Assembly (NCBI GenBank): GCA_963681965.1
Contig: OY820579.1
Coordinates: 832,001-896,000, forward strand
DNA: 64,000 nt
Direction: 5' to 3'
DNA from: a bacterium
Lineage (GTDB): Bacteria > Electryoneota > JAOADG01
Of the stretch, positions 1 through 64,000 are shown one piece after another; the first letter of the stretch is position 1; each line of letters begins with the position of its first letter. The notes under the pieces were generated by a model that was given only the letters and a program-made list of their open reading frames with translations, was not told the origin of the DNA and searched no databases. The position numbers were made by a program, and so were the translations under genes.

Positions 1-165
1 GCAGATGGTTCGCCTCGACCCCGAACCATGAAAGATCACACTCGCGAAATAGTAGTTCGTACACTGGAAGAATGCGGAGGCAACCGCACACGCACTGCCG
101 AAGTTCTAGATGTTTCGCTCCGCTGGTTGCACTACAAATTGAACGAATGGAAAATTGACGTCTGA
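1..165 (+). CDS. 3' end of a sigma-54-dependent transcriptional regulator (Fis-type HTH), partial at window edge
   Basis: Frame 1 reads ...TMKDHTREIVVRTLEECGGNRTRTAEVLDVSLRWLHYKLNEWKIDV*, the L..xxGNrt.aA..LgisrrtL..Kl Fis HTH pattern. Its stop overlaps the kinase TTG start. Confidence 0.8.
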   Translation, partial: ADGSPRPRTMKDHTREIVVRTLEECGGNRTRTAEVLDVSLRWLHYKLNEWKIDV

Positions 166-1912
166 TACGGAGCAATTCTCACGGGTAGAACCGATCGGAA
201 CATTAGGCGGTTACGAATTACTGGAAATCTTATCCCGGTCGATCGTAACAACGGTGTATCGTGGTTGGCAACCGTCGCTGAACCGACCGGTTTTGATCAA
301 ACAACTCCACCCACAATTGGCGGCGGAGAAAGACATTCGCGCTCGATTTGAGCGCGAAGCCCGGGTTATTGCCAAAGTCCATCAAGACAATATTGTAAAC
401 ATCTACGATTTCAGCGCCTCTCCCGAAGCGGTCTTCCTCGTTTTGGAATGGGTCGAAGGATATAACCTCAGCCAGATCTTCAAGCGCGGCGGCAACCTCC
501 CGGCTCCAATCGCCAGTCTGATATTGCTAGAAATTCTCAAGGGTCTCGAAGTTGCTCACAACTACGAAGTAATTCACCGCGACATTAAACCAGAAAATAT
601 CCTTGTCAGTAAAGATGGTCGGATCAAAATCTCCGATTTCGGATTGGCGCTGTTTAAAGATTCACCCTCAATCACGCAACAAGGCATGGTTATCGGTACC
701 CCGTCATTTATGGCACCCGAGACGATTACCGGCGGTCTGGTCGACGCACGTACCGATTTATTCGCACTTGGCGCATCATTCTACGAATTATTGACCGGCG
801 AACGCATCTTCTCCGGAAACACGTTTTCTGAAAGCTTGCATTTAGTACTGAACAAACAACCGGATAAACCTTCTAGTAAAATTCGCGAGATTCCACCGGA
901 AATTGATAAACTGGTGATGCGAATGCTGGAAAAAGATTCCCGGCGACGATTTTCGAATGCTGCCGATGTGACCAAGCAGATGCACTCGATTCTGGCAACT
1001 TACAACTGGCCGGATAATCCACAACTAATTAAAGATTATATCGCCGACCCAGCTGGTTTTCGGTTACCGAAGCCGGTTCGATCGCCATTACGTAAAAGCA
1101 AACGATTCGTGATTTGGGGAGTGGTCTTGCTATTAGTAACGGCGGTTGCAATTATATTTCACAACTATTACCAGCGATTTGGCACTGGTATAAACGCGAT
1201 TGTGGCTGATTCTACGACTACTGTGAAACAGGATACAACATCCCAATCGATTGTGAACGATTCATTAAAAGAGATTACTTCAAAACCGGATCAACCGGTA
1301 ACACCGACTCCAGTTAAGCCACGCGATTCGATTAATCAAGCAACAAAAAATAATAATAAAGCTCCAGATTCTGGAAAGTCGGAAAAGAACGTTGCGACTA
1401 TCCCGGTGACGCCCAAACCGCTACCAAAAGTGAAGCCAGAGAAGCAAGTCGTCCCAGTTCCCCAACCACCGGTCGCAGCAAACGGTTTTTTGCGAATTTC
1501 CAGCACCCCGTGGGCAGTAGTGGAATGCAACGGGATCCGCGAAACATTGCCAATCAATCATTCATTGGAACTACCATCGGGTGAGCAAACGCTGGTCTTC
1601 AGTAACCCAAAATTTCCACGGATTGTTAAACGTGTGAATGTCGTGCCAAGCGAGACGACGAAAATCCACATAAATTTGTGGAGTGAAGTGGGTGCCATTC
1701 GAATCGGATCGATCCTGCCTTGGGCAGACATATATATTGAAGGGGTAAAAGTGGCGAGTACCCCGATCGCCGATCCAATTCCTGTGAAACCCGGCGACGT
1801 GACCGTGAAACTAGTAAATCCGAAATATCCACCCCATCAAATTCAACTCCATCTCGAACCGAATGAATCCTCCCCAAGGATTCAATGGGATTTCGAAAAT
1901 CCAACACCTTGA
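155..1912 (+). CDS. Hanks-type Ser/Thr protein kinase with TM helix, Pro-rich linker and C-terminal PEGA-like domains
   Basis: VLIK, RFEREA, HRDIKPEN, DFG, GTPSFMAPE and DLFALG motifs; TM FVIWGVVLLLVTAVAIIF; GFLRISSTPWAVV and SILPWADIYIEG PEGA-like repeats. Confidence 0.93.
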   Translation: MTSDTEQFSRVEPIGTLGGYELLEILSRSIVTTVYRGWQPSLNRPVLIKQLHPQLAAEKDIRARFEREARVIAKVHQDNIVNIYDFSASPEAVFLVLEWVEGYNLSQIFKRGGNLPAPIASLILLEILKGLEVAHNYEVIHRDIKPENILVSKDGRIKISDFGLALFKDSPSITQQGMVIGTPSFMAPETITGGLVDARTDLFALGASFYELLTGERIFSGNTFSESLHLVLNKQPDKPSSKIREIPPEIDKLVMRMLEKDSRRRFSNAADVTKQMHSILATYNWPDNPQLIKDYIADPAGFRLPKPVRSPLRKSKRFVIWGVVLLLVTAVAIIFHNYYQRFGTGINAIVADSTTTVKQDTTSQSIVNDSLKEITSKPDQPVTPTPVKPRDSINQATKNNNKAPDSGKSEKNVATIPVTPKPLPKVKPEKQVVPVPQPPVAANGFLRISSTPWAVVECNGIRETLPINHSLELPSGEQTLVFSNPKFPRIVKRVNVVPSETTKIHINLWSEVGAIRIGSILPWADIYIEGVKVASTPIADPIPVKPGDVTVKLVNPKYPPHQIQLHLEPNESSPRIQWDFENPTP

Positions 1913-2041
1913 TCCGGGAACCAACGAGTTTGTTCGAGCGTAATATTTTATCGGGTTCTTCGATTCTTCTTGAGATATGCTTATTTTGGGTAGCATATAC
2001 AGCAATCGCATGTCCCAGAAGGAAACTCAAATAATCTCGAT

Positions 2042-3148
2042 ATGAACAAACGTTTTCGCATCCTGGTCGTTGACGATGAACCCGAAGTTCGAAGTGTCCT
2101 GAAGGAATTTCTGACTTCACTCGGCTACGAGATTGAGACCGCGTCGGATGGTTTCGAGGCGTGTCACAAGATCGATTTGGATATCGATCTCGTGTTGCTC
2201 GACCTGATGATGCCGGGTATGGATGGTTACGAAGTCTTGCGAACGATTCGTGCCAATCCACTTCATTCCGAGTTGCCGATCGTGGTTGTCACGGCAATTA
2301 CCGGTGTGCGTGAGCGTGTGATTGCACTCGAAGCCGGTGCCAGCGATTTTTTATCGAAACCGATCGAATTCACCGAATTGCGGGCTCGCGTCGCAAGTCT
2401 GTTGAAAATGAAGCAGGCGTTCGACCAAGTGAAGGGACATCGGGAAGAATTAGCGGCGACGGTTGCCAATCGAACGGCTCTTTTAATGCGCGCGATCGAC
2501 GATGCGGTATCGGCGGAGCGTCGATTACAGGAAGCACAACTCGAAACCATTCATCGATTGGTGCTGGCAACGGAATACCGTGATCGCGATACTGCCGGGC
2601 ATATTACTAGAATGAGTCATTTTTCGGCGATGCTAGCGCGATTGAAGGGTTTGGAATCAAGCGATATCAAACTGATTCTGCAGGCGAGTCCGATGCACGA
2701 TATTGGGAAAATATCGACACCGAACGAGATCTTGCTGAAACCCGGAAAATTGGATCCGGATGAGTGGAAGGTGATGCAGCAACATACGATTGTAGGGGCG
2801 CAGATGCTTACTCAATCGTCGTCGAAATTGTTGCAGGTCGGTGAAACGATCGCTTTGCACCATCACGAACGGTGGGATGGTAACGGATATCCGAACGGTA
2901 TTCAGGGGGAACAAATACCCTTGCATGCGCGGATTTGTTCGATTGCCGACGTATTCGATGCATTAACATCGGTACGACCCTATAAACCGGCGTTTTCGAA
3001 CGATAAATCGCTCGAGATTATTCAGCGGAATGCCGGTGGGCATTTCGATCCCGAGCTGGTTCAGATTTTCATCGAGAATATTCCCGAGATTGAAGCCATT
3101 CAAAATGCTGCACGGGAAATGTTCGCATTATCCAACCCGGTTCGATAA
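2042..3148 (+). CDS. Response regulator with HD-GYP c-di-GMP phosphodiesterase domain (RpfG family)
   Basis: Receiver ILVVDD...LLDLMMPGMDG...FLSKP; MHDIGK and HHERWDGNGYP; ADVFDALTSVRPYK. Confidence 0.95.
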   Translation: MNKRFRILVVDDEPEVRSVLKEFLTSLGYEIETASDGFEACHKIDLDIDLVLLDLMMPGMDGYEVLRTIRANPLHSELPIVVVTAITGVRERVIALEAGASDFLSKPIEFTELRARVASLLKMKQAFDQVKGHREELAATVANRTALLMRAIDDAVSAERRLQEAQLETIHRLVLATEYRDRDTAGHITRMSHFSAMLARLKGLESSDIKLILQASPMHDIGKISTPNEILLKPGKLDPDEWKVMQQHTIVGAQMLTQSSSKLLQVGETIALHHHERWDGNGYPNGIQGEQIPLHARICSIADVFDALTSVRPYKPAFSNDKSLEIIQRNAGGHFDPELVQIFIENIPEIEAIQNAAREMFALSNPVR

Positions 3149-3312
3149 CGCGCCGGTTGTTGGAATCAAAATCTTAGTATACTTGATGTTGTATGTTGTA
3201 CTTCGCTCGACGGCAAATCGTCGTACTAATGACGGTGCCGACCTGTGAGCGAAGAGCGCTGATCGTATGCCCCTTGCAGGGTATATTAGTTCAACGATGA
3301 CGGGACCAAACT

Positions 3313-4272
3313 ATGATCAATATTAGCAACCTCGTAAAAAAATACGGTTCGTTTGCCGCAGTGGACGATATCAACTTCACTGTCGAACGGGGCGAGATTG
3401 TCGGTTTTCTGGGACCAAACGGAGCCGGTAAAACGACAACCATGAAAATGATCACCTGCTATATGTTGCCGACTTCCGGAACGATTTCAGTCGACGGTAT
3501 GGATGTGGCACGGCAATCGCTCGAAGTGCGTCGGAAAATCGGGTATATGCCGGAATCGGCACCGCTTTATCTCGACCTGAACGTCGTCGAATACCTGAAA
3601 TTGGCGGCGGAACTTCGTGGTGTGCCGAAAGATCGTCGCACTGTCCGGGTGAAAGAAATGGTCGAAGTGTGCAACCTTGGCGAAATGATTCGCAAACGTG
3701 TCGGCGAACTCTCGAAAGGTTTCCGACAGCGCCTGTGCCTCGCTCAATCGCTGATCCACGATCCCGAAATTCTGATTCTCGACGAACCGACTGTCGGTCT
3801 CGACCCGAATCAGATCGTGGAAATTCGATCGCTGATTAAGAAGCTGGGACAACGCAAGACGGTTATTCTTTCGACGCACATCTTGCCCGAAGTAGAAGCG
3901 ACTTGCGGTCGTATTGTCATTATTCATCGCGGTAAGATTGTCGCCGACGGTGCCACCGAGGATATCGTCGCACAATTCTCCGGATCGAGTCTGATCACGA
4001 TCGAATTCGCGCTTCCGACACCGCAGGCAGTCGATATGCTTCGACAGCAATCGAATATCGCTACGGTTCGGGAAGTTGGAAATGTTGCGGGTGGCGGCTG
4101 GCAATTGCGGATCGAAGGGCGCGAAGGACGAGATGTCCGACACGACCTGTTCCGGATGGCAGCGCAGAATGATTGGCCATTGATCGAGTTGCGTCGCGAA
4201 GGCGCTTCGCTCGAAAATGTCTTCCAGTCGTTGACCAGCGACACCGTGTCGCAGAAAACGAAAGCAGCGTAA
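3313..4272 (+). CDS. ABC-2 type transporter ATP-binding protein (GldA-like)
   Basis: Walker A GPNGAGKTT, signature LSKGFRQR, Walker B ILILDEPTVGLDP, STH loop. Confidence 0.93.
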   Translation: MINISNLVKKYGSFAAVDDINFTVERGEIVGFLGPNGAGKTTTMKMITCYMLPTSGTISVDGMDVARQSLEVRRKIGYMPESAPLYLDLNVVEYLKLAAELRGVPKDRRTVRVKEMVEVCNLGEMIRKRVGELSKGFRQRLCLAQSLIHDPEILILDEPTVGLDPNQIVEIRSLIKKLGQRKTVILSTHILPEVEATCGRIVIIHRGKIVADGATEDIVAQFSGSSLITIEFALPTPQAVDMLRQQSNIATVREVGNVAGGGWQLRIEGREGRDVRHDLFRMAAQNDWPLIELRREGASLENVFQSLTSDTVSQKTKAA

Positions 4273-4347
4273 TTTTGCAACCGGCATCGAGTGTAAGTAC
4301 GAAGTCGGTACTTGCATCTTTCGAGTGCACATAACGAATGGTGAACT

Positions 4348-5055
4348 ATGAATAATGTTATTCCCCTTATGCGAAAGGAGTTGAAAACCTATTTCAACTC
4401 GCCGATTGCATACGTTGTAATCGGAGTCTTTCTGCTGGTTTCGGGGTGGTTCGTTTCGTCGAACATGTTCTTAGCGGGAACTGCCGATTTGCGCGTGTTT
4501 TTCCAAATCGCACCGCTGATTTTCATGTTTTTCGCGCCAGCCATCACGATGCGTCTGATCAGTGAAGAGAAGAAAACCGGAACGATCGAACTGTTAGTCA
4601 CGATGCCGATTCGCGACGAAGAGATCATTCTCGGTAAATTCTTGGCGGCATTGGTACTGCTCGCAACAGCTTTGCTGTTTACTTTACCGTTTGTCATTTT
4701 TCTGGTGTTTCTGGGCGATGTCGACAAGGGTCCGTTGATCGGCGGCTACGTCGGTTTGCTTTTTATGGGCGGTGCATACCTCGCGATCGGTTTGCTTGGT
4801 AGCTCATTGACTGAGAACCAAGTGGTCGCGTTTATCGTCGGACTAGGGATTTCGTTCCTCTTTTTCATGTTCGACAAGGTGTTAATGTATGTCCCCCCGT
4901 TCATTGGTGGAATTTTGCAGTATCTGGCGATGGATTACCACTTCGAGAACATCGGACGTGGCGTAATCGACAGCCGGAACGTGATCTACTATGTCAGCTT
5001 GATTGTCGTGATGTTGGCATCCTCGGTTGCGGTGCTGGAAGGACGGAAACGGTAA
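4348..5055 (+). CDS. ABC-2 permease (GldF-like)
   Basis: KELKTYFNSPIAY, PAITMRLISEEKKTGTIELL..P, ILGKF, HFENIGRGVIDSR; about 6 TM helices. Confidence 0.92.
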   Translation: MNNVIPLMRKELKTYFNSPIAYVVIGVFLLVSGWFVSSNMFLAGTADLRVFFQIAPLIFMFFAPAITMRLISEEKKTGTIELLVTMPIRDEEIILGKFLAALVLLATALLFTLPFVIFLVFLGDVDKGPLIGGYVGLLFMGGAYLAIGLLGSSLTENQVVAFIVGLGISFLFFMFDKVLMYVPPFIGGILQYLAMDYHFENIGRGVIDSRNVIYYVSLIVVMLASSVAVLEGRKR

Positions 5056-5056
5056 T

Positions 5057-6631
5057 ATGAACAAACAACAGAATCCGTGGGTACGCGTAGTACTCATCGC
5101 AACGATCTTCGTCGTTGCCAATTTAGTAGCTTACCGACTGTTTATGCGGCTCGATTTAACGTCGAATCACGTCTATACATTAGCGAAAGCATCCAAGGAC
5201 GCCGTCGGTAAACTCGATAAGAAAATGATGATCAAGGCGTATTTTTCGCCGAATTTGCCGGCGCCGTACAATCAGAACGCAAAATATCTTCGCGATCTGC
5301 TCGACGATTATCGCGCGTACAGCAAAGGTAAAATGGAATACCAGTTTGTCGATCCGGGCGCGGAAGAGAAACTGGAAAAGGAAGCGAATAGCAACCAAAT
5401 TCCCCCGGTGCAAGTCGACATTATGCAGAATGACCGCGTCGAAGCCCGCAAAGTGTATATGGGTCTGGTGATTCTGTATGGCGACCAGCGTGAAACGATT
5501 CCAGTCGTGCAATCGTCGACCAACCTTGAATACGATTTGACAATTGCATTTCGCAAGCTGACGATGCAGAAGCAACCGATCGTCGGGTTCGTTACCGATG
5601 GCGGTACACCGCAGATGCAACAGGAATTGCGTCGCCTGTTGGGTTCGATGGAAAAAGGGTACAAGACCCGTCCGATTTCGTTGGCAAGTACGGTTCCGAA
5701 CGATGTCGATCTTCTAGTCATCATTCGACCGAATGGCGCATTCGAATCGAAGCACATTTTCAACCTCGATCAATTCCTAATGAATGGCGGAAAATTGTTG
5801 ATTGCCGCCGGTGCTGCTACTGCCGACTTGCAGCAGGGTACCGCGCGCAAAGTTGAAAATCCGATTTTCAACTGGATGAAATCATGTGGCTTTGGAATCG
5901 AAGATAACCTCGTCGGCGATGCCAAGTGCGGTTTCATTATGGTTACCCAGCAACAGGGATTTTTCCAGTTCCAGAATCAGATCAACTTTCCTTTCTTCCC
6001 GCAAGCGATCAATTTGAACAAATCGTTGCCGATCGTAAAGGATTTGCAGCAGCTCGACCTATTCTTCCCGTCGTCGGTCGATACCGTGTCGGCGAAGTCG
6101 CTCGGTCTGAAGGTGCAGGTCATTGCCAAGTCGACGGCGAAAGCATTGCAGCAGCGCGGTCGGTTCGATATCAATCCGTTGGCACGACGTACCGCAAAAG
6201 ATTTTGCCGAAGGTCCGTTCGCCTTCGCCGCCGCCTTCAGCGGAAAATTCCCGTCGTATTACAAGACTGCTCCAATGCCGTTCGATAGCATTGCCAATAA
6301 ACCACTCGGCGATGCTTCTTACGTCAAAGATTCGAAAGATACCCGCGTCGTCGTGATTGGCGAAGGTAACTTCATCACCGACACGTATCTGCAGAATCCC
6401 GGCAACCGCGCCTTCTTCCTGAACACGATTGACTGGCTGTCGCAAGACGAAAGTCTGTTGGAAATTCGTACGCGCGATGCCACCACCCGTCCGTTGAAGG
6501 ATGTATCCGCCGGTAGCAAATCGGCAATCAAATACGGTCTGATGTTGTCGCCGGTTGCCTTGTTGATCCTGTACGGAATTTGGCGCTGGCAGTCTTCGAA
6601 ACGTCGCAATGTTTGGGAGGATGCGGTATGA
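5057..6631 (+). CDS. GldG-family ABC auxiliary component
   Basis: RLDLTSNHVYTLA, LEYDLT, LDQFLMNGGKL, N..FFLNTIDWL..DESLLEIR; N- and C-terminal TM. The ATG at 5057 directly follows the permease stop, so it is preferred over the ORF-track start 5027. Confidence 0.88.
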   Translation: MNKQQNPWVRVVLIATIFVVANLVAYRLFMRLDLTSNHVYTLAKASKDAVGKLDKKMMIKAYFSPNLPAPYNQNAKYLRDLLDDYRAYSKGKMEYQFVDPGAEEKLEKEANSNQIPPVQVDIMQNDRVEARKVYMGLVILYGDQRETIPVVQSSTNLEYDLTIAFRKLTMQKQPIVGFVTDGGTPQMQQELRRLLGSMEKGYKTRPISLASTVPNDVDLLVIIRPNGAFESKHIFNLDQFLMNGGKLLIAAGAATADLQQGTARKVENPIFNWMKSCGFGIEDNLVGDAKCGFIMVTQQQGFFQFQNQINFPFFPQAINLNKSLPIVKDLQQLDLFFPSSVDTVSAKSLGLKVQVIAKSTAKALQQRGRFDINPLARRTAKDFAEGPFAFAAAFSGKFPSYYKTAPMPFDSIANKPLGDASYVKDSKDTRVVVIGEGNFITDTYLQNPGNRAFFLNTIDWLSQDESLLEIRTRDATTRPLKDVSAGSKSAIKYGLMLSPVALLILYGIWRWQSSKRRNVWEDAV

Positions 6632-7671
6632 AGTGGAATAACCGAACACTAGTGATTGTGCTCGGCGTATTGGCAATCATTCTAATCGCATTGCTGATCA
6701 AAGATCGTAGTGTGAATCGCGCCGATGAAATCTTTTTATCGATCGACAGTGCAAAGGTGACAGAGATTTCCATCAAATCGACGATGGGAAATGCGTTGAT
6801 TCGCAAAGAGGGCAACGAGTGGCGTTTGAAAGAACCAAAAGACGCACCGATGCAGAAGTATCCAATTCAATCGTTGCTGCAGTCGCTTGACACGATGGAA
6901 GTCGAGTATGTCGTAACCGACGAACGGGCAAAGTGGAAAGATTACCAAGTCGACGATTCCAGCGGTGCCCATGTCACTGTGAAAACCGGCAAGGAGACTT
7001 ACCAGTTTATCGTTGGTAGCCTCGGTCCAACTTGGCGACATACTCACATGCGGAAGCAGGACAACGATAAGGTTTATCTTGTGAAAGGGGCAATCCGGTC
7101 GAATATCGTCAAGAATCCCAACGACTGGCGAGATCGAACCGTGTTTATGTTCAATCCCGATTCACTCGGTAAAATGGAAGTATTGTTTCCCGACAAGAAA
7201 GATTGCTACGAACTGGCGAAAGTCGATTCCGAATGGGTTACGACACCGACATCAGGTAAGAAATTTAAGCCCGATGGCAATGCCGTACTCGGAATCGTAA
7301 ATGGCGTGCTCAAGCTATCGATCGGTGAATTTTTATCCGATTCGGCGGCACAGAAAATCGATTGGACGAAACCGTTGGTACGCTTCGCGTTCGAGATGAA
7401 AGATGGCAGTAAACACAATGTCGCTTTCTTCGAAAACGCCGCCAACGCGCAACAGTTTGCGTTCAAAGCCGATGCCAACAGCGAACCGTATGCCACTTGG
7501 AAAGGTTCCTACGATATGATGGCGAAGAAGGCGGAGGATCTCAAACCTGAGGTGGTCGCCAAACGTCAAAAGCGTGAAGCCGAGGGAATGAAGAAAGCTA
7601 AATCCGCTATTGGTAAGCACGACGCCAAAGAACCGAAGGCACCAAAGCCGAATAAAGCAACCTCTAAATAG
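6628..7671 (+). CDS. DUF4340-like periplasmic protein of GldAFG-type operons
   Basis: ATGA overlap with the GldG stop; N-terminal anchor; KVYLV...WRDRTV motif; usual fourth gene of such operons. Confidence 0.75.
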   Translation: MKWNNRTLVIVLGVLAIILIALLIKDRSVNRADEIFLSIDSAKVTEISIKSTMGNALIRKEGNEWRLKEPKDAPMQKYPIQSLLQSLDTMEVEYVVTDERAKWKDYQVDDSSGAHVTVKTGKETYQFIVGSLGPTWRHTHMRKQDNDKVYLVKGAIRSNIVKNPNDWRDRTVFMFNPDSLGKMEVLFPDKKDCYELAKVDSEWVTTPTSGKKFKPDGNAVLGIVNGVLKLSIGEFLSDSAAQKIDWTKPLVRFAFEMKDGSKHNVAFFENAANAQQFAFKADANSEPYATWKGSYDMMAKKAEDLKPEVVAKRQKREAEGMKKAKSAIGKHDAKEPKAPKPNKATSK

Positions 7672-7693
7672 TTCTTAGTATTTAATTATCAAG

Positions 7694-7732
7694 AATCAAC
7701 GGACGTACTAAGGTGCGTCCGTTGATTTATTT
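7694..7732 (+). terminator. Rho-independent terminator
   Basis: AATCAACGGACG-tactaaggtg-CGTCCGTTGATT followed by TATTT. Confidence 0.7.
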
Positions 7733-7786
7733 AGACCCAAAAAACGATTCTGCTCAACCACTCCTGAAAGTAAATCGATAAATCGC

Positions 7787-7814
7787 TCAAGTTATTTCAT
7801 TTACCTGCCGATAT
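7787..7814 (+). promoter_or_regulatory. Putative sigma-28 (FliA-type) promoter
   Basis: TCAAG-N15-GCCGATAT, 26 nt before ATG 7841. The -10 box matches GCCGATA; the spacer is about 1 nt longer than typical. Confidence 0.5.
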
Positions 7815-7840
7815 GAGATTTGGAGGAATTTAGGCAGGCG

Positions 7841-8872
7841 ATGAACATAGCACTCTTAACCAGTGTCATCACTCCGATAACCGCTGTAGATCGGATCAGT
7901 CGGCAACGCCCCGATGTCGATTCGCGCTCGCCCGAAGATTCAAAGTCGATCGGTTCGCAATCCTCCGAAGTTAAACCCGATCAAGTATCGCTTTCCAATA
8001 ATGCCATTGTCCGTGCACAGGGTAGTTCATCTTACCCGGACCACAACCAAACACCCGATCGAACACCCGACAAAAAACCACCAAAGGAACTCTCTTCCGA
8101 AGATCGCGATGCCATTCAAAAAATGAAGCAACGCGATTCGCATGTTCGCGCACATGAAGCTGCTCACCTCGCTGCTGCCGGGAAACTGGCAACTGGTGGC
8201 GCGCAGTACACATATCAAAAAGGTCCCGATGGACAGCAGTACGCGAGTGGTGGAGAAGTGTCAATTGCGGTATCGGAAGGAGATACACCCGAAGAACGGT
8301 TGCAGAGTGCCGAACAGGCGCGTCGTGCGGCATTAGCACCATCGGATCCATCGCCACAGGATCGGTCGGTAGCCAGTGAAGCGACCAGCAATGCGATGCA
8401 AGCGCAGCGGGATATCGCAGAAAAAGCGACTGCAGTCAAAATTCGGGTTGGATCCGATCCAAAAACTGAGAATCATCAGACAAGACAAAAACCCGATTCA
8501 ACGCAACCATCTGATGAGACAAGAACTGAATCGAGCGATATTGTCAATCGCATATTTTCCCGCGAAACGACCGAAGAAAACCGAACGGTTAGTAAGTCTA
8601 ATTCAAGCGGATCGAAGCCATCCGAGGGTGTTACCTTCGAAGCGTATATTGTCGATGCGTCGGGTCGAGTAAGTCCGGCACCTCATCCCGAACAAAGTAT
8701 TGCTCAACCGATTTCTTCTGCTGAATCAAATGTTGTACCGAATAATTCCGCTGTAGTCTCGCCCATCACCGTCACTCCGAAAGAAGCATCGAATATTGCA
8801 CAAGCCTATAGCAATCATTCGATCATCACGGATAGTATCACAAAACGGCTCACGATCGATCTGTTTGCTTAA
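7841..8872 (+). CDS. SprA-related family protein (HExxH putative metalloprotease)
   Basis: RDSHVRAHEAAH...YTYQKGPDGQQYASGGEVSI...RRAALAPSDPSPQDRSVA signature; low-complexity flanks. The TTG at 7820 is an alternative start. Confidence 0.85.
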   Translation: MNIALLTSVITPITAVDRISRQRPDVDSRSPEDSKSIGSQSSEVKPDQVSLSNNAIVRAQGSSSYPDHNQTPDRTPDKKPPKELSSEDRDAIQKMKQRDSHVRAHEAAHLAAAGKLATGGAQYTYQKGPDGQQYASGGEVSIAVSEGDTPEERLQSAEQARRAALAPSDPSPQDRSVASEATSNAMQAQRDIAEKATAVKIRVGSDPKTENHQTRQKPDSTQPSDETRTESSDIVNRIFSRETTEENRTVSKSNSSGSKPSEGVTFEAYIVDASGRVSPAPHPEQSIAQPISSAESNVVPNNSAVVSPITVTPKEASNIAQAYSNHSIITDSITKRLTIDLFA

Positions 8873-8879
8873 AAAATTC

Positions 8880-9512
8880 TTAGCTGGCTGCCGCTTCGAT
8901 TGCCGCGAGCATTGCTCTCTGATCGGTGAGAATTTTTTGCAATACGGGATCTACTGGTAGAATTTCCTTCAATCGTTGTTTGTTCCGTTTTCGCTCGTCG
9001 CGATCGAAGATGACGTAATGCATATTGGCGATCAGTGCAAACTGAAGCAATACACTTGACTCGTCACTACAACTGGCAAAATTGAGAACGATACTGCGTA
9101 GTGCTTCTTTGGGGTTTTCCTTCTCACCGGTTGGTGTCGGGAAATAAACATTGCGGGAGAAAAAAAACAGAAACTTTTCTTTGGACTGAGAGAGATAACC
9201 ATTTGCAATAAGACGATCGCGATAAGAATGATACCATTGAGGAGAGCTACTGTAGCTATGTTCCAGAATTTGATAAATTTTGCCCGGTTTCTTTCGCTGG
9301 TTGATGCCGGTAAGCAACTGGTCCAATAGATTGTCGCCGGTGAAAGAAGTTGTATGTGCAATTAGTTTGTTGTCGACGAGCGCGAGTTGCTTGCGAAGAA
9401 CCAATTCACACAACATAATTGCCGCGGTGTTAATGCTCACACCAGAACAAAAATGCCCTCGATCGCCGAGCAAAAGTATAATGTACTTCTCAGGTAGCGT
9501 TAACACATTCAC
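8880..9512 (-). CDS. GPP34 (Golgi phosphoprotein 3-like) family protein
   Basis: LTLPE...L, A..LCELVL, TGDNLLD..L, RLIANGYL...KFLFFF...YFP pattern. Confidence 0.75.
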   Translation of the reverse strand: MNVLTLPEKYIILLLGDRGHFCSGVSINTAAIMLCELVLRKQLALVDNKLIAHTTSFTGDNLLDQLLTGINQRKKPGKIYQILEHSYSSSPQWYHSYRDRLIANGYLSQSKEKFLFFFSRNVYFPTPTGEKENPKEALRSIVLNFASCSDESSVLLQFALIANMHYVIFDRDERKRNKQRLKEILPVDPVLQKILTDQRAMLAAIEAAAS

Positions 9513-9525
9513 ACCTCGTTCGTTG

Positions 9526-10287
9526 TTACAGCGATAGTTTCCACTCCTCCAGTGTCTTCATCAACGGATAATCGGTCAAATCGAGTTGAAGCGGGGTAAT
9601 GCTAATCCAACCACTCTCGACAATCGTCTCGTCGACATCGTCCGGCTCATCCACCACAAGTTTCTCCGCACCCATCCAGTAATATGTGCGTCCGCGTGGA
9701 TCGACCCGTTTATCGAACAACTCTTCGAACCGCGCTCGTCCTTGCCGACCAACCTTCACCCCTTTGATTTCATGTTCGGGTAGTGCCGGAACGTTGATGT
9801 TCAGTAGAGTAAACGGAGGGAGTGGTCGCGATAGTAACTGTTTGGCAGCAATCAAAGCGAATTTCGCAGCAACCGAAAAATCTTTCGATCGATAACTATT
9901 CAATGAGATTGCAATTGCGGGAAATCCACTGATAGCCCCTTCCGATGCGCCGGAAACCGTGCCGGAATAAATTACATTAAGACCGGTATTGCTACCTTGA
10001 TTGACGCCCGACAGGATAATATCGGGTTTCTCGGTAACGACTTCCTTGAGTGCCATCTTGACGCAATCGGCAGGAGTACCGGTGACCGACCACCCCTTCA
10101 TCCCGTTGCGTTCGTACGACTCGATCCGGAGCGAATCGCTGATCGTGATCGCGTGACCGATTGCCGACATTTCGCGAGATGGTGCCACCACCGTTACTTC
10201 GCCGTATTTACACGCTTCCTGCCAGAGTGCGTAAATTCCCGGGGCATGAATACTATCGTCGTTCGTTAATAAGATTTTCATTATCAC
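9526..10287 (-). CDS. surE: 5'/3'-nucleotidase SurE
   Basis: ILLTNDD, VVAP, GTPADCV, SGVNQGSN, YSGTV, ISITPL. Confidence 0.97.
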   Translation of the reverse strand: MIMKILLTNDDSIHAPGIYALWQEACKYGEVTVVAPSREMSAIGHAITISDSLRIESYERNGMKGWSVTGTPADCVKMALKEVVTEKPDIILSGVNQGSNTGLNVIYSGTVSGASEGAISGFPAIAISLNSYRSKDFSVAAKFALIAAKQLLSRPLPPFTLLNINVPALPEHEIKGVKVGRQGRARFEELFDKRVDPRGRTYYWMGAEKLVVDEPDDVDETIVESGWISITPLQLDLTDYPLMKTLEEWKLSL

Positions 10288-10310
10288 TCGATTTACTTAA
10301 AATGTCTTGC

Positions 10311-11801
10311 CTACTGCGCTTGATTACGAAAAGTGCGAATACCATCGTACAGAGCTTGGGCAAATTTCTCTCGATAGTCCTGATCGCGTAAAATCTTTGC
10401 GTCGCGTTTGTTCGAGATAAAGGCGCATTCAAACAGAATTGCCGGCATACTGGCGCCGACTAATACATAAAAGCCCGCTTGATCGACGCCACGATCGGAG
10501 ATTCCGATTCGCTTGACTGCCTCTTTCTGTACCAGATCTGCCAATTGCTGTGATTCTTTTAAAAATTGCGCCTGAGCCATCGCGAGCACGATCATTTTTT
10601 CGTTGCTCATTTTCTCGTAAGCCTTTTGATCGGTTTCGAGATTGACGACTTCATTTTCAAATTTGGCGACTTCCAGTGCGCGCGGTGTTTTAGCGGGTGA
10701 GAGAAAATAGGTTTCAATACCGCTGCCGTCTTTATCGCGCGCCGCATTGATGTGAATTGAAACGAATAATTTGCCGTTTGCACGATTGGCGATCTTGCCG
10801 CGATCCTGTAACGTAACAAAACTATCGCTGCTTCGTGTCAATACTATGCGCAGACCACTCTCTTTTCGAAGCAAATTAGCCAATCGTTGTACGATGTCGA
10901 GCGTCAGCTCTTTCTCGAACATCCCGTTCCCTTTGGCACCGGGATCGTGTCCGCCATGTCCGGCATCGAGTACGATGCAATCGATCTGCCACCGTTTTTT
11001 CGCCGCATCGATCTTAGTCGTATTCGCTTCTTTTAAGTTGGTCGAGGGCACTGTTGCCGATGCCGTAGTCTTTGGTGGTGCGGGCGTTGTTGGTTTCGCC
11101 AACTCGATCAGTTTAATACGCCATGAGCGCGGTGATAGCGAATCGATCGATTGAATCTTGCGGGTAAATACAAACAGAACTTGCGGTGGATCAAGCGAAA
11201 AATCCTTTTTTACGCGCCCCATCGAACTTGGTAAATTGACCGAAAAATTACTGTCTGCGACTTTCGCGCCGGATTCTTGAACGGCAAACGTTGTGTCGGA
11301 AGTGAATGTCGAGACGACCGGACCGGGTGGAAGTTGTAATGAAAGTACAACCGTACGCTCATTCTCGGATTGAACGTCGATACCGCGCCATTTCGCTTTT
11401 CCCGGTTTGACAGTTAGTGCCGGTGTATCGGCATCGAATTCGATTTCCTCGACCCCTTGCTCGGTCAATTTTTTTATCGACCATTCCAGTGGAGTCCAGT
11501 ATGCGCTGCCGACCCGCTCCACCGGAGTGGGCATTTGGAGGATTTTTGTGCCGCATTGTAACCACGGATTACCGATCCGGAACGACAATTTTTGCGGCAA
11601 CATGATCTGCAACCGGATTCCGTTGGAATCGGTGGTTGTTTCGATCGATAATGCCGCCGCCAGCGAGACGATATCGACTTGACGGATTGTCCCTTTGTTG
11701 CGTAACGGAATCAGATAAGAATCGCCGGCGCGGTTCACTTGAAGCGAGGATTCTGCCAGCACTGCCGAACAAAGTAGTAAGACAGCTAGTATTGAAATCA
11801 A
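10311..11801 (-). CDS. N-acetylmuramoyl-L-alanine amidase (Amidase_3) with signal peptide
   Basis: LDAGHGGHDPGA, EKELTL, LTR..D, R..IAN, FVSIHINA, MPAILFECAF. Confidence 0.93.
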   Translation of the reverse strand: MISILAVLLLCSAVLAESSLQVNRAGDSYLIPLRNKGTIRQVDIVSLAAALSIETTTDSNGIRLQIMLPQKLSFRIGNPWLQCGTKILQMPTPVERVGSAYWTPLEWSIKKLTEQGVEEIEFDADTPALTVKPGKAKWRGIDVQSENERTVVLSLQLPPGPVVSTFTSDTTFAVQESGAKVADSNFSVNLPSSMGRVKKDFSLDPPQVLFVFTRKIQSIDSLSPRSWRIKLIELAKPTTPAPPKTTASATVPSTNLKEANTTKIDAAKKRWQIDCIVLDAGHGGHDPGAKGNGMFEKELTLDIVQRLANLLRKESGLRIVLTRSSDSFVTLQDRGKIANRANGKLFVSIHINAARDKDGSGIETYFLSPAKTPRALEVAKFENEVVNLETDQKAYEKMSNEKMIVLAMAQAQFLKESQQLADLVQKEAVKRIGISDRGVDQAGFYVLVGASMPAILFECAFISNKRDAKILRDQDYREKFAQALYDGIRTFRNQAQ

Positions 11802-12865
11802 CCGAGCGATGAGAGACCTCCCGGTTTATAAGGATTAAATGTCCGCGGAGCGAGTACTTTCCGGTGTTTGACAACATCGTCTTCAATTTGCTTTCGGGTT
11901 GGCAAACCGGACTTAGCACCCAGTGTCGGGGAGCAAATCTTGATTGCACCTGCCGCGGCAGCCATTTGCATCGTTTTTACTGGATCGGCTCCTTCGAGTA
12001 ACCCCAGCAGGAAAAATGCCGCTGCCACATCGCCGGCACCGGTCGTGTTGACAATTCGCTCCTTCGGTAAAGGGACGGCGGGAATGGTAATCACCGAATC
12101 GTTTTCGATTCGCATAATTCCTTGACCACCGCGCGTGATGAATGTTTGCGGTGCGCCATGATCCTTCAGCCAGACAAAGCAATCGTCCAGTTTGTGACTA
12201 CCACAGAGCAATAATAATTCCTCGTCATTCATTGCCAACGCATCGGATTCGCTGATCCACTGCTGAATTTGTTCGGGATTGCGATGAACCATTGAAGCTG
12301 ATGGTGCAAGAAAGACTTTGACCGGATCTTCGGTTTTTCGTTGTTCGCGCAGATACTCGCGTACGGGTGGCAATGACGGGCTGGGAAGCGAGGTAACATC
12401 GACCCACTTCGCATTGGAAATAACGTCGCCTGCCCACTGGATATCGCGTACCGAGAGGTGCTCGCCGGTACCGTGATCGACGGAAATCGCGCGATCGCGA
12501 ACGCCACCGGCACCGGTAATGATAATCGAGACGCCCGGTAGATAGCCATGCTTTCGCACGACACCGGAAACATCGATACCGCGTCGTTCGAGATCGTCGA
12601 TCAAAATACTGGAGTATTGATCGGTGCCGACCACACAGACATATCCGAGTTTCAAACCACCCAGATTAGCCAGTGCTGCAAGCGAATTCGCCGAGGAACC
12701 GCCGGTGAAGTTTTGGATCCGTGATGGCGATTTCGAACCGGTTTCCAAACCGATGTAATTTTTTCGCAGCTCGGAGGTTTCAAGCGAAAAACTGACAATG
12801 TCTGGATTCACCAGAAAGATGTCGGTCACCGGTACGCCGATGCCGACGATGTCATACTTTTTCAT
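11798..12865 (-). CDS. PfkB-family carbohydrate kinase
   Basis: GGSSANS, VGTD..S, NDEEL, ITRGGQG, NTTGAGD. Confidence 0.9.
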   Translation of the reverse strand: MKKYDIVGIGVPVTDIFLVNPDIVSFSLETSELRKNYIGLETGSKSPSRIQNFTGGSSANSLAALANLGGLKLGYVCVVGTDQYSSILIDDLERRGIDVSGVVRKHGYLPGVSIIITGAGGVRDRAISVDHGTGEHLSVRDIQWAGDVISNAKWVDVTSLPSPSLPPVREYLREQRKTEDPVKVFLAPSASMVHRNPEQIQQWISESDALAMNDEELLLLCGSHKLDDCFVWLKDHGAPQTFITRGGQGIMRIENDSVITIPAVPLPKERIVNTTGAGDVAAAFFLLGLLEGADPVKTMQMAAAAGAIKICSPTLGAKSGLPTRKQIEDDVVKHRKVLAPRTFNPYKPGGLSSLG

Positions 12866-12946
12866 TTCTTACCCCCGTAGTTATCGGCACTGTTCTGCCC
12901 AATTTGCCAGATTTAATAATAGAAAATGGAAACCAATTATCGGAAT

Positions 12947-13870
12947 TTACCCAGCAGTATTCGAACGATTTCCCTGCTGAATTAGCAAATACCGCTTCTT
13001 TAAAATGATTTGAATCGTGTCGATCACCGTAATAAATGCTTCAGATGCTGGAATTTCAAGAACTTCCGATCGACGAACGACCGGGTGAACAATGCGATTG
13101 CGAAAATCGGTAACATCGCGCAGCCGATCCAGAATTGCTGCAGAGAACTCTCCGAGCAACTCTTGAAGCATCTCCAGCTTAGCCTTCTTTTCGTTCATAC
13201 CCGGGCGACGACCGCGACTCCGGATATCCTGATAGGTTACCCCTAGTATCGACAATTGTTCGTCGTAAAAGAAATCTAGCGCAATCAGAAGGATTACGAC
13301 TGCGGCACGCTCTTCTTCTTTGCGGATCAGATCAACGGCGTTTTCCAGATAGATTAACCAGAGCGGTTTTTCGCCGGCAATCGTCATTTCCCCTAACGCG
13401 ATCCAGCGAATCCACATCCCGGCTGTCGGTTGAGTTCGATCAAAGACCCGAGTTAAAATTAAAAATTCGGTCGGTTTTACTGATATAGCGGTTGTGTACA
13501 AATTCTCGCGTAATAAATCGGGTACCGCACTTCCATTCCCTGTCAGAAACAGGACTTCGGGAACTCGGGCATACGCAGGATCGAAATAAATTTGATAGAT
13601 CTCGTTCGGTTCTACCCACAATTCGTTACCCATCGTACAACCGGGGACCAAGGGAATTGAAAGGTTGGCGTTGATAAATTGTTGCGCGCGGTTCTCAAAC
13701 AGCTTCAGATAGCCATCCAGATAGCGGAACGCTACTCCACAATGCGAACACTGAACCTGAATTAAGTAATCGTCGTCGTTTACTCCTTGCAGAGTATCGC
13801 AAGCCGGACATTTGGCATTACGGAGCGGAAACAACACATTACCGGTTATTTGTAGCGAATCATTGGACAC
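12947..13870 (-). CDS. Hypothetical protein: Zn-ribbon + beta-rich middle domain + putative HEPN domain
   Basis: CPACD..CSHCG; C-terminal helical region with RAAVV and RNRIVH (Rx4H). Confidence 0.7.
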   Translation of the reverse strand: MSNDSLQITGNVLFPLRNAKCPACDTLQGVNDDDYLIQVQCSHCGVAFRYLDGYLKLFENRAQQFINANLSIPLVPGCTMGNELWVEPNEIYQIYFDPAYARVPEVLFLTGNGSAVPDLLRENLYTTAISVKPTEFLILTRVFDRTQPTAGMWIRWIALGEMTIAGEKPLWLIYLENAVDLIRKEEERAAVVILLIALDFFYDEQLSILGVTYQDIRSRGRRPGMNEKKAKLEMLQELLGEFSAAILDRLRDVTDFRNRIVHPVVRRSEVLEIPASEAFITVIDTIQIILKKRYLLIQQGNRSNTAG

Positions 13871-14077
13871 AATAAAATCACTTTCTCTTGTTCAGTAGTG
13901 CAAAATACAAAGATCGACGGTTTTTTTCTACTCATTTCGGGCAACGTAAATCATTCTCTGCAGAACCTTGAATGTACCGAATTAGCCCTTTTTTGTCGGA
14001 ATAACACCGGGAATTCCGGGGTTTGATAAAAATCAAAAAAATTGTAACAAAAATCACGTAATTACTGCAAGACCGGA

Positions 14078-15196
14078 TTGGTTTTGGAGTGTGGCATGGA
14101 ATCGAATGAAAATACGATCGAAACTGTTGATCTAGTTGCAATGGCTCGAGCCAAAAAGCAGGCTGATTTCGCGTTGCGTCGGTGCGAAACGTGGGGTGGC
14201 AAACAGTTACGGCGTTTCAAGCTCCGAACGATCGTTCAACTTAGTATGATCATCCTCTGTTCGCTCCTTGCATTACAATTTTATCGGTTTGTCCATGCCG
14301 CGTTTACAACGACAACTGAAGCTTTACCGAGTAGACCTTCCGGTGTCGATGGTTTTCTTCCCATTACCGGACTTATGGGTACGGTTGATTGGATTGCACA
14401 AGGATCGCTGAATACAATTCATCCCGCTGCAACGATCTTACTGCTGACATTTATCCTGATCTCGATCATTTGGCGTAAAGCTTTTTGTTCGTGGTTGTGC
14501 CCGGTCGGTACGATTTCCGAGAATTTGGCGCTCTTGGGAAGAAAATTATTCGGTCGAAATTTGTTATTGTGGCATTGGCTTGACGTTGCGTTGCGAAGTC
14601 TGAAATATATTCTGCTTGCCTTCTTTGTTGGATCGATCTTTTATATGGGAATTGAGGGGAGCCACGCCTTTCTATACAGCGAATACAATCATGTTGCCGA
14701 CATTAAAATGGGGATGTTCTTTATTCGGCTCGGTGGATTAGGTTTGGGAGTAATCGCTTTTTTGTTGATTGGATCGATTTTTATCAATGGTTTGTGGTGC
14801 CGTTACCTCTGCCCTTACGGCGCGCTGCTCGGTCTGTTTTCATGGCTATCCCCGACAAAAGTGCAGCGGAGTGCGCCCGATTGCATCGATTGCGGGTTAT
14901 GTGACAACGCTTGTCCGGCGCGGTTACCAGTTATGTCGAAAGCGAAAATTATCTCGGTCGAGTGTACCGGATGTTTCGACTGTGTAGCTAGCTGCCCGGT
15001 ACCTGCAGCATTAAATGTGAAGACGTCTAACAAGAATCCAATTCCCATCAAGCAGATTGCAATTGCGATTACAGCGACATTTGTCGGAATCTGGTTATTG
15101 GCACAAGCATTCGGTGTTTGGAATAATTCGATTAGCGATGATCAATACCGGAAAATGATTCCCGAAATGGATCAATTCGGACACCCCGGGCGGTAA
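14078..15196 (+). CDS. 4Fe-4S-binding membrane protein (NapH/YccM-like polyferredoxin)
   Basis: AFCSWLCPVG, WCRYLCPYG, CIDCGLCDNACP and CTGCFDCVASCP; TM helices. The true start may be ATG 14096 or 14141. Confidence 0.9.
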   Translation: MVLECGMESNENTIETVDLVAMARAKKQADFALRRCETWGGKQLRRFKLRTIVQLSMIILCSLLALQFYRFVHAAFTTTTEALPSRPSGVDGFLPITGLMGTVDWIAQGSLNTIHPAATILLLTFILISIIWRKAFCSWLCPVGTISENLALLGRKLFGRNLLLWHWLDVALRSLKYILLAFFVGSIFYMGIEGSHAFLYSEYNHVADIKMGMFFIRLGGLGLGVIAFLLIGSIFINGLWCRYLCPYGALLGLFSWLSPTKVQRSAPDCIDCGLCDNACPARLPVMSKAKIISVECTGCFDCVASCPVPAALNVKTSNKNPIPIKQIAIAITATFVGIWLLAQAFGVWNNSISDDQYRKMIPEMDQFGHPGR

Positions 15197-15364
15197 TATT
15201 CATGTAATTGAATTCGAGCGATACATATTATTAGTACCCGTTAGTCGGATCAGTGAATACTCACCGTTAAATATCGCAAATAGCTTCGATGCATTTGATC
15301 GTGAAGACAACAAACAAGGCGTACCGACAGGTACGCCTTGTTCACTTTAAAAAAACTGCCGAGT

Positions 15365-16552
15365 CTATACGCGTTCGATCGCCAATGCAGTCGCTTCGCC
15401 ACCACCATTGCACAATCCGGCAATCCCCTTTTTCCCGTCATGTGCGAGTAACTGGTGAACCAGCGTTACGACAATACGTGCACCCGACGACCCAATCGGA
15501 TGACCCAGTGCCACCGCACCACCCCAGACATTGACTTTGTCCGGAGAGATACCCAAGAGCTGATTGTTGGCAATCGACACCACTGCGAATGCTTCGTTCA
15601 ATTCGAAAAAGTCGACATCGTCTTTCGACCAACCGACTTTTGTCAACAAGCGATTCACGGCACCAGCCGGTGCAGTCGTGAACCATTCCGGATCCTGCGA
15701 GTGAGTCGCCCAACCAGATATTTTCGCCAACACTTTCAGACCATGCTTAGCGGCATATTCCGAAGAAACGATCACTAATGCCGCGGCACCGTCGTCGAGT
15801 GAACTGGCATTTGCAGCGGTAATTGTCCCGTCCTTTTGGAAAGCGGGTTTCAAATCGCCGAATTTATCGAGTTTCGCTTTCTTCGGTTCATCATCTTCGG
15901 AAATTACGATCGGATCGCCCTTTTTCTGCGGGATTGTTATTGGAATTATTTCAGTAGCGAATTTACCGCTCTTCTGTGATTCCAGTGCACGGGTATACGA
16001 TGTTCGAGAAAATTCATCCTGCATTTCGCGAGTGATCGCTTTCTCACGCGCACAAGTTTCGGCACAATTTCCCATGTGTTTGTCGTTGTAGACATCCCAC
16101 AGACCGTCCTTAATGATGCCATCGACGACTTGTGCATGTCCATAACCGACACCGCCACGTGCCCAGTAAGTATAATGAGGCACATTCGACATCGATTCCA
16201 TACCACCAGCAACTACGACGTCGTACTCGCCACTCTCGATTTGCGCTGCCGCCAACATGACCGCTTTCAATCCCGACGAACAGACTTTGTTAACGGTCCA
16301 TGCACCGGCAGAAGTCGGAATGCCGGCAGCGATTGCCGCTTGCCGCGCTGGTGCCTGACCGGCGCCGGCTTGCAAGACCATTCCCATTACGACATCTTGT
16401 ACTTCGGATGCGGAGATACCCGCTCGTTCGATTGCGGCTTTGATTGCGATACCGCCCAATTGTGCCGCAGAAAACCCGGCTAGTGCCCCGCGATACGCGC
16501 AAATTGGCGTTCGTGCCGCTCCGACGATTACGGCAGTTGGATGATTGTGCAT
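15365..16552 (-). CDS. Acetyl-CoA C-acetyltransferase (thiolase)
   Basis: NKVCSSG, GGMESMS, NEAF, GHPIGSSG, CNGGG. Confidence 0.96.
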   Translation of the reverse strand: MHNHPTAVIVGAARTPICAYRGALAGFSAAQLGGIAIKAAIERAGISASEVQDVVMGMVLQAGAGQAPARQAAIAAGIPTSAGAWTVNKVCSSGLKAVMLAAAQIESGEYDVVVAGGMESMSNVPHYTYWARGGVGYGHAQVVDGIIKDGLWDVYNDKHMGNCAETCAREKAITREMQDEFSRTSYTRALESQKSGKFATEIIPITIPQKKGDPIVISEDDEPKKAKLDKFGDLKPAFQKDGTITAANASSLDDGAAALVIVSSEYAAKHGLKVLAKISGWATHSQDPEWFTTAPAGAVNRLLTKVGWSKDDVDFFELNEAFAVVSIANNQLLGISPDKVNVWGGAVALGHPIGSSGARIVVTLVHQLLAHDGKKGIAGLCNGGGEATALAIERV

Positions 16553-16611
16553 TGTAATATTCCCCCAGAATAGATGATTGTTTAAACCAATGCTAGCTGT
16601 TACTTACACTT

Positions 16612-17553
16612 TTATTGAATCGCCTTACTCTTTTGTTCCGGATGAAACAGAAATTTCTGACCATCCCAACTTGCCCGCCCCGCCTTGATCCGTGGTGCAT
16701 GATCGAACAGCAACAACCAATTTTCTCGTGCCGCCCGCTGCAACAATTCCCGCTTGGCAAGCTTAACCTCCGCCGGATATTGATCGGCTTTCATGACCAG
16801 AGAAGGGTGGAGATGCGATGCCGTTGGAATCAGATCAGCCAGAAAACATGCCGATTCGCTATGCGATTGAATCAGTATCACGGCATGACCAAGCGTGTGT
16901 CCACCAGTGGTAATGATCGAAATGCCGGGCAATATTTCACTATCGCGATCCCATAACTCCAATTGATCTGTTTCCAGCAGCGGCAAGAAATTGATCGTTG
17001 GAAAATCCCGACGCTCGCGAGGAGACGGATCGCGCGCATACTCGAATTCACTGCGAGAAATATGATAGATCGCGTTCGGGAAGGTTGGTTCGAGCTGCTC
17101 GTCGCGATTGTAATGAGTATTGCCCCCGCAATGATCGAAGTGCAAATGAGAATTGATAACGTGGGTAACATCGCCCGGATGAAGATTCAGTTGGGCAAGA
17201 TTCGCTAATAATTTGCGTGGCAATTCAAACTCGTAGGATCGATCGCTAAATGTTTCCGGTTTATCCCCGATACCGGTATCGATTAGAATGTTGTCCGTAC
17301 CAGTTTGAATGAGCAATGTATTCAATCCCACGAGCGTTCGACCGGTAGACGCTTGAGCTGGAGTAGTTTTTTCGGATGATTGCTGGTCGGCGATTTGTTC
17401 CAATGTTCGGAACATCGCGCGACCAATGAGTTTCATTAACCCATCGGATATTAGATACAACTTGGTTGAACCGATCCGATATGGTCCATCGATAGCCGGT
17501 AGTGCTGGATACGTCGCCGCAGTGGGCGACGTCGTTGTGAATGTATCAACCAA
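16612..17553 (-). CDS. MBL-fold metallo-hydrolase (YtnP-like)
   Basis: LIDTG, SHLHFDHCGG (HxHxDH), GGHTLGH, ADL, FDH. Start placed at TTG 17553 (AAGGA upstream, 8-nt overlap with the ACAD stop) rather than 17640. Confidence 0.85.
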   Translation of the reverse strand: MVDTFTTTSPTAATYPALPAIDGPYRIGSTKLYLISDGLMKLIGRAMFRTLEQIADQQSSEKTTPAQASTGRTLVGLNTLLIQTGTDNILIDTGIGDKPETFSDRSYEFELPRKLLANLAQLNLHPGDVTHVINSHLHFDHCGGNTHYNRDEQLEPTFPNAIYHISRSEFEYARDPSPRERRDFPTINFLPLLETDQLELWDRDSEILPGISIITTGGHTLGHAVILIQSHSESACFLADLIPTASHLHPSLVMKADQYPAEVKLAKRELLQRAARENWLLLFDHAPRIKAGRASWDGQKFLFHPEQKSKAIQ

Positions 17554-18712
17554 GAAGGTCGTCCTTTTGAAGAATTTGGCGCGCAATGACAAGTCGCTGG
17601 ATTTCGCTGGTGCCTTCGCCAATCTCGGTAATTTTTGCATCGCGCATCATTCGTTCGACACCGTATTCGCGAATATAACCATAGCCGCCGTGAATTTGAA
17701 TGGCATTCATACAAACACGGCTGGAAACTTCACTGGCAAAAAGCTTTGCCATCGAGGAGTACTTCACATAATCGTGATGACCATCTTTCAATTTTGCCGA
17801 ATGGTAGACCAAATGGCGTGCGGCTTCAATTTCGGTTGCCATGTTTGCCAGTTTCATCTGTGTCGCTTGGAAATCGGCAATCGCTTGTCCGAACTGATGA
17901 CGCTCCTTGGCATACTTTACCGTCGCCAAATAGGCGCCTTCGGCTAAACCGAGTGCCATCGCCGCGATTGAAATTCGACCACCATCGAGTACAGTTAAGA
18001 ATTGCTTGAAACCGGCATTTTCCTCGCCGAGTAGATTTTCCAGCGGGATCCGGCAATCGTCGAAATGGAGTGTGGCTGTGTCGCTGCCCCGGCATCCGAG
18101 CTTGTTTTCCTTTTTGCCAATGGAAAAACCGGGTGTACCCTGTTCGATAATAAAGCTGGAAATGCCGCGTGTACCTTTTCCCCGATCGGTAACAGCCGTT
18201 GCGACAAACGTCGAAGCATAATTCGCGTTGGTGATGTAAATCTTCGTACCGTTGATGACCCACTCGTTGCCGTCGCGTACTGCCGTAGTTTGCGTGCCGC
18301 CGGCATCGCTACCGGCACTCGGTTCGGTAAGTCCGAACGAACCTAACGCTTCCCCGCGACACATCGGCGGAAGGTATTTTTGCTTTTGTTCGTCGCTTCC
18401 AAATAAATAGATCGGACCAATTCCCAACGAAGTGTGTGCTGCTAACGTTAATGCGGTGGAACCGCACACTTTGGCAATTTCTTCCACTGCAACAGCGTAA
18501 CCGAGCGCACCGAGACCTGCACCATCGTACTCTTCGGGATAGGGAATACCCATCATTCCCAACTCACCCATCTTCTTCACTTGTTCCAAGGGGAACATCT
18601 GTTTTTCATCGATTTCCTGTGCGATCGGAGCGAGTTCGTTCTTGGCGAAATCGGCGACCATATCGCGAAGCATCACCACTTCTTCGGGTAACATTAGTTC
18701 GACTTGAGACAT
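17546..18712 (-). CDS. Acyl-CoA dehydrogenase
   Basis: FGLTEPSAGSDA, NGTKIYITN, KLGCRGSDT, GGRI, QIHGGYGY, IGEGTSEIQR. Confidence 0.96.
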   Translation of the reverse strand: MSQVELMLPEEVVMLRDMVADFAKNELAPIAQEIDEKQMFPLEQVKKMGELGMMGIPYPEEYDGAGLGALGYAVAVEEIAKVCGSTALTLAAHTSLGIGPIYLFGSDEQKQKYLPPMCRGEALGSFGLTEPSAGSDAGGTQTTAVRDGNEWVINGTKIYITNANYASTFVATAVTDRGKGTRGISSFIIEQGTPGFSIGKKENKLGCRGSDTATLHFDDCRIPLENLLGEENAGFKQFLTVLDGGRISIAAMALGLAEGAYLATVKYAKERHQFGQAIADFQATQMKLANMATEIEAARHLVYHSAKLKDGHHDYVKYSSMAKLFASEVSSRVCMNAIQIHGGYGYIREYGVERMMRDAKITEIGEGTSEIQRLVIARQILQKDDLLG

Positions 18713-18892
18713 GAAAAGTCCTTTGCTGGGTGAGTAGAATGAAAAATTGCTGTTACAATATGCGTAAATCTTCTACTAAGATCTACGAAAATAATTCCCC
18801 GAATTTCAGGGAGATTACTGATTGGTCGACATTAATTTGTGAAAGAGATAACGTAGTCGTGTCACAACCAACACTGAATGAATTGCTTGTGA

Positions 18893-19552
18893 TTATTCGT
18901 AACGAATTGTAGGCACCGACTCACTCACATCGTATTCCGCATCCGTCATTGCTTGGATCTCTTCGACAGTTGTCCCCTCGGCAATCTCGGCTAACGTCAT
19001 CCTACCCGATTTTCGATCGATCGAAAACACGGCAAACTCGGTAATAATCATATCCACTACGCGAATACCGGTGAGCGGCAATGTACACTGCTTGAGAATC
19101 TTCGGTGACCCTTTGGCAGTATGCTGCATTGCAACGATGACATTTTTCGCGCCTGCCACCAAGTCCATCGCGCCGCCCATCCCTTTCACCATCTTGCCCG
19201 GAATCATCCAATTTGCCAAATCGCCATGTTGCGAAACTTGCATCGCACCCAGAATGGTTAAATCGACATGACCACCGCGAATCATCGCGAAACTGTCGGC
19301 ACTGGAAAAGTAGGATGCTCCCGGAACAGTGGTAATCGTCTGTTTACCGGCATTGATCAGATCGGCGTCGACTTCGTCCAGCGTTGGGAACGGTCCGATT
19401 CCAAGTAAACCGTTTTCCGATTGGAGCATCACCGTAATTTCGGGAGGAAGATGATTGGCAACCAGTGTCGGCATGCCAATACCCAAATTGACGACATACC
19501 CGTCGCGAATTTCCCGGGCGGCTCGCTTCACAATTTTTTCTTCAGCAGTCAC
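18893..19552 (-). CDS. scoB: 3-oxoacid CoA-transferase subunit B
   Basis: [14 protein letters not shown] (catalytic Glu), GMGGAMDL. Confidence 0.93.
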
Positions 19553-20271
19553 GATACGCTCCCTTCCCGGATGGTTTTGCGTTCGATGCGTTTCTCGCGT
19601 GGTGCGACAATGATGTAATCGATGTAGATCCCGGGAGTGTGAATCTGATCGGGATCCAAGTCGCCGATTTCCACCAATTCTTCCACTTCCACTACCACGA
19701 TATCGGCGGCGGTTGCCATCATTGGATTGAAATTACGGGCGGTCTTGCGATAGACCAGATTGCCGAAGCGATCTGCCTTTTGAGCCGCGATCAACGCAAT
19801 CCGACCACGCAACCAGCGTTCCATCAAATACTCGCGTGGTTCATTCTGTTGATCGGAAAAAATCTTCGTTTCTTTTCCTTCGGCAATTGGGGTACCGACT
19901 CCAGTAGGAGTATAGAATGCCGGTATGCCGGCGCCACCGGCTCGCAGACGTTCGGAAAATGTCCCTTGGGGAACAAACTCGATTTCCAGTTCGCCATTGA
20001 GATACTGCCGCTCGAAAATTGCATTTTCGCCGACATAAGTCGAAATCATTTTTTTGATTTGTCGGGTTTGGAGCAGTAATCCCAATCCCCAATCGTCGAC
20101 ACCGGCGTTGTTCGATACGCACGTGAGATCTTTCACGCCGCTATCGCGCAAGGCAATTATCAAATTTTCCGGAATACCGCATAACCCAAATCCTCCCAGC
20201 AAGATCGTGTCGCCATCTTGGGGGGAGATGCGCTGAATTGCATCCGTCGCACTACCGAGAACTTTGTTCAT
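19549..20271 (-). CDS. scoA: 3-oxoacid CoA-transferase subunit A
   Basis: [41 protein letters not shown]. Confidence 0.93.
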
Positions 20272-20435
20272 AGATCTACTCGTAATATTGCAAGTTCATG
20301 ACGCGATCGTGCACCGTTGCAGGATCGAATGGTTAACCAAGTCAGATCGAAGTCAGTTGATTTATTCAACGACTTTGAGATTTATGTAACAATCTTGAGA
20401 TAGATGGTCTGGTGTTGTTGGATTGATGAGGACGA

Positions 20436-21095
20436 TTAAAATAACCCGAGCTGGGGGTTGGCTCGAGTCTCCTCGATATACGGTACGATACAATCCGGCT
20501 CGTCGTGAGTAGTGCTATTCACTTTTGGCGAGACGCGGTACGCTTTTAAGTTAGTTTTAGGGATTGCTCGTAAGAAAAGTTCCGGTGCCGACCACCACAA
20601 TTCCATGGCATTCAATGGAACGAATACCGGCATGCGGTCGTGAAGCGATGCCACCGGTGGTTCGGCGACAGTAGTAAGGATCGTAAAATAACGACCCTGT
20701 TCGCCCTGCCAATAGATGCCCGCCATGAACATCAGTGAGCGGTCTGCCGCATAAAACCAATGCGGTAATCGTGCTGCGCGCTCGCCTTCCCATTCGAAAA
20801 AGCCATCTGCCGGAATTAGACAACGGTTTTTGCCGAGTTGGCGTTGATAGTGTTCGCGATCGAAAATTGTTTCGGTACGGAGATTGATTAACAACCCGGT
20901 TCGGAGGGTCCACCCCCAGGTAGCGGTGACCAAAGATCGGCGCTCGCGCTGTTCGGTTACAAGATAGTGAGATTGGGTCGGTGCAATGTTGAATCGGGGT
21001 CGATATTTGATAGCAAGGTTGGGATCGTACGACGCTTGCGCCGTTTCGGCGACGAAATGAATCTCGGGGATCGATAAAGTAAAGCGACCGCACAT
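20436..21095 (-). CDS. SOS response-associated peptidase (SRAP/YedK/HMCES family, abasic-site protection)
   Basis: N-terminal MCGRF, RFNIAPTQ, RCLIPADGFFEW, HDRMPV. Confidence 0.93.
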   Translation of the reverse strand: MCGRFTLSIPEIHFVAETAQASYDPNLAIKYRPRFNIAPTQSHYLVTEQRERRSLVTATWGWTLRTGLLINLRTETIFDREHYQRQLGKNRCLIPADGFFEWEGERAARLPHWFYAADRSLMFMAGIYWQGEQGRYFTILTTVAEPPVASLHDRMPVFVPLNAMELWWSAPELFLRAIPKTNLKAYRVSPKVNSTTHDEPDCIVPYIEETRANPQLGLF

Positions 21096-21156
21096 GGATT
21101 ACCTCCTCTACCGGAACCGAATGTCATTCCCTCTAGATGTGACGAGTAAATAAAAT

Positions 21157-22887
21157 CTATTGTTTGTTCAATCGGAAATCGAGGATCCGAAGCTGAATCG
21201 GATTGTCCCAGTTATTCAGCGAGTGATCGACACCGAAGCAGACATCAAGCACGGCGCGGTTACCGTTCAAATCGTGATACCGATCCGCCATTCCCAATGC
21301 AATAGCACTGAACACTTTATTGCGTTGCCGGATCTTGAAGCGAAGATGTTTTTGACCAACCACTTTGGTGGTTCCGAGTACTTCCACGCGCTTGGCAAGA
21401 AACGATGGTTTCGGATTGCCGGGTCCGAACGGTGCTAAAAGTTGGATCTCGCGATACAATGAATAATCGATTTGGTCGAGCGGTAATTCGGAATCAATTT
21501 TTAACGAGGGAAGTAACTCTTCCGGCGTCGCATTCGCATTCACATAGTTTTTGAATAATTCGGTGAACCGCGGAATATCGCTTTCGTTCAAGGTAAGTCC
21601 TGCTGCACAGCGATGTCCGCCATATTGCAACAGTACTTCTTGACAAGCACTCAGCGCGGCATGAATATCGATTCCATTCACTGTTCGTGCCGACCCGCGA
21701 CCGATGCCGTTTTCGATTGCCAGTACGACTGTCGGGCGGTGATACATTTCTGCTATGCGTGATGCCAGTATCCCAATGATGCCAAGATGCCAACCACTTT
21801 TAGCCAACACAATTGCCGAGTCGATTGTGGGATCGCATGTCGACTGTAGCGTATCGATCGCATCGCGCATCATCGTATCGTCGACCAGACGACGTCGGAA
21901 ATTGTCTTGTTCGATTGCTACCGCCAATTGACCCGCTTCATGTGTGTTATCGCAGAGCAAAAGTTGCAAGGCTCGATACGGATTTCCCATCCGGGCGGCG
22001 GCATTGATTCGTGGTGAAAGGGTCATCAGCAAATCATCGACGGTGACGGTCGAGATGTCGACACCGGCGACTTCGCACAGCGCAGTAAGTCCCGGTAATG
22101 AAGATTCTTTGATGGCGGCAAGACCGAGTGAAAGTAAAGTACGGTTTTCACCGATCAGGGGGACGATATCGGCCACGGTTCCCAATGCCACGAATTCCAA
22201 TAGCGGAAGCGTGGATTCAACTGAACCGGTTAATGATAAATCGAGTGCCTGAGCTAACTTGAACGCTACCGCGCAACCGGATAATTCCCGGAATGGATAA
22301 GTCGAGTTCGGTAATTTTGGATTGATTACGGCGATCGCGAATGGGAGTTCCGGAGTCGGTTCGTGATGATCGGTAATGATTAAATCGACACCCTGATCTT
22401 TGGCATAACCCGCTGCCTGAACTGCCGTTGTGCCAACATCCACAGTGATAATCAGCGAAACACCTTGTTCCTTCAGTTCGGCAATTCCATCTTCATGCAA
22501 TCCATAGGATGTGTCGGAGCGTTGTGGAATGTAACTGATTATTTCTAGACCAATTCGAGTTAGATAGCGTGTTAACAATGTGATGGCAGTCAGACCATCG
22601 ACATCGTTGTCGCCATAAATCGCGATTTTCTCGTTGCGATCTCGAGCGAGTAAAATTCGTTCTACAGCACGATCCATCCCGTCAAAGAGGTAAGGATCAT
22701 TGATCGAAGAAGAGTTCGGGGCAAAAAAGAGATTGGCGGATTCGGGAGTGCTAATGTCGCGATGCAACAATAAGCGCGCGACAATCGGCGTTAAATGCAG
22801 ACTTTCAGCCAGAGCCACGACCGTTTGGTCGTCCACTCGTTCTGAAATTTCCCATCTTCGCCGAGTCATGAAACTCCTCTTGACCAT
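21157..22887 (-). CDS. recJ: Single-stranded-DNA exonuclease RecJ
   Basis: YGDNDVDG, ITVDVG, TDHH, GTVADIVPL, PRINAAAR, GSAR, GGH..AAG, PFGPGNP. Confidence 0.97.
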   Translation of the reverse strand: MVKRSFMTRRRWEISERVDDQTVVALAESLHLTPIVARLLLHRDISTPESANLFFAPNSSSINDPYLFDGMDRAVERILLARDRNEKIAIYGDNDVDGLTAITLLTRYLTRIGLEIISYIPQRSDTSYGLHEDGIAELKEQGVSLIITVDVGTTAVQAAGYAKDQGVDLIITDHHEPTPELPFAIAVINPKLPNSTYPFRELSGCAVAFKLAQALDLSLTGSVESTLPLLEFVALGTVADIVPLIGENRTLLSLGLAAIKESSLPGLTALCEVAGVDISTVTVDDLLMTLSPRINAAARMGNPYRALQLLLCDNTHEAGQLAVAIEQDNFRRRLVDDTMMRDAIDTLQSTCDPTIDSAIVLAKSGWHLGIIGILASRIAEMYHRPTVVLAIENGIGRGSARTVNGIDIHAALSACQEVLLQYGGHRCAAGLTLNESDIPRFTELFKNYVNANATPEELLPSLKIDSELPLDQIDYSLYREIQLLAPFGPGNPKPSFLAKRVEVLGTTKVVGQKHLRFKIRQRNKVFSAIALGMADRYHDLNGNRAVLDVCFGVDHSLNNWDNPIQLRILDFRLNKQ

Positions 22888-22972
22888 TCATTCGCGGTGC
22901 GTGAATTCGCACGTTTGTGTGACGTGATGCAACGTGCGCAAGGTTACTCATCACACGCATGATAAAAAAATC

Positions 22973-23332
22973 CGGAAAACCGATACGCCGACTTCTGTCT
23001 AGTACAGTCATTCCTCTAGGTTTGCAATTGCTCGCAAACGCCAGCCATCTACCTGAATGCTCGGTAAACCGAAGTGGTGGACACACTCACCTCCGAGAGA
23101 TGGCATTCGACTTGATGTTGCACCGGGCGGGGGTTGCCATGCCTCGAGCCGTTACCGGTCGAGCGGTGGGCTCTTACCCCACCATTTCACCCTTATCAAC
23201 CTTGCGGCTGACGGTATTTTTTCTGTTGCCCTAGCCGTCAGGTTACCCTGCCCCGGAGTTACCGGGCACCCTGTCCACCGGTGGTCGGACGTTCCTCATC
23301 TGCTTGCGCAAATGCGACTGTATGGTTTTCCG
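22973..23332 (-). ncRNA. rnpB: RNase P RNA (bacterial type A)
   Basis: Minus strand has GAGGAACGUCCGAC, GCAACAGAAA, GGGUGAAA..GGUAAGAGC, GCAA and ACAGAAGUCGGCGUAU; P1 ends pair (CGGAAAACC/GGUUUUCCG); usual Zn-ribbon/RNase HI/rnpB synteny. Confidence 0.93.
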
Positions 23333-23485
23333 AATGATTGAACGGGAATACCCGTTTTAACAAAAAACCTAAATTTACTCTAACTCAACAATATCAGTAG
23401 ACTTTGTCGCAACTACAACATATAATCGACAATTCCAAACAGGCTTTGATCGCAAAATCGTCAAATCGAAATGTCAATTTGATAA

Positions 23486-23953
23486 CTATTTAAAATTCAA
23501 TAAAATAAGAGCTTGATCTATGATGGGATGAAATTCTGCCGGTGCGATCGTTTCATTTCGGTCAAGTGCCTGGTTTGCCAAAGCATCCGCAACTCGGTTT
23601 TGAGTCCGCGGAATGGCTTGAAATTGCACCGGAGGTAGTTCACGGAAAAGTGCTTTTGCGCGAAAATACAGTGGTTTGAGATTGTCGGCTTTCACTTTCC
23701 ACCGACCGGCAATCTGCTCGACCATAAGCTGGCTATCGGAAAAGATTGTAGCCGGATACGGGTTGTGATGCAACCACTCCAGCGCTAAAATCAGACCCAA
23801 ATATTCCGCTTCATTGTTCGTACAGACGCCTAATGGCACGCCCCATTCCCCGAGCAGTTCACCATCGTTTTTCACGCACCCGGCAGCAGATGCCGGACCG
23901 GGATTTCCCCGAGCAGCGCCATCGATCCAAATACAAACTGACGATTGGGTCAC
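23486..23953 (-). CDS. rnhA: Ribonuclease HI family protein
   Basis: IDGAARGNPGP, TNNEAEY, SDSQL, PRTQNRVADALAN. GTG 23953 overlaps the upstream TGA (GTGA). Confidence 0.9.
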   Translation of the reverse strand: MTQSSVCIWIDGAARGNPGPASAAGCVKNDGELLGEWGVPLGVCTNNEAEYLGLILALEWLHHNPYPATIFSDSQLMVEQIAGRWKVKADNLKPLYFRAKALFRELPPVQFQAIPRTQNRVADALANQALDRNETIAPAEFHPIIDQALILLNFK

Positions 23954-24684
23954 GGCTTCAATTCGTCGGAAACCAGCACGCGACCGCATGCCTCGCACAG
24001 GATAAAGTCTTTGAATGTTCTCACTTCAACTTGTTTTTGCGGTGGAACGGAATTGAAGCAACCGCCGCAGGAGCCATTCAGGAGCCGGGCGATACCGCGA
24101 CCATCGCGTGCCAACCGAATTCGCTGATAATGGTTGTAGATCGGTTTCATCAAAAGCGCTTCTAGAGCGGTGCGATGTTCGATGAGTTCGTTTTCTCGTT
24201 CGGAGGAATCTTCTACGATCTCTTTGAGTTCGTTTTGTAATTCTTCGAATTCCGCCTTCATTTTGTTGAGAACCGCTTCGATCCGTGCGTGTTCGGTTTC
24301 GGCTTTTTGAATATCGCCGAGCAGTGATTGCTGCTCTTCCGCGCGCTTACCAAGTAGCTTTTGAACTTCTTCGAGTTCTTTCGTTAACGCATCGTATTCG
24401 CGATTGGATGTAACACTGTATAACGAATCTTCGAATTTACGTTTTCGATTGCGTGCTTCTTCGATTTCGCGCGTCAAATCGAGTTTGCGTTGCGACATTT
24501 TATCGACTGCTTGGTGAGTTGCCCATAACTGTGCAGCGGTTTTATCCAAATCTTTTTGCAACCGCGCGATTTGTTCCGGCAATTCACCCCGATCTTCCTC
24601 CAAGTCGCGGAGTTCGCTATCGATTTCCTGCATCTTGACCAGATTATGAAGTTGCTCTTTTAAATCCGGGGAATCATTCACCAT
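23950..24684 (-). CDS. Coiled-coil protein with C4-type zinc ribbon (DUF164/CT398-like)
   Basis: LQ.ID, SNREYDAL..E, long coiled coil, CGGC...CEACGR. Confidence 0.92.
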   Translation of the reverse strand: MVNDSPDLKEQLHNLVKMQEIDSELRDLEEDRGELPEQIARLQKDLDKTAAQLWATHQAVDKMSQRKLDLTREIEEARNRKRKFEDSLYSVTSNREYDALTKELEEVQKLLGKRAEEQQSLLGDIQKAETEHARIEAVLNKMKAEFEELQNELKEIVEDSSERENELIEHRTALEALLMKPIYNHYQRIRLARDGRGIARLLNGSCGGCFNSVPPQKQVEVRTFKDFILCEACGRVLVSDELKP

Positions 24685-24696
24685 TCACCTCAATAC

Positions 24697-24728
24697 AAAA
24701 AAAACGGGAATGGATAAATTCCATTCCC
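24697..24728 (-). terminator. Intrinsic terminator between the tRNA and the Zn-ribbon gene
   Basis: Minus strand GGGAATGGA-attta-TCCATTCCC-G followed by a T tract. Confidence 0.7.
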
Positions 24729-24828
24729 TTGTGTGTACCCGTGCAATCAACTACCGGAGATGTATATCCCCGTTGCGTATGAAAAATAAGATTAAAAATC
24801 GGTTTTGTTCGCATTGTTTCGAGTTCCG

Positions 24829-24902
<74 letters not shown>

Positions 24903-25142
24903 TTCTGTATAATTAAGTTAATATAAATGCTTCTGAGAGTGTGTGCAAGCTTGAATAATGACTGGATTCGGTAAAAAATCTCAAGCTCCGATGTAAATAA
25001 TACGAGCTATCGGAGTAATTCGCAGAATATTCACAACGATGGTCAAACGATAAGAAGTTTTTGGTAAAAAAGAGTAAAAAGATCGGAATTACCGATTCTT
25101 CTAAATCAATTCGAAGTTGATTTCCCGACACGCCGATTGGGT

Positions 25143-25550
25143 CTATTTTTCCGTTTTTGTACTATCTTCGCCGATTCCGGTACCCCAACCCCAAATCTTT
25201 CCCGAAGCGATATCGCATTTCGCAACGCGATCGCGTCCACCGGGCATCGAAGGGTTGCTGGTGGCGATGATCAGCGTCGGAGGATCGCCGACCAATTCGA
25301 AGTACCAATGATCTTTGGTCTCTTTATCGAGGATTACCCATTCTTTTCCAGTAAGCAAATCCATCGTGACGGTTTGGTCGGCGCTGGTTCCGAAGCGCTT
25401 GTAGGCATTCGCGATATCTTTTAAAGCGTTAACCACCTCTTTTTTGGCGGCGTAAACGGGGTACTTATCGGAGATAAACCAAAATGCTGCTCCGATGACC
25501 GCAACCACAATAACGATCAGGAGAATAGTTTTCAAAAAGTCGTTGGTCAC
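25143..25550 (-). CDS. Single-TM pilin-like hypothetical protein (paralog 1)
   Basis: N-terminal hydrophobic helix, then amphipathic AKKEV..AL..IA.AY; shares WVILDKETKDHW.F.L.GDP, MPGGRD and GKIWGWG with its neighbour. Confidence 0.75.
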   Translation of the reverse strand: MTNDFLKTILLIVIVVAVIGAAFWFISDKYPVYAAKKEVVNALKDIANAYKRFGTSADQTVTMDLLTGKEWVILDKETKDHWYFELVGDPPTLIIATSNPSMPGGRDRVAKCDIASGKIWGWGTGIGEDSTKTEK

Positions 25551-25563
25551 AGACGCCTCGGGA

Positions 25564-26025
25564 TTAGTGTAAGACTTGCTTTGAGAAAGATTCTTCTTTG
25601 ATTAACCCAGCCTTGAGGCTGTCTTCGGTCTCGGGTACGCCCCAACCCCAGATCTTTCCGGTTTGAATGTCACACCAGACAAATTTATCTCGACCACCGG
25701 GCATCGCGGGTAGACTCTGAGCCACGACGTGGTGGGCTGGATCGCCAATGAGATCGAACGTCCAATGATCTTTTGTCTCTTTATCGAGAATAACCCATTG
25801 CTTATTATAGATATAATCGATTGTGACCGGGTCATCGGCGAGTTTGGACCATTTCGCATAGCTGTTCGCTAACTCACGAATCGAGGTAGTAACCTCTTTT
25901 TTGGCTTGATAGAGTGGAAATTTCTCGGAAATCACCCAAATCCCCGCTCCTACTAAGCATAGCAGAATCACGCCCAACAAGATAATTTTCAAGACTTCGC
26001 TGATGCCGTCGGAATGTAGTGACAC
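25564..26025 (-). CDS. Single-TM pilin-like hypothetical protein (paralog 2)
   Basis: GTG 26025 with a strong AGAGGAGG SD (preferred over 26073); same conserved blocks as 25143..25550. Confidence 0.75.
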   Translation of the reverse strand: MSLHSDGISEVLKIILLGVILLCLVGAGIWVISEKFPLYQAKKEVTTSIRELANSYAKWSKLADDPVTIDYIYNKQWVILDKETKDHWTFDLIGDPAHHVVAQSLPAMPGGRDKFVWCDIQTGKIWGWGVPETEDSLKAGLIKEESFSKQVLH

Positions 26026-26212
26026 TGCTGCCTCCTCTTTGAATCGCACTAATGTACAACGGACGAGCCGCAAACGAAACCCCCGGTATCACTTTGTAAC
26101 GATCTTGCATTGGAGTAATTGTCGCGGTTATACTACTGAAGAATTATTCAGTAATCGAAAGAAACTCTGATTTAGTGATATTGACACCCGTTCATACCCT
26201 ATTGGAGACGAA

Positions 26213-27391
26213 ATGCCGAATTTGGCACACCGCATGAATCGACTTCCACCCTATCTGTTTGCTGCCTTGGAAGCAAAAGCCGACGAGATGCGTCAACGCG
26301 GAGTTGACCTGATCGATTTGGGTATCGGTGATCCGGATTTACCTTCCCCCGCATATTTTGAAGATGCCGTTCGGAGACATTTATCCGATCCGGATGCCCA
26401 TCTCTACCCCTCCTCGGTTGGGGATCTGGAAGTTCGAAAGAGTATCGCGAAATGGGCAAAGATTCGCTTTGGCGTTGACGTCGACCCGACTATCGAAGTT
26501 TGTCTGCTATTGGGAGCAAAGGAAGGTATTGCCAATATCGCACGCGCCTTCGTGAACCCCGGCGATGTTGTCGCAGTACCAGACCCAGCCTATCCGGTCT
26601 ATGCCAACGGCGCGACCATTCTGAATGATGGTATCTCCTATCCGATACCGTTACTCGAACAGCGAGGAATGTTGCCCGATCTGGAAGCGATTCCGGATGA
26701 AGTGAGTATGCTCTATTTGAATTATCCGAATAATCCGACGGGAGCGATCGCGACTCCGGAATTCTTCAGTGAAGTTGCCCAGTGGGGTGCGGCTCATCCC
26801 GATTGCGTGGTCGTTCAGGATAATGCTTACAGTGAATTGGCGTTCGGTGGCTATCATGCACCGGCACTGTTGTCGCAATGGCAGGGCGGTGTCGAGTTTT
26901 TCTCGCTTTCGAAAGTGGTGAATGCCACTGGATACCGGATCGGATGGGCAATCGGACACCCCGATATTATTCGAGCGTTGGTTAAAGTAAAAACCCAACT
27001 CGACAGTGGTGCGCCAGTTTTCATTCAACGCGCCCTCGCCGAAGTACTCGATCTCTATACAACTCCGGGAGAAACTCCCACACTGATCCGAGAGAACTTA
27101 TCGGTTTACGGCGAACGACGACAAGCAATGGAGGCAGGACTTACTCGGTTGGATATTACATTTGTGAACAGTCCCGCCACATTCTATGTCTGGGCGAAAG
27201 TGCCACGCGGGTGGGATGATCTGAAATTTGTCGATGCACTGATCGAGCGCGGAGTGATTGTAACACCCGGGCGTGGGTTCGGTCGTCAGGGCGAAGGCAG
27301 AATTCGCTTTGCTTTAACGCAACCGAAAGCGCGAATCGAAGAAGCAATCGAACGCATGGAACAACTCGTGAGCGAAACGGCTAACCTGTAA
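26213..27391 (+). CDS. dapL: LL-diaminopimelate aminotransferase (class I/II aminotransferase)
   Basis: LPPYLFA, DLGIGDPD, AKEGIA, PDPAYPVY, LNYPNNPTG, DNAYSE, SLSK...TGYRIG. Confidence 0.8.
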   Translation: MPNLAHRMNRLPPYLFAALEAKADEMRQRGVDLIDLGIGDPDLPSPAYFEDAVRRHLSDPDAHLYPSSVGDLEVRKSIAKWAKIRFGVDVDPTIEVCLLLGAKEGIANIARAFVNPGDVVAVPDPAYPVYANGATILNDGISYPIPLLEQRGMLPDLEAIPDEVSMLYLNYPNNPTGAIATPEFFSEVAQWGAAHPDCVVVQDNAYSELAFGGYHAPALLSQWQGGVEFFSLSKVVNATGYRIGWAIGHPDIIRALVKVKTQLDSGAPVFIQRALAEVLDLYTTPGETPTLIRENLSVYGERRQAMEAGLTRLDITFVNSPATFYVWAKVPRGWDDLKFVDALIERGVIVTPGRGFGRQGEGRIRFALTQPKARIEEAIERMEQLVSETANL

Positions 27392-27406
27392 TTAACAGGA
27401 GGACTT

Positions 27407-28993
27407 ATGAATATGAGATTATTAATCACTCCAGTTTGTATCGCTGTTGTAGTGCTTCTTTCGGGGATCATGCAGACAAGCCATGCCAGTGTATCGCCGC
27501 AAATCGCAATTGCCGACCTCCTGACATCCGACGTCAACACGCAATCGACAGTAGACTATTTATCGGGTTTTAATATCGACAGCGTCGCAAAGTGGATAGG
27601 ATCTTCCACCGGTTATCCCAAGCCGACGAAACTCGGCGGCATCGTCCAATTATCTCATGCCGTGAATGATAGCTACTCAGTCGTTACAAAAGTCTATATC
27701 CCTTCACACTACAATCCGTCTGCTCGAACACCGCTCTTTGTCTATTTACACGGTGGTGTTAGTCGTCCGGAAGCACCGGAGATTCCCGATTCCGAACTGG
27801 TGACCGATCCAATTCTCAAACTCTGCGAGCAAAATGGCTGGATCCTCGCTTTTCCGTTGGTGCGATTCGATTGTGTTTGGTGGAATGCCGCCGGCATGGA
27901 TCACATTCAATGGTTGATCCGGGAAATGAAGCGTGGATACAATATTGATGATGATCGGGTTGCGATCGGTGGCTTTTCCGATGGTGGTTCCGGTTCTTAT
28001 CACTTGGCAATGACTCGACCAACCGATTTCGCGGTTTTCTTTCCATGGTCGGGACACATGGCAGTTGGTGGTCTGGACGGTGGGTGGCAATTGTATGTGG
28101 CAAATATGCAGAACCGACCGGTGTATGCGACCAATGGTGGCGTCGACCAACTTTATCCTACCGACAAAATGCTCCCGATGATCCGAACGGCGATCAATGC
28201 TGGTGCGAATCTGACATTGACGGCATACGATACCGCCAAACACGACGATAGCTATCTTAAATATGAAATGGAAAATATTGCCAATCGGGTCAATCATACC
28301 TATCGTCAGCCCTTTGCGCCGACACTTTACTGGGAAGCATCCGATCTGAGAGTTGGCTCGGTCGATTGGTTGTCAATAACCGAATTCGATACACTTCTTC
28401 CCAAAGCCGAGTGGCAAAAAGAATACAATTGTCAATTGCGGGACGATCGAGTGACAATTGGGTTCATGCCCGATACTAAATCAGAAGGGGGTATAAAAGT
28501 CGCCTCGGTGATGGAAGATACCGGCTCAGCCGCAACCAAGGCAGGATTGAAAAAGGACGATCTCATCGTCAAACTGGATGATTTTCCCATCGGTAACTAT
28601 CAGGATCTTTCGAAAGCGCGGGCATCGAAAAAGCGCGGCGATAAATTTACATTGACGGTGATGCGTGACGGCAAAGAACTAATATTGAAGACAGGCTTTC
28701 CACCCGTAACGGAATATGCGGCGTTCCCGTACACACACCCTTCTGGTGCCGTCCGTGCCGTCCGCATGGGCAATCGCTTTGAGTTATCGACTTCGCGAAT
28801 TAAGAAGTTGTCACTTTACCTTCATCCTGAGATGATCAATTTCGATCAACCAGTGGTAATCGTAGCGAATGGGAAAACCATCTATGAGGGAAAAGTGCAG
28901 CAGGATATCAAGTTTATGGTGAAGCAGGTTGCACAGAATCGTGATCGCAGATTGATCTGGCGCGCGAAAATCGATTTGGATCTATCCAAATAG
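27407..28993 (+). CDS. Secreted alpha/beta-hydrolase (esterase/peptidase) with inserted PDZ domain
   Basis: Signal peptide; YLHGG, GFSDGG nucleophile elbow, D (VDQLY) and H (AKHD); PDZ SAATKAGLKKDDLIVKLD. Confidence 0.8.
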   Translation: MNMRLLITPVCIAVVVLLSGIMQTSHASVSPQIAIADLLTSDVNTQSTVDYLSGFNIDSVAKWIGSSTGYPKPTKLGGIVQLSHAVNDSYSVVTKVYIPSHYNPSARTPLFVYLHGGVSRPEAPEIPDSELVTDPILKLCEQNGWILAFPLVRFDCVWWNAAGMDHIQWLIREMKRGYNIDDDRVAIGGFSDGGSGSYHLAMTRPTDFAVFFPWSGHMAVGGLDGGWQLYVANMQNRPVYATNGGVDQLYPTDKMLPMIRTAINAGANLTLTAYDTAKHDDSYLKYEMENIANRVNHTYRQPFAPTLYWEASDLRVGSVDWLSITEFDTLLPKAEWQKEYNCQLRDDRVTIGFMPDTKSEGGIKVASVMEDTGSAATKAGLKKDDLIVKLDDFPIGNYQDLSKARASKKRGDKFTLTVMRDGKELILKTGFPPVTEYAAFPYTHPSGAVRAVRMGNRFELSTSRIKKLSLYLHPEMINFDQPVVIVANGKTIYEGKVQQDIKFMVKQVAQNRDRRLIWRAKIDLDLSK

Positions 28994-29019
28994 AATCGGA
29001 AGCCGATCGAAAGTAATAA

Positions 29020-29050
29020 TAAAAAGGCGGACAGTTGTCCGCCTTTTTTA
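29020..29050. terminator. Bidirectional intrinsic terminator
   Basis: AAAAAGGCGGACA-gt-TGTCCGCCTTTTTT between convergent genes. Confidence 0.85.
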
Positions 29051-29068
29051 TACAAGAAGACTGACCGA

Positions 29069-30340
29069 TTAAATCATCTTGATCGTCTGTTCCCGACGCT
29101 CGCCGACACTGATGTACTCAATCGGAATTCCGGTAATCCGCTCGATTTTTTCGATGTATCGTGTTGCTTCGATCGGTAGGCGATTGAAACTGGTGACATG
29201 AGAAATATCTTGAGTCCAGCCCGGCATCATTTCATAAATCGGTTTGCATTCATGCAATTCCGAAAGCGTCATCGGAAATTGATCGATGCGTCCGCTAGGG
29301 GTTTCGTAGCCGATACAAATCGGAATTTGATCGTATCCCGATAAAACGTCAAGTTTGGTAATCGCCCACGCCGTCAAGCCGTTGACCCGCACGGAATATT
29401 TTGCCAACACATTGTCCCACCAACCGCAGCGACGGGCGCGACCGGTAGTCGTGCCGTATTCGGCTCCGCGATTGCGCAATTCAACGCCGGTATTGTCTAG
29501 AATTTCAGTCGGAAATGGTCCGTTACCAACGCGTGTGACATACGCTTTCGCAATACCGATCACGCGTTGTAGATGTCGCGGTCCGATACCCAACCCCGAA
29601 GATGCGCCTCCCGCAATCGGTTCACTGGAGGTTACGAACGGATAGGTACCGAAATTGATGTCGAGCAGTGTGCCTTGAGCGCCTTCAAGCAGAATTTTCT
29701 TTTTCTTGTTGACCGCATCGTCGAGTAATAGCGAGGCGTCGCCGATAAAAGGCTGAATTTTACGTGCGATTTTCAGTGTTTCTTCTACTACTGTGTCGAT
29801 CGAAAGCGCTGGCTCGCCGTAGTACTTGATCAACATGTCGTTGTGCGCGTTGATTTCAATTTTCAGATGTTCGCGAAGGTTTTCTTCGTGCAGGAATTCC
29901 GCAATCCGAATTCCACGACGTGAAGATTTGTCGGAATAACATGGACCGATTCCGCGACCGGTAGTGCCAATTGCCGAAAATCGTTCCTGTGATTCATCGA
30001 GACGTCGGTGGTAGGGCAGAATGGCATGTGCTCGACCATCGATGATTAACCGACCATCGACCTTAATTCCTCGTTCGATCAACTGATTGATTTCGTCGAT
30101 AAAAGTCCAAGGGTCAATTACCGATCCAGCGCCAAGCAAGCAGAGCGATTCTGGATTAAGAATACCCGATGGGATGTGGTGCAAGATGTATTTTTCATTG
30201 TCGACGACGACAGTGTGACCGGCGTTCGGACCGCCACCCCAACGTGCTACGACGTGCATATTGCCTGCGAGCAAGTCGACGATTTTACCTTTGCCTTCAT
30301 CGCCCCATTGGGCTCCGACAATGACACTAACCGACATCAT
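29069..30340 (-). CDS. purA: Adenylosuccinate synthetase
   Basis: GAQWGDEGKGK, NAGHT, GTTGRGIGP, EGAQG, TRVGNGPFPTE, GTTTGR.RRCG, TKLDVL. Confidence 0.98.
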   Translation of the reverse strand: MMSVSVIVGAQWGDEGKGKIVDLLAGNMHVVARWGGGPNAGHTVVVDNEKYILHHIPSGILNPESLCLLGAGSVIDPWTFIDEINQLIERGIKVDGRLIIDGRAHAILPYHRRLDESQERFSAIGTTGRGIGPCYSDKSSRRGIRIAEFLHEENLREHLKIEINAHNDMLIKYYGEPALSIDTVVEETLKIARKIQPFIGDASLLLDDAVNKKKKILLEGAQGTLLDINFGTYPFVTSSEPIAGGASSGLGIGPRHLQRVIGIAKAYVTRVGNGPFPTEILDNTGVELRNRGAEYGTTTGRARRCGWWDNVLAKYSVRVNGLTAWAITKLDVLSGYDQIPICIGYETPSGRIDQFPMTLSELHECKPIYEMMPGWTQDISHVTSFNRLPIEATRYIEKIERITGIPIEYISVGERREQTIKMI

Positions 30341-30435
30341 TACTCCTTCGAGAATCTACTCAGACTAAGATCAAGACCGATGATTAGGTTATGGGTGACA
30401 CCCGCAATCGCGAAGCGGGAAGGGAATAACCCTCC

Positions 30436-30467
30436 AACACACGAACGCCCCAGCTTTCGCCGGGGCG
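30436..30467 (-). terminator. Hairpin downstream of secF (probable terminator)
   Basis: Minus strand CGCCCCGGC-GAAA-GCTGGGGCG followed by TTCGTGTGTT. Confidence 0.5.
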
Positions 30468-30492
30468 CGGTAAGTATCCTTAAGTAAATATA

Positions 30493-31473
30493 CTACTTTT
30501 TGCCCTTCTTTGCCATTGCCTTGCCGAGATCCTTGACACCGGAGTCGATCAAAATCGAAGAGGCAACAAACACCGAAGAATAGGTACCAAAGATGATACC
30601 GAATAGCATAACTACCGAAAAATCATGTACTACCTGACCGCCAAAGAAATAAAGAACCACGAGTCCGAAAACGACGGTTGTTACGGTCAAAATCGTTCGC
30701 GACAACGTCTCATTCACTGAGGCGTTGATGATGTTAATCATGCTGTCGCCTCGTCGCTTCTTAACATTTTCCCGAATTCGGTCGTATACCACAATTGTAT
30801 CGTTGATCGAATAACCGAGAATGGTCAACAACACGGCAACAATCTGCATCGAGAATTCTTTGCCGAGTATTGCCGCAAAGCCGGCAGTGATGATGACGTC
30901 GTGAATAAGTGCAATCGTCGCACCCAAACCGAAGATCCATTCAAACCGCCACCAGAGGTAGATCATGATCAAAATACAAGTCACCAGAATCGCCCAAAGC
31001 GCGGCAATAATCAATTCCTTACCGACTTTCGGACCGACTGCCTGAACCTGACGAAGTTCAACTGTTGACGGGGCGATCTTCCCGGACAACTCTTTGATCA
31101 GGTTATTGGCAATTTCCTGCGAAGCTACTTCCGACTGTTTAATACGGACGAGGATGTCGGCGTTGCCTTCGATATCGGTAATCGTTTTGACTTCGGCGTC
31201 TTGATATCCGATCACACTAGCCGCTTTTCGAACCGGCTCTTCGCCAATGTTCGCCGAGGGACGGATCGTGATTTCCACACCACCGCGGAAGTCGATCGAA
31301 AGGTCGACTCCCTTGGTCACAAAGGTGATTAACGAAAACAGAATGCAAGCTGCGCTGAAAAAGTAACCGAGCTTGCGTTTACTCATAAAGTCAAAGTGTG
31401 TCAGACTGAAAAATGAAAAGAACTTCACATCTGTCTTAACACTAGTCTGTTGGGTTGTGGGTGTCGTATTCAT
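30493..31473 (-). CDS. secF: Protein translocase subunit SecF
   Basis: IDFRGG, VGPKVGKEL, ALIHDV, GYSINDTIVVYDRIRE, TLSRT, GTYSS. Confidence 0.97.
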   Translation of the reverse strand: MNTTPTTQQTSVKTDVKFFSFFSLTHFDFMSKRKLGYFFSAACILFSLITFVTKGVDLSIDFRGGVEITIRPSANIGEEPVRKAASVIGYQDAEVKTITDIEGNADILVRIKQSEVASQEIANNLIKELSGKIAPSTVELRQVQAVGPKVGKELIIAALWAILVTCILIMIYLWWRFEWIFGLGATIALIHDVIITAGFAAILGKEFSMQIVAVLLTILGYSINDTIVVYDRIRENVKKRRGDSMINIINASVNETLSRTILTVTTVVFGLVVLYFFGGQVVHDFSVVMLFGIIFGTYSSVFVASSILIDSGVKDLGKAMAKKGKK

Positions 31474-31521
31474 CTTCGCTTTTCGTTATAAATTCAATGA
31501 TCTGAAACGAGTGTTCTCGAC

Positions 31522-33513
31522 TTATATCGATAATGATTTCGGCATAACCTTTTTCAGGTAGAGGTCGAATGTCGCACGGGACATATACAGTGCTGTGAAC
31601 ATCGAACAAGCAATACCGATCATCAGTGTTAACGCAAATCCGCGAACCGGACCGGTACCAAATTGGTACAATGCAATACCAGAGAACACGGTTGTTAAAT
31701 TACTGTCGAAAATCGTGATAAAAGCGCGTTCAAAACCGGCTTTCACCGCGTGTGCCGGCGTTTTGCCGCTTAACAATTCTTCACGAATACGCTCGTAAAT
31801 CAGCACGTTGGCGTCAACTGCCATACCCATCGACAAAATCAAACCGGCAATACCGGGAACGGTCAACGTTGCTTGGAACATTGCCAGAATTGCAAAGGTA
31901 AAGACAACATTCATTACCAGCGCGATATCGGCAATCAAGCCGGATAGACGATAGTAAAGTGCCATAAACCCGGCAATAATAAGGAAGCTGATGATGAAGC
32001 TCTTCGTACCGGCTTCAATCGAATCGCGACCGAGCGACGGACCAACAGTACGCTCTTCCATGACTTTTACCGGTGCGGGAAGCGAACCTGCGCGAAGAAC
32101 GATCGCGAGGTCGTTGGCTTCGTCGACGGTGCCACTCCCTTCGATAACGCCACGACCATCGGGGATGCGGCTGCGGATCGAAGGTGCCATGTGAACGACT
32201 TCGTCAAGTACAATCGCCATCCGCTTGCCAATGTTGGCACCGGTTACGCGCGAGAAAATTCTACGACCTTCGTTGTTCAATTCAAATTGAACGTCCGGCG
32301 AACCGGTTTGACGACCACCTAGTTGCACGCGGGCATCGCTCAGACCGGAACCGGTCATCTCCGGTTTGGCTTTGACCAGATAAAGCGGAAGAAATTCGGA
32401 TTTTCCGGATTTCTCGGGTGATTTACCCCAAAGGAACTGAACATCGACCGGGATCAATGCCTTTACTTTTTCCGAACCAAGGTATTGATTGACGCGATTG
32501 ACATCTTTTTGTTCAACCGCAACAGAACCACGGTACTGCTTCAACATCGAAAGAAATGGTTTCGAGCCGCTGGATTTCGACGTATCGGATGCCAGTGACT
32601 TCTTGCCAAACAACGTGTCGCCAGTAGAAGATTTGGCGGTGTCGGTGGCAGCAGTTGCGACTGCCGAAGTATCGGTAGCTTTTTTAACGGTATCACCGGC
32701 AATTGCTTTGTCGATATCGGACAAAATTCGGTCGGATCGTTCCGGTTCGACCAACATCTTGAATTCCAGCAAAGCGGTCTTGCCAATTAACGAACGGGCA
32801 CGTTGGGGATCTTGAATACCGGGCAACTCAAGAATAATACGGCGTTCGCCTTGACGGGTGATGCTCGGTTCCGAAACACCAAACTGGTCGATACGGTTAC
32901 GCAAGATTTCCAACGAACGGTCAACTGCGTCGCTATTCATTTTCTTGAGCGATTCGATTACCGCTTTATCGCTTTGACCCTGACCGAAAAAACGGCTTAA
33001 GGGAATACCGCGTGCCGCAAATACTTTGGAGGCTAAATCAACGATTTCTGCATCGGGATTCTTGTTGGTTTGCACCTCGATTTCTTTCATCGCGGCGTTA
33101 AATTGTTCGTCTTTTGCCTTGGCGACATTTTCCAACAATTTTACGGCATCGACTTCCATTACCAAGTAGATACCGCCCTGAAGGTCGAGACCGCGCTTGA
33201 TTGAAGTACCACGCACTGCGTCAATACCTTCGCGGACTTTACCGCGTAATTCGTCAACCAACTTATTGGCTTTGGCGGCGTTGTCCGGACTCGTCGACCG
33301 CCGTGAAATAACACTCTTCAGGTCAACTTCGTCGCGATAGATATTCGTAACAACTTCGCCGTGTGTTAATCCAGAATATTGAACGAGTTGATTGATTTTT
33401 GCCGTTTCCTCATCGGTCAATTTGTTAAATCGATACGATGGGTATAAATAGTAGATCGATCCTGCGGTTAAGAGCAGAATCAACATCCAACGGCCCAGTA
33501 AATTACCTTTCAT
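31522..33513 (-). CDS. secD: Protein translocase subunit SecD
   Basis: GLDLQGG, RIDQFGVSEP, LRAGSLPAP, VGPSLG, GMAVDANVLIYERIREE, GPVRGFA. Confidence 0.97.
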   Translation of the reverse strand: MKGNLLGRWMLILLLTAGSIYYLYPSYRFNKLTDEETAKINQLVQYSGLTHGEVVTNIYRDEVDLKSVISRRSTSPDNAAKANKLVDELRGKVREGIDAVRGTSIKRGLDLQGGIYLVMEVDAVKLLENVAKAKDEQFNAAMKEIEVQTNKNPDAEIVDLASKVFAARGIPLSRFFGQGQSDKAVIESLKKMNSDAVDRSLEILRNRIDQFGVSEPSITRQGERRIILELPGIQDPQRARSLIGKTALLEFKMLVEPERSDRILSDIDKAIAGDTVKKATDTSAVATAATDTAKSSTGDTLFGKKSLASDTSKSSGSKPFLSMLKQYRGSVAVEQKDVNRVNQYLGSEKVKALIPVDVQFLWGKSPEKSGKSEFLPLYLVKAKPEMTGSGLSDARVQLGGRQTGSPDVQFELNNEGRRIFSRVTGANIGKRMAIVLDEVVHMAPSIRSRIPDGRGVIEGSGTVDEANDLAIVLRAGSLPAPVKVMEERTVGPSLGRDSIEAGTKSFIISFLIIAGFMALYYRLSGLIADIALVMNVVFTFAILAMFQATLTVPGIAGLILSMGMAVDANVLIYERIREELLSGKTPAHAVKAGFERAFITIFDSNLTTVFSGIALYQFGTGPVRGFALTLMIGIACSMFTALYMSRATFDLYLKKVMPKSLSI

Positions 33514-33588
33514 CCAACGGCCTCACTTCAACTTGCACAGGGTAAAATATCGAAAAACGGATAGGTCTTGTTATCGTCAAACTCAGCT

Positions 33589-33617
33589 AAGATACGCGCT
33601 ACTCTCGCCGAGAGCAA
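33589..33617 (-). promoter_or_regulatory. Putative sigma-70 promoter of secDF
   Basis: Minus strand TTGCTC-N17-TATCTT; same CGTATCTT -10 context as the yceD promoter. Confidence 0.4.
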
Positions 33618-33793
33618 ATAGGATCTGAAAAAATTGACGGTAAACCCAAGCTTGGAAGAACTAAGTAATTCCCTGAAAATGGGGCGAATACATCCCGACG
33701 AGGGAGGTTGGTTTGCCTTACCGTTTGGAGAGAATTGCTTTCGAATATATATTTCAGCACTTCAGAAGTGAATGATTGAGAAAGGAAAGAAAC

Positions 33794-33973
33794 TTGCCTC
33801 GTCCGAAATCTAAGCAGAAACTACGGCGTTTTCAGTTGAAACGCGCGCGGAAACGATATCAGGAACGGCGAAAACAGCGTATTGCCGATTTGCGCGCACA
33901 GTCTGTCAGTAACGCGGTGGAAACTGCCGCGCCGCGACGTCCTACCGTAACGCGCAAACCAGCCGGCGCCTGA
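33794..33973 (+). CDS. Small, highly basic hypothetical protein
   Basis: TTG 33794 preceded by AAGGAAAG; MPRPKSKQKLRRFQLKRARKRYQERRKQRIADLRA... Confidence 0.55.
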   Translation: MPRPKSKQKLRRFQLKRARKRYQERRKQRIADLRAQSVSNAVETAAPRRPTVTRKPAGA

Positions 33974-34107
33974 TCGTCGCAACAAACGATTTCACCGCAA
34001 ACCTCCTAGAGGATGCGGTAATTCCGGTTTTTGAACCCGCTGTTCGAGCTAGAATGGCGGGTTCCTTGCTTTTCCCGTAATCCGGTTCCAAACCATAAGC
34101 CTGATAG

Positions 34108-35118
34108 ATGGGAGCATTCATGAAGCCGCTAAGTACTTTTTTGAAGCATCTCGAAGTCGGCGATCAATTTGCCGGTACCTACCTCTTGCGATCTGTACAG
34201 CCGCGAGTGGCTCGCAATGGATCGACTTATTGGGATATCGAGCTGGCAGATCGAAGCGGTCGACTGGTTTCTCGTACATTTCATCCCCCCGAAGAGGTGC
34301 CGGGCAATTTACCGGTTCCCGTCTATTGCGAGGGGGTGGTAGAAACCTATAGTCAACGAAAGATTGCAAAAATCTTTCAAATCGACACTGTCGATCCGGA
34401 AAAAGTCGATTGGGAATTGCTGATTCCGGTTTCGAAACGTCCCCGCGAAGAGTTAATAGCCGATTTACAAACTCGGGTTTCCGCACTCACTGATGAGTGG
34501 TATCGCAAACTTTGGGAATTATTGCTTGCCGACGAGTCGTGGTTCGAGCGGTATGCCAATGCTCCTGCGGGAAAACTGTGGCATCACACCTTTCGAAGTG
34601 GTTTACTCGAACACTCCCTTAGTATCGCCGACCACTGTGCGCTTGCCGCACAGCACCACCCTCTTGCCGACAAGGATTTGCTCTTTTGCGGGGCGATGCT
34701 CCATGATGTTGGAAAAGTTTGGGAACTAACACCCCTTCCGGCGGCAGACTACACCGAACCCGGGCGCATGCTGGGACATATCTATCTCGGGGCGAATTTT
34801 ATTTCAAAAAAAATGGAGCAAATCGAAGGTTTCCCATCCCGTCACCGCCTCCGCTTGCTTCACTTAATCCTCTCGCATCAGGGAACCCGTGCGCAGGGGT
34901 CGCCAGTCGTGCCGGCATCGCTCGAAGCGAAAATTCTCTATTGTGCCGACGAACTCGATGCGCAAGCGGAAGCGTACGAACATATCATCAACAACAGTGC
35001 CGATGGCGAACGGCTCTTCTCCGAATTCATTCCATTGGCGGATACTTTTATCTATTTGGGTGATCGGGCAAATCTGCAACAGCCCACGGTTAATGACACT
35101 CCTCCACTCGACGAATAA
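34108..35118 (+). CDS. yhaM: 3'-5' exoribonuclease YhaM family (OB fold + HD domain)
   Basis: L.DRSG OB fold; APAG..WHH...GLLEHS, LHDVGK, LGHI, HLILSHQG, EA.IL..ADELDA. The start may be ATG 34120. Confidence 0.87.
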   Translation: MGAFMKPLSTFLKHLEVGDQFAGTYLLRSVQPRVARNGSTYWDIELADRSGRLVSRTFHPPEEVPGNLPVPVYCEGVVETYSQRKIAKIFQIDTVDPEKVDWELLIPVSKRPREELIADLQTRVSALTDEWYRKLWELLLADESWFERYANAPAGKLWHHTFRSGLLEHSLSIADHCALAAQHHPLADKDLLFCGAMLHDVGKVWELTPLPAADYTEPGRMLGHIYLGANFISKKMEQIEGFPSRHRLRLLHLILSHQGTRAQGSPVVPASLEAKILYCADELDAQAEAYEHIINNSADGERLFSEFIPLADTFIYLGDRANLQQPTVNDTPPLDE

Positions 35119-35121
35119 GCG

Positions 35122-35667
35122 ATGAAATTAGCCTATCGGTATCGAATCGCGATCTTTTGCTTGCTACTTCCAGCGCTGTTACTGGCGCAGGTGGTCAAAG
35201 TCAAGCGCGTTGTCGACGGCGATACGTTTGTTGTCGAGGAAGGACCGACCGAATACCGGGTTCGAATGCTGTATGTCGATACCCCGGAATCGGTACATCC
35301 CGACAAGAAACGGAATATCCCGCTGGGAAAAGTTGCCTCCGAATGGACCAAGCAACGCATTGAAGGCAAATTTGTTTCGCTGCAACAACCGGGCGATCAC
35401 GAGAAGTCCGACGTTTTCGACCGAAAACTCGCATTGGTCTTTATTGGCGGAAGCTGTATTAACCTCGAACTCATCCAAGCGGGGCTCTCACCCTATTATA
35501 CCAAGTATGGTACTGCCGACGAACCGTGGGATAGTAAATTCGATACTGCCGAAAAAATTGCTCGCAAGGACGCGAAAGGTATCTGGGGTGACCCCAAGTT
35601 GGTGAAGAGTTACTTGAAACTGAAATCGAAATGGGGTCAAAAACACCCGAAAAAATCACGGGATTAA
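35122..35667 (+). CDS. Thermonuclease (staphylococcal nuclease-like) with signal peptide
   Basis: RVVDGDT, RVRMLYVDTPE, D.FDRKLA, NLELIQAGL, AEKIAR...KGIW. Confidence 0.9.
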   Translation: MKLAYRYRIAIFCLLLPALLLAQVVKVKRVVDGDTFVVEEGPTEYRVRMLYVDTPESVHPDKKRNIPLGKVASEWTKQRIEGKFVSLQQPGDHEKSDVFDRKLALVFIGGSCINLELIQAGLSPYYTKYGTADEPWDSKFDTAEKIARKDAKGIWGDPKLVKSYLKLKSKWGQKHPKKSRD

Positions 35668-35765
35668 CCTAATGGTTATCAGTTTATGGAAAGCAAAATT
35701 CGATAAATTCATATCCACGATGTTGAATCGTATATCTATCTAATCATAATTCGGAATATACCCAA

Positions 35766-36698
35766 ATGACCGGACTTTCACTATTTGCTTGGATCATGTT
35801 ATATCTGCTCCAACTCTGGACGTTGTCGGTAGCGGTAGCATTGCCGGCTACAATCGGTTACCTGCTTTCGAAAGAACGCGGTACATGGCAACGATTACTC
35901 GCGCAATTACTCGTTCCGGAAGCGGCACGGTTTCAGATCCTTTTTGCAGTCCTGTATTTGTTAATCGTAAAAGCCAGTGGGATTTTTACGCTGCTAGCCG
36001 GATTTCACGATGGGTATGTCGCAGTCGCCTTAACATATCCAAGCTTTGGAACGATTGCAGTTATTGGGCTGATCGTTGCAACATTGGTTACGATTGTTCA
36101 GCTCATTATCAGTCAACAAAAAAAAGCAAACTCAAAACTTGTACTTGCGGGATGGTGGTTGATATCACTGGGCAACCTGCTCATATTTGCATTTTTCGCG
36201 GCAACATCCAGCACATTATTTACCGCTACACTTGGTCAAACGCTCGAATTCCGACTATTGGATTTTACGATCCGATTTTCCCATCTACTGTTTTCGGCAG
36301 TAACACTGGTGGGTGCTACGATCGCATTTGCCGCGCATAAACTCGCCTCCTCGAATCAATCCGCAGCGGCATCGGCAGCACGCTGGAGTTTGAAGTGGAT
36401 TTTGATCGGTAGTTCAATTCAAGTATTAATGGGGTTTGCGTTATTCACGATTGTCGGTTTGAAGGAATATCCGGTGCCGTTGGGTCATATTTTACTAACA
36501 CTGGGAATTCTTTCGGCAATCGGGGTAGCCGTAATGAGTGGTTCGGGATTGTCAAAATCGGATAACACCGTCAAATTGGCTCGAACAACCGGATTGATTG
36601 TGTTGCTGACGTTCTTTCTGATGGTCGGACTCAGAATCGCTCACCTTTCCAAAAAATTCGAAGATGCAAATTCATCTGTTGTGCAATTAGTCGAGTAA
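35766..36698 (+). CDS. Multi-pass membrane protein of unknown function
   Basis: 310 aa with about 8 hydrophobic segments; RFSH motif. Confidence 0.6.
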   Translation: MTGLSLFAWIMLYLLQLWTLSVAVALPATIGYLLSKERGTWQRLLAQLLVPEAARFQILFAVLYLLIVKASGIFTLLAGFHDGYVAVALTYPSFGTIAVIGLIVATLVTIVQLIISQQKKANSKLVLAGWWLISLGNLLIFAFFAATSSTLFTATLGQTLEFRLLDFTIRFSHLLFSAVTLVGATIAFAAHKLASSNQSAAASAARWSLKWILIGSSIQVLMGFALFTIVGLKEYPVPLGHILLTLGILSAIGVAVMSGSGLSKSDNTVKLARTTGLIVLLTFFLMVGLRIAHLSKKFEDANSSVVQLVE

Positions 36699-36764
36699 TT
36701 AGTTGCAAATCGAGCGGAATCGTTTATCTTTAGCGGAATCGATCAAGGACGGAAGGATCCATCG

Positions 36765-38729
36765 TTGTTGAAATCAATACCTACTACTGTTCGAATCTGG
36801 TTGCGATTGTTACTTATTGCGATTGGTGTGATGTGGGTCGGTCGCATCGTTTTTATGATGGCGTATCCGCAATTTTATACTTCACTCCCGGCACGCGAAC
36901 TGCTGTATGCTTGGTTGACCGGTCTCCGCTTCGATGTTGCTTCGGCGCTAATCACCATCACGATTCCTTGCTTACTGTTGTGGGTCCCTTGGTTTCGCAA
37001 TTGGTATCGAAAACTCGGTATCGGATTGGCGATTTTCTCTGTCATTGTTTTTCTCACTGCCGCTACGTTTATCTGGTCGGATATCCTCTACTACGCAGAA
37101 GCGGGACACCACCTTACATTCGAAGTAAAAGGAATCAAAAAAGACGTTGTTACCATGCTGCAACTGGTGGTAACCGAGTATCCGTGGCAATTGGTAGGAC
37201 TGCTTTTGTTTTGGTTCGGGCTGGGTTGGACGGTATTTCGTCAGTTTCTACCGCTCATCGTCGATGATAAATTCACGATGCCGAAACGGTGGTGGAGCTG
37301 GGTAATTACCGGTCTCACGATCGTTTCTATTACCGTGTTGGGTATTCGTGGCGGGTTTCAAGTGAAGCCGATGCGCCTGACCTTTGCTTTTCGCGGTGAC
37401 AATGTGTTGGCTGGACATCTTGCGCTGAATGGCTGGTACACTTTCGTGACTACTGCCTTTGCGAATGAAGGAAAAATCGTCGAATTGATGCCAGATGAAT
37501 TGGCATTTCAACGCACCCAAGCTTTTTATCAGGCTCCCGGCGACCGCTTTCTCGATCCAAAATTTCCGCTCTATCGATCTACCAGTGCAGCATCACCGAT
37601 TGCAGCACCGGGCGAGAAACCAAATGTCGTATTGATTATTGTAGAGTCGCTTACGGCTTCGTATTTGGCAAGTTTCGATGGTTCCCCTGCAACCATGCCA
37701 TTTCTCGATTCTCTTGCCGGTCAAAGTGTGTTGTTGAAACGGTGTTACTCGATTGGAACCCGCTCGATGGAAGGGTTGTCGGCAATTCTCGCATCGATTC
37801 CCAATTTGATGGGAACGCCTTTCATGGGTAGTACACAAGAACAAACGAAAGTGAAGGGTCTTGGAACAATTTTCAACGAACAGGGGTACTCGACGTATTT
37901 CATTCACGCCGCGAAACCCGGTTCGATGAATATTATGCAAATCGTCAATATTGCCGGCTATAAAAAATTCTACCACCAGTACGATTTTCCGAAAGATCAG
38001 TTTGATGACCATTGGGGGGTTTGGGATCGGTATGCCTTCAAAAAGATGTCGAATGACATGGATACCCTCCGCGAGCCATTTCACTATGGTGTGTTTACTA
38101 TTTCCACACATTCGCCGTTTTTGCTGCCGCCGGAATTCAAACCACCGTTTCCGAGTACGATGCCGCGCGCTGAAGCACTCAACTGTTTTGCCAATTTAGA
38201 TGTCGAGCTGCGTCGCTTTTTCGCCCATGAAGCGCAACAACCGCGCTTTAAGCGGACGATTTACGTGATTATGGGCGATCATACTTCCCAGATTCGCCCG
38301 GAAGGTGGAAATGAAGCGCGATTCCGGATTGGAGCATTGATCTATGCCCCGGGACGACTACAACCGCAAGTGATTGAGGAACCGGTATCGCAAATGGATG
38401 TCGAACCGACCTTGATTCACCTCTGTGGATTGAATACGACCCATGCTTCATTTGGTCGATCGATTTTCGATACGACGGCACACAATCGCTTTGCCTATTT
38501 TACGATTCCCGGATGCGTGATGTTACGGAATCACAATCGGTTACTAATTAACAATCTGGAGAAAGATCTGGGGTTATTCAATCCTGGAACTGATTTTTCG
38601 GAAAAAATGAATTTGCTACCGACAGAACCGGCGATTGCCGATTCGATGCGGCAGGATTTGTACGGTTTCTACCAAACTGCAGAACGTCTGCTCAATAACA
38701 ATCGAATTATTCCGCTCATCGAAAAGTGA
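36765..38729 (+). CDS. LTA synthase / phosphoglycerol transferase (MdoB) family sulfatase-like protein
   Basis: N-terminal TMs with GLRFD and IRGG; PNVVLIIVES, TISTHSPF, GDH, SQMDVEPT. Confidence 0.9.
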   Translation: MLKSIPTTVRIWLRLLLIAIGVMWVGRIVFMMAYPQFYTSLPARELLYAWLTGLRFDVASALITITIPCLLLWVPWFRNWYRKLGIGLAIFSVIVFLTAATFIWSDILYYAEAGHHLTFEVKGIKKDVVTMLQLVVTEYPWQLVGLLLFWFGLGWTVFRQFLPLIVDDKFTMPKRWWSWVITGLTIVSITVLGIRGGFQVKPMRLTFAFRGDNVLAGHLALNGWYTFVTTAFANEGKIVELMPDELAFQRTQAFYQAPGDRFLDPKFPLYRSTSAASPIAAPGEKPNVVLIIVESLTASYLASFDGSPATMPFLDSLAGQSVLLKRCYSIGTRSMEGLSAILASIPNLMGTPFMGSTQEQTKVKGLGTIFNEQGYSTYFIHAAKPGSMNIMQIVNIAGYKKFYHQYDFPKDQFDDHWGVWDRYAFKKMSNDMDTLREPFHYGVFTISTHSPFLLPPEFKPPFPSTMPRAEALNCFANLDVELRRFFAHEAQQPRFKRTIYVIMGDHTSQIRPEGGNEARFRIGALIYAPGRLQPQVIEEPVSQMDVEPTLIHLCGLNTTHASFGRSIFDTTAHNRFAYFTIPGCVMLRNHNRLLINNLEKDLGLFNPGTDFSEKMNLLPTEPAIADSMRQDLYGFYQTAERLLNNNRIIPLIEK

Positions 38730-38749
38730 AAAAGTGTTCAGAATCGGTC

Positions 38750-38780
38750 AAGGGTGATTGAAAAATCACCCTTTTTTGTT
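38750..38780 (+). terminator. Intrinsic terminator
   Basis: AAGGGTGATT-gaaa-AATCACCCTT followed by TTTTGTT. Confidence 0.8.
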
Positions 38781-38833
38781 TTAGATAGACCCTTTCTATG
38801 ATATCTTTTTAGTGTTGTAGGTAGGGAGAAGCG

Positions 38834-39136
38834 ATGATTGGGTTTATTTTCGAAACAGCAATTCTTTTACTGGGAATTCGGTTATTCACCGGCGACAATC
38901 GAATTCGGTGGCAATCTATCGCGTTATGGGTTATTCTATCCTATATTCCACCATTGATTATCATGTTTATCAACCTGACAACGGATTCCCATTCCATTTT
39001 CTTGCATATTTTGGGTACAATTAGTCAAGTCGGAATATTGTATTATTGTTTGAATCGATATTACGGTTCAACCGCCACGATTAAGATTTTGGGCATGTAT
39101 TTAATTGGAACTTTACTCATAGAGTTTTTACTGTAA
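38834..39136 (+). CDS. Small membrane protein (paralog A)
   Basis: GGGAG SD; 3-4 TM; AT-rich; shares W..I..W.....P..I...HSIF...YG...G.Y with the next gene. Confidence 0.6.
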   Translation: MIGFIFETAILLLGIRLFTGDNRIRWQSIALWVILSYIPPLIIMFINLTTDSHSIFLHILGTISQVGILYYCLNRYYGSTATIKILGMYLIGTLLIEFLL

Positions 39137-39152
39137 TGAGGTAACATACCTA

Positions 39153-39482
39153 ATGAGCGGTACCGCATTGCGAATGTTGATCTCGTCAATTGTGCTTTTT
39201 GTGCTGATCGTGATCGCGTCCAATAAACGCCACCGCGACTGGACCCAAATCGTGATGTGGACTCTAGCAGCGCAAGTGCCTCAGTTTATTCTCATAGAAC
39301 TATTTCCCGAAATTCATTCCATTTTCGCTATAGCCGGCGCAATGATTGTTGGAGTAATTCTTGTAGTTCTTTATTTATTTAGCGCTTACGGAATTAAAAC
39401 GGCTCTGGTTGTGGGAGGAATCTATATTGCTTTCAAAATTATTGTTCATGCGATCTGGCGCCATTTCATGTTTAACGCTTGA
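39153..39482 (+). CDS. Small membrane protein (paralog B)
   Basis: GAGG SD; 4 TM; same motif pattern as 38834..39136. Confidence 0.6.
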   Translation: MSGTALRMLISSIVLFVLIVIASNKRHRDWTQIVMWTLAAQVPQFILIELFPEIHSIFAIAGAMIVGVILVVLYLFSAYGIKTALVVGGIYIAFKIIVHAIWRHFMFNA

Positions 39483-39614
39483 TATATCAAAAACTTAAAA
39501 CTTCTTTCGAAGGTTGATTGCGATCTTGATCGCCAGTAAAAAGAAACTGCGATTAGTGAAGTAATATTCTACAATTTGCACGGTGAATAGCGATGAAAAC
39601 GACCGTTTGCGAAC

Positions 39615-39643
39615 TTGACACCGTCTGCGAATCAGCGTATCTT
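39615..39643 (+). promoter_or_regulatory. Sigma-70 promoter of the yceD-rpmF-plsX-fab operon
   Basis: TTGACA-N17-TATCTT ending 8 nt before ATG 39652. Confidence 0.7.
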
Positions 39644-39651
39644 GCTCGGTC

Positions 39652-40038
39652 ATGAAACTTCAAATTGCACCCGGTTCCGATGGCGATTGGACATTCCAGC
39701 GCAAGGTGAGTCCGGCTTCGCTTCATCTACCGGCGGAACCGAATTTCGGCGATGTGGATGTAACTGTCTATGTGCGTCAGGTTGATCGGCAGATTCGGTT
39801 GGAAATCGAAGCAAAATCAACCATTACGACGGAGTGTTACCGTTGCGGCGAGACCTTCAATTATCCGGTCGATGCCGAGATGGATTTGCGGGTAATTCGC
39901 ATGCCCGATCCTAATCGTGATAGTGGCGACGACGATTTGAAATTCATTGGATTATCGCAAGCGGATATCGATATCGAACAGGATCTGCGCGATATGTTAT
40001 TACTCGCATTACCGATGCGGATGGTATGTTGCGAGTAA
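39652..40038 (+). CDS. yceD: YceD/DUF177 family protein
   Basis: ECYRCG, IDIEQDLRDMLLLALPMR; conserved position upstream of rpmF. Confidence 0.85.
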   Translation: MKLQIAPGSDGDWTFQRKVSPASLHLPAEPNFGDVDVTVYVRQVDRQIRLEIEAKSTITTECYRCGETFNYPVDAEMDLRVIRMPDPNRDSGDDDLKFIGLSQADIDIEQDLRDMLLLALPMRMVCCE

Positions 40039-40184
40039 GCATTTGCAGTTTGTTCGTGTTTTATCTATGACCTATGTTTACCATGCCGGGATGTTCGTAG
40101 CCGCAGGCAGCAGCCTGCGTTTTTCAACATTAGATCGCAACCGGGCACGTTCGCCTTGGCTTGGAACAGGAGAAAGTCGAAACA

Positions 40185-40367
40185 ATGGCAGTACCGAAGA
40201 AACGAACCTCGAAACAGCGTAAGCTGAAACGGCGGACGCATCATGTCGCGCCGCTGGCAACGATTATGAAATGCCCCCATTGTGGCGCGTCGAAGCGTCC
40301 GCACCATGTTTGCACCAAGTGCGGTTATTACGATGGACATGCCGTCTCGGTCGTCCGCGAAGAGTAA
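40185..40367 (+). CDS. rpmF: 50S ribosomal protein L32 (Zn-binding form)
   Basis: MAVPKKRTSK..K..RRTH, CPHCG..KRPHHVC..CGYY. Confidence 0.97.
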   Translation: MAVPKKRTSKQRKLKRRTHHVAPLATIMKCPHCGASKRPHHVCTKCGYYDGHAVSVVREE

Positions 40368-40373
40368 CAGCCG

Positions 40374-41366
40374 ATGCGAATCGCGTTGGATGCAGCGGGT
40401 GGAGTGAATGCACCAAAAGCACAAGTTGAAGGTGCAATACGTGCATTGGCTGCTGCCGGCGGTCCAAGCGAAATAATACTGGTTGGCAATCGCGATACAA
40501 TTTTGAGTTCGGTCTCGGGATCGTTAGATCCCCGAATTATAATTGAGGAAGCGAACGACGCTATTCCCGACGGTGAAGCGCCGTTAGCCGGGATGCATCG
40601 ATTGCCGCGCTCGACAATCGTGATTGCGCACGAGTTGGTGAAATCGGGGCGTGCCGATGCCGTGGTTTCGGCTGGATCGACCGGTGCCCAACTGGCAGCA
40701 GCGGTTTTGAAATGGGGTAAACTCCGGTGGTTGGTGAAACCAGCGCTAGGAGTAACGATACCGCGACCACTGAAGCGCAGTTTCTTGCTCGATGTCGGAG
40801 CGAATCCTTCGGTGGGTCCGGTTCATTTGGCGCAATTCGCCGCGATGGGTACTGTTTACGTGGAAGAGATGCTCGGGATTCCACACCCCCGGGTCGCGCT
40901 GCTCTCCAATGGCGAAGAAGCGTCGAAAGGCACCGATGCAGTCAAAGGTGCTTATCAGATCTTGCGAAAAACCCATATTCTCAATTTTGTCGGGAATATT
41001 GAGGGTGATGAAATTTTTACCGATAAAGCCGATGTTGTCGTGACGGATGGTTTTACAGGAAATGTGTTTTTGAAATTTGCCGAATCGTTACCGGGCATTC
41101 TCGGTATCGATTCTTCGCAGTTGCTCCGGTTTCTGGAACCATCGCAATACGGTGGTGTACCGATTCTCGGTGTAAAGGGTGTTTCGGTAGTCTGTCACGG
41201 TAGATCGAATGCCGATGCAATCGCAGCAGCTCTGTTGGAAGCAACGCGAATGGTGAATCTACAACTTACAACAAAAATGGAACGCTTGGCGGCAAGATTG
41301 CGGTGGCAACGGTTCTGGTTGCGACCCCGCATTCCCGACGGGCTTGCAGGTGACTCAAATGATTAG
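40374..41366 (+). CDS. plsX: Phosphate acyltransferase PlsX
   Basis: RIALDA.GG, VVSAGSTGA, LLDVGAN, NGEEASKG, GNIEG, DGFTGN, YGG..LG, HGRS. Confidence 0.92.
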   Translation: MRIALDAAGGVNAPKAQVEGAIRALAAAGGPSEIILVGNRDTILSSVSGSLDPRIIIEEANDAIPDGEAPLAGMHRLPRSTIVIAHELVKSGRADAVVSAGSTGAQLAAAVLKWGKLRWLVKPALGVTIPRPLKRSFLLDVGANPSVGPVHLAQFAAMGTVYVEEMLGIPHPRVALLSNGEEASKGTDAVKGAYQILRKTHILNFVGNIEGDEIFTDKADVVVTDGFTGNVFLKFAESLPGILGIDSSQLLRFLEPSQYGGVPILGVKGVSVVCHGRSNADAIAAALLEATRMVNLQLTTKMERLAARLRWQRFWLRPRIPDGLAGDSND

Positions 41367-42345
41367 AACTAAATTGGTTGCTACGGGACGTAGCATTCCG
41401 GAAACGATCCTTACCAACGCCGATCTGGAAAAAATGGTCGACACAACCGACGAGTGGATTATTACCCGATCGGGTATTCGCGAACGACATATTGCCCATG
41501 TCGGCGATGCAACCAGCGACTACTGCGCCGAAGCGGCAAAGAAGGCGTTGGAAAAAGCCGGGATGTCTCCCGAAGAAATCGATTACATTATTGTCGGCAC
41601 GGTAACCGGCGACATGAAATTCCCGTCGACGGCAATTTTTGTTCAAGCAAAAATCGGTGCGAAAAATGCCACCGTGATGGATGTTTCGGCTGCCTGTACC
41701 GGTTTCATTTATGGCGTTGATCTTGCCGATAGTCTTATTCGTACGGGCAAAGCAAAAAATATTTTGGTGATTGGTTCCGAAATATTGACCAGTATGGTTG
41801 ATTGGGAAGATCGATCAACCGCCGTTCTGTTTGGCGATGGCGCCGGCGCCGCTATTTTTTCCGCAATCGAAACCGATGAAAAAGTCGGTGTATTATCCAC
41901 ATATACGAAATCCGATGGTACGCTGGCGCATCTGCTCTATTGTCCCGGTGGCGGTAGCAAAGTGCCCGCTACCTATAAGAGTATCGAAGAACGACAGCAT
42001 TTTATCAAGATGTCCGGCAACGAAGTATACAAACATGCCGTCCGCATGATGGGCGATTCCGCGTTGATGGCACTGGAACGCGCTGGAGCAACGATGGACG
42101 ATATCGACATCCTGTTCCCGCATCAAGCGAATATTCGAATTATCGATGCAACTCAGAAACGATTGAAACTTCCCGTTGAAAAAGTGTACATCAATATCGA
42201 CCGGTACGGAAATACATCTGCCGCAACGATCCCTATTGCCATGGACGAAGCGATCGAACTGGGTAAATTCAAGCCGGGTGATCTCGCGATTTTAGTCGCA
42301 TTCGGTGGTGGCTTTACGTGGGGATCGGTAGCGCTGCGTTTTTAG
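41359..42345 (+). CDS. fabH: 3-oxoacyl-ACP synthase III
   Basis: DTTDEWI..RSGIRER, AACTGF, LFGDGAGA, PHQAN.RI, GNTSAA, FGGGFTWG. Confidence 0.97.
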   Translation: MIRTKLVATGRSIPETILTNADLEKMVDTTDEWIITRSGIRERHIAHVGDATSDYCAEAAKKALEKAGMSPEEIDYIIVGTVTGDMKFPSTAIFVQAKIGAKNATVMDVSAACTGFIYGVDLADSLIRTGKAKNILVIGSEILTSMVDWEDRSTAVLFGDGAGAAIFSAIETDEKVGVLSTYTKSDGTLAHLLYCPGGGSKVPATYKSIEERQHFIKMSGNEVYKHAVRMMGDSALMALERAGATMDDIDILFPHQANIRIIDATQKRLKLPVEKVYINIDRYGNTSAATIPIAMDEAIELGKFKPGDLAILVAFGGGFTWGSVALRF

Positions 42346-42394
42346 GCGATAACTGAGCGCAAACGAAAACGAAATAAAATACAAGAAGAAAGCA

Positions 42395-43315
42395 ATGAGC
42401 GAATTTATCTTTTTATTTCCCGGCCAAGCATCCCAATTCGTAGGAATGGGAAAAGACCTGTTCGAACAATACCCCCATGCGAAAACGCGGTTTGACGAAG
42501 CATCTGAAGTAGTTGGCGCCGATTTGGCAAAGCTCTGTTTCGAAGGACCGGAAGAAGAACTAAAACAGACCCGGATCACTCAACCCGCGATTTTTACTCA
42601 CTCCGTGATTTGTGCCGAAGCATTGCTGAATCGTGGTATCAAACCGGTAGCAACTGCCGGTCACTCGCTGGGTGAATATTCCGCACTGGTTGCTGCGGGT
42701 GCATTGGATTTCAGTGTGGCGATCAAATTGGTTGCCACCCGCGGGGCATTAATGCAGCGCGATTGCGAAGCGAAACCGTCGACCATGGCGGCTGTAGTCG
42801 GCTTGCAACCGGATGTGATTGCGAAAGTGTGTGCCGATGCCGCGGAAGTTGGAATTGTCGTACCTGCGAACTTTAACAGCCCGGGTCAAACGGTTATTTC
42901 CGGTGAAGTCGATGCCGTGCGCAAAGCGATGGAACTGGCGAAAGCTGCTGGCGCGCGAATTGTCAAGGAACTGCAAGTCTCGGGTGCATTCCACTCACCC
43001 TGTATGAATGCCGCTTCCGCTGGAATGGTGGAGCCGCTGAATGCTGCATCGATCCATATTCCATCCTGCGATGTCTATCCGAATGTTACCGGTAAAGCGA
43101 CCCGCGATCCGGAAGAAATCCGCCGTTGCCTCAAAGCGCAGGTAACTGCACCGGTTCTCTGGTCGGATACGATTGCCAATATGCGTGCTGTCGGCTTGGC
43201 GGCATTTTTGGAAGTCGGTCCGAAAAACGTGATTCAAGGAATTGTGCGCAGTATCGACAAGGGAATCGATATCAAATTGGCGGGAACTATTGCAGAATTG
43301 GAAGCGATTGCTTAG
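42395..43315 (+). CDS. fabD: Malonyl-CoA:ACP transacylase
   Basis: FPGQASQ, TQPAI, GHSLGEY, N..GQTVISG, VSGAFHS. Confidence 0.97.
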   Translation: MSEFIFLFPGQASQFVGMGKDLFEQYPHAKTRFDEASEVVGADLAKLCFEGPEEELKQTRITQPAIFTHSVICAEALLNRGIKPVATAGHSLGEYSALVAAGALDFSVAIKLVATRGALMQRDCEAKPSTMAAVVGLQPDVIAKVCADAAEVGIVVPANFNSPGQTVISGEVDAVRKAMELAKAAGARIVKELQVSGAFHSPCMNAASAGMVEPLNAASIHIPSCDVYPNVTGKATRDPEEIRRCLKAQVTAPVLWSDTIANMRAVGLAAFLEVGPKNVIQGIVRSIDKGIDIKLAGTIAELEAIA

Positions 43316-43365
43316 TATCACGACAATTGCTTCAAGCGGATGCAATTTTTTTGGGATGAGGATAA

Positions 43366-44115
43366 ATGATCTTAGCAGATAAAATCGCCTTAGTTACTGG
43401 GTCGGCACGGGGTATCGGCAAATCGATTGTCGAAGGTCTTTTGAATGCCGGTGCTACGGTGTACGTCAACGACCTGATGCCAGCCGATGTCGAAGCGACG
43501 GTTGCGGAACTCGACGCCAATCCCGCTTATGCCGGTCGCGTATTTGGTGTTGCGGGCGATATCGCCAAAGAAGAAGGCGCAACTGCGACGATCAACGCCC
43601 CGATCGAAAAATTCGGTCGCATCGACATTTTAGTGAACAATGCCGGTATCACCCGCGATGGTTTGGTGATGCGAATGACACTCGCCGACTTCGAAAAAGT
43701 AGTCGCAGTGAATTTGACCGGAACATTTTTGTGTTCTAAATTTGCCTCGCGCAAAATGCTATCGGCGAAGAGCGGTCGAATTATCAATATCACCAGCGTT
43801 GTCGGAGTAATGGGCAATGCCGGTCAAGCGAATTATGCCAGCAGCAAAGCCGGTGTCATCGGTCTGACGAAATCGCTGGCAAAAGAGTTTGGTTCGCGCG
43901 GAATCACAGTCAACGCCATTGCCCCGGGTTTCATCGAAACCGCAATGACGCACGTGCTTTCCGACGACGTAAAACAGAATTTTTTGAAATCAATCCCATT
44001 GCAACGTGCCGGTACGCCGGACGACGTCGCCGGTGCGGTGGTTTTTTTAGCAGGACCCTCTTCGGCTTACATCACCGGTCAGGTGTTGCATGTCGACGGC
44101 GGTATGGTGATGTGA
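43366..44115 (+). CDS. fabG: 3-oxoacyl-ACP reductase
   Basis: TGSARGIG, NNAGITRD, GNAGQANYASSK, ITGQVLHVDGG. Confidence 0.97.
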   Translation: MILADKIALVTGSARGIGKSIVEGLLNAGATVYVNDLMPADVEATVAELDANPAYAGRVFGVAGDIAKEEGATATINAPIEKFGRIDILVNNAGITRDGLVMRMTLADFEKVVAVNLTGTFLCSKFASRKMLSAKSGRIINITSVVGVMGNAGQANYASSKAGVIGLTKSLAKEFGSRGITVNAIAPGFIETAMTHVLSDDVKQNFLKSIPLQRAGTPDDVAGAVVFLAGPSSAYITGQVLHVDGGMVM

Positions 44116-44164
44116 CATCTTATTTAACAACGCACTAAGGTGTGCGTGATTATTGGAGGATTGA

Positions 44165-44398
44165 ATGTCTGATAAGGCTACGAAAGTAAAAGAAATCATC
44201 GCCGAGAAACTCGGTGTCAATATGGAACAGTTGACTGAAAACGCACGCTTCATCGAAGATTTGGCGGCGGATTCGCTGACCATAACCGAACTGATGATGG
44301 CGCTGGAAGATGAATTCAAACTTGAAATCGTCGACGAAGATGCCGAAAAATTGAAGACTGTCGGCGACGCGATCAAATATATTGAAGCCAAAGGCTGA
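44165..44398 (+). CDS. acpP: Acyl carrier protein
   Basis: F.EDLAADSL (phosphopantetheine Ser), [20 protein letters not shown]. Confidence 0.96.
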
Positions 44399-44440
44399 TC
44401 GACGTGACGAGCATACGCTCGTCCGTACACAGGAGTAACC

Positions 44441-45682
44441 ATGTCGATACGACGGGTAGTGATTACCGGTCTGGGTGCGATCACTCCGATCGGCAACGGC
44501 GTTGATGCGTTTTGGGAGGGTTTGCAAGCTGGCGTTTCCGGAGCCGGTCCCATCACACGTTTCGACGCGTCAGCGTTTGATACGAAGTTCGCTTGCGAAG
44601 TGAAAAACTTCAATCCGGAAGAGTGGATTGAAGCTCGCGATTCGCGTCGTATGGATCGCTATTGTCAGTTTGCGATTGTCGCAGCCGAAATGGCAATTGC
44701 CCATGCCGGTCTATCTGATTGGAACGGTTACGACCGCGAGCGGGTTGGTGTTATCATTGGTAGCGGAATCGGCGGGCTGTCGGTTTTTGAAGAGCAGTTG
44801 AAGATTCTGAATGAACGTGGACCGAAACGATTGAGTCCGTTTTTCATTCCGATGATGATTTCGGATATTGCCGCAGGCATCGTCTCGATTCGTCACGGTC
44901 TGAAAGGAATCAATTTCGGTGTGACCAGTGCTTGTGCTACTGGCACTCATGCTGTCGGTGTTGCTTATCGCCATGTTAAATATGGCGATGTCGATGCCGT
45001 GGTTTGTGGTGGTGCCGAAGCTGCTGTGACGCCGGTGGGTGTCGGTGGATTCAACGCCATGAAAGCATTGTCCACTCGCAACGACGATCCGACCAAAGCT
45101 TCGCGTCCGTTCGATAAGGATCGCGATGGTTTTGTCATCGGTGAAGGTGGCGGTATTGTCGTGATTGAAGAATTGGAATCCGCGTTAAAGCGTGGCGCAA
45201 CCATTTACGCCGAAATCGTTGGTATCGGTTTCAGTGGCGATGCGCATCACCTGACTGCTCCGGCACCGGGTGGCGACGGCGCACGTCGAGCGATGGAAGC
45301 GGCAATCCGTGAAAGTGAATTGCCGAAAGAATCGTTTACGTACATCAATGCGCACGGTACTTCGACCGATTACAACGATAAATTCGAAACCATGGCAATT
45401 AAGTCGACATTCGGTGAGCATGCGTACAAATTGGCAGTGTCGTCGACCAAATCGATGACCGGTCACTTGTTGGGTGCTGCCGGTGGTGTCGAGTTGATCG
45501 CTACTGCTTTGGCAGTAAAGAATGGCATTTTGCCACCGACGATCAACTACATGACTCCCGATCCCGAATGCGATCTTGACTACGTACCAAATCAACCGCG
45601 AAAAGTGGCAGTGGAAGCTGCACTTTCGAATACTTTCGGTTTCGGCGGGCACAATGCCTGTATTGCGGTTAAAAAATATTAA
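44441..45682 (+). CDS. fabF: 3-oxoacyl-ACP synthase II
   Basis: RVVITGLG, SACATG, SRPFD..RDGFV, NAHGTST, KSMTGHLLGAAG, FGFGG.N. Confidence 0.97.
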   Translation: MSIRRVVITGLGAITPIGNGVDAFWEGLQAGVSGAGPITRFDASAFDTKFACEVKNFNPEEWIEARDSRRMDRYCQFAIVAAEMAIAHAGLSDWNGYDRERVGVIIGSGIGGLSVFEEQLKILNERGPKRLSPFFIPMMISDIAAGIVSIRHGLKGINFGVTSACATGTHAVGVAYRHVKYGDVDAVVCGGAEAAVTPVGVGGFNAMKALSTRNDDPTKASRPFDKDRDGFVIGEGGGIVVIEELESALKRGATIYAEIVGIGFSGDAHHLTAPAPGGDGARRAMEAAIRESELPKESFTYINAHGTSTDYNDKFETMAIKSTFGEHAYKLAVSSTKSMTGHLLGAAGGVELIATALAVKNGILPPTINYMTPDPECDLDYVPNQPRKVAVEAALSNTFGFGGHNACIAVKKY

Positions 45683-45698
45683 GATCTGGAACCATAAC

Positions 45699-45721
45699 CG
45701 GGCGGACATCTTGTCCGCCCG
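45699..45721. repeat. Isolated GC-rich palindrome between fabF and rnc
   Basis: CGGGCGGACA-tct-TGTCCGCCCG; resembles the GGACA..TGTCC REP-like family; no T tract. Confidence 0.45.
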
Positions 45722-45745
45722 CTGTGTCCTTACCGGATGTAACAA

Positions 45746-46525
45746 ATGATGTTTCTTCGAATACGCGAATGGTTCGGATTCCGAGAACGACGACCGGTAA
45801 TCAGCCACGACCATCCACTGGAATTAAGTGAGTTGGAGCGACGGCTGGGGTATCGGTTTCAAAACCGGGATTTGCTCGTACAATCGTTGAAGCACCGCAG
45901 TTATCTTGGAACAACCGGTGAAGCGCGGCATGCCGCAAACGAGCGCATGGAATTTCTCGGCGATGCGGTACTCGATTTGATCGTATCCGAGTATATTTAT
46001 CGACGCGATGAAAACGCCAACGAAGGAAAACTGACTCAGATCAAATGTTCGATCGTGTCGGGTCGGATGCTGGCGAAAATATCCGAAGAGATCGGCATCG
46101 GCGAATTTATTCTGCTGAGCGAAGGTGAAGCGAAAGCCGGCGGTCGACACCGCAATTCGATTTTGGAAGATGCGTTCGAAGCGGTGCTTGGCGCGATTTA
46201 TTTGGATGGCGGAATTGGTGCCGCCGAAACGTTTTTACATCAGATCGTGCTGAAACAATTCGACCAACTCGACATGCTGGAACCGTATTCCAACAATAAA
46301 TCCGAGTTACTCGAATGGGCACAGAATGCCGGTCTTGGTGCACCGCGTTACAACGTGTTGCAGGAAGAGGGACCGGAACACAACAAGCTGTTTCATATCG
46401 AGGTCGAAGTCGGGGGGCGCCGGTTGGCGGTCGGTCAGGGACATTCGAAGAAACAGGCGGAGCAGAATGCTGCCAAGTACGCCATCGAATGGTTGCAACA
46501 AAATCCATTCTCGGCGGCTGAGTAG
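45746..46525 (+). CDS. rnc: Ribonuclease III
   Basis: NERMEFLGDAVL, DAFEAVLGAIYLDGG, dsRBD K.ELLEW..GP.H..F..SKKQAEQNAA. Confidence 0.97.
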   Translation: MMFLRIREWFGFRERRPVISHDHPLELSELERRLGYRFQNRDLLVQSLKHRSYLGTTGEARHAANERMEFLGDAVLDLIVSEYIYRRDENANEGKLTQIKCSIVSGRMLAKISEEIGIGEFILLSEGEAKAGGRHRNSILEDAFEAVLGAIYLDGGIGAAETFLHQIVLKQFDQLDMLEPYSNNKSELLEWAQNAGLGAPRYNVLQEEGPEHNKLFHIEVEVGGRRLAVGQGHSKKQAEQNAAKYAIEWLQQNPFSAAE

Positions 46526-46554
46526 CAAGCGCAATTCAATGAATGAAATATTCT

Positions 46555-46681
46555 ATTGTCATAAGTAAGTTGTCATCGGAAGCAGGGGCTGACCCCCGCG
46601 TTCGCCCGCAGGAATCTTTTGTAGGTACAGACACTCTTGTCTGTACATGTTCGGCAAAGCCGAACACTGAATCATGACAAT
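46555..46681. repeat. REP-like palindrome cluster 1
   Basis: GCAGGGGC..GCCC (46582-46607), GTAG-GTACAGACA-CTCT-TGTCTGTAC (46621-46646), TGTTCGGC-aaa-GCCGAACA (46648-46666), bounded by ATTGTCAT...ATGACAAT. Confidence 0.7.
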
Positions 46682-46789
46682 TTATTTTCAAGAGACACGA
46701 TCGTATCGAAATTAAAAGTTATTGCCGAAACGCAATTATTTTTCGCGATAGTATCATAAGAATATCGCAAACCTGAAGGGGTGGATAGC

Positions 46790-47959
46790 ATGGATTATTT
46801 CCTGAACGACGATCAACAAGCATTGCGCGATTTGGCGCGGCAGATTGCAATCGAAAAAGTCAAGCCTCGCGTTGCCGAGTTGGATCGCGAAGGTGAATTT
46901 CCATGGGATTTGGTAAAAGTATTTGCCGATGCCGGTCTGTATGGTACGTATATCCCCGAAGAATTCGGTGGAGTCGGCATGGGTGTATTCGAGTTGGCGC
47001 TGGTTACCGAAGAGATTTCGCGGATCGATGCCGGTACTGCGTTGGCATTGGCGGCAAGCGCACTCGGCACTTTCCCGATTTTGTATTCCGGTACCGATGA
47101 ACAGAAACAACGTTTCTTGCCCTCGTTGGCATCGGGCGAAAAATTGGCAGCGTTCGGGTTGACCGAACCGAATGCCGGTTCCGACGCAGGCAGTATCAAA
47201 ACCACTGCGATGAAGAAGGGAAACAAGTACGTTCTGAACGGCACCAAAGTATTTATCACCAATGGCGGTGTCGCGAAAGTCTATACCGTGGTTGCTTCGA
47301 CCGATCCGAGCAAGGGTTCGCGCGGCGCAACGGCGTTTATCGTCGAAGAAGGTACACCCGGCTTTACTTATGGTAAAGAAGAAGACAAGATGGGTATCCG
47401 TGCCTCGGCGACGCGGCAACTGCATTTCGACGATTGCGAAATTCCGGAAGAGAATCGCATCGGACCAGAAGGCGCAGGCTTTTTGGTGGCGATGAAGACA
47501 CTCGACCGCAGCCGTCCCGGCGTTGCCTCGCAGGCACTCGGTATTGCACAGGGTGCACTCGATCTCGCGTTGGAATATTCCCGCGAACGCGTGCAGTTCG
47601 GTCAGTCGATCAACAATTTCCAGGCGATTCAGTTTATGCTGGCGGATCTCGCGATCAAGGTTGAATCGGCACGCGCGGTGTTGTATCAAGTAGCACGCAT
47701 GGTCGATGCCGGTGTGAAGGATGTCGCGAAAGATAGCGCAATCTGCAAAGTGTTGGCGTCCGATGTCGCGATGGCAACGGCGATCGACGCTGTCCAGATT
47801 TTCGGCGGCTACGGATATATGCGTGACTATCCGATCGAGAAGTTCATTCGCGATGCGAAGATCACGCAGATCTACGAAGGGACGAATCAAATTCTCCGTG
47901 GCGTAATTGCGAAGAATCTGATCAAGGAATCGGCGAACAACATCAAGTTGATGGGATAA
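46790..47959 (+). CDS. Acyl-CoA dehydrogenase
   Basis: FGLTEPNAGSDA, NGTKVFITNG, KMGIRAS, QIFGGYGY, IYEGTNQI. ATG 46790 preferred; GTG 46781 is an alternative. Confidence 0.96.
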   Translation: MDYFLNDDQQALRDLARQIAIEKVKPRVAELDREGEFPWDLVKVFADAGLYGTYIPEEFGGVGMGVFELALVTEEISRIDAGTALALAASALGTFPILYSGTDEQKQRFLPSLASGEKLAAFGLTEPNAGSDAGSIKTTAMKKGNKYVLNGTKVFITNGGVAKVYTVVASTDPSKGSRGATAFIVEEGTPGFTYGKEEDKMGIRASATRQLHFDDCEIPEENRIGPEGAGFLVAMKTLDRSRPGVASQALGIAQGALDLALEYSRERVQFGQSINNFQAIQFMLADLAIKVESARAVLYQVARMVDAGVKDVAKDSAICKVLASDVAMATAIDAVQIFGGYGYMRDYPIEKFIRDAKITQIYEGTNQILRGVIAKNLIKESANNIKLMG

Positions 47960-47984
47960 GTCGCTCCAACATTTTTTTCTTCCG

Positions 47985-48016
47985 AATAGCCCTGCAACCG
48001 TGGGGCTGTTTTTTTT
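47985..48016 (+). terminator. Intrinsic terminator
   Basis: AATAGCCCTGC-aacc-GTGGGGCTGTT (G-U pairs) followed by a T tract. Confidence 0.75.
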
Positions 48017-48063
48017 ATACAGTCCGAGTAATCGCTATTCTCTGAGATTCTTTGTTTTCAAAA

Positions 48064-48409
48064 GTAGGGGAGGGCTCCCACGCCCTCCTGTTCTTGTATC
48101 TTTTTGAGTAGGGGGGTATCCCCGCATGCCCCCGTTCTTGTGTCTTGTATCTTGAATCCTGAATCCTGTAGTACTTGCCCAACCCCTACCACCCAATCCC
48201 CAACACCCATCCTGTAGTACTGCCCAACTCCGATTGGGCGTCTTTTCTATTTTTTTTATCGGTTAAAGAAAAAAAATCTACCAGAGCCGATTCGGAGATC
48301 GGCAGTACTGCAAAATAAATGGGCGATTACAATTGCCTCTGGCACAGCTTGCGGTTCGTTCGCGAACGAACCCTACTGACAGGAATGGCGGACTAAAGTC
48401 CGCCGCTAC
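48064..48409. repeat. REP-like palindrome array 2 with heptamer tandem repeats
   Basis: GTAG-footed units at 48064, 48108 and 48214; CTAC/CTGC-ended units at 48286-48311, 48353-48376 and 48387-48409; five TC(T/C)TG.. heptamers at 48136-48170. Confidence 0.85.
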
Positions 48410-48522
48410 CCATTTATTCACACCCCCACCCTGACGAGTTTTTATCTAGCGAGACATTACTTGCCTGGTAATGCAAGGAAGTATTAAATTTTGAAAGAAA
48501 ATATTTATTTATTGGATAGAAA

Positions 48523-49512
48523 ATGAAAATTCGTCTACTTCGATTACTTTCAATCGGTCTACTAATATCTACAGCTTTTACACTGCTCCTATCGTATGCT
48601 TCGTTTGCAACGATGCCTTCTTCTTCTTGGGGACTTGAAATAATGGTTCTTGGCGGAAGAATGGGTGCTCCTTTTACAATTTATTGTAATTCTCACGCGC
48701 ATTGGAGTGAAGGGGAATCATCATTCGATCTGACATTACCGAAGGAGATTCGTGTCTTAAAGGGTAATCCCCACGTAAGAAGCAATAATGATAGTTTGCA
48801 TCATGGCTTCAGTCAAGAAATTGTCGTTCAAGTCGATCAACCCGGCATCTATGATATTTCTGCCGAATACAAAGTGGCAAACGTTACCAGACCAGAATTG
48901 AAAGGGTCTATGCCGATGCGGTACAAGGGGTATCTCTACGTCAGAAGCGATACGGTTGCGCTGTTTTACAATCGTGCCGAGCTGGAAAGTAAAATACGCG
49001 ATTCATTAATTTGTCCATCTAGCGAAGGAGCAGCAAGACTATGGCGGAGAGATAATGCAAAATGGCGAGCAGAGCATCGAGATACAATCAAAACAGCAAC
49101 AGGAATGAAAATTACTGCCAATTACTTTATTGATCAGATAAAACCTATGGGATCAAAAGCTTATGAATTAATGAAAAATGCCCGTGGTTTTATGAATTCA
49201 AAATTTGGAAAACAGTATCGTTCTTGTAGTGATATTATTGAAAATAATCAATTATATATAATGCAACCAGATTCAGATAGAATTACTCAAATTCTTTTAA
49301 ATGATAGTTGCTTCAATTTATCCGAATTCTCAATTAATAAGAAACAAGAATTAGTTCGTTTGAGTATTCAGCAATTAACTGAACTCTCAAACTATGATTA
49401 TCTGATTATCACTACCGACTCACTTGCACTTCAGAAAAGTATGCTGGAGAAACGTCGAGAATTTATTGAACAACACAAAAAGGAGTTGCAAATATTCCTT
49501 GACAAAAAGTAA
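48523..49512 (+). CDS. Secreted hypothetical protein (AT-rich)
   Basis: 329-aa ORF with an N-terminal signal/TM segment; visibly lower GC than core genes; no recognisable family motif. Confidence 0.65.
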   Translation: MKIRLLRLLSIGLLISTAFTLLLSYASFATMPSSSWGLEIMVLGGRMGAPFTIYCNSHAHWSEGESSFDLTLPKEIRVLKGNPHVRSNNDSLHHGFSQEIVVQVDQPGIYDISAEYKVANVTRPELKGSMPMRYKGYLYVRSDTVALFYNRAELESKIRDSLICPSSEGAARLWRRDNAKWRAEHRDTIKTATGMKITANYFIDQIKPMGSKAYELMKNARGFMNSKFGKQYRSCSDIIENNQLYIMQPDSDRITQILLNDSCFNLSEFSINKKQELVRLSIQQLTELSNYDYLIITTDSLALQKSMLEKRREFIEQHKKELQIFLDKK

Positions 49513-49554
49513 AGTAGTGTTAGCCACTATTGCGATGTAGCGATCCATTTCTAA

Positions 49555-49586
49555 AGAAAAAACTACCCGTGATAACTCACGGGTAG
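49555..49586 (-). terminator. Intrinsic terminator of the YHS gene
   Basis: Minus strand CTACCCGTGA-gtta-TCACGGGTAG followed by TTTTTT. Confidence 0.7.
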
Positions 49587-49611
49587 GATCTATTCACAAC
49601 TGCGATCTTAC

Positions 49612-50172
49612 TTAAATCTTCTTTCCCGCATCCTTCGGGGCTTCCATTGCCTTAATGAATTTTTCCGGTTCGGCATTGAATTTGGCGACGGCATCCTTGT
49701 TCGCGAAGTAGTAACGCTTGCCGTTCAAATCGACATGCTCGGCTTTGCGCGAGACCGTCACTTCTTCTTTCGTGACCGGGCAAACCGCGACCGCTTTTTT
49801 GTCTGCCATCTTCACGATATTCGCCGGAATCGCCAGCGCGTCGATAAATTTCTTCGGTTCCGCTTTGAATTTATCCGGGCAACCGTCGCAGCAGAGATAG
49901 TAGCGCTTCCCTTCGAAATCGACATGGAACGGCGCATCCTTGACATCCATCTGCGATTGCATCACCGGGCAGATAAACCGCTTCGTGCCATCGGCGAGTG
50001 TATACACGTTGCCATCGGCGATCGTTGTAGTCGCCTTGGTGTCACTAGCTTTTTCAGCACAGCCAGCCGCTTTTTCACCGGGACAACCCGAACACCCTTC
50101 CCCTGCCCAACTGGTCATCGCCAGTGCGAACAACATCAAACCCACTACCACCAAACCTACCTTGCGAATCAT
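49612..50172 (-). CDS. Secreted protein with two YHS (metal-binding) domains
   Basis: AGGAGG SD before ATG 50172; signal peptide; CPVM...YYLCCDGC...F..EP and CPVT...YYFAN......F..EP. Confidence 0.85.
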   Translation of the reverse strand: MIRKVGLVVVGLMLFALAMTSWAGEGCSGCPGEKAAGCAEKASDTKATTTIADGNVYTLADGTKRFICPVMQSQMDVKDAPFHVDFEGKRYYLCCDGCPDKFKAEPKKFIDALAIPANIVKMADKKAVAVCPVTKEEVTVSRKAEHVDLNGKRYYFANKDAVAKFNAEPEKFIKAMEAPKDAGKKI

Positions 50173-50361
50173 TGTTTCCTCCTGAATTCTACTTCGTACC
50201 GATCCAATTGGCATCGATACACTCGGTTAAATAAACACTTGCGGAGTAGCCGGATGCGGCTTACCCATGAAAACAATACGCGACCCATCCGAGTTCGTTG
50301 GTAAGCGATGTGAATTAATCGCATAACTCGTCGGATGGAACCGCTAACGATTGATTATACG

Positions 50362-51858
50362 TCAATTTGTGCCGTTTGGTTCCGATGGAACGAACGCTTC
50401 CAGCTGTTTGACCAGCAAAATCATCGCTTCGGTATCCAGACCGCAATATGCCAGCAAATCGGCACGAACCCGCGCTTTTTCAGCCGGATCGACCGTGAAA
50501 TAGTGCGTCCGGACATACTCCAGACTGGCAAATTCGCCATTTCCGATTTCGAGCTCGGAGTAACTCCGTCCGGTCATGGCTGGTAGCACTGATTTGATCG
50601 ACGCGCTTCCCCGTTGTGCCGGGTGGTAGTAATGAAACGAGCGGAAAGGGATTAACAAATCGACAAACCGCCGCCGGAGTTTCTCGAACCAGGGACGATA
50701 CTGATTGTATTGCGTCGATGCGGTATTCAACACACCGATCTCAAACGGCGCGTTGTACGCGATAATTGATCCGGTCGAACCGAGCCACTCCTGCAATCTC
50801 GCGAGCAATTCCGGTCGCGGGTCGCACGTCCCGTCGGCAAGGAAATTCCGATGTTCCAGAGTATCGTCAGGCGATCGATCGATGTGCAGTGAAAACTGAA
50901 ATGGGATCGTCTGGAATGGACTCAATCCTGGAAATGGCGGAATTGCCGGTGATGCGGTTTCGAAATCGAGATAATAGCGGGGATATTTCAGTTTCTTCAA
51001 AAATTGTGAAATCGGTTCCGGTTCAACATGAACCTCTTCAGAACGAATCGCGTCGAGTTGAATCTGCTGCAGTTTCGAGAGCTTTGCCTTCAACGGAATT
51101 TCACGCAGATCGGAGATACCGTCTGCGAGCCACTTGTAGGCGCGATCACCGGCACGGACGAGCGTGAAAATATTGTCGCGCGGCAGAAAATTCCAGCACT
51201 GCCGATGGATGCGACACTGACCGGGAATCCGGCAATGTTTCCCGATGGCTATTTTCGGCGATTCCGGTAGTTCCAACACCTGATTCAACCGACCGAGATT
51301 TGCCTCTACCGCCGATTGCAATTCGAATACTTCGCGCGTCACATTTGTTTCGATGAACAGTTGGTTTAGATCGAGTTCGTTTTCGCGGATGTAATTTGTG
51401 TTCAGCAGTAACACGAAACAGTCGCGGATGCGGTATCCGGCACGCGAGAAGGTATCGTACTGAAATGCCAGATTCGCTTTATGGTTTGCTTTCACCGATG
51501 AACTGCACTTGATGAGGATCAGATTCCATTCGTCGTCGCGAACCGGCAACAAGATATCGGTGCGTGCATACGAATAAGCGGTTGCTGCCGCCGCGCCGAA
51601 GATGGGTCGACGCTGCTGGCTTGCCGATTTGGTTTCAGTCAGCGCGTGCGCTCGTTCCGAAATCGATGTAAGATCGATGCCGTCGGAATAACGCTGCATC
51701 GCCAGCCGGACGACGGGTTCCGTTTGATCGAAATAGGCGAGGTATGCCGCATCCGGTTCGGGTACGAATTCCGGAGTGTGAATCAGGTGCCAGAGTTGTT
51801 TCGGACACTGCAGTCCGGCGAAGTAGAGTGATTGGGTGAATGGGGTTGTCTGATGCAT
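50362..51858 (-). CDS. DUF2779-type protein (Cas4-like Fe-S/PD-(D/E)xK fold fused to an RNase H-like domain)
   Basis: GLQCPKQLW; C..P..C.....CW; YPRYYLDFET, PFQFSLH, DPR, AYNAPFE, SIKSVLP, YCGLDT. Confidence 0.85.
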   Translation of the reverse strand: MHQTTPFTQSLYFAGLQCPKQLWHLIHTPEFVPEPDAAYLAYFDQTEPVVRLAMQRYSDGIDLTSISERAHALTETKSASQQRRPIFGAAAATAYSYARTDILLPVRDDEWNLILIKCSSSVKANHKANLAFQYDTFSRAGYRIRDCFVLLLNTNYIRENELDLNQLFIETNVTREVFELQSAVEANLGRLNQVLELPESPKIAIGKHCRIPGQCRIHRQCWNFLPRDNIFTLVRAGDRAYKWLADGISDLREIPLKAKLSKLQQIQLDAIRSEEVHVEPEPISQFLKKLKYPRYYLDFETASPAIPPFPGLSPFQTIPFQFSLHIDRSPDDTLEHRNFLADGTCDPRPELLARLQEWLGSTGSIIAYNAPFEIGVLNTASTQYNQYRPWFEKLRRRFVDLLIPFRSFHYYHPAQRGSASIKSVLPAMTGRSYSELEIGNGEFASLEYVRTHYFTVDPAEKARVRADLLAYCGLDTEAMILLVKQLEAFVPSEPNGTN

Positions 51859-51931
51859 GATTCCAGTATTTATCGCTGATGAACAGACTCAAGATACGAA
51901 AACAGAAGGCTGCGGAATACTTGTTGTTTTA

Positions 51932-52300
51932 GTAGCGGCGTTTCCCCGCGCTCGCCCGTTCTTGTATCTTGTATCTTGTATCCTGATTTTGTCTTTGCGA
52001 GGAAAACCTTGCGGCAGCGAAGCGGCAAGGTTTAGCGAACACCGATGAATCTTGTAAAATATTAGGTTCGCAACATTCGAAGGGCACAACCGTGTGCGCC
52101 CGAAGAGACGAAGCAATCTATCTTTTCATTTTCCGTAGGGGCGAACCACAAAGTGCTCACCGAAGGTAATCGCATTCGCCCCTCGGCGGTGCCGTTGGCA
52201 CCGCTCTCGGTTCGTTCGCGAACGAACCCTACAATACAGGAATGGCGGACTGAAGTCCGCCGCTACAGAATAACGGGCGGGCGTGGGAGCCCGCCCCTAC
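51932..52300. repeat. REP-like palindrome array 3 with heptamer repeats and nested element
   Basis: GTAG units at 51932 and 52135; (TCTTGTA)3 at 51960-51980; palindromes at 52079, 52186, 52209-52232, 52244-52266 and 52275-52300, the last three ending in CTAC. Confidence 0.85.
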
Positions 52301-52313
52301 TTCACAATATGAA

Positions 52314-55025
52314 TTACTTTAACAACACGATTTTCTGTGTCTTGCTGAACGTTCCCGCCTGCAAGCGAACAAAGTATGTTCCACTCGCCAATCGCGAGCC
52401 ATCGAGCAATACGCGATATGTTCCGGCACGCTGTTCGCGCTGCACCAGCGTCGATACTTCACGACCCATCAAGTCGTAGAGACGGAGATCGACGTGTGAG
52501 GTGATCGGAAGAGAATAGGAGAGCGTGGTGGTAGCGTTGAAGGGGTTAGGGTAATTTTGAAGAAGAATGTATTTCAAAGGTAGATTTTCGAATACACGCG
52601 ATACCTCCGAAGTATCAATACGAATGTAGGTAATGAAACAGTCGCTTAAACCACCATTATAGGTAGTATCAAAGCCATTATTTGTAATCGGAAAATTAAT
52701 GCTACTCGTCCATCCTCCAACAACGATGTTACCATTTTCTAGTTTTACGATTGATTTTCCCATCTCTTGACCAGATCCACCCAAGAATGAACTGTATAAG
52801 TAACAATTACCCGCACTGCTTAAGTGCGCAATAAAAGCATCTGAAACATCACCATTATAAGATTCATCGAAACTTCCTGCAGTGGTGATAAACGATGAGT
52901 CAGTATTTCCAGTAATAAATAACCCATCATTATTATCATTAAGTATACGGACGTAAGAAGAAAAGCCAATAAACGTACTATATGTTAAAGAATGCAGCGA
53001 CGAATCCAATTTCGTGATAAATCCTGATTTGTTTTGATAGACTGTGTCTAAGGAACCTGAAGTCACTGGAAAATCTGGGCTGGTAGTACAGCCTGAAACA
53101 AAAATGTCACCACGATTCCCAATTTTTATGTCTGTACCGCAATCATCGCCATTCCCACCAAGGTAAGAACTAGCCAGTAAATGATCTCCTGTGAGGTCGA
53201 AGCGCGAAACGATACAATCCATAGAATCGTTACCATTTCTATGATAGATAGTATCGAAAGCTGATGAAGTGGTCGGATAATCGTGACTACTGGTTTGCCC
53301 AGTAACTTGAATGGAACTACTGTCGCGACTAATTGCAAAAAGATGCTCATATGAAGAACCACCAATATATGTACTTACAGTAAAATTTGTTGCGCTTCCA
53401 TTGATATGTGTGATGAAGCCATCGTAATATCCATTATAACTTGTATCATAACAGTCTATTATGATTGGGAAATCAGTACTTATTGTATGTCCACAAATAA
53501 TTGCTCCGCCTTCTCCATCACCAGATAATCCTGTAGCACCATCAAAATTAGAACCGCCAAATAAAGTACTGTAGATTAACCGCGATCCAGTATTGTTCAA
53601 TCGAGTCAGGAAAAAATCGCTTCCCCCCCATAATTGAATTCCATTAGTATGAGGAAAATTTGAACTTGATGTCTCACCAGCAATAACTGATCCTTCATTT
53701 CCATCATTCACAATTCCGTACCCAATATCCATACCACTTCCACCAATAATTGTACAAAATTCGAGCTGAGAGTTTGATATATTTAGCCTAACAACAAAGC
53801 ACTCAAAACTGCCATTTAACGTCGTATCGAATGCTCCTGGTGTGACCGGAAAATTTTGCGGATCTCCGGAAATTACACCCGTAGCAACAATACTAGAGTT
53901 ATCGATATTAGTTAGACCATTAACTATCTCACCACCAGAACTACCGATATATGTACTATACACCAGCGGATCGATCCTCAGCGTTTGTGACGCATCATAC
54001 CCATTTGGCAAATCGATGGTGAAGAGATTTTCTGACACGAGTCTGAATTGTGCCGTAACAGCGTTTCCGGAGGTGCCATTCGCAGTGGTTTGGTATGCCC
54101 CCGGAATTTTCATTCGCAATTCACCGAGGGAAGTGGGAAGCGACAGTTCATTCGATAATCGGAGGTCGGACACTCCTGTCCGACTCCTATTTGTGATAGA
54201 AATAATTGAGTCGACGGACAAGAGTGTCCGTCCTCCGCCTGCTATCGGTGCTTCCAACCCTTCGCACACCATTCGGATTTGTTTCGGATCGGCACCGGGA
54301 TGTACCACAAAATCGAATTCGAGATGACCCTTGCTCTCATAACATTCGACATCGATTCCCTGCCAGACGTCATGATACACTACGCGTGTAAAGTTCCGGC
54401 AATCCGGTGCCCATTTCGAAGAATCATTACCCAAGAAATAATTGTTGTGCCACGATAATTCACCTTGTGCATCAATCCACTTCGCTTGCGCGAAGGGTAG
54501 GTCGGAATTTATTCCGACATCCTCTTGTGTCGTGCATTTATCCGTAGGGGCGTATCGCATACGCCCTGTGGGCGCGAACGCGCCCAGATTGGTTGGTGCA
54601 TCTTGATCGGATAGGGGCGAATGCGATTGCCTTCGGCGAGCACTTTGTGGTTCGCCCCTACGGGAATCAATAAATTTAAATTTGAGGGCGTGGGATTTTA
54701 ATCGGCGATGTTGGATACGATCATCGGGATCGAATCGTTTATCATTAAGGGACACGGGCGGTTCGCGAACCGCCCCTACCAAAGAGGAAGAATCGATGAC
54801 GGATGTTACGAGGGTGACACCATCGCGCTCAAGGAACCAGGTGAAGCCGTCATGGCGGACTTCGCATTTGTAGAGCACAGAGGAATCCCACTGCCCCTTG
54901 TTCTCGGTAAATTGGACCGGGTGCGGAAGGCGCGTGGATTGCACACTCACGGTAAATCCCGTCGTAGTGCCGACCGACAACATTACCAGAATAATGACAA
55001 GCTTCTGCAGTGCGAGGTGGCGCAT
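52314..55025 (-). CDS. Secreted SBBP/beta-propeller repeat protein with T9SS-type C-terminal sorting domain
   Basis: Signal peptide; FTENKGQW, NYFLGND.SKW, LEFDFVVHPGADP, IDPLVYSTY; repeated YST..GG..D and G.T.S.DFP.T..A.DT units; C-terminal QNYPNPFN...YDLMGREV..L...LASGTYFVRL...TQKIVLLK. Confidence 0.88.
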   Translation of the reverse strand: MRHLALQKLVIILVMLSVGTTTGFTVSVQSTRLPHPVQFTENKGQWDSSVLYKCEVRHDGFTWFLERDGVTLVTSVIDSSSLVGAVREPPVSLNDKRFDPDDRIQHRRLKSHALKFKFIDSRRGEPQSARRRQSHSPLSDQDAPTNLGAFAPTGRMRYAPTDKCTTQEDVGINSDLPFAQAKWIDAQGELSWHNNYFLGNDSSKWAPDCRNFTRVVYHDVWQGIDVECYESKGHLEFDFVVHPGADPKQIRMVCEGLEAPIAGGGRTLLSVDSIISITNRSRTGVSDLRLSNELSLPTSLGELRMKIPGAYQTTANGTSGNAVTAQFRLVSENLFTIDLPNGYDASQTLRIDPLVYSTYIGSSGGEIVNGLTNIDNSSIVATGVISGDPQNFPVTPGAFDTTLNGSFECFVVRLNISNSQLEFCTIIGGSGMDIGYGIVNDGNEGSVIAGETSSSNFPHTNGIQLWGGSDFFLTRLNNTGSRLIYSTLFGGSNFDGATGLSGDGEGGAIICGHTISTDFPIIIDCYDTSYNGYYDGFITHINGSATNFTVSTYIGGSSYEHLFAISRDSSSIQVTGQTSSHDYPTTSSAFDTIYHRNGNDSMDCIVSRFDLTGDHLLASSYLGGNGDDCGTDIKIGNRGDIFVSGCTTSPDFPVTSGSLDTVYQNKSGFITKLDSSLHSLTYSTFIGFSSYVRILNDNNDGLFITGNTDSSFITTAGSFDESYNGDVSDAFIAHLSSAGNCYLYSSFLGGSGQEMGKSIVKLENGNIVVGGWTSSINFPITNNGFDTTYNGGLSDCFITYIRIDTSEVSRVFENLPLKYILLQNYPNPFNATTTLSYSLPITSHVDLRLYDLMGREVSTLVQREQRAGTYRVLLDGSRLASGTYFVRLQAGTFSKTQKIVLLK
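54161..54779. repeat. Seven REP-like palindromes inside the coding sequence of the SBBP/T9SS gene
   Basis: 54161-54187, 54213-54236, 54497-54518, 54544-54566, 54569-54586, 54613-54661 and 54756-54779; six have a GTAG/GGAG foot; the reading frame stays open. Confidence 0.85.
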
Positions 55026-55212
55026 CAGGATCCTTTCCCCAAGGGAATGCCGGATATTTGGTTATCTGTGATAATTTAGGAATATTGTATTGTCGCACCA
55101 ATAGAATGCTCGGATATTTCTAAAATCTTCCGATCGATATTGCCCGTACTCGCTTGACAAATTGCTCGGTACGACACCACTTTCCATCATTATTCAGAGC
55201 AAATAATATTCA

Positions 55213-56439
55213 ATGAATTCAACCGCGTCTCCATCGCTTCGCCTATTTCCCAACCGGAATGTGTTCATGCTCTGGTTGGGACAGGTCATCAGCCAGAGTG
55301 GCGACTCGATTTATCAAATCGGGTTGCTCTGGCTCGTGTTGGAATTGTCCGGATCGGAAACGATTACGGGACTAGCCGCGATGGCGTCGTACCTTCCCTC
55401 GATGCTGCTGGCGCTGTTTGCCGGCGCGCTAGCCGACCGTGGAGCGAAACGGCGCATCATGTTGACTGCCGACCTGTTGCGTGGTGCAATCGTGTTACTG
55501 CTGCCATTGGCGGCGCTAATGAATTGGTTGTCGCCCGCATTACTCTCGGTGAATGCCTTCGCACTCGCGTGTGCCGCAGTATTTTTCTATCCGGCACGCG
55601 ATGCGTTGCTGCCCAAGATCACCCCAACCGACCAATTGCTCCGCGCCAACACCATGATCCAGACGTCGTGGCAATTCTCGCTACTGCTCGGTCCCGCGAT
55701 CGCTGCAGTATTACTGGAGTGGTTCGGAAAAATTCATCTCTTCACGGTCGACGCGTTTTTCTATTTCGGATCATTCCTTTGTGTCCTGGCGCTGCGAATT
55801 CCCCGCGAAGTAAGCCAACCACTTCCGCGCGATTTCGGCTGGCACGATATCGTTACTGCGTCGCGCTTCGCATTCAAGCATCCCGTGATTTTACCATTGT
55901 TGTTGCTGACGGTCGCCGACAATCTGCTGATCATGGGACCTGCCATCGTTGGTACACCGGTATTTATTAAGAAGGAATTGTTGCGCGGGGCGGGAGCGTA
56001 TGCCACCACTGAAATCGCGTATGCAGTGGGAATGATTGCCGGAACAATCTGGATGCTTACCGTAGGACGACGCTACAAAAAAGGGAAATTGATCCTTTTG
56101 GGAATGTTCCTCGATGGAATTACCTTTATTCCGATCTACTTTGTGCACTCGCTGACCGTACTTCAGGTCACGTTTGTGATTCATGCGGCAGCAATACCGC
56201 TGCTGATGGTGCCGCGGGCATCGCTAATTCAGGAGATCACGCCACCGGAATTGACCGGAAGAATCTTTGCGATGATAGCGATTGCCGTAACCGGTGTTTC
56301 GGCGCTTTCGTCGGCACTTACCGGGATCGCGCTGGCGCATTTTTCGGCACGCGATGTTTTTGTGGTAATCGGAATCGGCGGTGGTTTGTGTGGTCTGTTG
56401 GGCTGGCTATTTGCGAAACAACTGCGGGAATCGGTCTGA
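55213..56439 (+). CDS. MFS transporter (macrolide-efflux/DHA3-like)
   Basis: LWLGQVISQSGD, AGALADR..KRRIML.ADLLR, P ..LTGRIFA; 12 TM. Confidence 0.9.
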   Translation: MNSTASPSLRLFPNRNVFMLWLGQVISQSGDSIYQIGLLWLVLELSGSETITGLAAMASYLPSMLLALFAGALADRGAKRRIMLTADLLRGAIVLLLPLAALMNWLSPALLSVNAFALACAAVFFYPARDALLPKITPTDQLLRANTMIQTSWQFSLLLGPAIAAVLLEWFGKIHLFTVDAFFYFGSFLCVLALRIPREVSQPLPRDFGWHDIVTASRFAFKHPVILPLLLLTVADNLLIMGPAIVGTPVFIKKELLRGAGAYATTEIAYAVGMIAGTIWMLTVGRRYKKGKLILLGMFLDGITFIPIYFVHSLTVLQVTFVIHAAAIPLLMVPRASLIQEITPPELTGRIFAMIAIAVTGVSALSSALTGIALAHFSARDVFVVIGIGGGLCGLLGWLFAKQLRESV

Positions 56440-56485
56440 TTGAAAAGTAGACAACGGCAACAACCCTATTGGAAACGAGGGAACA

Positions 56486-57025
56486 ATGGAATGGTATCTA
56501 GCGTGGGTGAAAGACAATCCACTTTTTTCGGCAGCGATTCAATTCGGTCTATTGGGAACGTTAGGTGAACTAGTTTCTCATTGGTTACGATCGAAAAAAT
56601 TCGGTATGCCATTTTCCAATGCGCTGCTTGCCGGAAAAATTGCCGCATGGGCACTGCTGGGCATCGTGATAAAATACGGTTTCGCCGGAATGAAAGGGTT
56701 CGTGCTGGCGTTGGTCGAGCATAACCTGTTACCCGAAGCATGCGGTGAAGGATTTCTGTTGGCGTTTTCGTTATCAGTTGCAACGAACATTTTCTTTGGA
56801 CCACAGATGATGTTCTTCCACCGGTTGGAAGACAATCTGCTGGCTTGGAAATTGGATTTCACCGGGATTCAAAAGGCGTGGTGGACACTGCTCTGGTTCT
56901 GGATTCCGGCACACACAATTACATTTATGCTGCCGAAGGATTTTCAAATCGGTCTTGCTGCGGTATGGTCGGTGGCACTCGGTGTTATTCTCGGATTATC
57001 CGCACCGAAGAAGAAACCGGAATAA
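56486..57025 (+). CDS. Membrane protein, Mpv17/PMP22-like
   Basis: P.FSAA...LG..G, FWIPAHTITF.LP..FQI..AAVW pattern; 4-5 TM. Confidence 0.65.
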   Translation: MEWYLAWVKDNPLFSAAIQFGLLGTLGELVSHWLRSKKFGMPFSNALLAGKIAAWALLGIVIKYGFAGMKGFVLALVEHNLLPEACGEGFLLAFSLSVATNIFFGPQMMFFHRLEDNLLAWKLDFTGIQKAWWTLLWFWIPAHTITFMLPKDFQIGLAAVWSVALGVILGLSAPKKKPE

Positions 57026-57046
57026 TATTTATTATGGGTAAAATGC

Positions 57047-57077
57047 AAAAAGCGCAGACATCGTCTGCGCTTTTTTT
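57047..57077. terminator. Bidirectional intrinsic terminator
   Basis: AAAAAGCGCAGAC-atc-GTCTGCGCTTTTTTT between convergent genes. Confidence 0.85.
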
Positions 57078-57096
57078 CTCAACAAAAAAAATGCGA

Positions 57097-57495
57097 TTAG
57101 CCCAACATCTCCTTGCTCGCTCGTGCAAGATAATCCAGCAAATATTTTAAATCGATCGGTTTGGTAATATAATCGGATGCTCCGATATCGATTGCATCGC
57201 GCGCCATCGTAATGTCGTGTAGTGCCGTAACCATCACTACTAACGCGACTTTGTCGATGTCGCGAATCTTGACCAATGTTTCGATACCATTCATTCCGGG
57301 CATCATGATGTCGAGCAATATAAAATGCGGAGAAAAGGATTTTACGATGTCGAGCGAAGTTTCACCGCTGAGCGCGGTTTTTACATCGTAACCACTTTCA
57401 TCGAGGAATTGGCGCATCAGATCGCAAATTTCCGGTTCGTCATCGACGACTAAGATGCGCATTTTTTCTGACTTATCGGACTGTTTATCGACCAT
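57097..57495 (-). CDS. Single-domain response regulator
   Basis: ILVVDDE, LLDIMMPGMNG, MVTA, GASDYITKP. Confidence 0.93.
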   Translation of the reverse strand: MVDKQSDKSEKMRILVVDDEPEICDLMRQFLDESGYDVKTALSGETSLDIVKSFSPHFILLDIMMPGMNGIETLVKIRDIDKVALVVMVTALHDITMARDAIDIGASDYITKPIDLKYLLDYLARASKEMLG

Positions 57496-57625
57496 GGTAC
57501 ACCCTGACTGGATATTAGTATAATAAATGATAATGGTATACTATAGTGATTTGGATCACACGCACAAACTTTTACATCGCTAGATAAAGTACAAGACTAT
57601 ACTATCGAATACAAGCGCCTCGTAT

Positions 57626-58396
57626 TTATTTTTCATTCGGAACACGAGGTATTCCCCCTAATTGCCAATTTGGATTGTCGAATTCGGAATCGACCATCTG
57701 CTTCCAACGCTCATATTGCTTTGCCCCGGCATCGGTAGGTAATAACCATGAGGAGCGCAACAATTTGTTCATTGGCGACCGTTCTTCGCGCGGTTCCGCT
57801 TGCGGGCGATCCGGTGTCATCCCGGAGCCGTGATGTACCGGGTTCTTAGAATTCCGCCAAAATACAATACTAGTATCGGCATTGGTGACGATTAACCTAA
57901 CCAGTGAATCGGGGAACAGTTCGATATATGCCAGCGTCGAATGATACGGCTTTGGAAGGGTCGATGTGAGAGTAACCCAATTTCGGAGTGAATCGACTTT
58001 CATGATCGGTGGTAATGGACTTTCCAAGTACTGTGAAAGAAACGGGCGTAACCACTTAAGTTGATCCGAGTCGGCGAGGCGCATTGCCAGATGTGCGCGA
58101 TCCGAAGCAATTCGACGATAATCGATCATCTTTCGCCAAGCAACCTCGACACTGTCCTGCGAAGCGGCACTTGTCGTTTGCGAGGTCAATTCATGTTGCA
58201 ATTCCTGCCAAGCGCCGATTGCGATCCCGACCCGATAAAGTTCGGCGATATTTTCTCGTTGAGTGAGCGATAGCGTTTTCCACCAACCGGGTCCGTCACC
58301 ATTTCCGACGGATACGGCAGATTTACCACATCCGGTGGTGAATATGATTATCCCCCCGAAAATGGTCAGTAACACAAATCGGATTCTCGATTGCAT
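57626..58396 (-). CDS. Hypothetical lipoprotein
   Basis: Basic N-terminus, hydrophobic stretch, lipobox-like TTG|C; starts 2 nt after the TPR gene stop. Confidence 0.65.
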   Translation of the reverse strand: MQSRIRFVLLTIFGGIIIFTTGCGKSAVSVGNGDGPGWWKTLSLTQRENIAELYRVGIAIGAWQELQHELTSQTTSAASQDSVEVAWRKMIDYRRIASDRAHLAMRLADSDQLKWLRPFLSQYLESPLPPIMKVDSLRNWVTLTSTLPKPYHSTLAYIELFPDSLVRLIVTNADTSIVFWRNSKNPVHHGSGMTPDRPQAEPREERSPMNKLLRSSWLLPTDAGAKQYERWKQMVDSEFDNPNWQLGGIPRVPNEK

Positions 58397-58398
58397 TG

Positions 58399-60240
58399 CT
58401 ATCCCTCTTTACTCCACTTCCGAAGAAGTTGTCGCGCTGGATCTTCCTCCGGTCGACCGGGATATTGTTTCAGAATAAGCTCCAAGTCTTTCAAGGCATC
58501 GGCAACCGCGCCACGGCGAAACCGGGCTTGAGCCCGTTCCAGTAATAAACCCGGTAAACGTGGTTCGGCAGGAAAATGAGCGAGCAATTTGTCAACCCAT
58601 TGTTCACTTTCGATCGATCCGTTTAGCCAGATGATTACCCGGGAAATGGTCTCGCGAGCGGCATCGTCGTATGGTGGTAACGCACGATCGATGGCTGCCG
58701 ATTGCGTAAGTGGGCGGTGAAAGACATACTCGCGCTCACCGGCACGAAGTAATTGTAACAATGCCGGTCGTTTGATCAGTGCATTCCAGAGTATTCGCCA
58801 GCGTATCGCGTCGACACTGGCACGATCGTCGAAGCGAATTTGATCCAAGGTCGATAACGAAGCCGTTACCACAGAATCGGGCGAATTTCCCAACACACTG
58901 ATCACAAATCCTTGTAACAACAACGTTCCAAACCAGAGTGCATAATCGGGGGTGTTAATCGATAGACCGCCATTTTTATGCATCTCGGCTTTGGATAAAT
59001 CGCCTGCAGCCAGTGCCGCATCGACCATTAACGTACGAGTCTCGGTCTGATGTACTGCATGGGGGTGCCGGAACGCGCGATCGGCATATTTCAATGCATC
59101 ATCGGGATGACCCGGTAAATAACTTGTCGCAATTTTTTGAGCGGCAATTTCGGATTCGGGTTCTGATGGAAATTTATCTAACACAATATTCCAGCGTTCA
59201 CGCGCTTTAACCGAATCGCCTTGTTGCCATTCTAGTTGTGCCAGCAACGACAAGACATAGGGCGTTTCAATCCGTTGTCGCCGGAGGGCGGTTTCCAGCG
59301 CTTTTCGAGCGATAGTCGTTTCACCTTCGGATAATAATTGCGAAGCCAATTGCAGCAATCGACTGCCATTGGCGCCGGTAAGCGAATCCACCAAAGCGAT
59401 TGCGTCAAAGGTGGCATCGTATTGACGGGAACGAAACAGTATTGTTGCTTTTAGACCGTAAATCGCAGCGACGATTGCCGGACTGGTCTGCGCTTTAATG
59501 GCTTGATTGAATTCATTGCACAATGTCGAAGTTACTTCTTCGTCGTCGCTGAATTGTGCCAACCAAAATGTCCATTGTCCTTCGGTAGCAGGATTGATCT
59601 TTACTTGCTGAATCGCTTCCAGTGCCGCCTCTTTCGGATTCATAGTCAGCAGGTAAAGTTGGAACAACTGGTAGCCGAATGCCGTGGGATTGTTCAGCGT
59701 TTTTCGACCCTCTTGCATGAGTCGTATCGCTTCGTCAGTGATATTGTAAGACACCAGAATTGAGTAAAGCGAATTGTAGCTATTTTCATTGCGATTGACT
59801 GAGATTGCATTGTTCCAATGAATCCGCGCACCGGAAAAATCGCCGCGTTTCCAAAGCGAAGCCCCGTATTCGCCCTCGATTTGCGCTTTCAAATAGGGTG
59901 GTGCCTTCGGAAGATACTCTTTCCAAAGCGCTTCCATTTCCTCGTATTGACGCAATCGCCCTAGTATTCTACCAACTTGCAACCACCCATTCGGATCGGA
60001 AGGATTTGCTTCTTTGTACTGTTGGAAAGCGGCGAGTGCCTCTTCCAACTTCCCTTGGAACTCAAGTTGTTGTCCCTGTTGCAATAGTCGTTGATTCGTC
60101 TGTTGCGGTTGGAGAACTCGTGCCGGACCAGTGGTCGCTGAAATCGACCGTTGCTGTGCTATGCCAATTGTGGCGAATAGGAAGACAATAATTCCAATCG
60201 CTCGAATAGCCGTGAAGTAATTTCGCTGGTATTTCGACAA
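58399..60240 (-). CDS. Secreted tetratricopeptide-repeat protein
   Basis: Signal peptide; multiple TPR-like helices (GKLEEALAAFQ, GDFSGARIHW, A.ERW..VL..FP, L..YP). Confidence 0.75.
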   Translation of the reverse strand: MSKYQRNYFTAIRAIGIIVFLFATIGIAQQRSISATTGPARVLQPQQTNQRLLQQGQQLEFQGKLEEALAAFQQYKEANPSDPNGWLQVGRILGRLRQYEEMEALWKEYLPKAPPYLKAQIEGEYGASLWKRGDFSGARIHWNNAISVNRNENSYNSLYSILVSYNITDEAIRLMQEGRKTLNNPTAFGYQLFQLYLLTMNPKEAALEAIQQVKINPATEGQWTFWLAQFSDDEEVTSTLCNEFNQAIKAQTSPAIVAAIYGLKATILFRSRQYDATFDAIALVDSLTGANGSRLLQLASQLLSEGETTIARKALETALRRQRIETPYVLSLLAQLEWQQGDSVKARERWNIVLDKFPSEPESEIAAQKIATSYLPGHPDDALKYADRAFRHPHAVHQTETRTLMVDAALAAGDLSKAEMHKNGGLSINTPDYALWFGTLLLQGFVISVLGNSPDSVVTASLSTLDQIRFDDRASVDAIRWRILWNALIKRPALLQLLRAGEREYVFHRPLTQSAAIDRALPPYDDAARETISRVIIWLNGSIESEQWVDKLLAHFPAEPRLPGLLLERAQARFRRGAVADALKDLELILKQYPGRPEEDPARQLLRKWSKEG

Positions 60241-60276
60241 CTTGCGTTCCTGTGTTTATTTGGAAATTTGAATTCG

Positions 60277-60939
60277 TTATGCCGGGTGCGCTTTCACCAG
60301 TGGTACGAAACTGACTGCCAGTAAATTCGTTCGAGACAACCCCGAGCTGGTTTTCTCGTACAGTATTAGATTTTGTATATCTCCCGGTCGACCGATCGGA
60401 ATGATCATTCGCCCCTCAGGTGCCAGTTGATCGATTAAGACTTTTGGTAAGTCTTCCGAAGCGGCTGCAACAATGATCGCATGGTACGGTGAATGTGTTT
60501 TCCACCCTTTCCGACCATTCCCGGTTTCAATGTGTACGTTGTTGTAGTGCAACGCTTGACAGTTCGCTTCGGCAGTTTGTGCCAATTCCGGAATAATCTC
60601 GACTGCGAAAACTTCGGTAACGATTTGCGCCATCACTGCCGCTTGATAACCTGAACCTGCCCCAATTTCTAAGACCCGGTCGGATGGCGATAGCCGCAAT
60701 TTTTCAATCATATATGCTACGATATACGGTTGCGAAATCGTCTGCCGAAATCCAATATGAATTGGATAATCTTCATAGGCTTCGTTTCGATATTCAATCG
60801 GGACAAATAAGTGCCGGGGAACCGACAGCATCGCATCGAGCACTGTACGATCGTGAATTCCGCGCCATTCAATTTGCTCCTGCACCATTTTTACGCGGGC
60901 AGCGGTATATTGTTCCTCGGATTGTCGATCGTTTTTCAT
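60277..60939 (-). CDS. pcm: Protein-L-isoaspartate O-methyltransferase
   Basis: VPRHLFV, QTISQPY, VLEIGAGSGYQAA, LIDQL...GR, FVPL. Confidence 0.96.
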   Translation of the reverse strand: MKNDRQSEEQYTAARVKMVQEQIEWRGIHDRTVLDAMLSVPRHLFVPIEYRNEAYEDYPIHIGFRQTISQPYIVAYMIEKLRLSPSDRVLEIGAGSGYQAAVMAQIVTEVFAVEIIPELAQTAEANCQALHYNNVHIETGNGRKGWKTHSPYHAIIVAAASEDLPKVLIDQLAPEGRMIIPIGRPGDIQNLILYEKTSSGLSRTNLLAVSFVPLVKAHPA

Positions 60940-60959
60940 CGCGACAGCATTGCTTGTAA

Positions 60960-63485
60960 CTACCGCACTTTAACAACTAACAGCGTTAGATCGTCTTCGA
61001 ACGATTCGCTACCGTGAAAATCTACAACGGAGCGATAAATTGCATCAACCATCTTTGCCGGTGTTTCGGTGCGATTGTTCTCAACGACCTCTAGCAGTCG
61101 CGGCATCCCGAATTCATTCTCGGAACGGTTCATCGCTTCGGTGACACCATCGGTGTATAAAATGATCCAATCTCCCGATTCAAGTTGCTGTCTGCCGAGT
61201 TGGTATTCCGGATTAGGAAAACATCCCAGTAGTAAACCACCATCAGTTAATTCAACCGAGGTGCCATCCGTTTTAACTAATAATGGAGGGTTATGCCCCG
61301 CATTGATAAACCGGAATTCTTTGTTCTTGGGATCGAAAATACCGGTAAAGAAAGTGATAAACTGTTCCGGATCGGTGTTCCGGAAAATATGATGATTGAT
61401 ACGCCGAACGATTTCTTCCAGTGGTTCATTGACATCGATCGCAGTATGAAACGATGCTTGCAGATTCGCCATCAGCATTGCCGCTCCGGCGCCCTTACCG
61501 ACAACATCCCCGACCGCAAGAACCGTTTGGTTGTCTGGCAGCGAAAAGATGTCGTAGTAATCGCCGGCAACTTCAACGCAAAACACACTTTTTGTGGCAG
61601 AAGTTAAGCCATCCGTCGCCGGGATGACCTGCGGCAGAAAACCCATTTGAATGCGGCGTGCGATCGACAACTGCTCTTCCAATCGCTTCTTCTCGATACT
61701 CTCTTCGCGTAGTCGCAGATTTTCGTGTGCCATAGCAATCTGCGCACCTAGCGATGAAAGAATTGTCATATCGTGCGGGGTAAAGTCCTGTTGATCGGTT
61801 TTAAATCCGAGACCGACAAATCCGACCAACCGGGTTTGAACCACCAATGGAATGACGAGTGCAATCTGTTTTTCCCGTAACCATTCTTGTTCACCCGGTA
61901 ACATCTCGATACGTTTACTGCCGATCAATTCATCAATCAATACCGGTCGCTTTTCCAGTTCCAGCAACTGAATAAATTGGCTTTCCTTGCTGAATGGTGC
62001 ACTTCCAGTCGGTTTGTCGCGATATCCTTCGGTTTCCGCTTTTTGTAGAACCGGAACGACAAAATCGACATAAAGCCCTTCGCGGAGCCGGTCGCGTAAT
62101 TCCTGCCAGAGCGATTCCCGATCCGGGATCATGACCAATTTTTGAAGAAATTCGGCGAACATTTCCCGTAAATACATTCGCTCCGGATAGTACTTGCGCT
62201 CCAGCCAGAGCTGGATTCGTTGTTGCGTCGGAGTAATGCCCAGGGTAAAAAGAATCGCGATCAGCAGTGTCGGTGCCCGGTCGGTAATATTGGCATAGGA
62301 TAACAACAGACCACTAATAAAGTAGACCGTTAAGAAGACCGCTAGCGAGAGTAAACCGGTAACAATCAGGTATCGCGTACCACGGCGGAGCTTCCCCTCG
62401 ATATCCAACAACCGGTAGCGACCCATCGCATAAGCATACATTGCTGGTGTGACCAACAAGACGGCAAAGGTAATATTGGAGAGGATTACCCGGGTCATGG
62501 GCGATAAGAAAATGAACGACACCTGGGATACCGTTATCAGCAAGAGGTAGAGTGCAAGTGGAATTAATCCGATCACCGAACCCAAGAGCACTAATTTCAA
62601 TTGTCGACGTTCCAAACCGGGTGCGCTGGTTTTGTAATTCCGCCACAGAATCCAAAGACCCGATCCGATCTGAACCATAAAAACAAGCTGAATAAAGATT
62701 TGGATGAAACGAAAATTTTGCTGAGTTTGGAATCGGATCAGCATCATTGCGATTGTCTGCAGCGAATAGAGTGCGATATACTTGAGTGCCGGTCGAGACT
62801 TAAGAAATGGATGCTTGTGCGGAAATACCAACTGCAAGTGCAACCAAAATGTTTCCAGATAAGTGATCAGGATCAAACCAAGAAGTTGAATGACAATCGG
62901 GAACGGTATGGCAATGGTCGCAAATTGTTCAGGTAAGAATTGAAATCCGGTGATGATATACATTGCCATCGCAAGGCAAAACAACATCAGCACTCGAACA
63001 CTTTCACTGGCGGTTCGTTTGTAAAACGCCCAAATCGCAACGAATGTAAAACCTAACCCCAGCAACCCTTGAAAGAAATTAATTAGAATGATTGCAAATA
63101 ATTTCCAATTTTCGCGTGGTCGAGGCACCAATTCGGTTCGAGTGAGTGTTCCCTTGTGAGTAAATGTGACGGGTATTCGGGTACCGGGAGGAACGTCGAC
63201 CCGATAGATCTTACTGAAACTCATCAACGAAATCGGTTTATCGTAAATTGTGATCAACGTATCGGTAAACCGGGGAGTCACACCTGATGGAAAATCGGCA
63301 GGATTGACATAAGTAAAAATGAGTAACGTGTCGTTGGGATTGGGAATCGAAAATTCGGTTTCGACGACACCGGATTTACTCCACCGTGGGATTTTGGAAA
63401 TATCGACGGCAAGTATCATTACCACTGATACCAGTACCAGCGCACAGACGATCCAACTGACGATTCGTAAGATTTTGTTTACCAT
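60960..63485 (-). CDS. Membrane-bound PP2C/SpoIIE (RsbU-like) phosphatase with periplasmic, multi-TM and GAF regions
   Basis: IARRIQ..FLP, VAGDYYD, GDVVGKG, NAGHNPP, YTDGVTEA, DDLT. ATG 63485 preferred because 63548 overlaps the pepA terminator. Confidence 0.9.
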   Translation of the reverse strand: MVNKILRIVSWIVCALVLVSVVMILAVDISKIPRWSKSGVVETEFSIPNPNDTLLIFTYVNPADFPSGVTPRFTDTLITIYDKPISLMSFSKIYRVDVPPGTRIPVTFTHKGTLTRTELVPRPRENWKLFAIILINFFQGLLGLGFTFVAIWAFYKRTASESVRVLMLFCLAMAMYIITGFQFLPEQFATIAIPFPIVIQLLGLILITYLETFWLHLQLVFPHKHPFLKSRPALKYIALYSLQTIAMMLIRFQTQQNFRFIQIFIQLVFMVQIGSGLWILWRNYKTSAPGLERRQLKLVLLGSVIGLIPLALYLLLITVSQVSFIFLSPMTRVILSNITFAVLLVTPAMYAYAMGRYRLLDIEGKLRRGTRYLIVTGLLSLAVFLTVYFISGLLLSYANITDRAPTLLIAILFTLGITPTQQRIQLWLERKYYPERMYLREMFAEFLQKLVMIPDRESLWQELRDRLREGLYVDFVVPVLQKAETEGYRDKPTGSAPFSKESQFIQLLELEKRPVLIDELIGSKRIEMLPGEQEWLREKQIALVIPLVVQTRLVGFVGLGFKTDQQDFTPHDMTILSSLGAQIAMAHENLRLREESIEKKRLEEQLSIARRIQMGFLPQVIPATDGLTSATKSVFCVEVAGDYYDIFSLPDNQTVLAVGDVVGKGAGAAMLMANLQASFHTAIDVNEPLEEIVRRINHHIFRNTDPEQFITFFTGIFDPKNKEFRFINAGHNPPLLVKTDGTSVELTDGGLLLGCFPNPEYQLGRQQLESGDWIILYTDGVTEAMNRSENEFGMPRLLEVVENNRTETPAKMVDAIYRSVVDFHGSESFEDDLTLLVVKVR

Positions 63486-63546
63486 GGATTCCAAGAGTAT
63501 TACCGGATTTATCACCGATAATATCGCATACGAAAACAGTACCGAC

Positions 63547-63578
63547 AAACAAAAGGCGGGATTTTCGTCCCGCCTTTC
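63547..63578 (-). terminator. Intrinsic terminator of pepA
   Basis: Minus strand GAAAGGCGGGA-cgaaaa-TCCCGCCTTTT-GTTT. Confidence 0.75.
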
Positions 63579-63601
63579 GGTATCCGTCCAAAGATCGGAT
63601 T

Positions 63602-64000
63602 TTACATCACCCAGTTACGCATCAATTCGAACAGCAATCGGACGCCAACACCAGTTCCCAAACCTTTGGGATAGATGGCTTTGTCTTTGACGTCGTTAGC
63701 CGTCCCTGCGATATCCAAGTGAACCCATGGAGTATCGCCCACGAATTCCTTGAGGAACAGTGATGCCGTGATCGATCCACCGTCGCTGCCACCGACATTC
63801 TTTACATCGGCAACATCGCTCTTCAACTGTTTGCGGTAGTCGTCCCACATTGGCATCCGCCAGCACCGCTCGCCCGACCGCTCGCCAGCTTCGATGATCT
63901 TGTTGGCAAGTTCGTCGTCGTTCGAGAACAGACCGGTGGCATTATGACCCAGGGCAACCACAATTGCGCCGGTAAGGGTCGCGATATCGATTACGCCGCG
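63602..64000 (-). CDS. pepA: Leucyl aminopeptidase (M17), 3' part only
   Basis: [51 protein letters not shown]; runs off the window edge. Confidence 0.93.

What the first reader, a model, noticed from the sequence alone, without database searches (positions are those of the whole stretch)
54161..54779. Several different REP-like palindrome families inserted in frame in one secreted-protein gene
Seen: the 5' third of the 903-aa SBBP/T9SS gene holds seven palindromes at three sites, all translated without a stop. Site 1 is 54756-54779 (VGAVREPP, about aa 83-90). Site 2 is 54497-54661, four units (RRGEPQSARRRQSHSP, GAFAP, GRMRYAPT, VGINSDLP). Site 3 is 54161-54236, an inverted pair (GGRTLLSV...SRTGVSDL). 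The 49-bp unit at 54613-54661 is the reverse complement of the intergenic unit at 52135-52183, except for one compensatory pair (G-CCGAAGG-C vs A-CCGAAGG-T). The 54161/54213 pair is related to the intergenic unit at 46621. Established: GTAG-footed REPs are normally extragenic and linked to RAYT (Y1/HUH) transposases; coding palindromes are known mainly as Rickettsia RPEs. Inference: the insertions fall between conserved blocks of the N-terminal domain (after VTSV, after LKFKFI, after CEGLEAP), probably surface loops. The gene may be a REP landing pad where repeated REP gain and loss diversifies a surface protein. No other CDS in the window shows this.
Basis: partly seen in the sequence, partly recalled or inferred. 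Interest (0 to 1): 0.85.

Follow-up and report, generated by a model that had tools for sequence, protein, structure and literature searches.

The report
REP hairpins translated inside secreted-protein loops
Small selfish DNA hairpins (REPs) that normally sit between genes are read in frame at three floppy loops of a large family of secreted proteins in this bacterium, and the loops differ from copy to copy.

Summary
The 903-aa gene (52314-55025, minus strand) has a DUF7948 N-domain, a beta-propeller and a T9SS sorting tail. It holds 6 perfect hairpins in 54100-54850, against 0.08 expected, and none in the rest of the gene.

The hairpins belong to genome-wide GTAG/CTAC-footed REP families. My 16 patterns found 791 instances, mostly extragenic. 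Four RAYT-like genes are each flanked by their own REP family.

The genome has 25 close paralog loci. In the 20 I analysed, all 92 REP instances lie in the same three loops: 10.1 per kb there, 0 in the rest of those genes, 0.19 genome-wide. Loop content differs strongly between paralogs, and site 3 carries at least five unrelated architectures plus one empty state. Distant homologs have short, insert-free loops. Sampled relatives carry other hairpins at the same loops. AlphaFold gives pLDDT below 50 within the N-domain fold only at these loops. Five loci are damaged, four with lesions at the loops.

Best reading: REPs colonised permissive loops, and selection keeps the reading frame. Adaptive diversification is not shown. 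This is a new variant of known intragenic REPs/RPEs. This scan earlier noted a similar case on other DNA (e1-1126526).

The parts
52314..55025 (-). 903-aa gene: signal peptide, DUF7948 N-domain, beta-propeller, T9SS C-terminal sorting domain
54756..54779 (-). Site 1: one family-C REP (perfect 10+10 palindrome with a GTAG foot), read as aa 83-90
   Evidence: I7; 76 exact genome copies of the 20-mer
54612..54661 (-). Site 2, unit 1: 49-bp composite palindrome. It is the reverse complement of 52135-52183 apart from one compensatory pair.
   Evidence: (I6)
54569..54586 (-). Site 2, unit 2: family-M palindrome, almost confined to this gene family (8 of 9 instances in long ORFs)
   Evidence: (I11)
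54544..54566 (-). Site 2, unit 3: family-D REP with a CTAC foot, the family that flanks RAYT3
   Evidence: (I10)
54497..54518 (-). Site 2, unit 4: family-A REP with a CTAC foot, the family that flanks RAYT2. Present at this position in 14 of the 20 paralogs analysed.
   Evidence: (I2)
54160..54237 (-). Site 3: REPIN-like inverted doublet (two hairpins inside 23-nt outer arms). It folds as one long hairpin of -47.3 kcal/mol, z -8.4.
   Evidence: (I1, I8, I9)
52135..52300 (+). Extragenic cluster of about five CTAC-footed REPs just downstream of the gene's stop
46621..46646 (+). Extragenic family-G3 REP related to the site-3 arms

Best explanation
The palindromes are ordinary mobile REP/REPIN elements of a REP-saturated genome. 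The genome carries four RAYT-type transposase genes, each flanked by its own REP family. Together with other small repeats, REPs have repeatedly entered three inter-strand loops of the DUF7948 N-domain in a family of 25 T9SS-secreted beta-propeller paralog loci.

The loops tolerate extra residues, so the elements are translated as in-frame, probably disordered loop peptides. Three processes make the loops hypervariable:
- new insertions;
- deletions between REPs, or excision of a doublet;
- exchange of N-domain segments between paralogs.

The process itself does not preserve the frame. Copies hit out of frame decay, and selection on the strongly conserved N-domain core keeps the rest open.

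Shown here: REP identity, RAYT association, confinement to the three loops, differences between paralogs, absence from distant homologs, and lesions at the loops in broken copies. Inferred: translation, RAYT-driven mobility, and neutrality of the loop peptides.
For: REP identity:
- 791 instances of 16 patterns. Most families have 0-40% of copies in ORFs of 600 nt or more, against 83.5% of random positions, and carry CTAC/GTAG feet.
- RAYT1 scores 94.3 bits on NF047646 (cut-off 80) and is flanked by family B. RAYT2, RAYT3 and RAYT4 are flanked by families A, D and E.

Confinement to the loops:
- All 92 REP instances in the 20 paralogs analysed lie in the three loops (9,075 nt). None lies in the other 44,760 nt.
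- 46% of loop bases have 3 or more matches outside the family loci. The empty sites of par17 have none.

Variation:
- Site lengths are 87-258, 96-414 and 48-237 nt. Site 3 has at least 5 unrelated architectures plus an empty state.
- The same REP family is read in two frames or orientations at different sites.

Ancestral state:
- 18 of 36 non-own homologs in A1 have 22-25 aa across the site-3 window, as par17 does.

Recurrence:
- One sampled homolog from each of G001, G003 and G014 has hairpins of other kinds in the same loops; the G001 and G003 homologs show GTAG/CTAC feet at some of them.

Structure:
- Apart from the signal-peptide linker (19-34) and one 3-residue stretch at the domain's end (353-355), pLDDT below 50 in the N-terminal part falls only at 81-106, 124-174 and 264-287, between strands.

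Selection:
- N-core amino-acid identity is 0.89, with 0.36 difference at 4-fold sites.
- 20 of 25 loci keep one open frame.
- The damaged loci show a REP-to-REP deletion, a 1-nt deletion inside an inserted element, a 79-nt excision of the doublet, an IS inside a site-1 palindrome, and a truncation at site 2.
Against: - No expression or proteomic data were available, so translation of the REP peptides is inferred from selection only.
- The hairpin arms of the site-3 doublet are far less variable than the spacer between them: 2 of 32 columns are polymorphic against 33 of 91, Fisher p 0.0011. A purely passive, decaying insert does not predict that.
- Families G1, G2 and M are almost confined to the gene family, so for those an extragenic origin is not shown.
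- RAYT-like genes also occur in G027 and G026, whose sampled homologs lack inserts. RAYT presence therefore does not explain which lineages carry loop REPs.
- The 1-nt frameshift at G000:C1:3753794-3754854 could be an assembly error.
Confidence: 0.78

Rival explanations
1. Adaptive diversification. REP gain, loss and shuffling at the three loops is selected because it diversifies the exposed surface of a secreted or cell-surface protein family. This would be a REP-based variation system.
For: - The proteins are T9SS cargo.
- Loops differ even between paralogs whose C-parts are close: the clade of par14, 18, 2, 1, 10 and 15 has site-1 lengths of 111-174 nt and site-2 lengths of 96-282 nt.
- The same loops are expanded with other hairpins in sampled relatives.
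- The N-domain core is conserved while the loops are free to vary.
Against: - No test of positive selection was possible.
- The peptides are low-complexity and modelled as disordered.
- The same few modules recur, rather than open-ended variety.
- A neutral tolerance model plus frame selection explains all counts.
- Di Nocera et al. argue that insertion of REPs into a variety of unrelated proteins speaks against functional constraints, and suggest such insertions may be neutral (PMC3733652, passages read).
Confidence: 0.2
2. The hairpins work at the nucleic-acid level inside these genes. They could be recombination or gene-conversion sites between paralogs, RAYT recognition sites, or mRNA structures that pause translation or protect the message. 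The encoded peptides would then be a by-product.
For: - Arms of the site-3 doublet are nearly invariant in 15 paralogs, at third codon positions too (2 of 12 polymorphic, against 15 of 29 outside the stems). There are 8 spacer haplotypes, and each hairpin is perfect in 14 of 15.
- Compensatory stem changes alter the amino acid but keep the pairing.
- The doublet folds at -47.3 kcal/mol.
- N-domain and C-part histories are decoupled, as expected if recombination is frequent.
- Deletions in broken copies run from REP to REP.
Against: - The third-position contrast alone is weak (Fisher p 0.079).
- The paralogs are not independent samples.
- Recent spread of the arms, or arm-centred conversion, would mimic constraint.
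- There is no RNA or recombination data.
Confidence: 0.15
3. Artefact or pseudogene. The long ORFs are open by chance or are dead genes, and the palindromes are really extragenic.
For: - REP arrays elsewhere in the genome stay open for more than 200 codons without being genes.
- 5 of 25 family loci are damaged.
Against: - The signal peptide lies upstream of the loops and the T9SS sorting domain downstream, so the loops must be read through for the protein to be exported.
- The N-core has 0.89 amino-acid identity against 0.36 difference at 4-fold sites.
- 20 of 25 loci keep one frame across all three loops.
- The model is confident on both sides of every loop.
Confidence: 0.03

Closest known systems
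Intragenic GTAG-tagged REPs (Di Nocera et al. 2013, PMC3733652; passages read)
   Same: GTAG-footed short palindromes of RAYT-bearing genomes lie wholly inside ORFs as singles, dimers or clusters. Dimers and grouped repeats encode 20-30 aa, and clusters 43-82 aa. One cited case has different REPs at about the same site of recB in two Xanthomonas species.
   Different: There the hosts are scattered, unrelated genes, many in DNA repair. The authors take that as arguing against functional constraints and suggest the insertions may be neutral. Here nearly all deep in-frame REPs of the genome sit in one 25-locus secreted paralog family, at three fixed loops. Several REP families occupy each loop, inserts reach 414 nt per loop, the architecture differs between paralogs, and sampled homologs from a second genus and a second family also carry hairpins in the same loops.
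Rickettsia palindromic elements (RPE), 'selfish DNA in protein-coding genes'. Ogata et al. is recalled; it is cited as refs 13 and 14 in PMC3733652.
   Same: Palindromic repeats inserted in frame in ORFs that likely encode functional proteins, tolerated at the protein level.
   Different: As described in the passages read and from recall, RPEs are not reported with a flanking RAYT and are spread over many unrelated genes. I did not compare sequences with RPEs, so membership is not claimed.
REPIN-RAYT systems (Bertels and Rainey 2011, PMC3116915; Nunvar et al. 2010, PMC2817692; only the search listing and abstract starts were seen)
   Same: Inverted REP doublets that fold into one long hairpin; RAYT genes flanked by their cognate REPs; high copy number in intergenic space.
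   Different: As I recall, REPINs are described as extragenic. Here a REPIN-like doublet is a translated 25-aa loop in 15 of the 20 paralogs analysed, and its arms are conserved at all codon positions.
Earlier notes of this scan on other DNA: e1-1126526 (Omnitrophota giant secreted paralogs) and e1-1578222 (CPR GT39 loop)
   Same: Different hairpin repeats read in frame at one loop of paralogous secreted or membrane proteins.
   Different: Those are AI notes that I did not check. Here there are three loops, 25 loci, demonstrated RAYTs and broken copies.

Membership tests
GTAG-tagged REP / REPIN-RAYT system | Short (about 20-40 bp) palindromes with a GTAG/CTAC tetranucleotide at one end | tested here: met
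   Flank tallies of families A-F show CTAC 3' feet or GTAG 5' feet. The in-gene and downstream units are shown.
GTAG-tagged REP / REPIN-RAYT system | High copy number, predominantly extragenic | tested here: met
   791 instances of 16 patterns. Per family, 0-40% lie in ORFs of 600 nt or more, against 83.5% of 5000 random positions. G1 and G2 are exceptions.
GTAG-tagged REP / REPIN-RAYT system | RAYT (Y1/HUH) gene flanked by its cognate REPs | tested here: met
   NF047646 scores: 94.3 bits (cut-off 80) for RAYT1, then 78.9, 64.3, and 41.5 plus 27.8 for the others, all below the cut-off. The flanking REP families are B, A, D and E.
GTAG-tagged REP / REPIN-RAYT system | Inverted doublets able to fold as one long hairpin (REPIN) | tested here: met
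   Site 3 has 23-nt arms, 91% complementary, 32 nt apart. The fold is -47.3 kcal/mol, z -8.4.
GTAG-tagged REP / REPIN-RAYT system | Mobilisation by the RAYT | not testable with these tools
   Only indirect evidence: several unrelated REP architectures at one loop and a 79-nt excision of the doublet in one broken copy.
In-frame palindromic insertions of the RPE kind | Element lies in frame inside an ORF that still encodes a functional protein | tested here: inconclusive
   The frame is kept in 20 of 25 loci and the core is under purifying selection. There is no expression or protein data.
In-frame palindromic insertions of the RPE kind | Insertion falls in a surface loop and leaves the fold intact | tested here: met
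   This rests on a model only. The low-pLDDT segments 81-106, 124-174 and 264-287 lie between confident strands. Insert-free homologs align across the loops.
In-frame palindromic insertions of the RPE kind | Sequence relationship to the Rickettsia RPE families | not tested
   No RPE sequence was compared. Membership is not claimed.
DUF7948 / T9SS type A cargo | Pfam PF25778 N-domain and a Por_Secre_tail C-terminal domain | tested here: met
   PF25778 at 148.9 bits and PF18962 at 40.1 bits; TIGR04183 at 45.2 bits.

The most novel reading that the evidence does not exclude
The in-frame REPs are not passive passengers. In this lineage REP/REPIN hairpins may act as conserved recombination or transposition modules that shuffle, add and remove loop cassettes among about 25 secreted paralogs. 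That would be a REP-based system for varying protein loops, acting at the same three DUF7948 loops in more than one genus.
Probability: 0.15. Interest if true: 0.85.

Novelty: new variant of a known kind. Interest (0 to 1): 0.6.

Why it matters
Whether palindromic selfish DNA inside genes is only tolerated, or is also a source of new protein sequence, has been argued since the Rickettsia RPEs were found. Known cases are mostly single inserts in unrelated genes.

This genome offers many natural replicates in one place. There are 25 paralog loci and three defined loops. Empty, singly filled and multiply filled states sit side by side. Several REP families have identifiable RAYTs. Broken copies show what the process costs. 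Sampled relatives show hairpins in the same loops.

That makes several questions directly testable by comparative long-read genomics, proteomics and loop-swap experiments: tolerance versus benefit, insertion versus recombination, and hairpin-level constraint.

Tried and rejected
- A 12-mer repeat catalogue was too noisy to define families. I replaced it with a perfect-hairpin catalogue.
- The tree of the N-domain core was unresolved: 0 starred branches out of 16. Gains and losses could therefore not be placed on it. The C-part tree cannot be used to count loop changes, because N-domain and C-part histories are decoupled.
- Sequencing runs: no RNA holder was listed. The four DNA holders, from 2 studies, are short Logan contigs that break at the repeats. 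Their joints, for example a 79-base skip at 54165-54245, mirror the paralog architectures of the same genome and add no independent or strain information.
- Rfam returned only a sub-threshold miRNA-precursor hit on the site-3 hairpin (27.3 bits against a gathering score of 44). I read this as chance.
- The fold search named only the beta-propeller part (CylK, PorZ and others). It gave no lead on the N-domain's function.
- RAYT-like genes were found in 5 of 5 relatives tested, including two whose sampled homolog has no insert. RAYT presence therefore does not discriminate.
Whether those hairpins are multi-copy REPs there remains open.
- No paper mentions DUF7948 (0 papers). A search on palindromic elements, in-frame insertion, surface proteins and paralogs listed nothing describing this (15 of 312 listed, titles and abstract starts only).
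Full report
**Observation**

The flagged region lies in a single 903-aa ORF, 52314-55025 on the minus strand. The protein matches DUF7948 (PF25778, E 2.8e-43, split into three stretches) and the T9SS sorting domain (TIGR04183). Its C-terminal two thirds are modelled as a beta-propeller, with the CylK propeller as the best structural match.

The peptide positions are right: aa 83-90, 122-177 and 264-289. Region 54100-54850 holds 6 perfect hairpins (stem >=8, loop <=8), against a mean of 0.08 in 300 shuffles. The other 1786 nt of the gene hold none.

The 49-bp unit at 54613-54661 is the reverse complement of the extragenic unit at 52135-52183 apart from one compensatory pair. The unit at 46621 is a stem variant of the site-3 arms.

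**What the palindromes are**

The window lies in a 4.24-Mb single-contig genome. A catalogue of perfect hairpins gave about a dozen multi-copy families. Sixteen patterns, allowing up to 2 mismatches, found 791 instances.

Most families carry a CTAC or GTAG foot. They are depleted from long ORFs: 0-40% of copies per family lie in ORFs of 600 nt or more, against 83.5% of random positions.

The genome has four RAYT-like genes:
- RAYT1 passes NCBIfam's REP-associated tyrosine transposase cut-off (94.3 bits against 80).
- The others score 78.9, 64.3, and 41.5 plus 27.8 bits, all below the cut-off.
- Each gene is flanked by a different REP family: B, A, D and E.

Four of the seven units in the gene (families C, D and A, and the 49-bp unit) have many matches outside the gene family. 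The second site-3 arm has a few. The family-M unit and the first site-3 arm have almost none. Earlier notes of this scan on the same genome also describe REP saturation. I tested that point independently here.

**The gene family**

A tblastn search with a REP-poor N-domain found 29 hits, which make 25 close-family loci plus 3 distant ones. I aligned the N-domains of 17 paralogs. The core blocks are about 90% identical, while three positions vary enormously: after VTSV..., after LKFKF., and after CEGL.... In 20 paralogs the three sites span 87-258, 96-414 and 48-237 nt.

All 92 REP instances found in these 20 genes lie in the three sites:
- 10.1 per kb in the sites (9,075 nt);
- 0 in the remaining 44,760 nt of these genes;
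- 0.19 per kb genome-wide.

Site 3 has the following states:
- an empty state (par17);
- the doublet seen in the window, in 15 paralogs;
- two other kinds of inverted doublet;
- two different composite clusters.

The insertion points differ by a few codons between these states. The same REP family is read in different frames or orientations at different sites. Besides REPs, site 2 of several paralogs holds a longer repeated element that also has tens of copies elsewhere in the genome.

**Homologs elsewhere**

A database search gave 578 hits. I aligned 48 of them with the query (alignment A1). Of the 36 that are not from this genome, 18 have only 22-25 residues across the site-3 window, and distant ones have 26-27 across site 2. 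Against that baseline the window protein carries about 25 and 57 extra residues there.

Fifteen of the 36 have site-3 windows longer than 30 residues. The longest is 255 residues and is made of REP-like peptides of other kinds.

I could read the DNA of one sampled homolog from each of four relatives:
- a same-genus genome (G001), a same-family genome (G003) and a genome of another family (G014) each have hairpins in the same loops, and the G001 and G003 homologs show GTAG/CTAC feet at some of them;
- a fourth (G027) has none.

The peptides are therefore not conserved protein sequence, and the loops are invaded in more than one lineage. I could not establish whether the relatives' hairpins are multi-copy in their own genomes.

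**Structure**

AlphaFold2 on alignment A1 gave a mean pLDDT of 79.3. Apart from the signal-peptide linker (19-34) and a 3-residue stretch at the end of the domain (353-355), the only segments below 50 in the N-terminal part are 81-87, 89-106, 124-143, 145-174 and 264-287. Those are the three REP sites, and each lies between confident strands. This is a model, not a measurement.

**Selection and damage**

- N-core amino-acid identity averages 0.896 over 136 pairs (0.89 on the 161-codon core), while its 4-fold sites differ by 0.36. This indicates purifying selection.
- The C-part averages 0.449 identity.
- Synonymous divergence of the two parts is decoupled. Par4 and par5 differ by 0.14 in the C-part and 0.26 in the N-core. 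Par8 and par12 differ by 0.74 and 0.23. The genes are therefore mosaics, and loop differences between close C-parts may come from recombination as well as insertion.

Twenty of the 25 loci keep one open frame through the N-domain. The five damaged loci are:
- one nonsense codon (par9);
- a deletion running from one REP to another within site 2;
- a 1-nt deletion inside the long site-2 element, which could be an assembly error;
- a copy with a nonsense codon, an IS inserted in a site-1 palindrome, and a 79-nt excision of the site-3 doublet;
- a copy truncated at site 2.

REP-related change at the loops is thus not intrinsically frame-preserving. The open frames reflect selection.

**An unexpected point**

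In the 15 paralogs that share the site-3 doublet, 2 of 32 stem columns are polymorphic against 33 of 91 other columns (Fisher p 0.0011). At third positions alone the figures are 2 of 12 against 15 of 29 (p 0.079). Each hairpin is perfect in 14 of 15 paralogs, although there are 8 spacer haplotypes.

Compensatory stem changes that alter the amino acid also occur. The doublet folds as a -47.3 kcal/mol hairpin.

The paralogs are not independent samples, and arm-centred conversion could mimic constraint. I therefore treat this as a lead for a nucleic-acid-level role, not as a result.

**Interpretation**

The best-supported reading is that mobile REP/REPIN elements and other small repeats colonised three permissive loops of an expanded secreted-protein family. 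They are translated, they turn over by insertion, excision, deletion between REPs and exchange between paralogs, and selection filters for frame.

A neutral model explains all the counts.

**Relation to what is known**

Intragenic GTAG REPs are described in the literature. Dimers and grouped repeats encode 20-30 aa and clusters 43-82 aa, mostly in unrelated housekeeping genes. The authors take that spread as arguing against functional constraints and suggest such insertions may be neutral (PMC3733652, passages read). In-frame RPEs of Rickettsia are cited there.

What is different here is the concentration in one paralog family, at three fixed loops, with several REP families per loop, architectures that differ between paralogs, and hairpins at the same loops in sampled relatives. 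I found no paper on DUF7948, and nothing describing this in a second search (listing only). This scan noted a comparable case on other DNA (e1-1126526), which I did not check.

**Limits**

- There is no RNA or protein evidence.
- The public runs gave only short contigs.
- One step on the relatives' genomes was not completed.
- Supplements of PMC3733652 (its list of intragenic REPs) were not read. They might hold secreted paralog families that I am not aware of.

Noticed in passing
G000:C1:345430-346359 (+), outside the window: A RAYT-like gene, flanked by family-E REPs, itself carries four tandem 84-nt units in frame between its HUH motif and its catalytic-Tyr motif. Each unit holds a family-E REP. 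The ORF stays open for 310 codons.
   Followed up: partly
G000:C1:1543574-1545254, outside the window: An IS element with its own transposase ORF and terminal inverted repeats sits inside a site-1 palindrome of a broken family copy. This echoes the known use of REPs as IS targets.
   Followed up: no
G000:C1:2281972-2282577, 3792398-3793162, 4197791-4198444, 3746409-3747071: Extragenic tandem REP arrays with periods that are multiples of three (99, 285 and 165 nt) stay free of stop codons for 200-255 codons. This is probably a by-product of selecting for long ORFs in my screen.
   Followed up: no
G000 paralogs, e.g. 520364-523297 versus 578420-581476: The N-domain and the beta-propeller part of the family have decoupled histories. 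The N-core is about 90% identical in all pairs while C-parts range from 31% to 91%. This suggests domain-level recombination or conversion between paralogs.
   Followed up: partly
window 52135-52300: A cluster of about five different CTAC-footed REPs starts 14 nt after the gene's stop codon. A similar cluster follows the paralog at G000:C1:1445288.
   Followed up: no
G000:C1:25959-27062, 2256578-2257687, 3280790-3281548: Three other long ORFs have REPs about 165 nt before their stop codon. These may be REP-derived C-terminal tails. I did not check them against protein families.
   Followed up: no
protein table: The family proteins of this genome are each recorded on 2 contigs, the longest being 4,339,467 bases, whereas the genome held here has 4,244,867 bases. 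A second, longer assembly of the same or a very close organism may exist, and it could show REP-related length differences.
   Followed up: no
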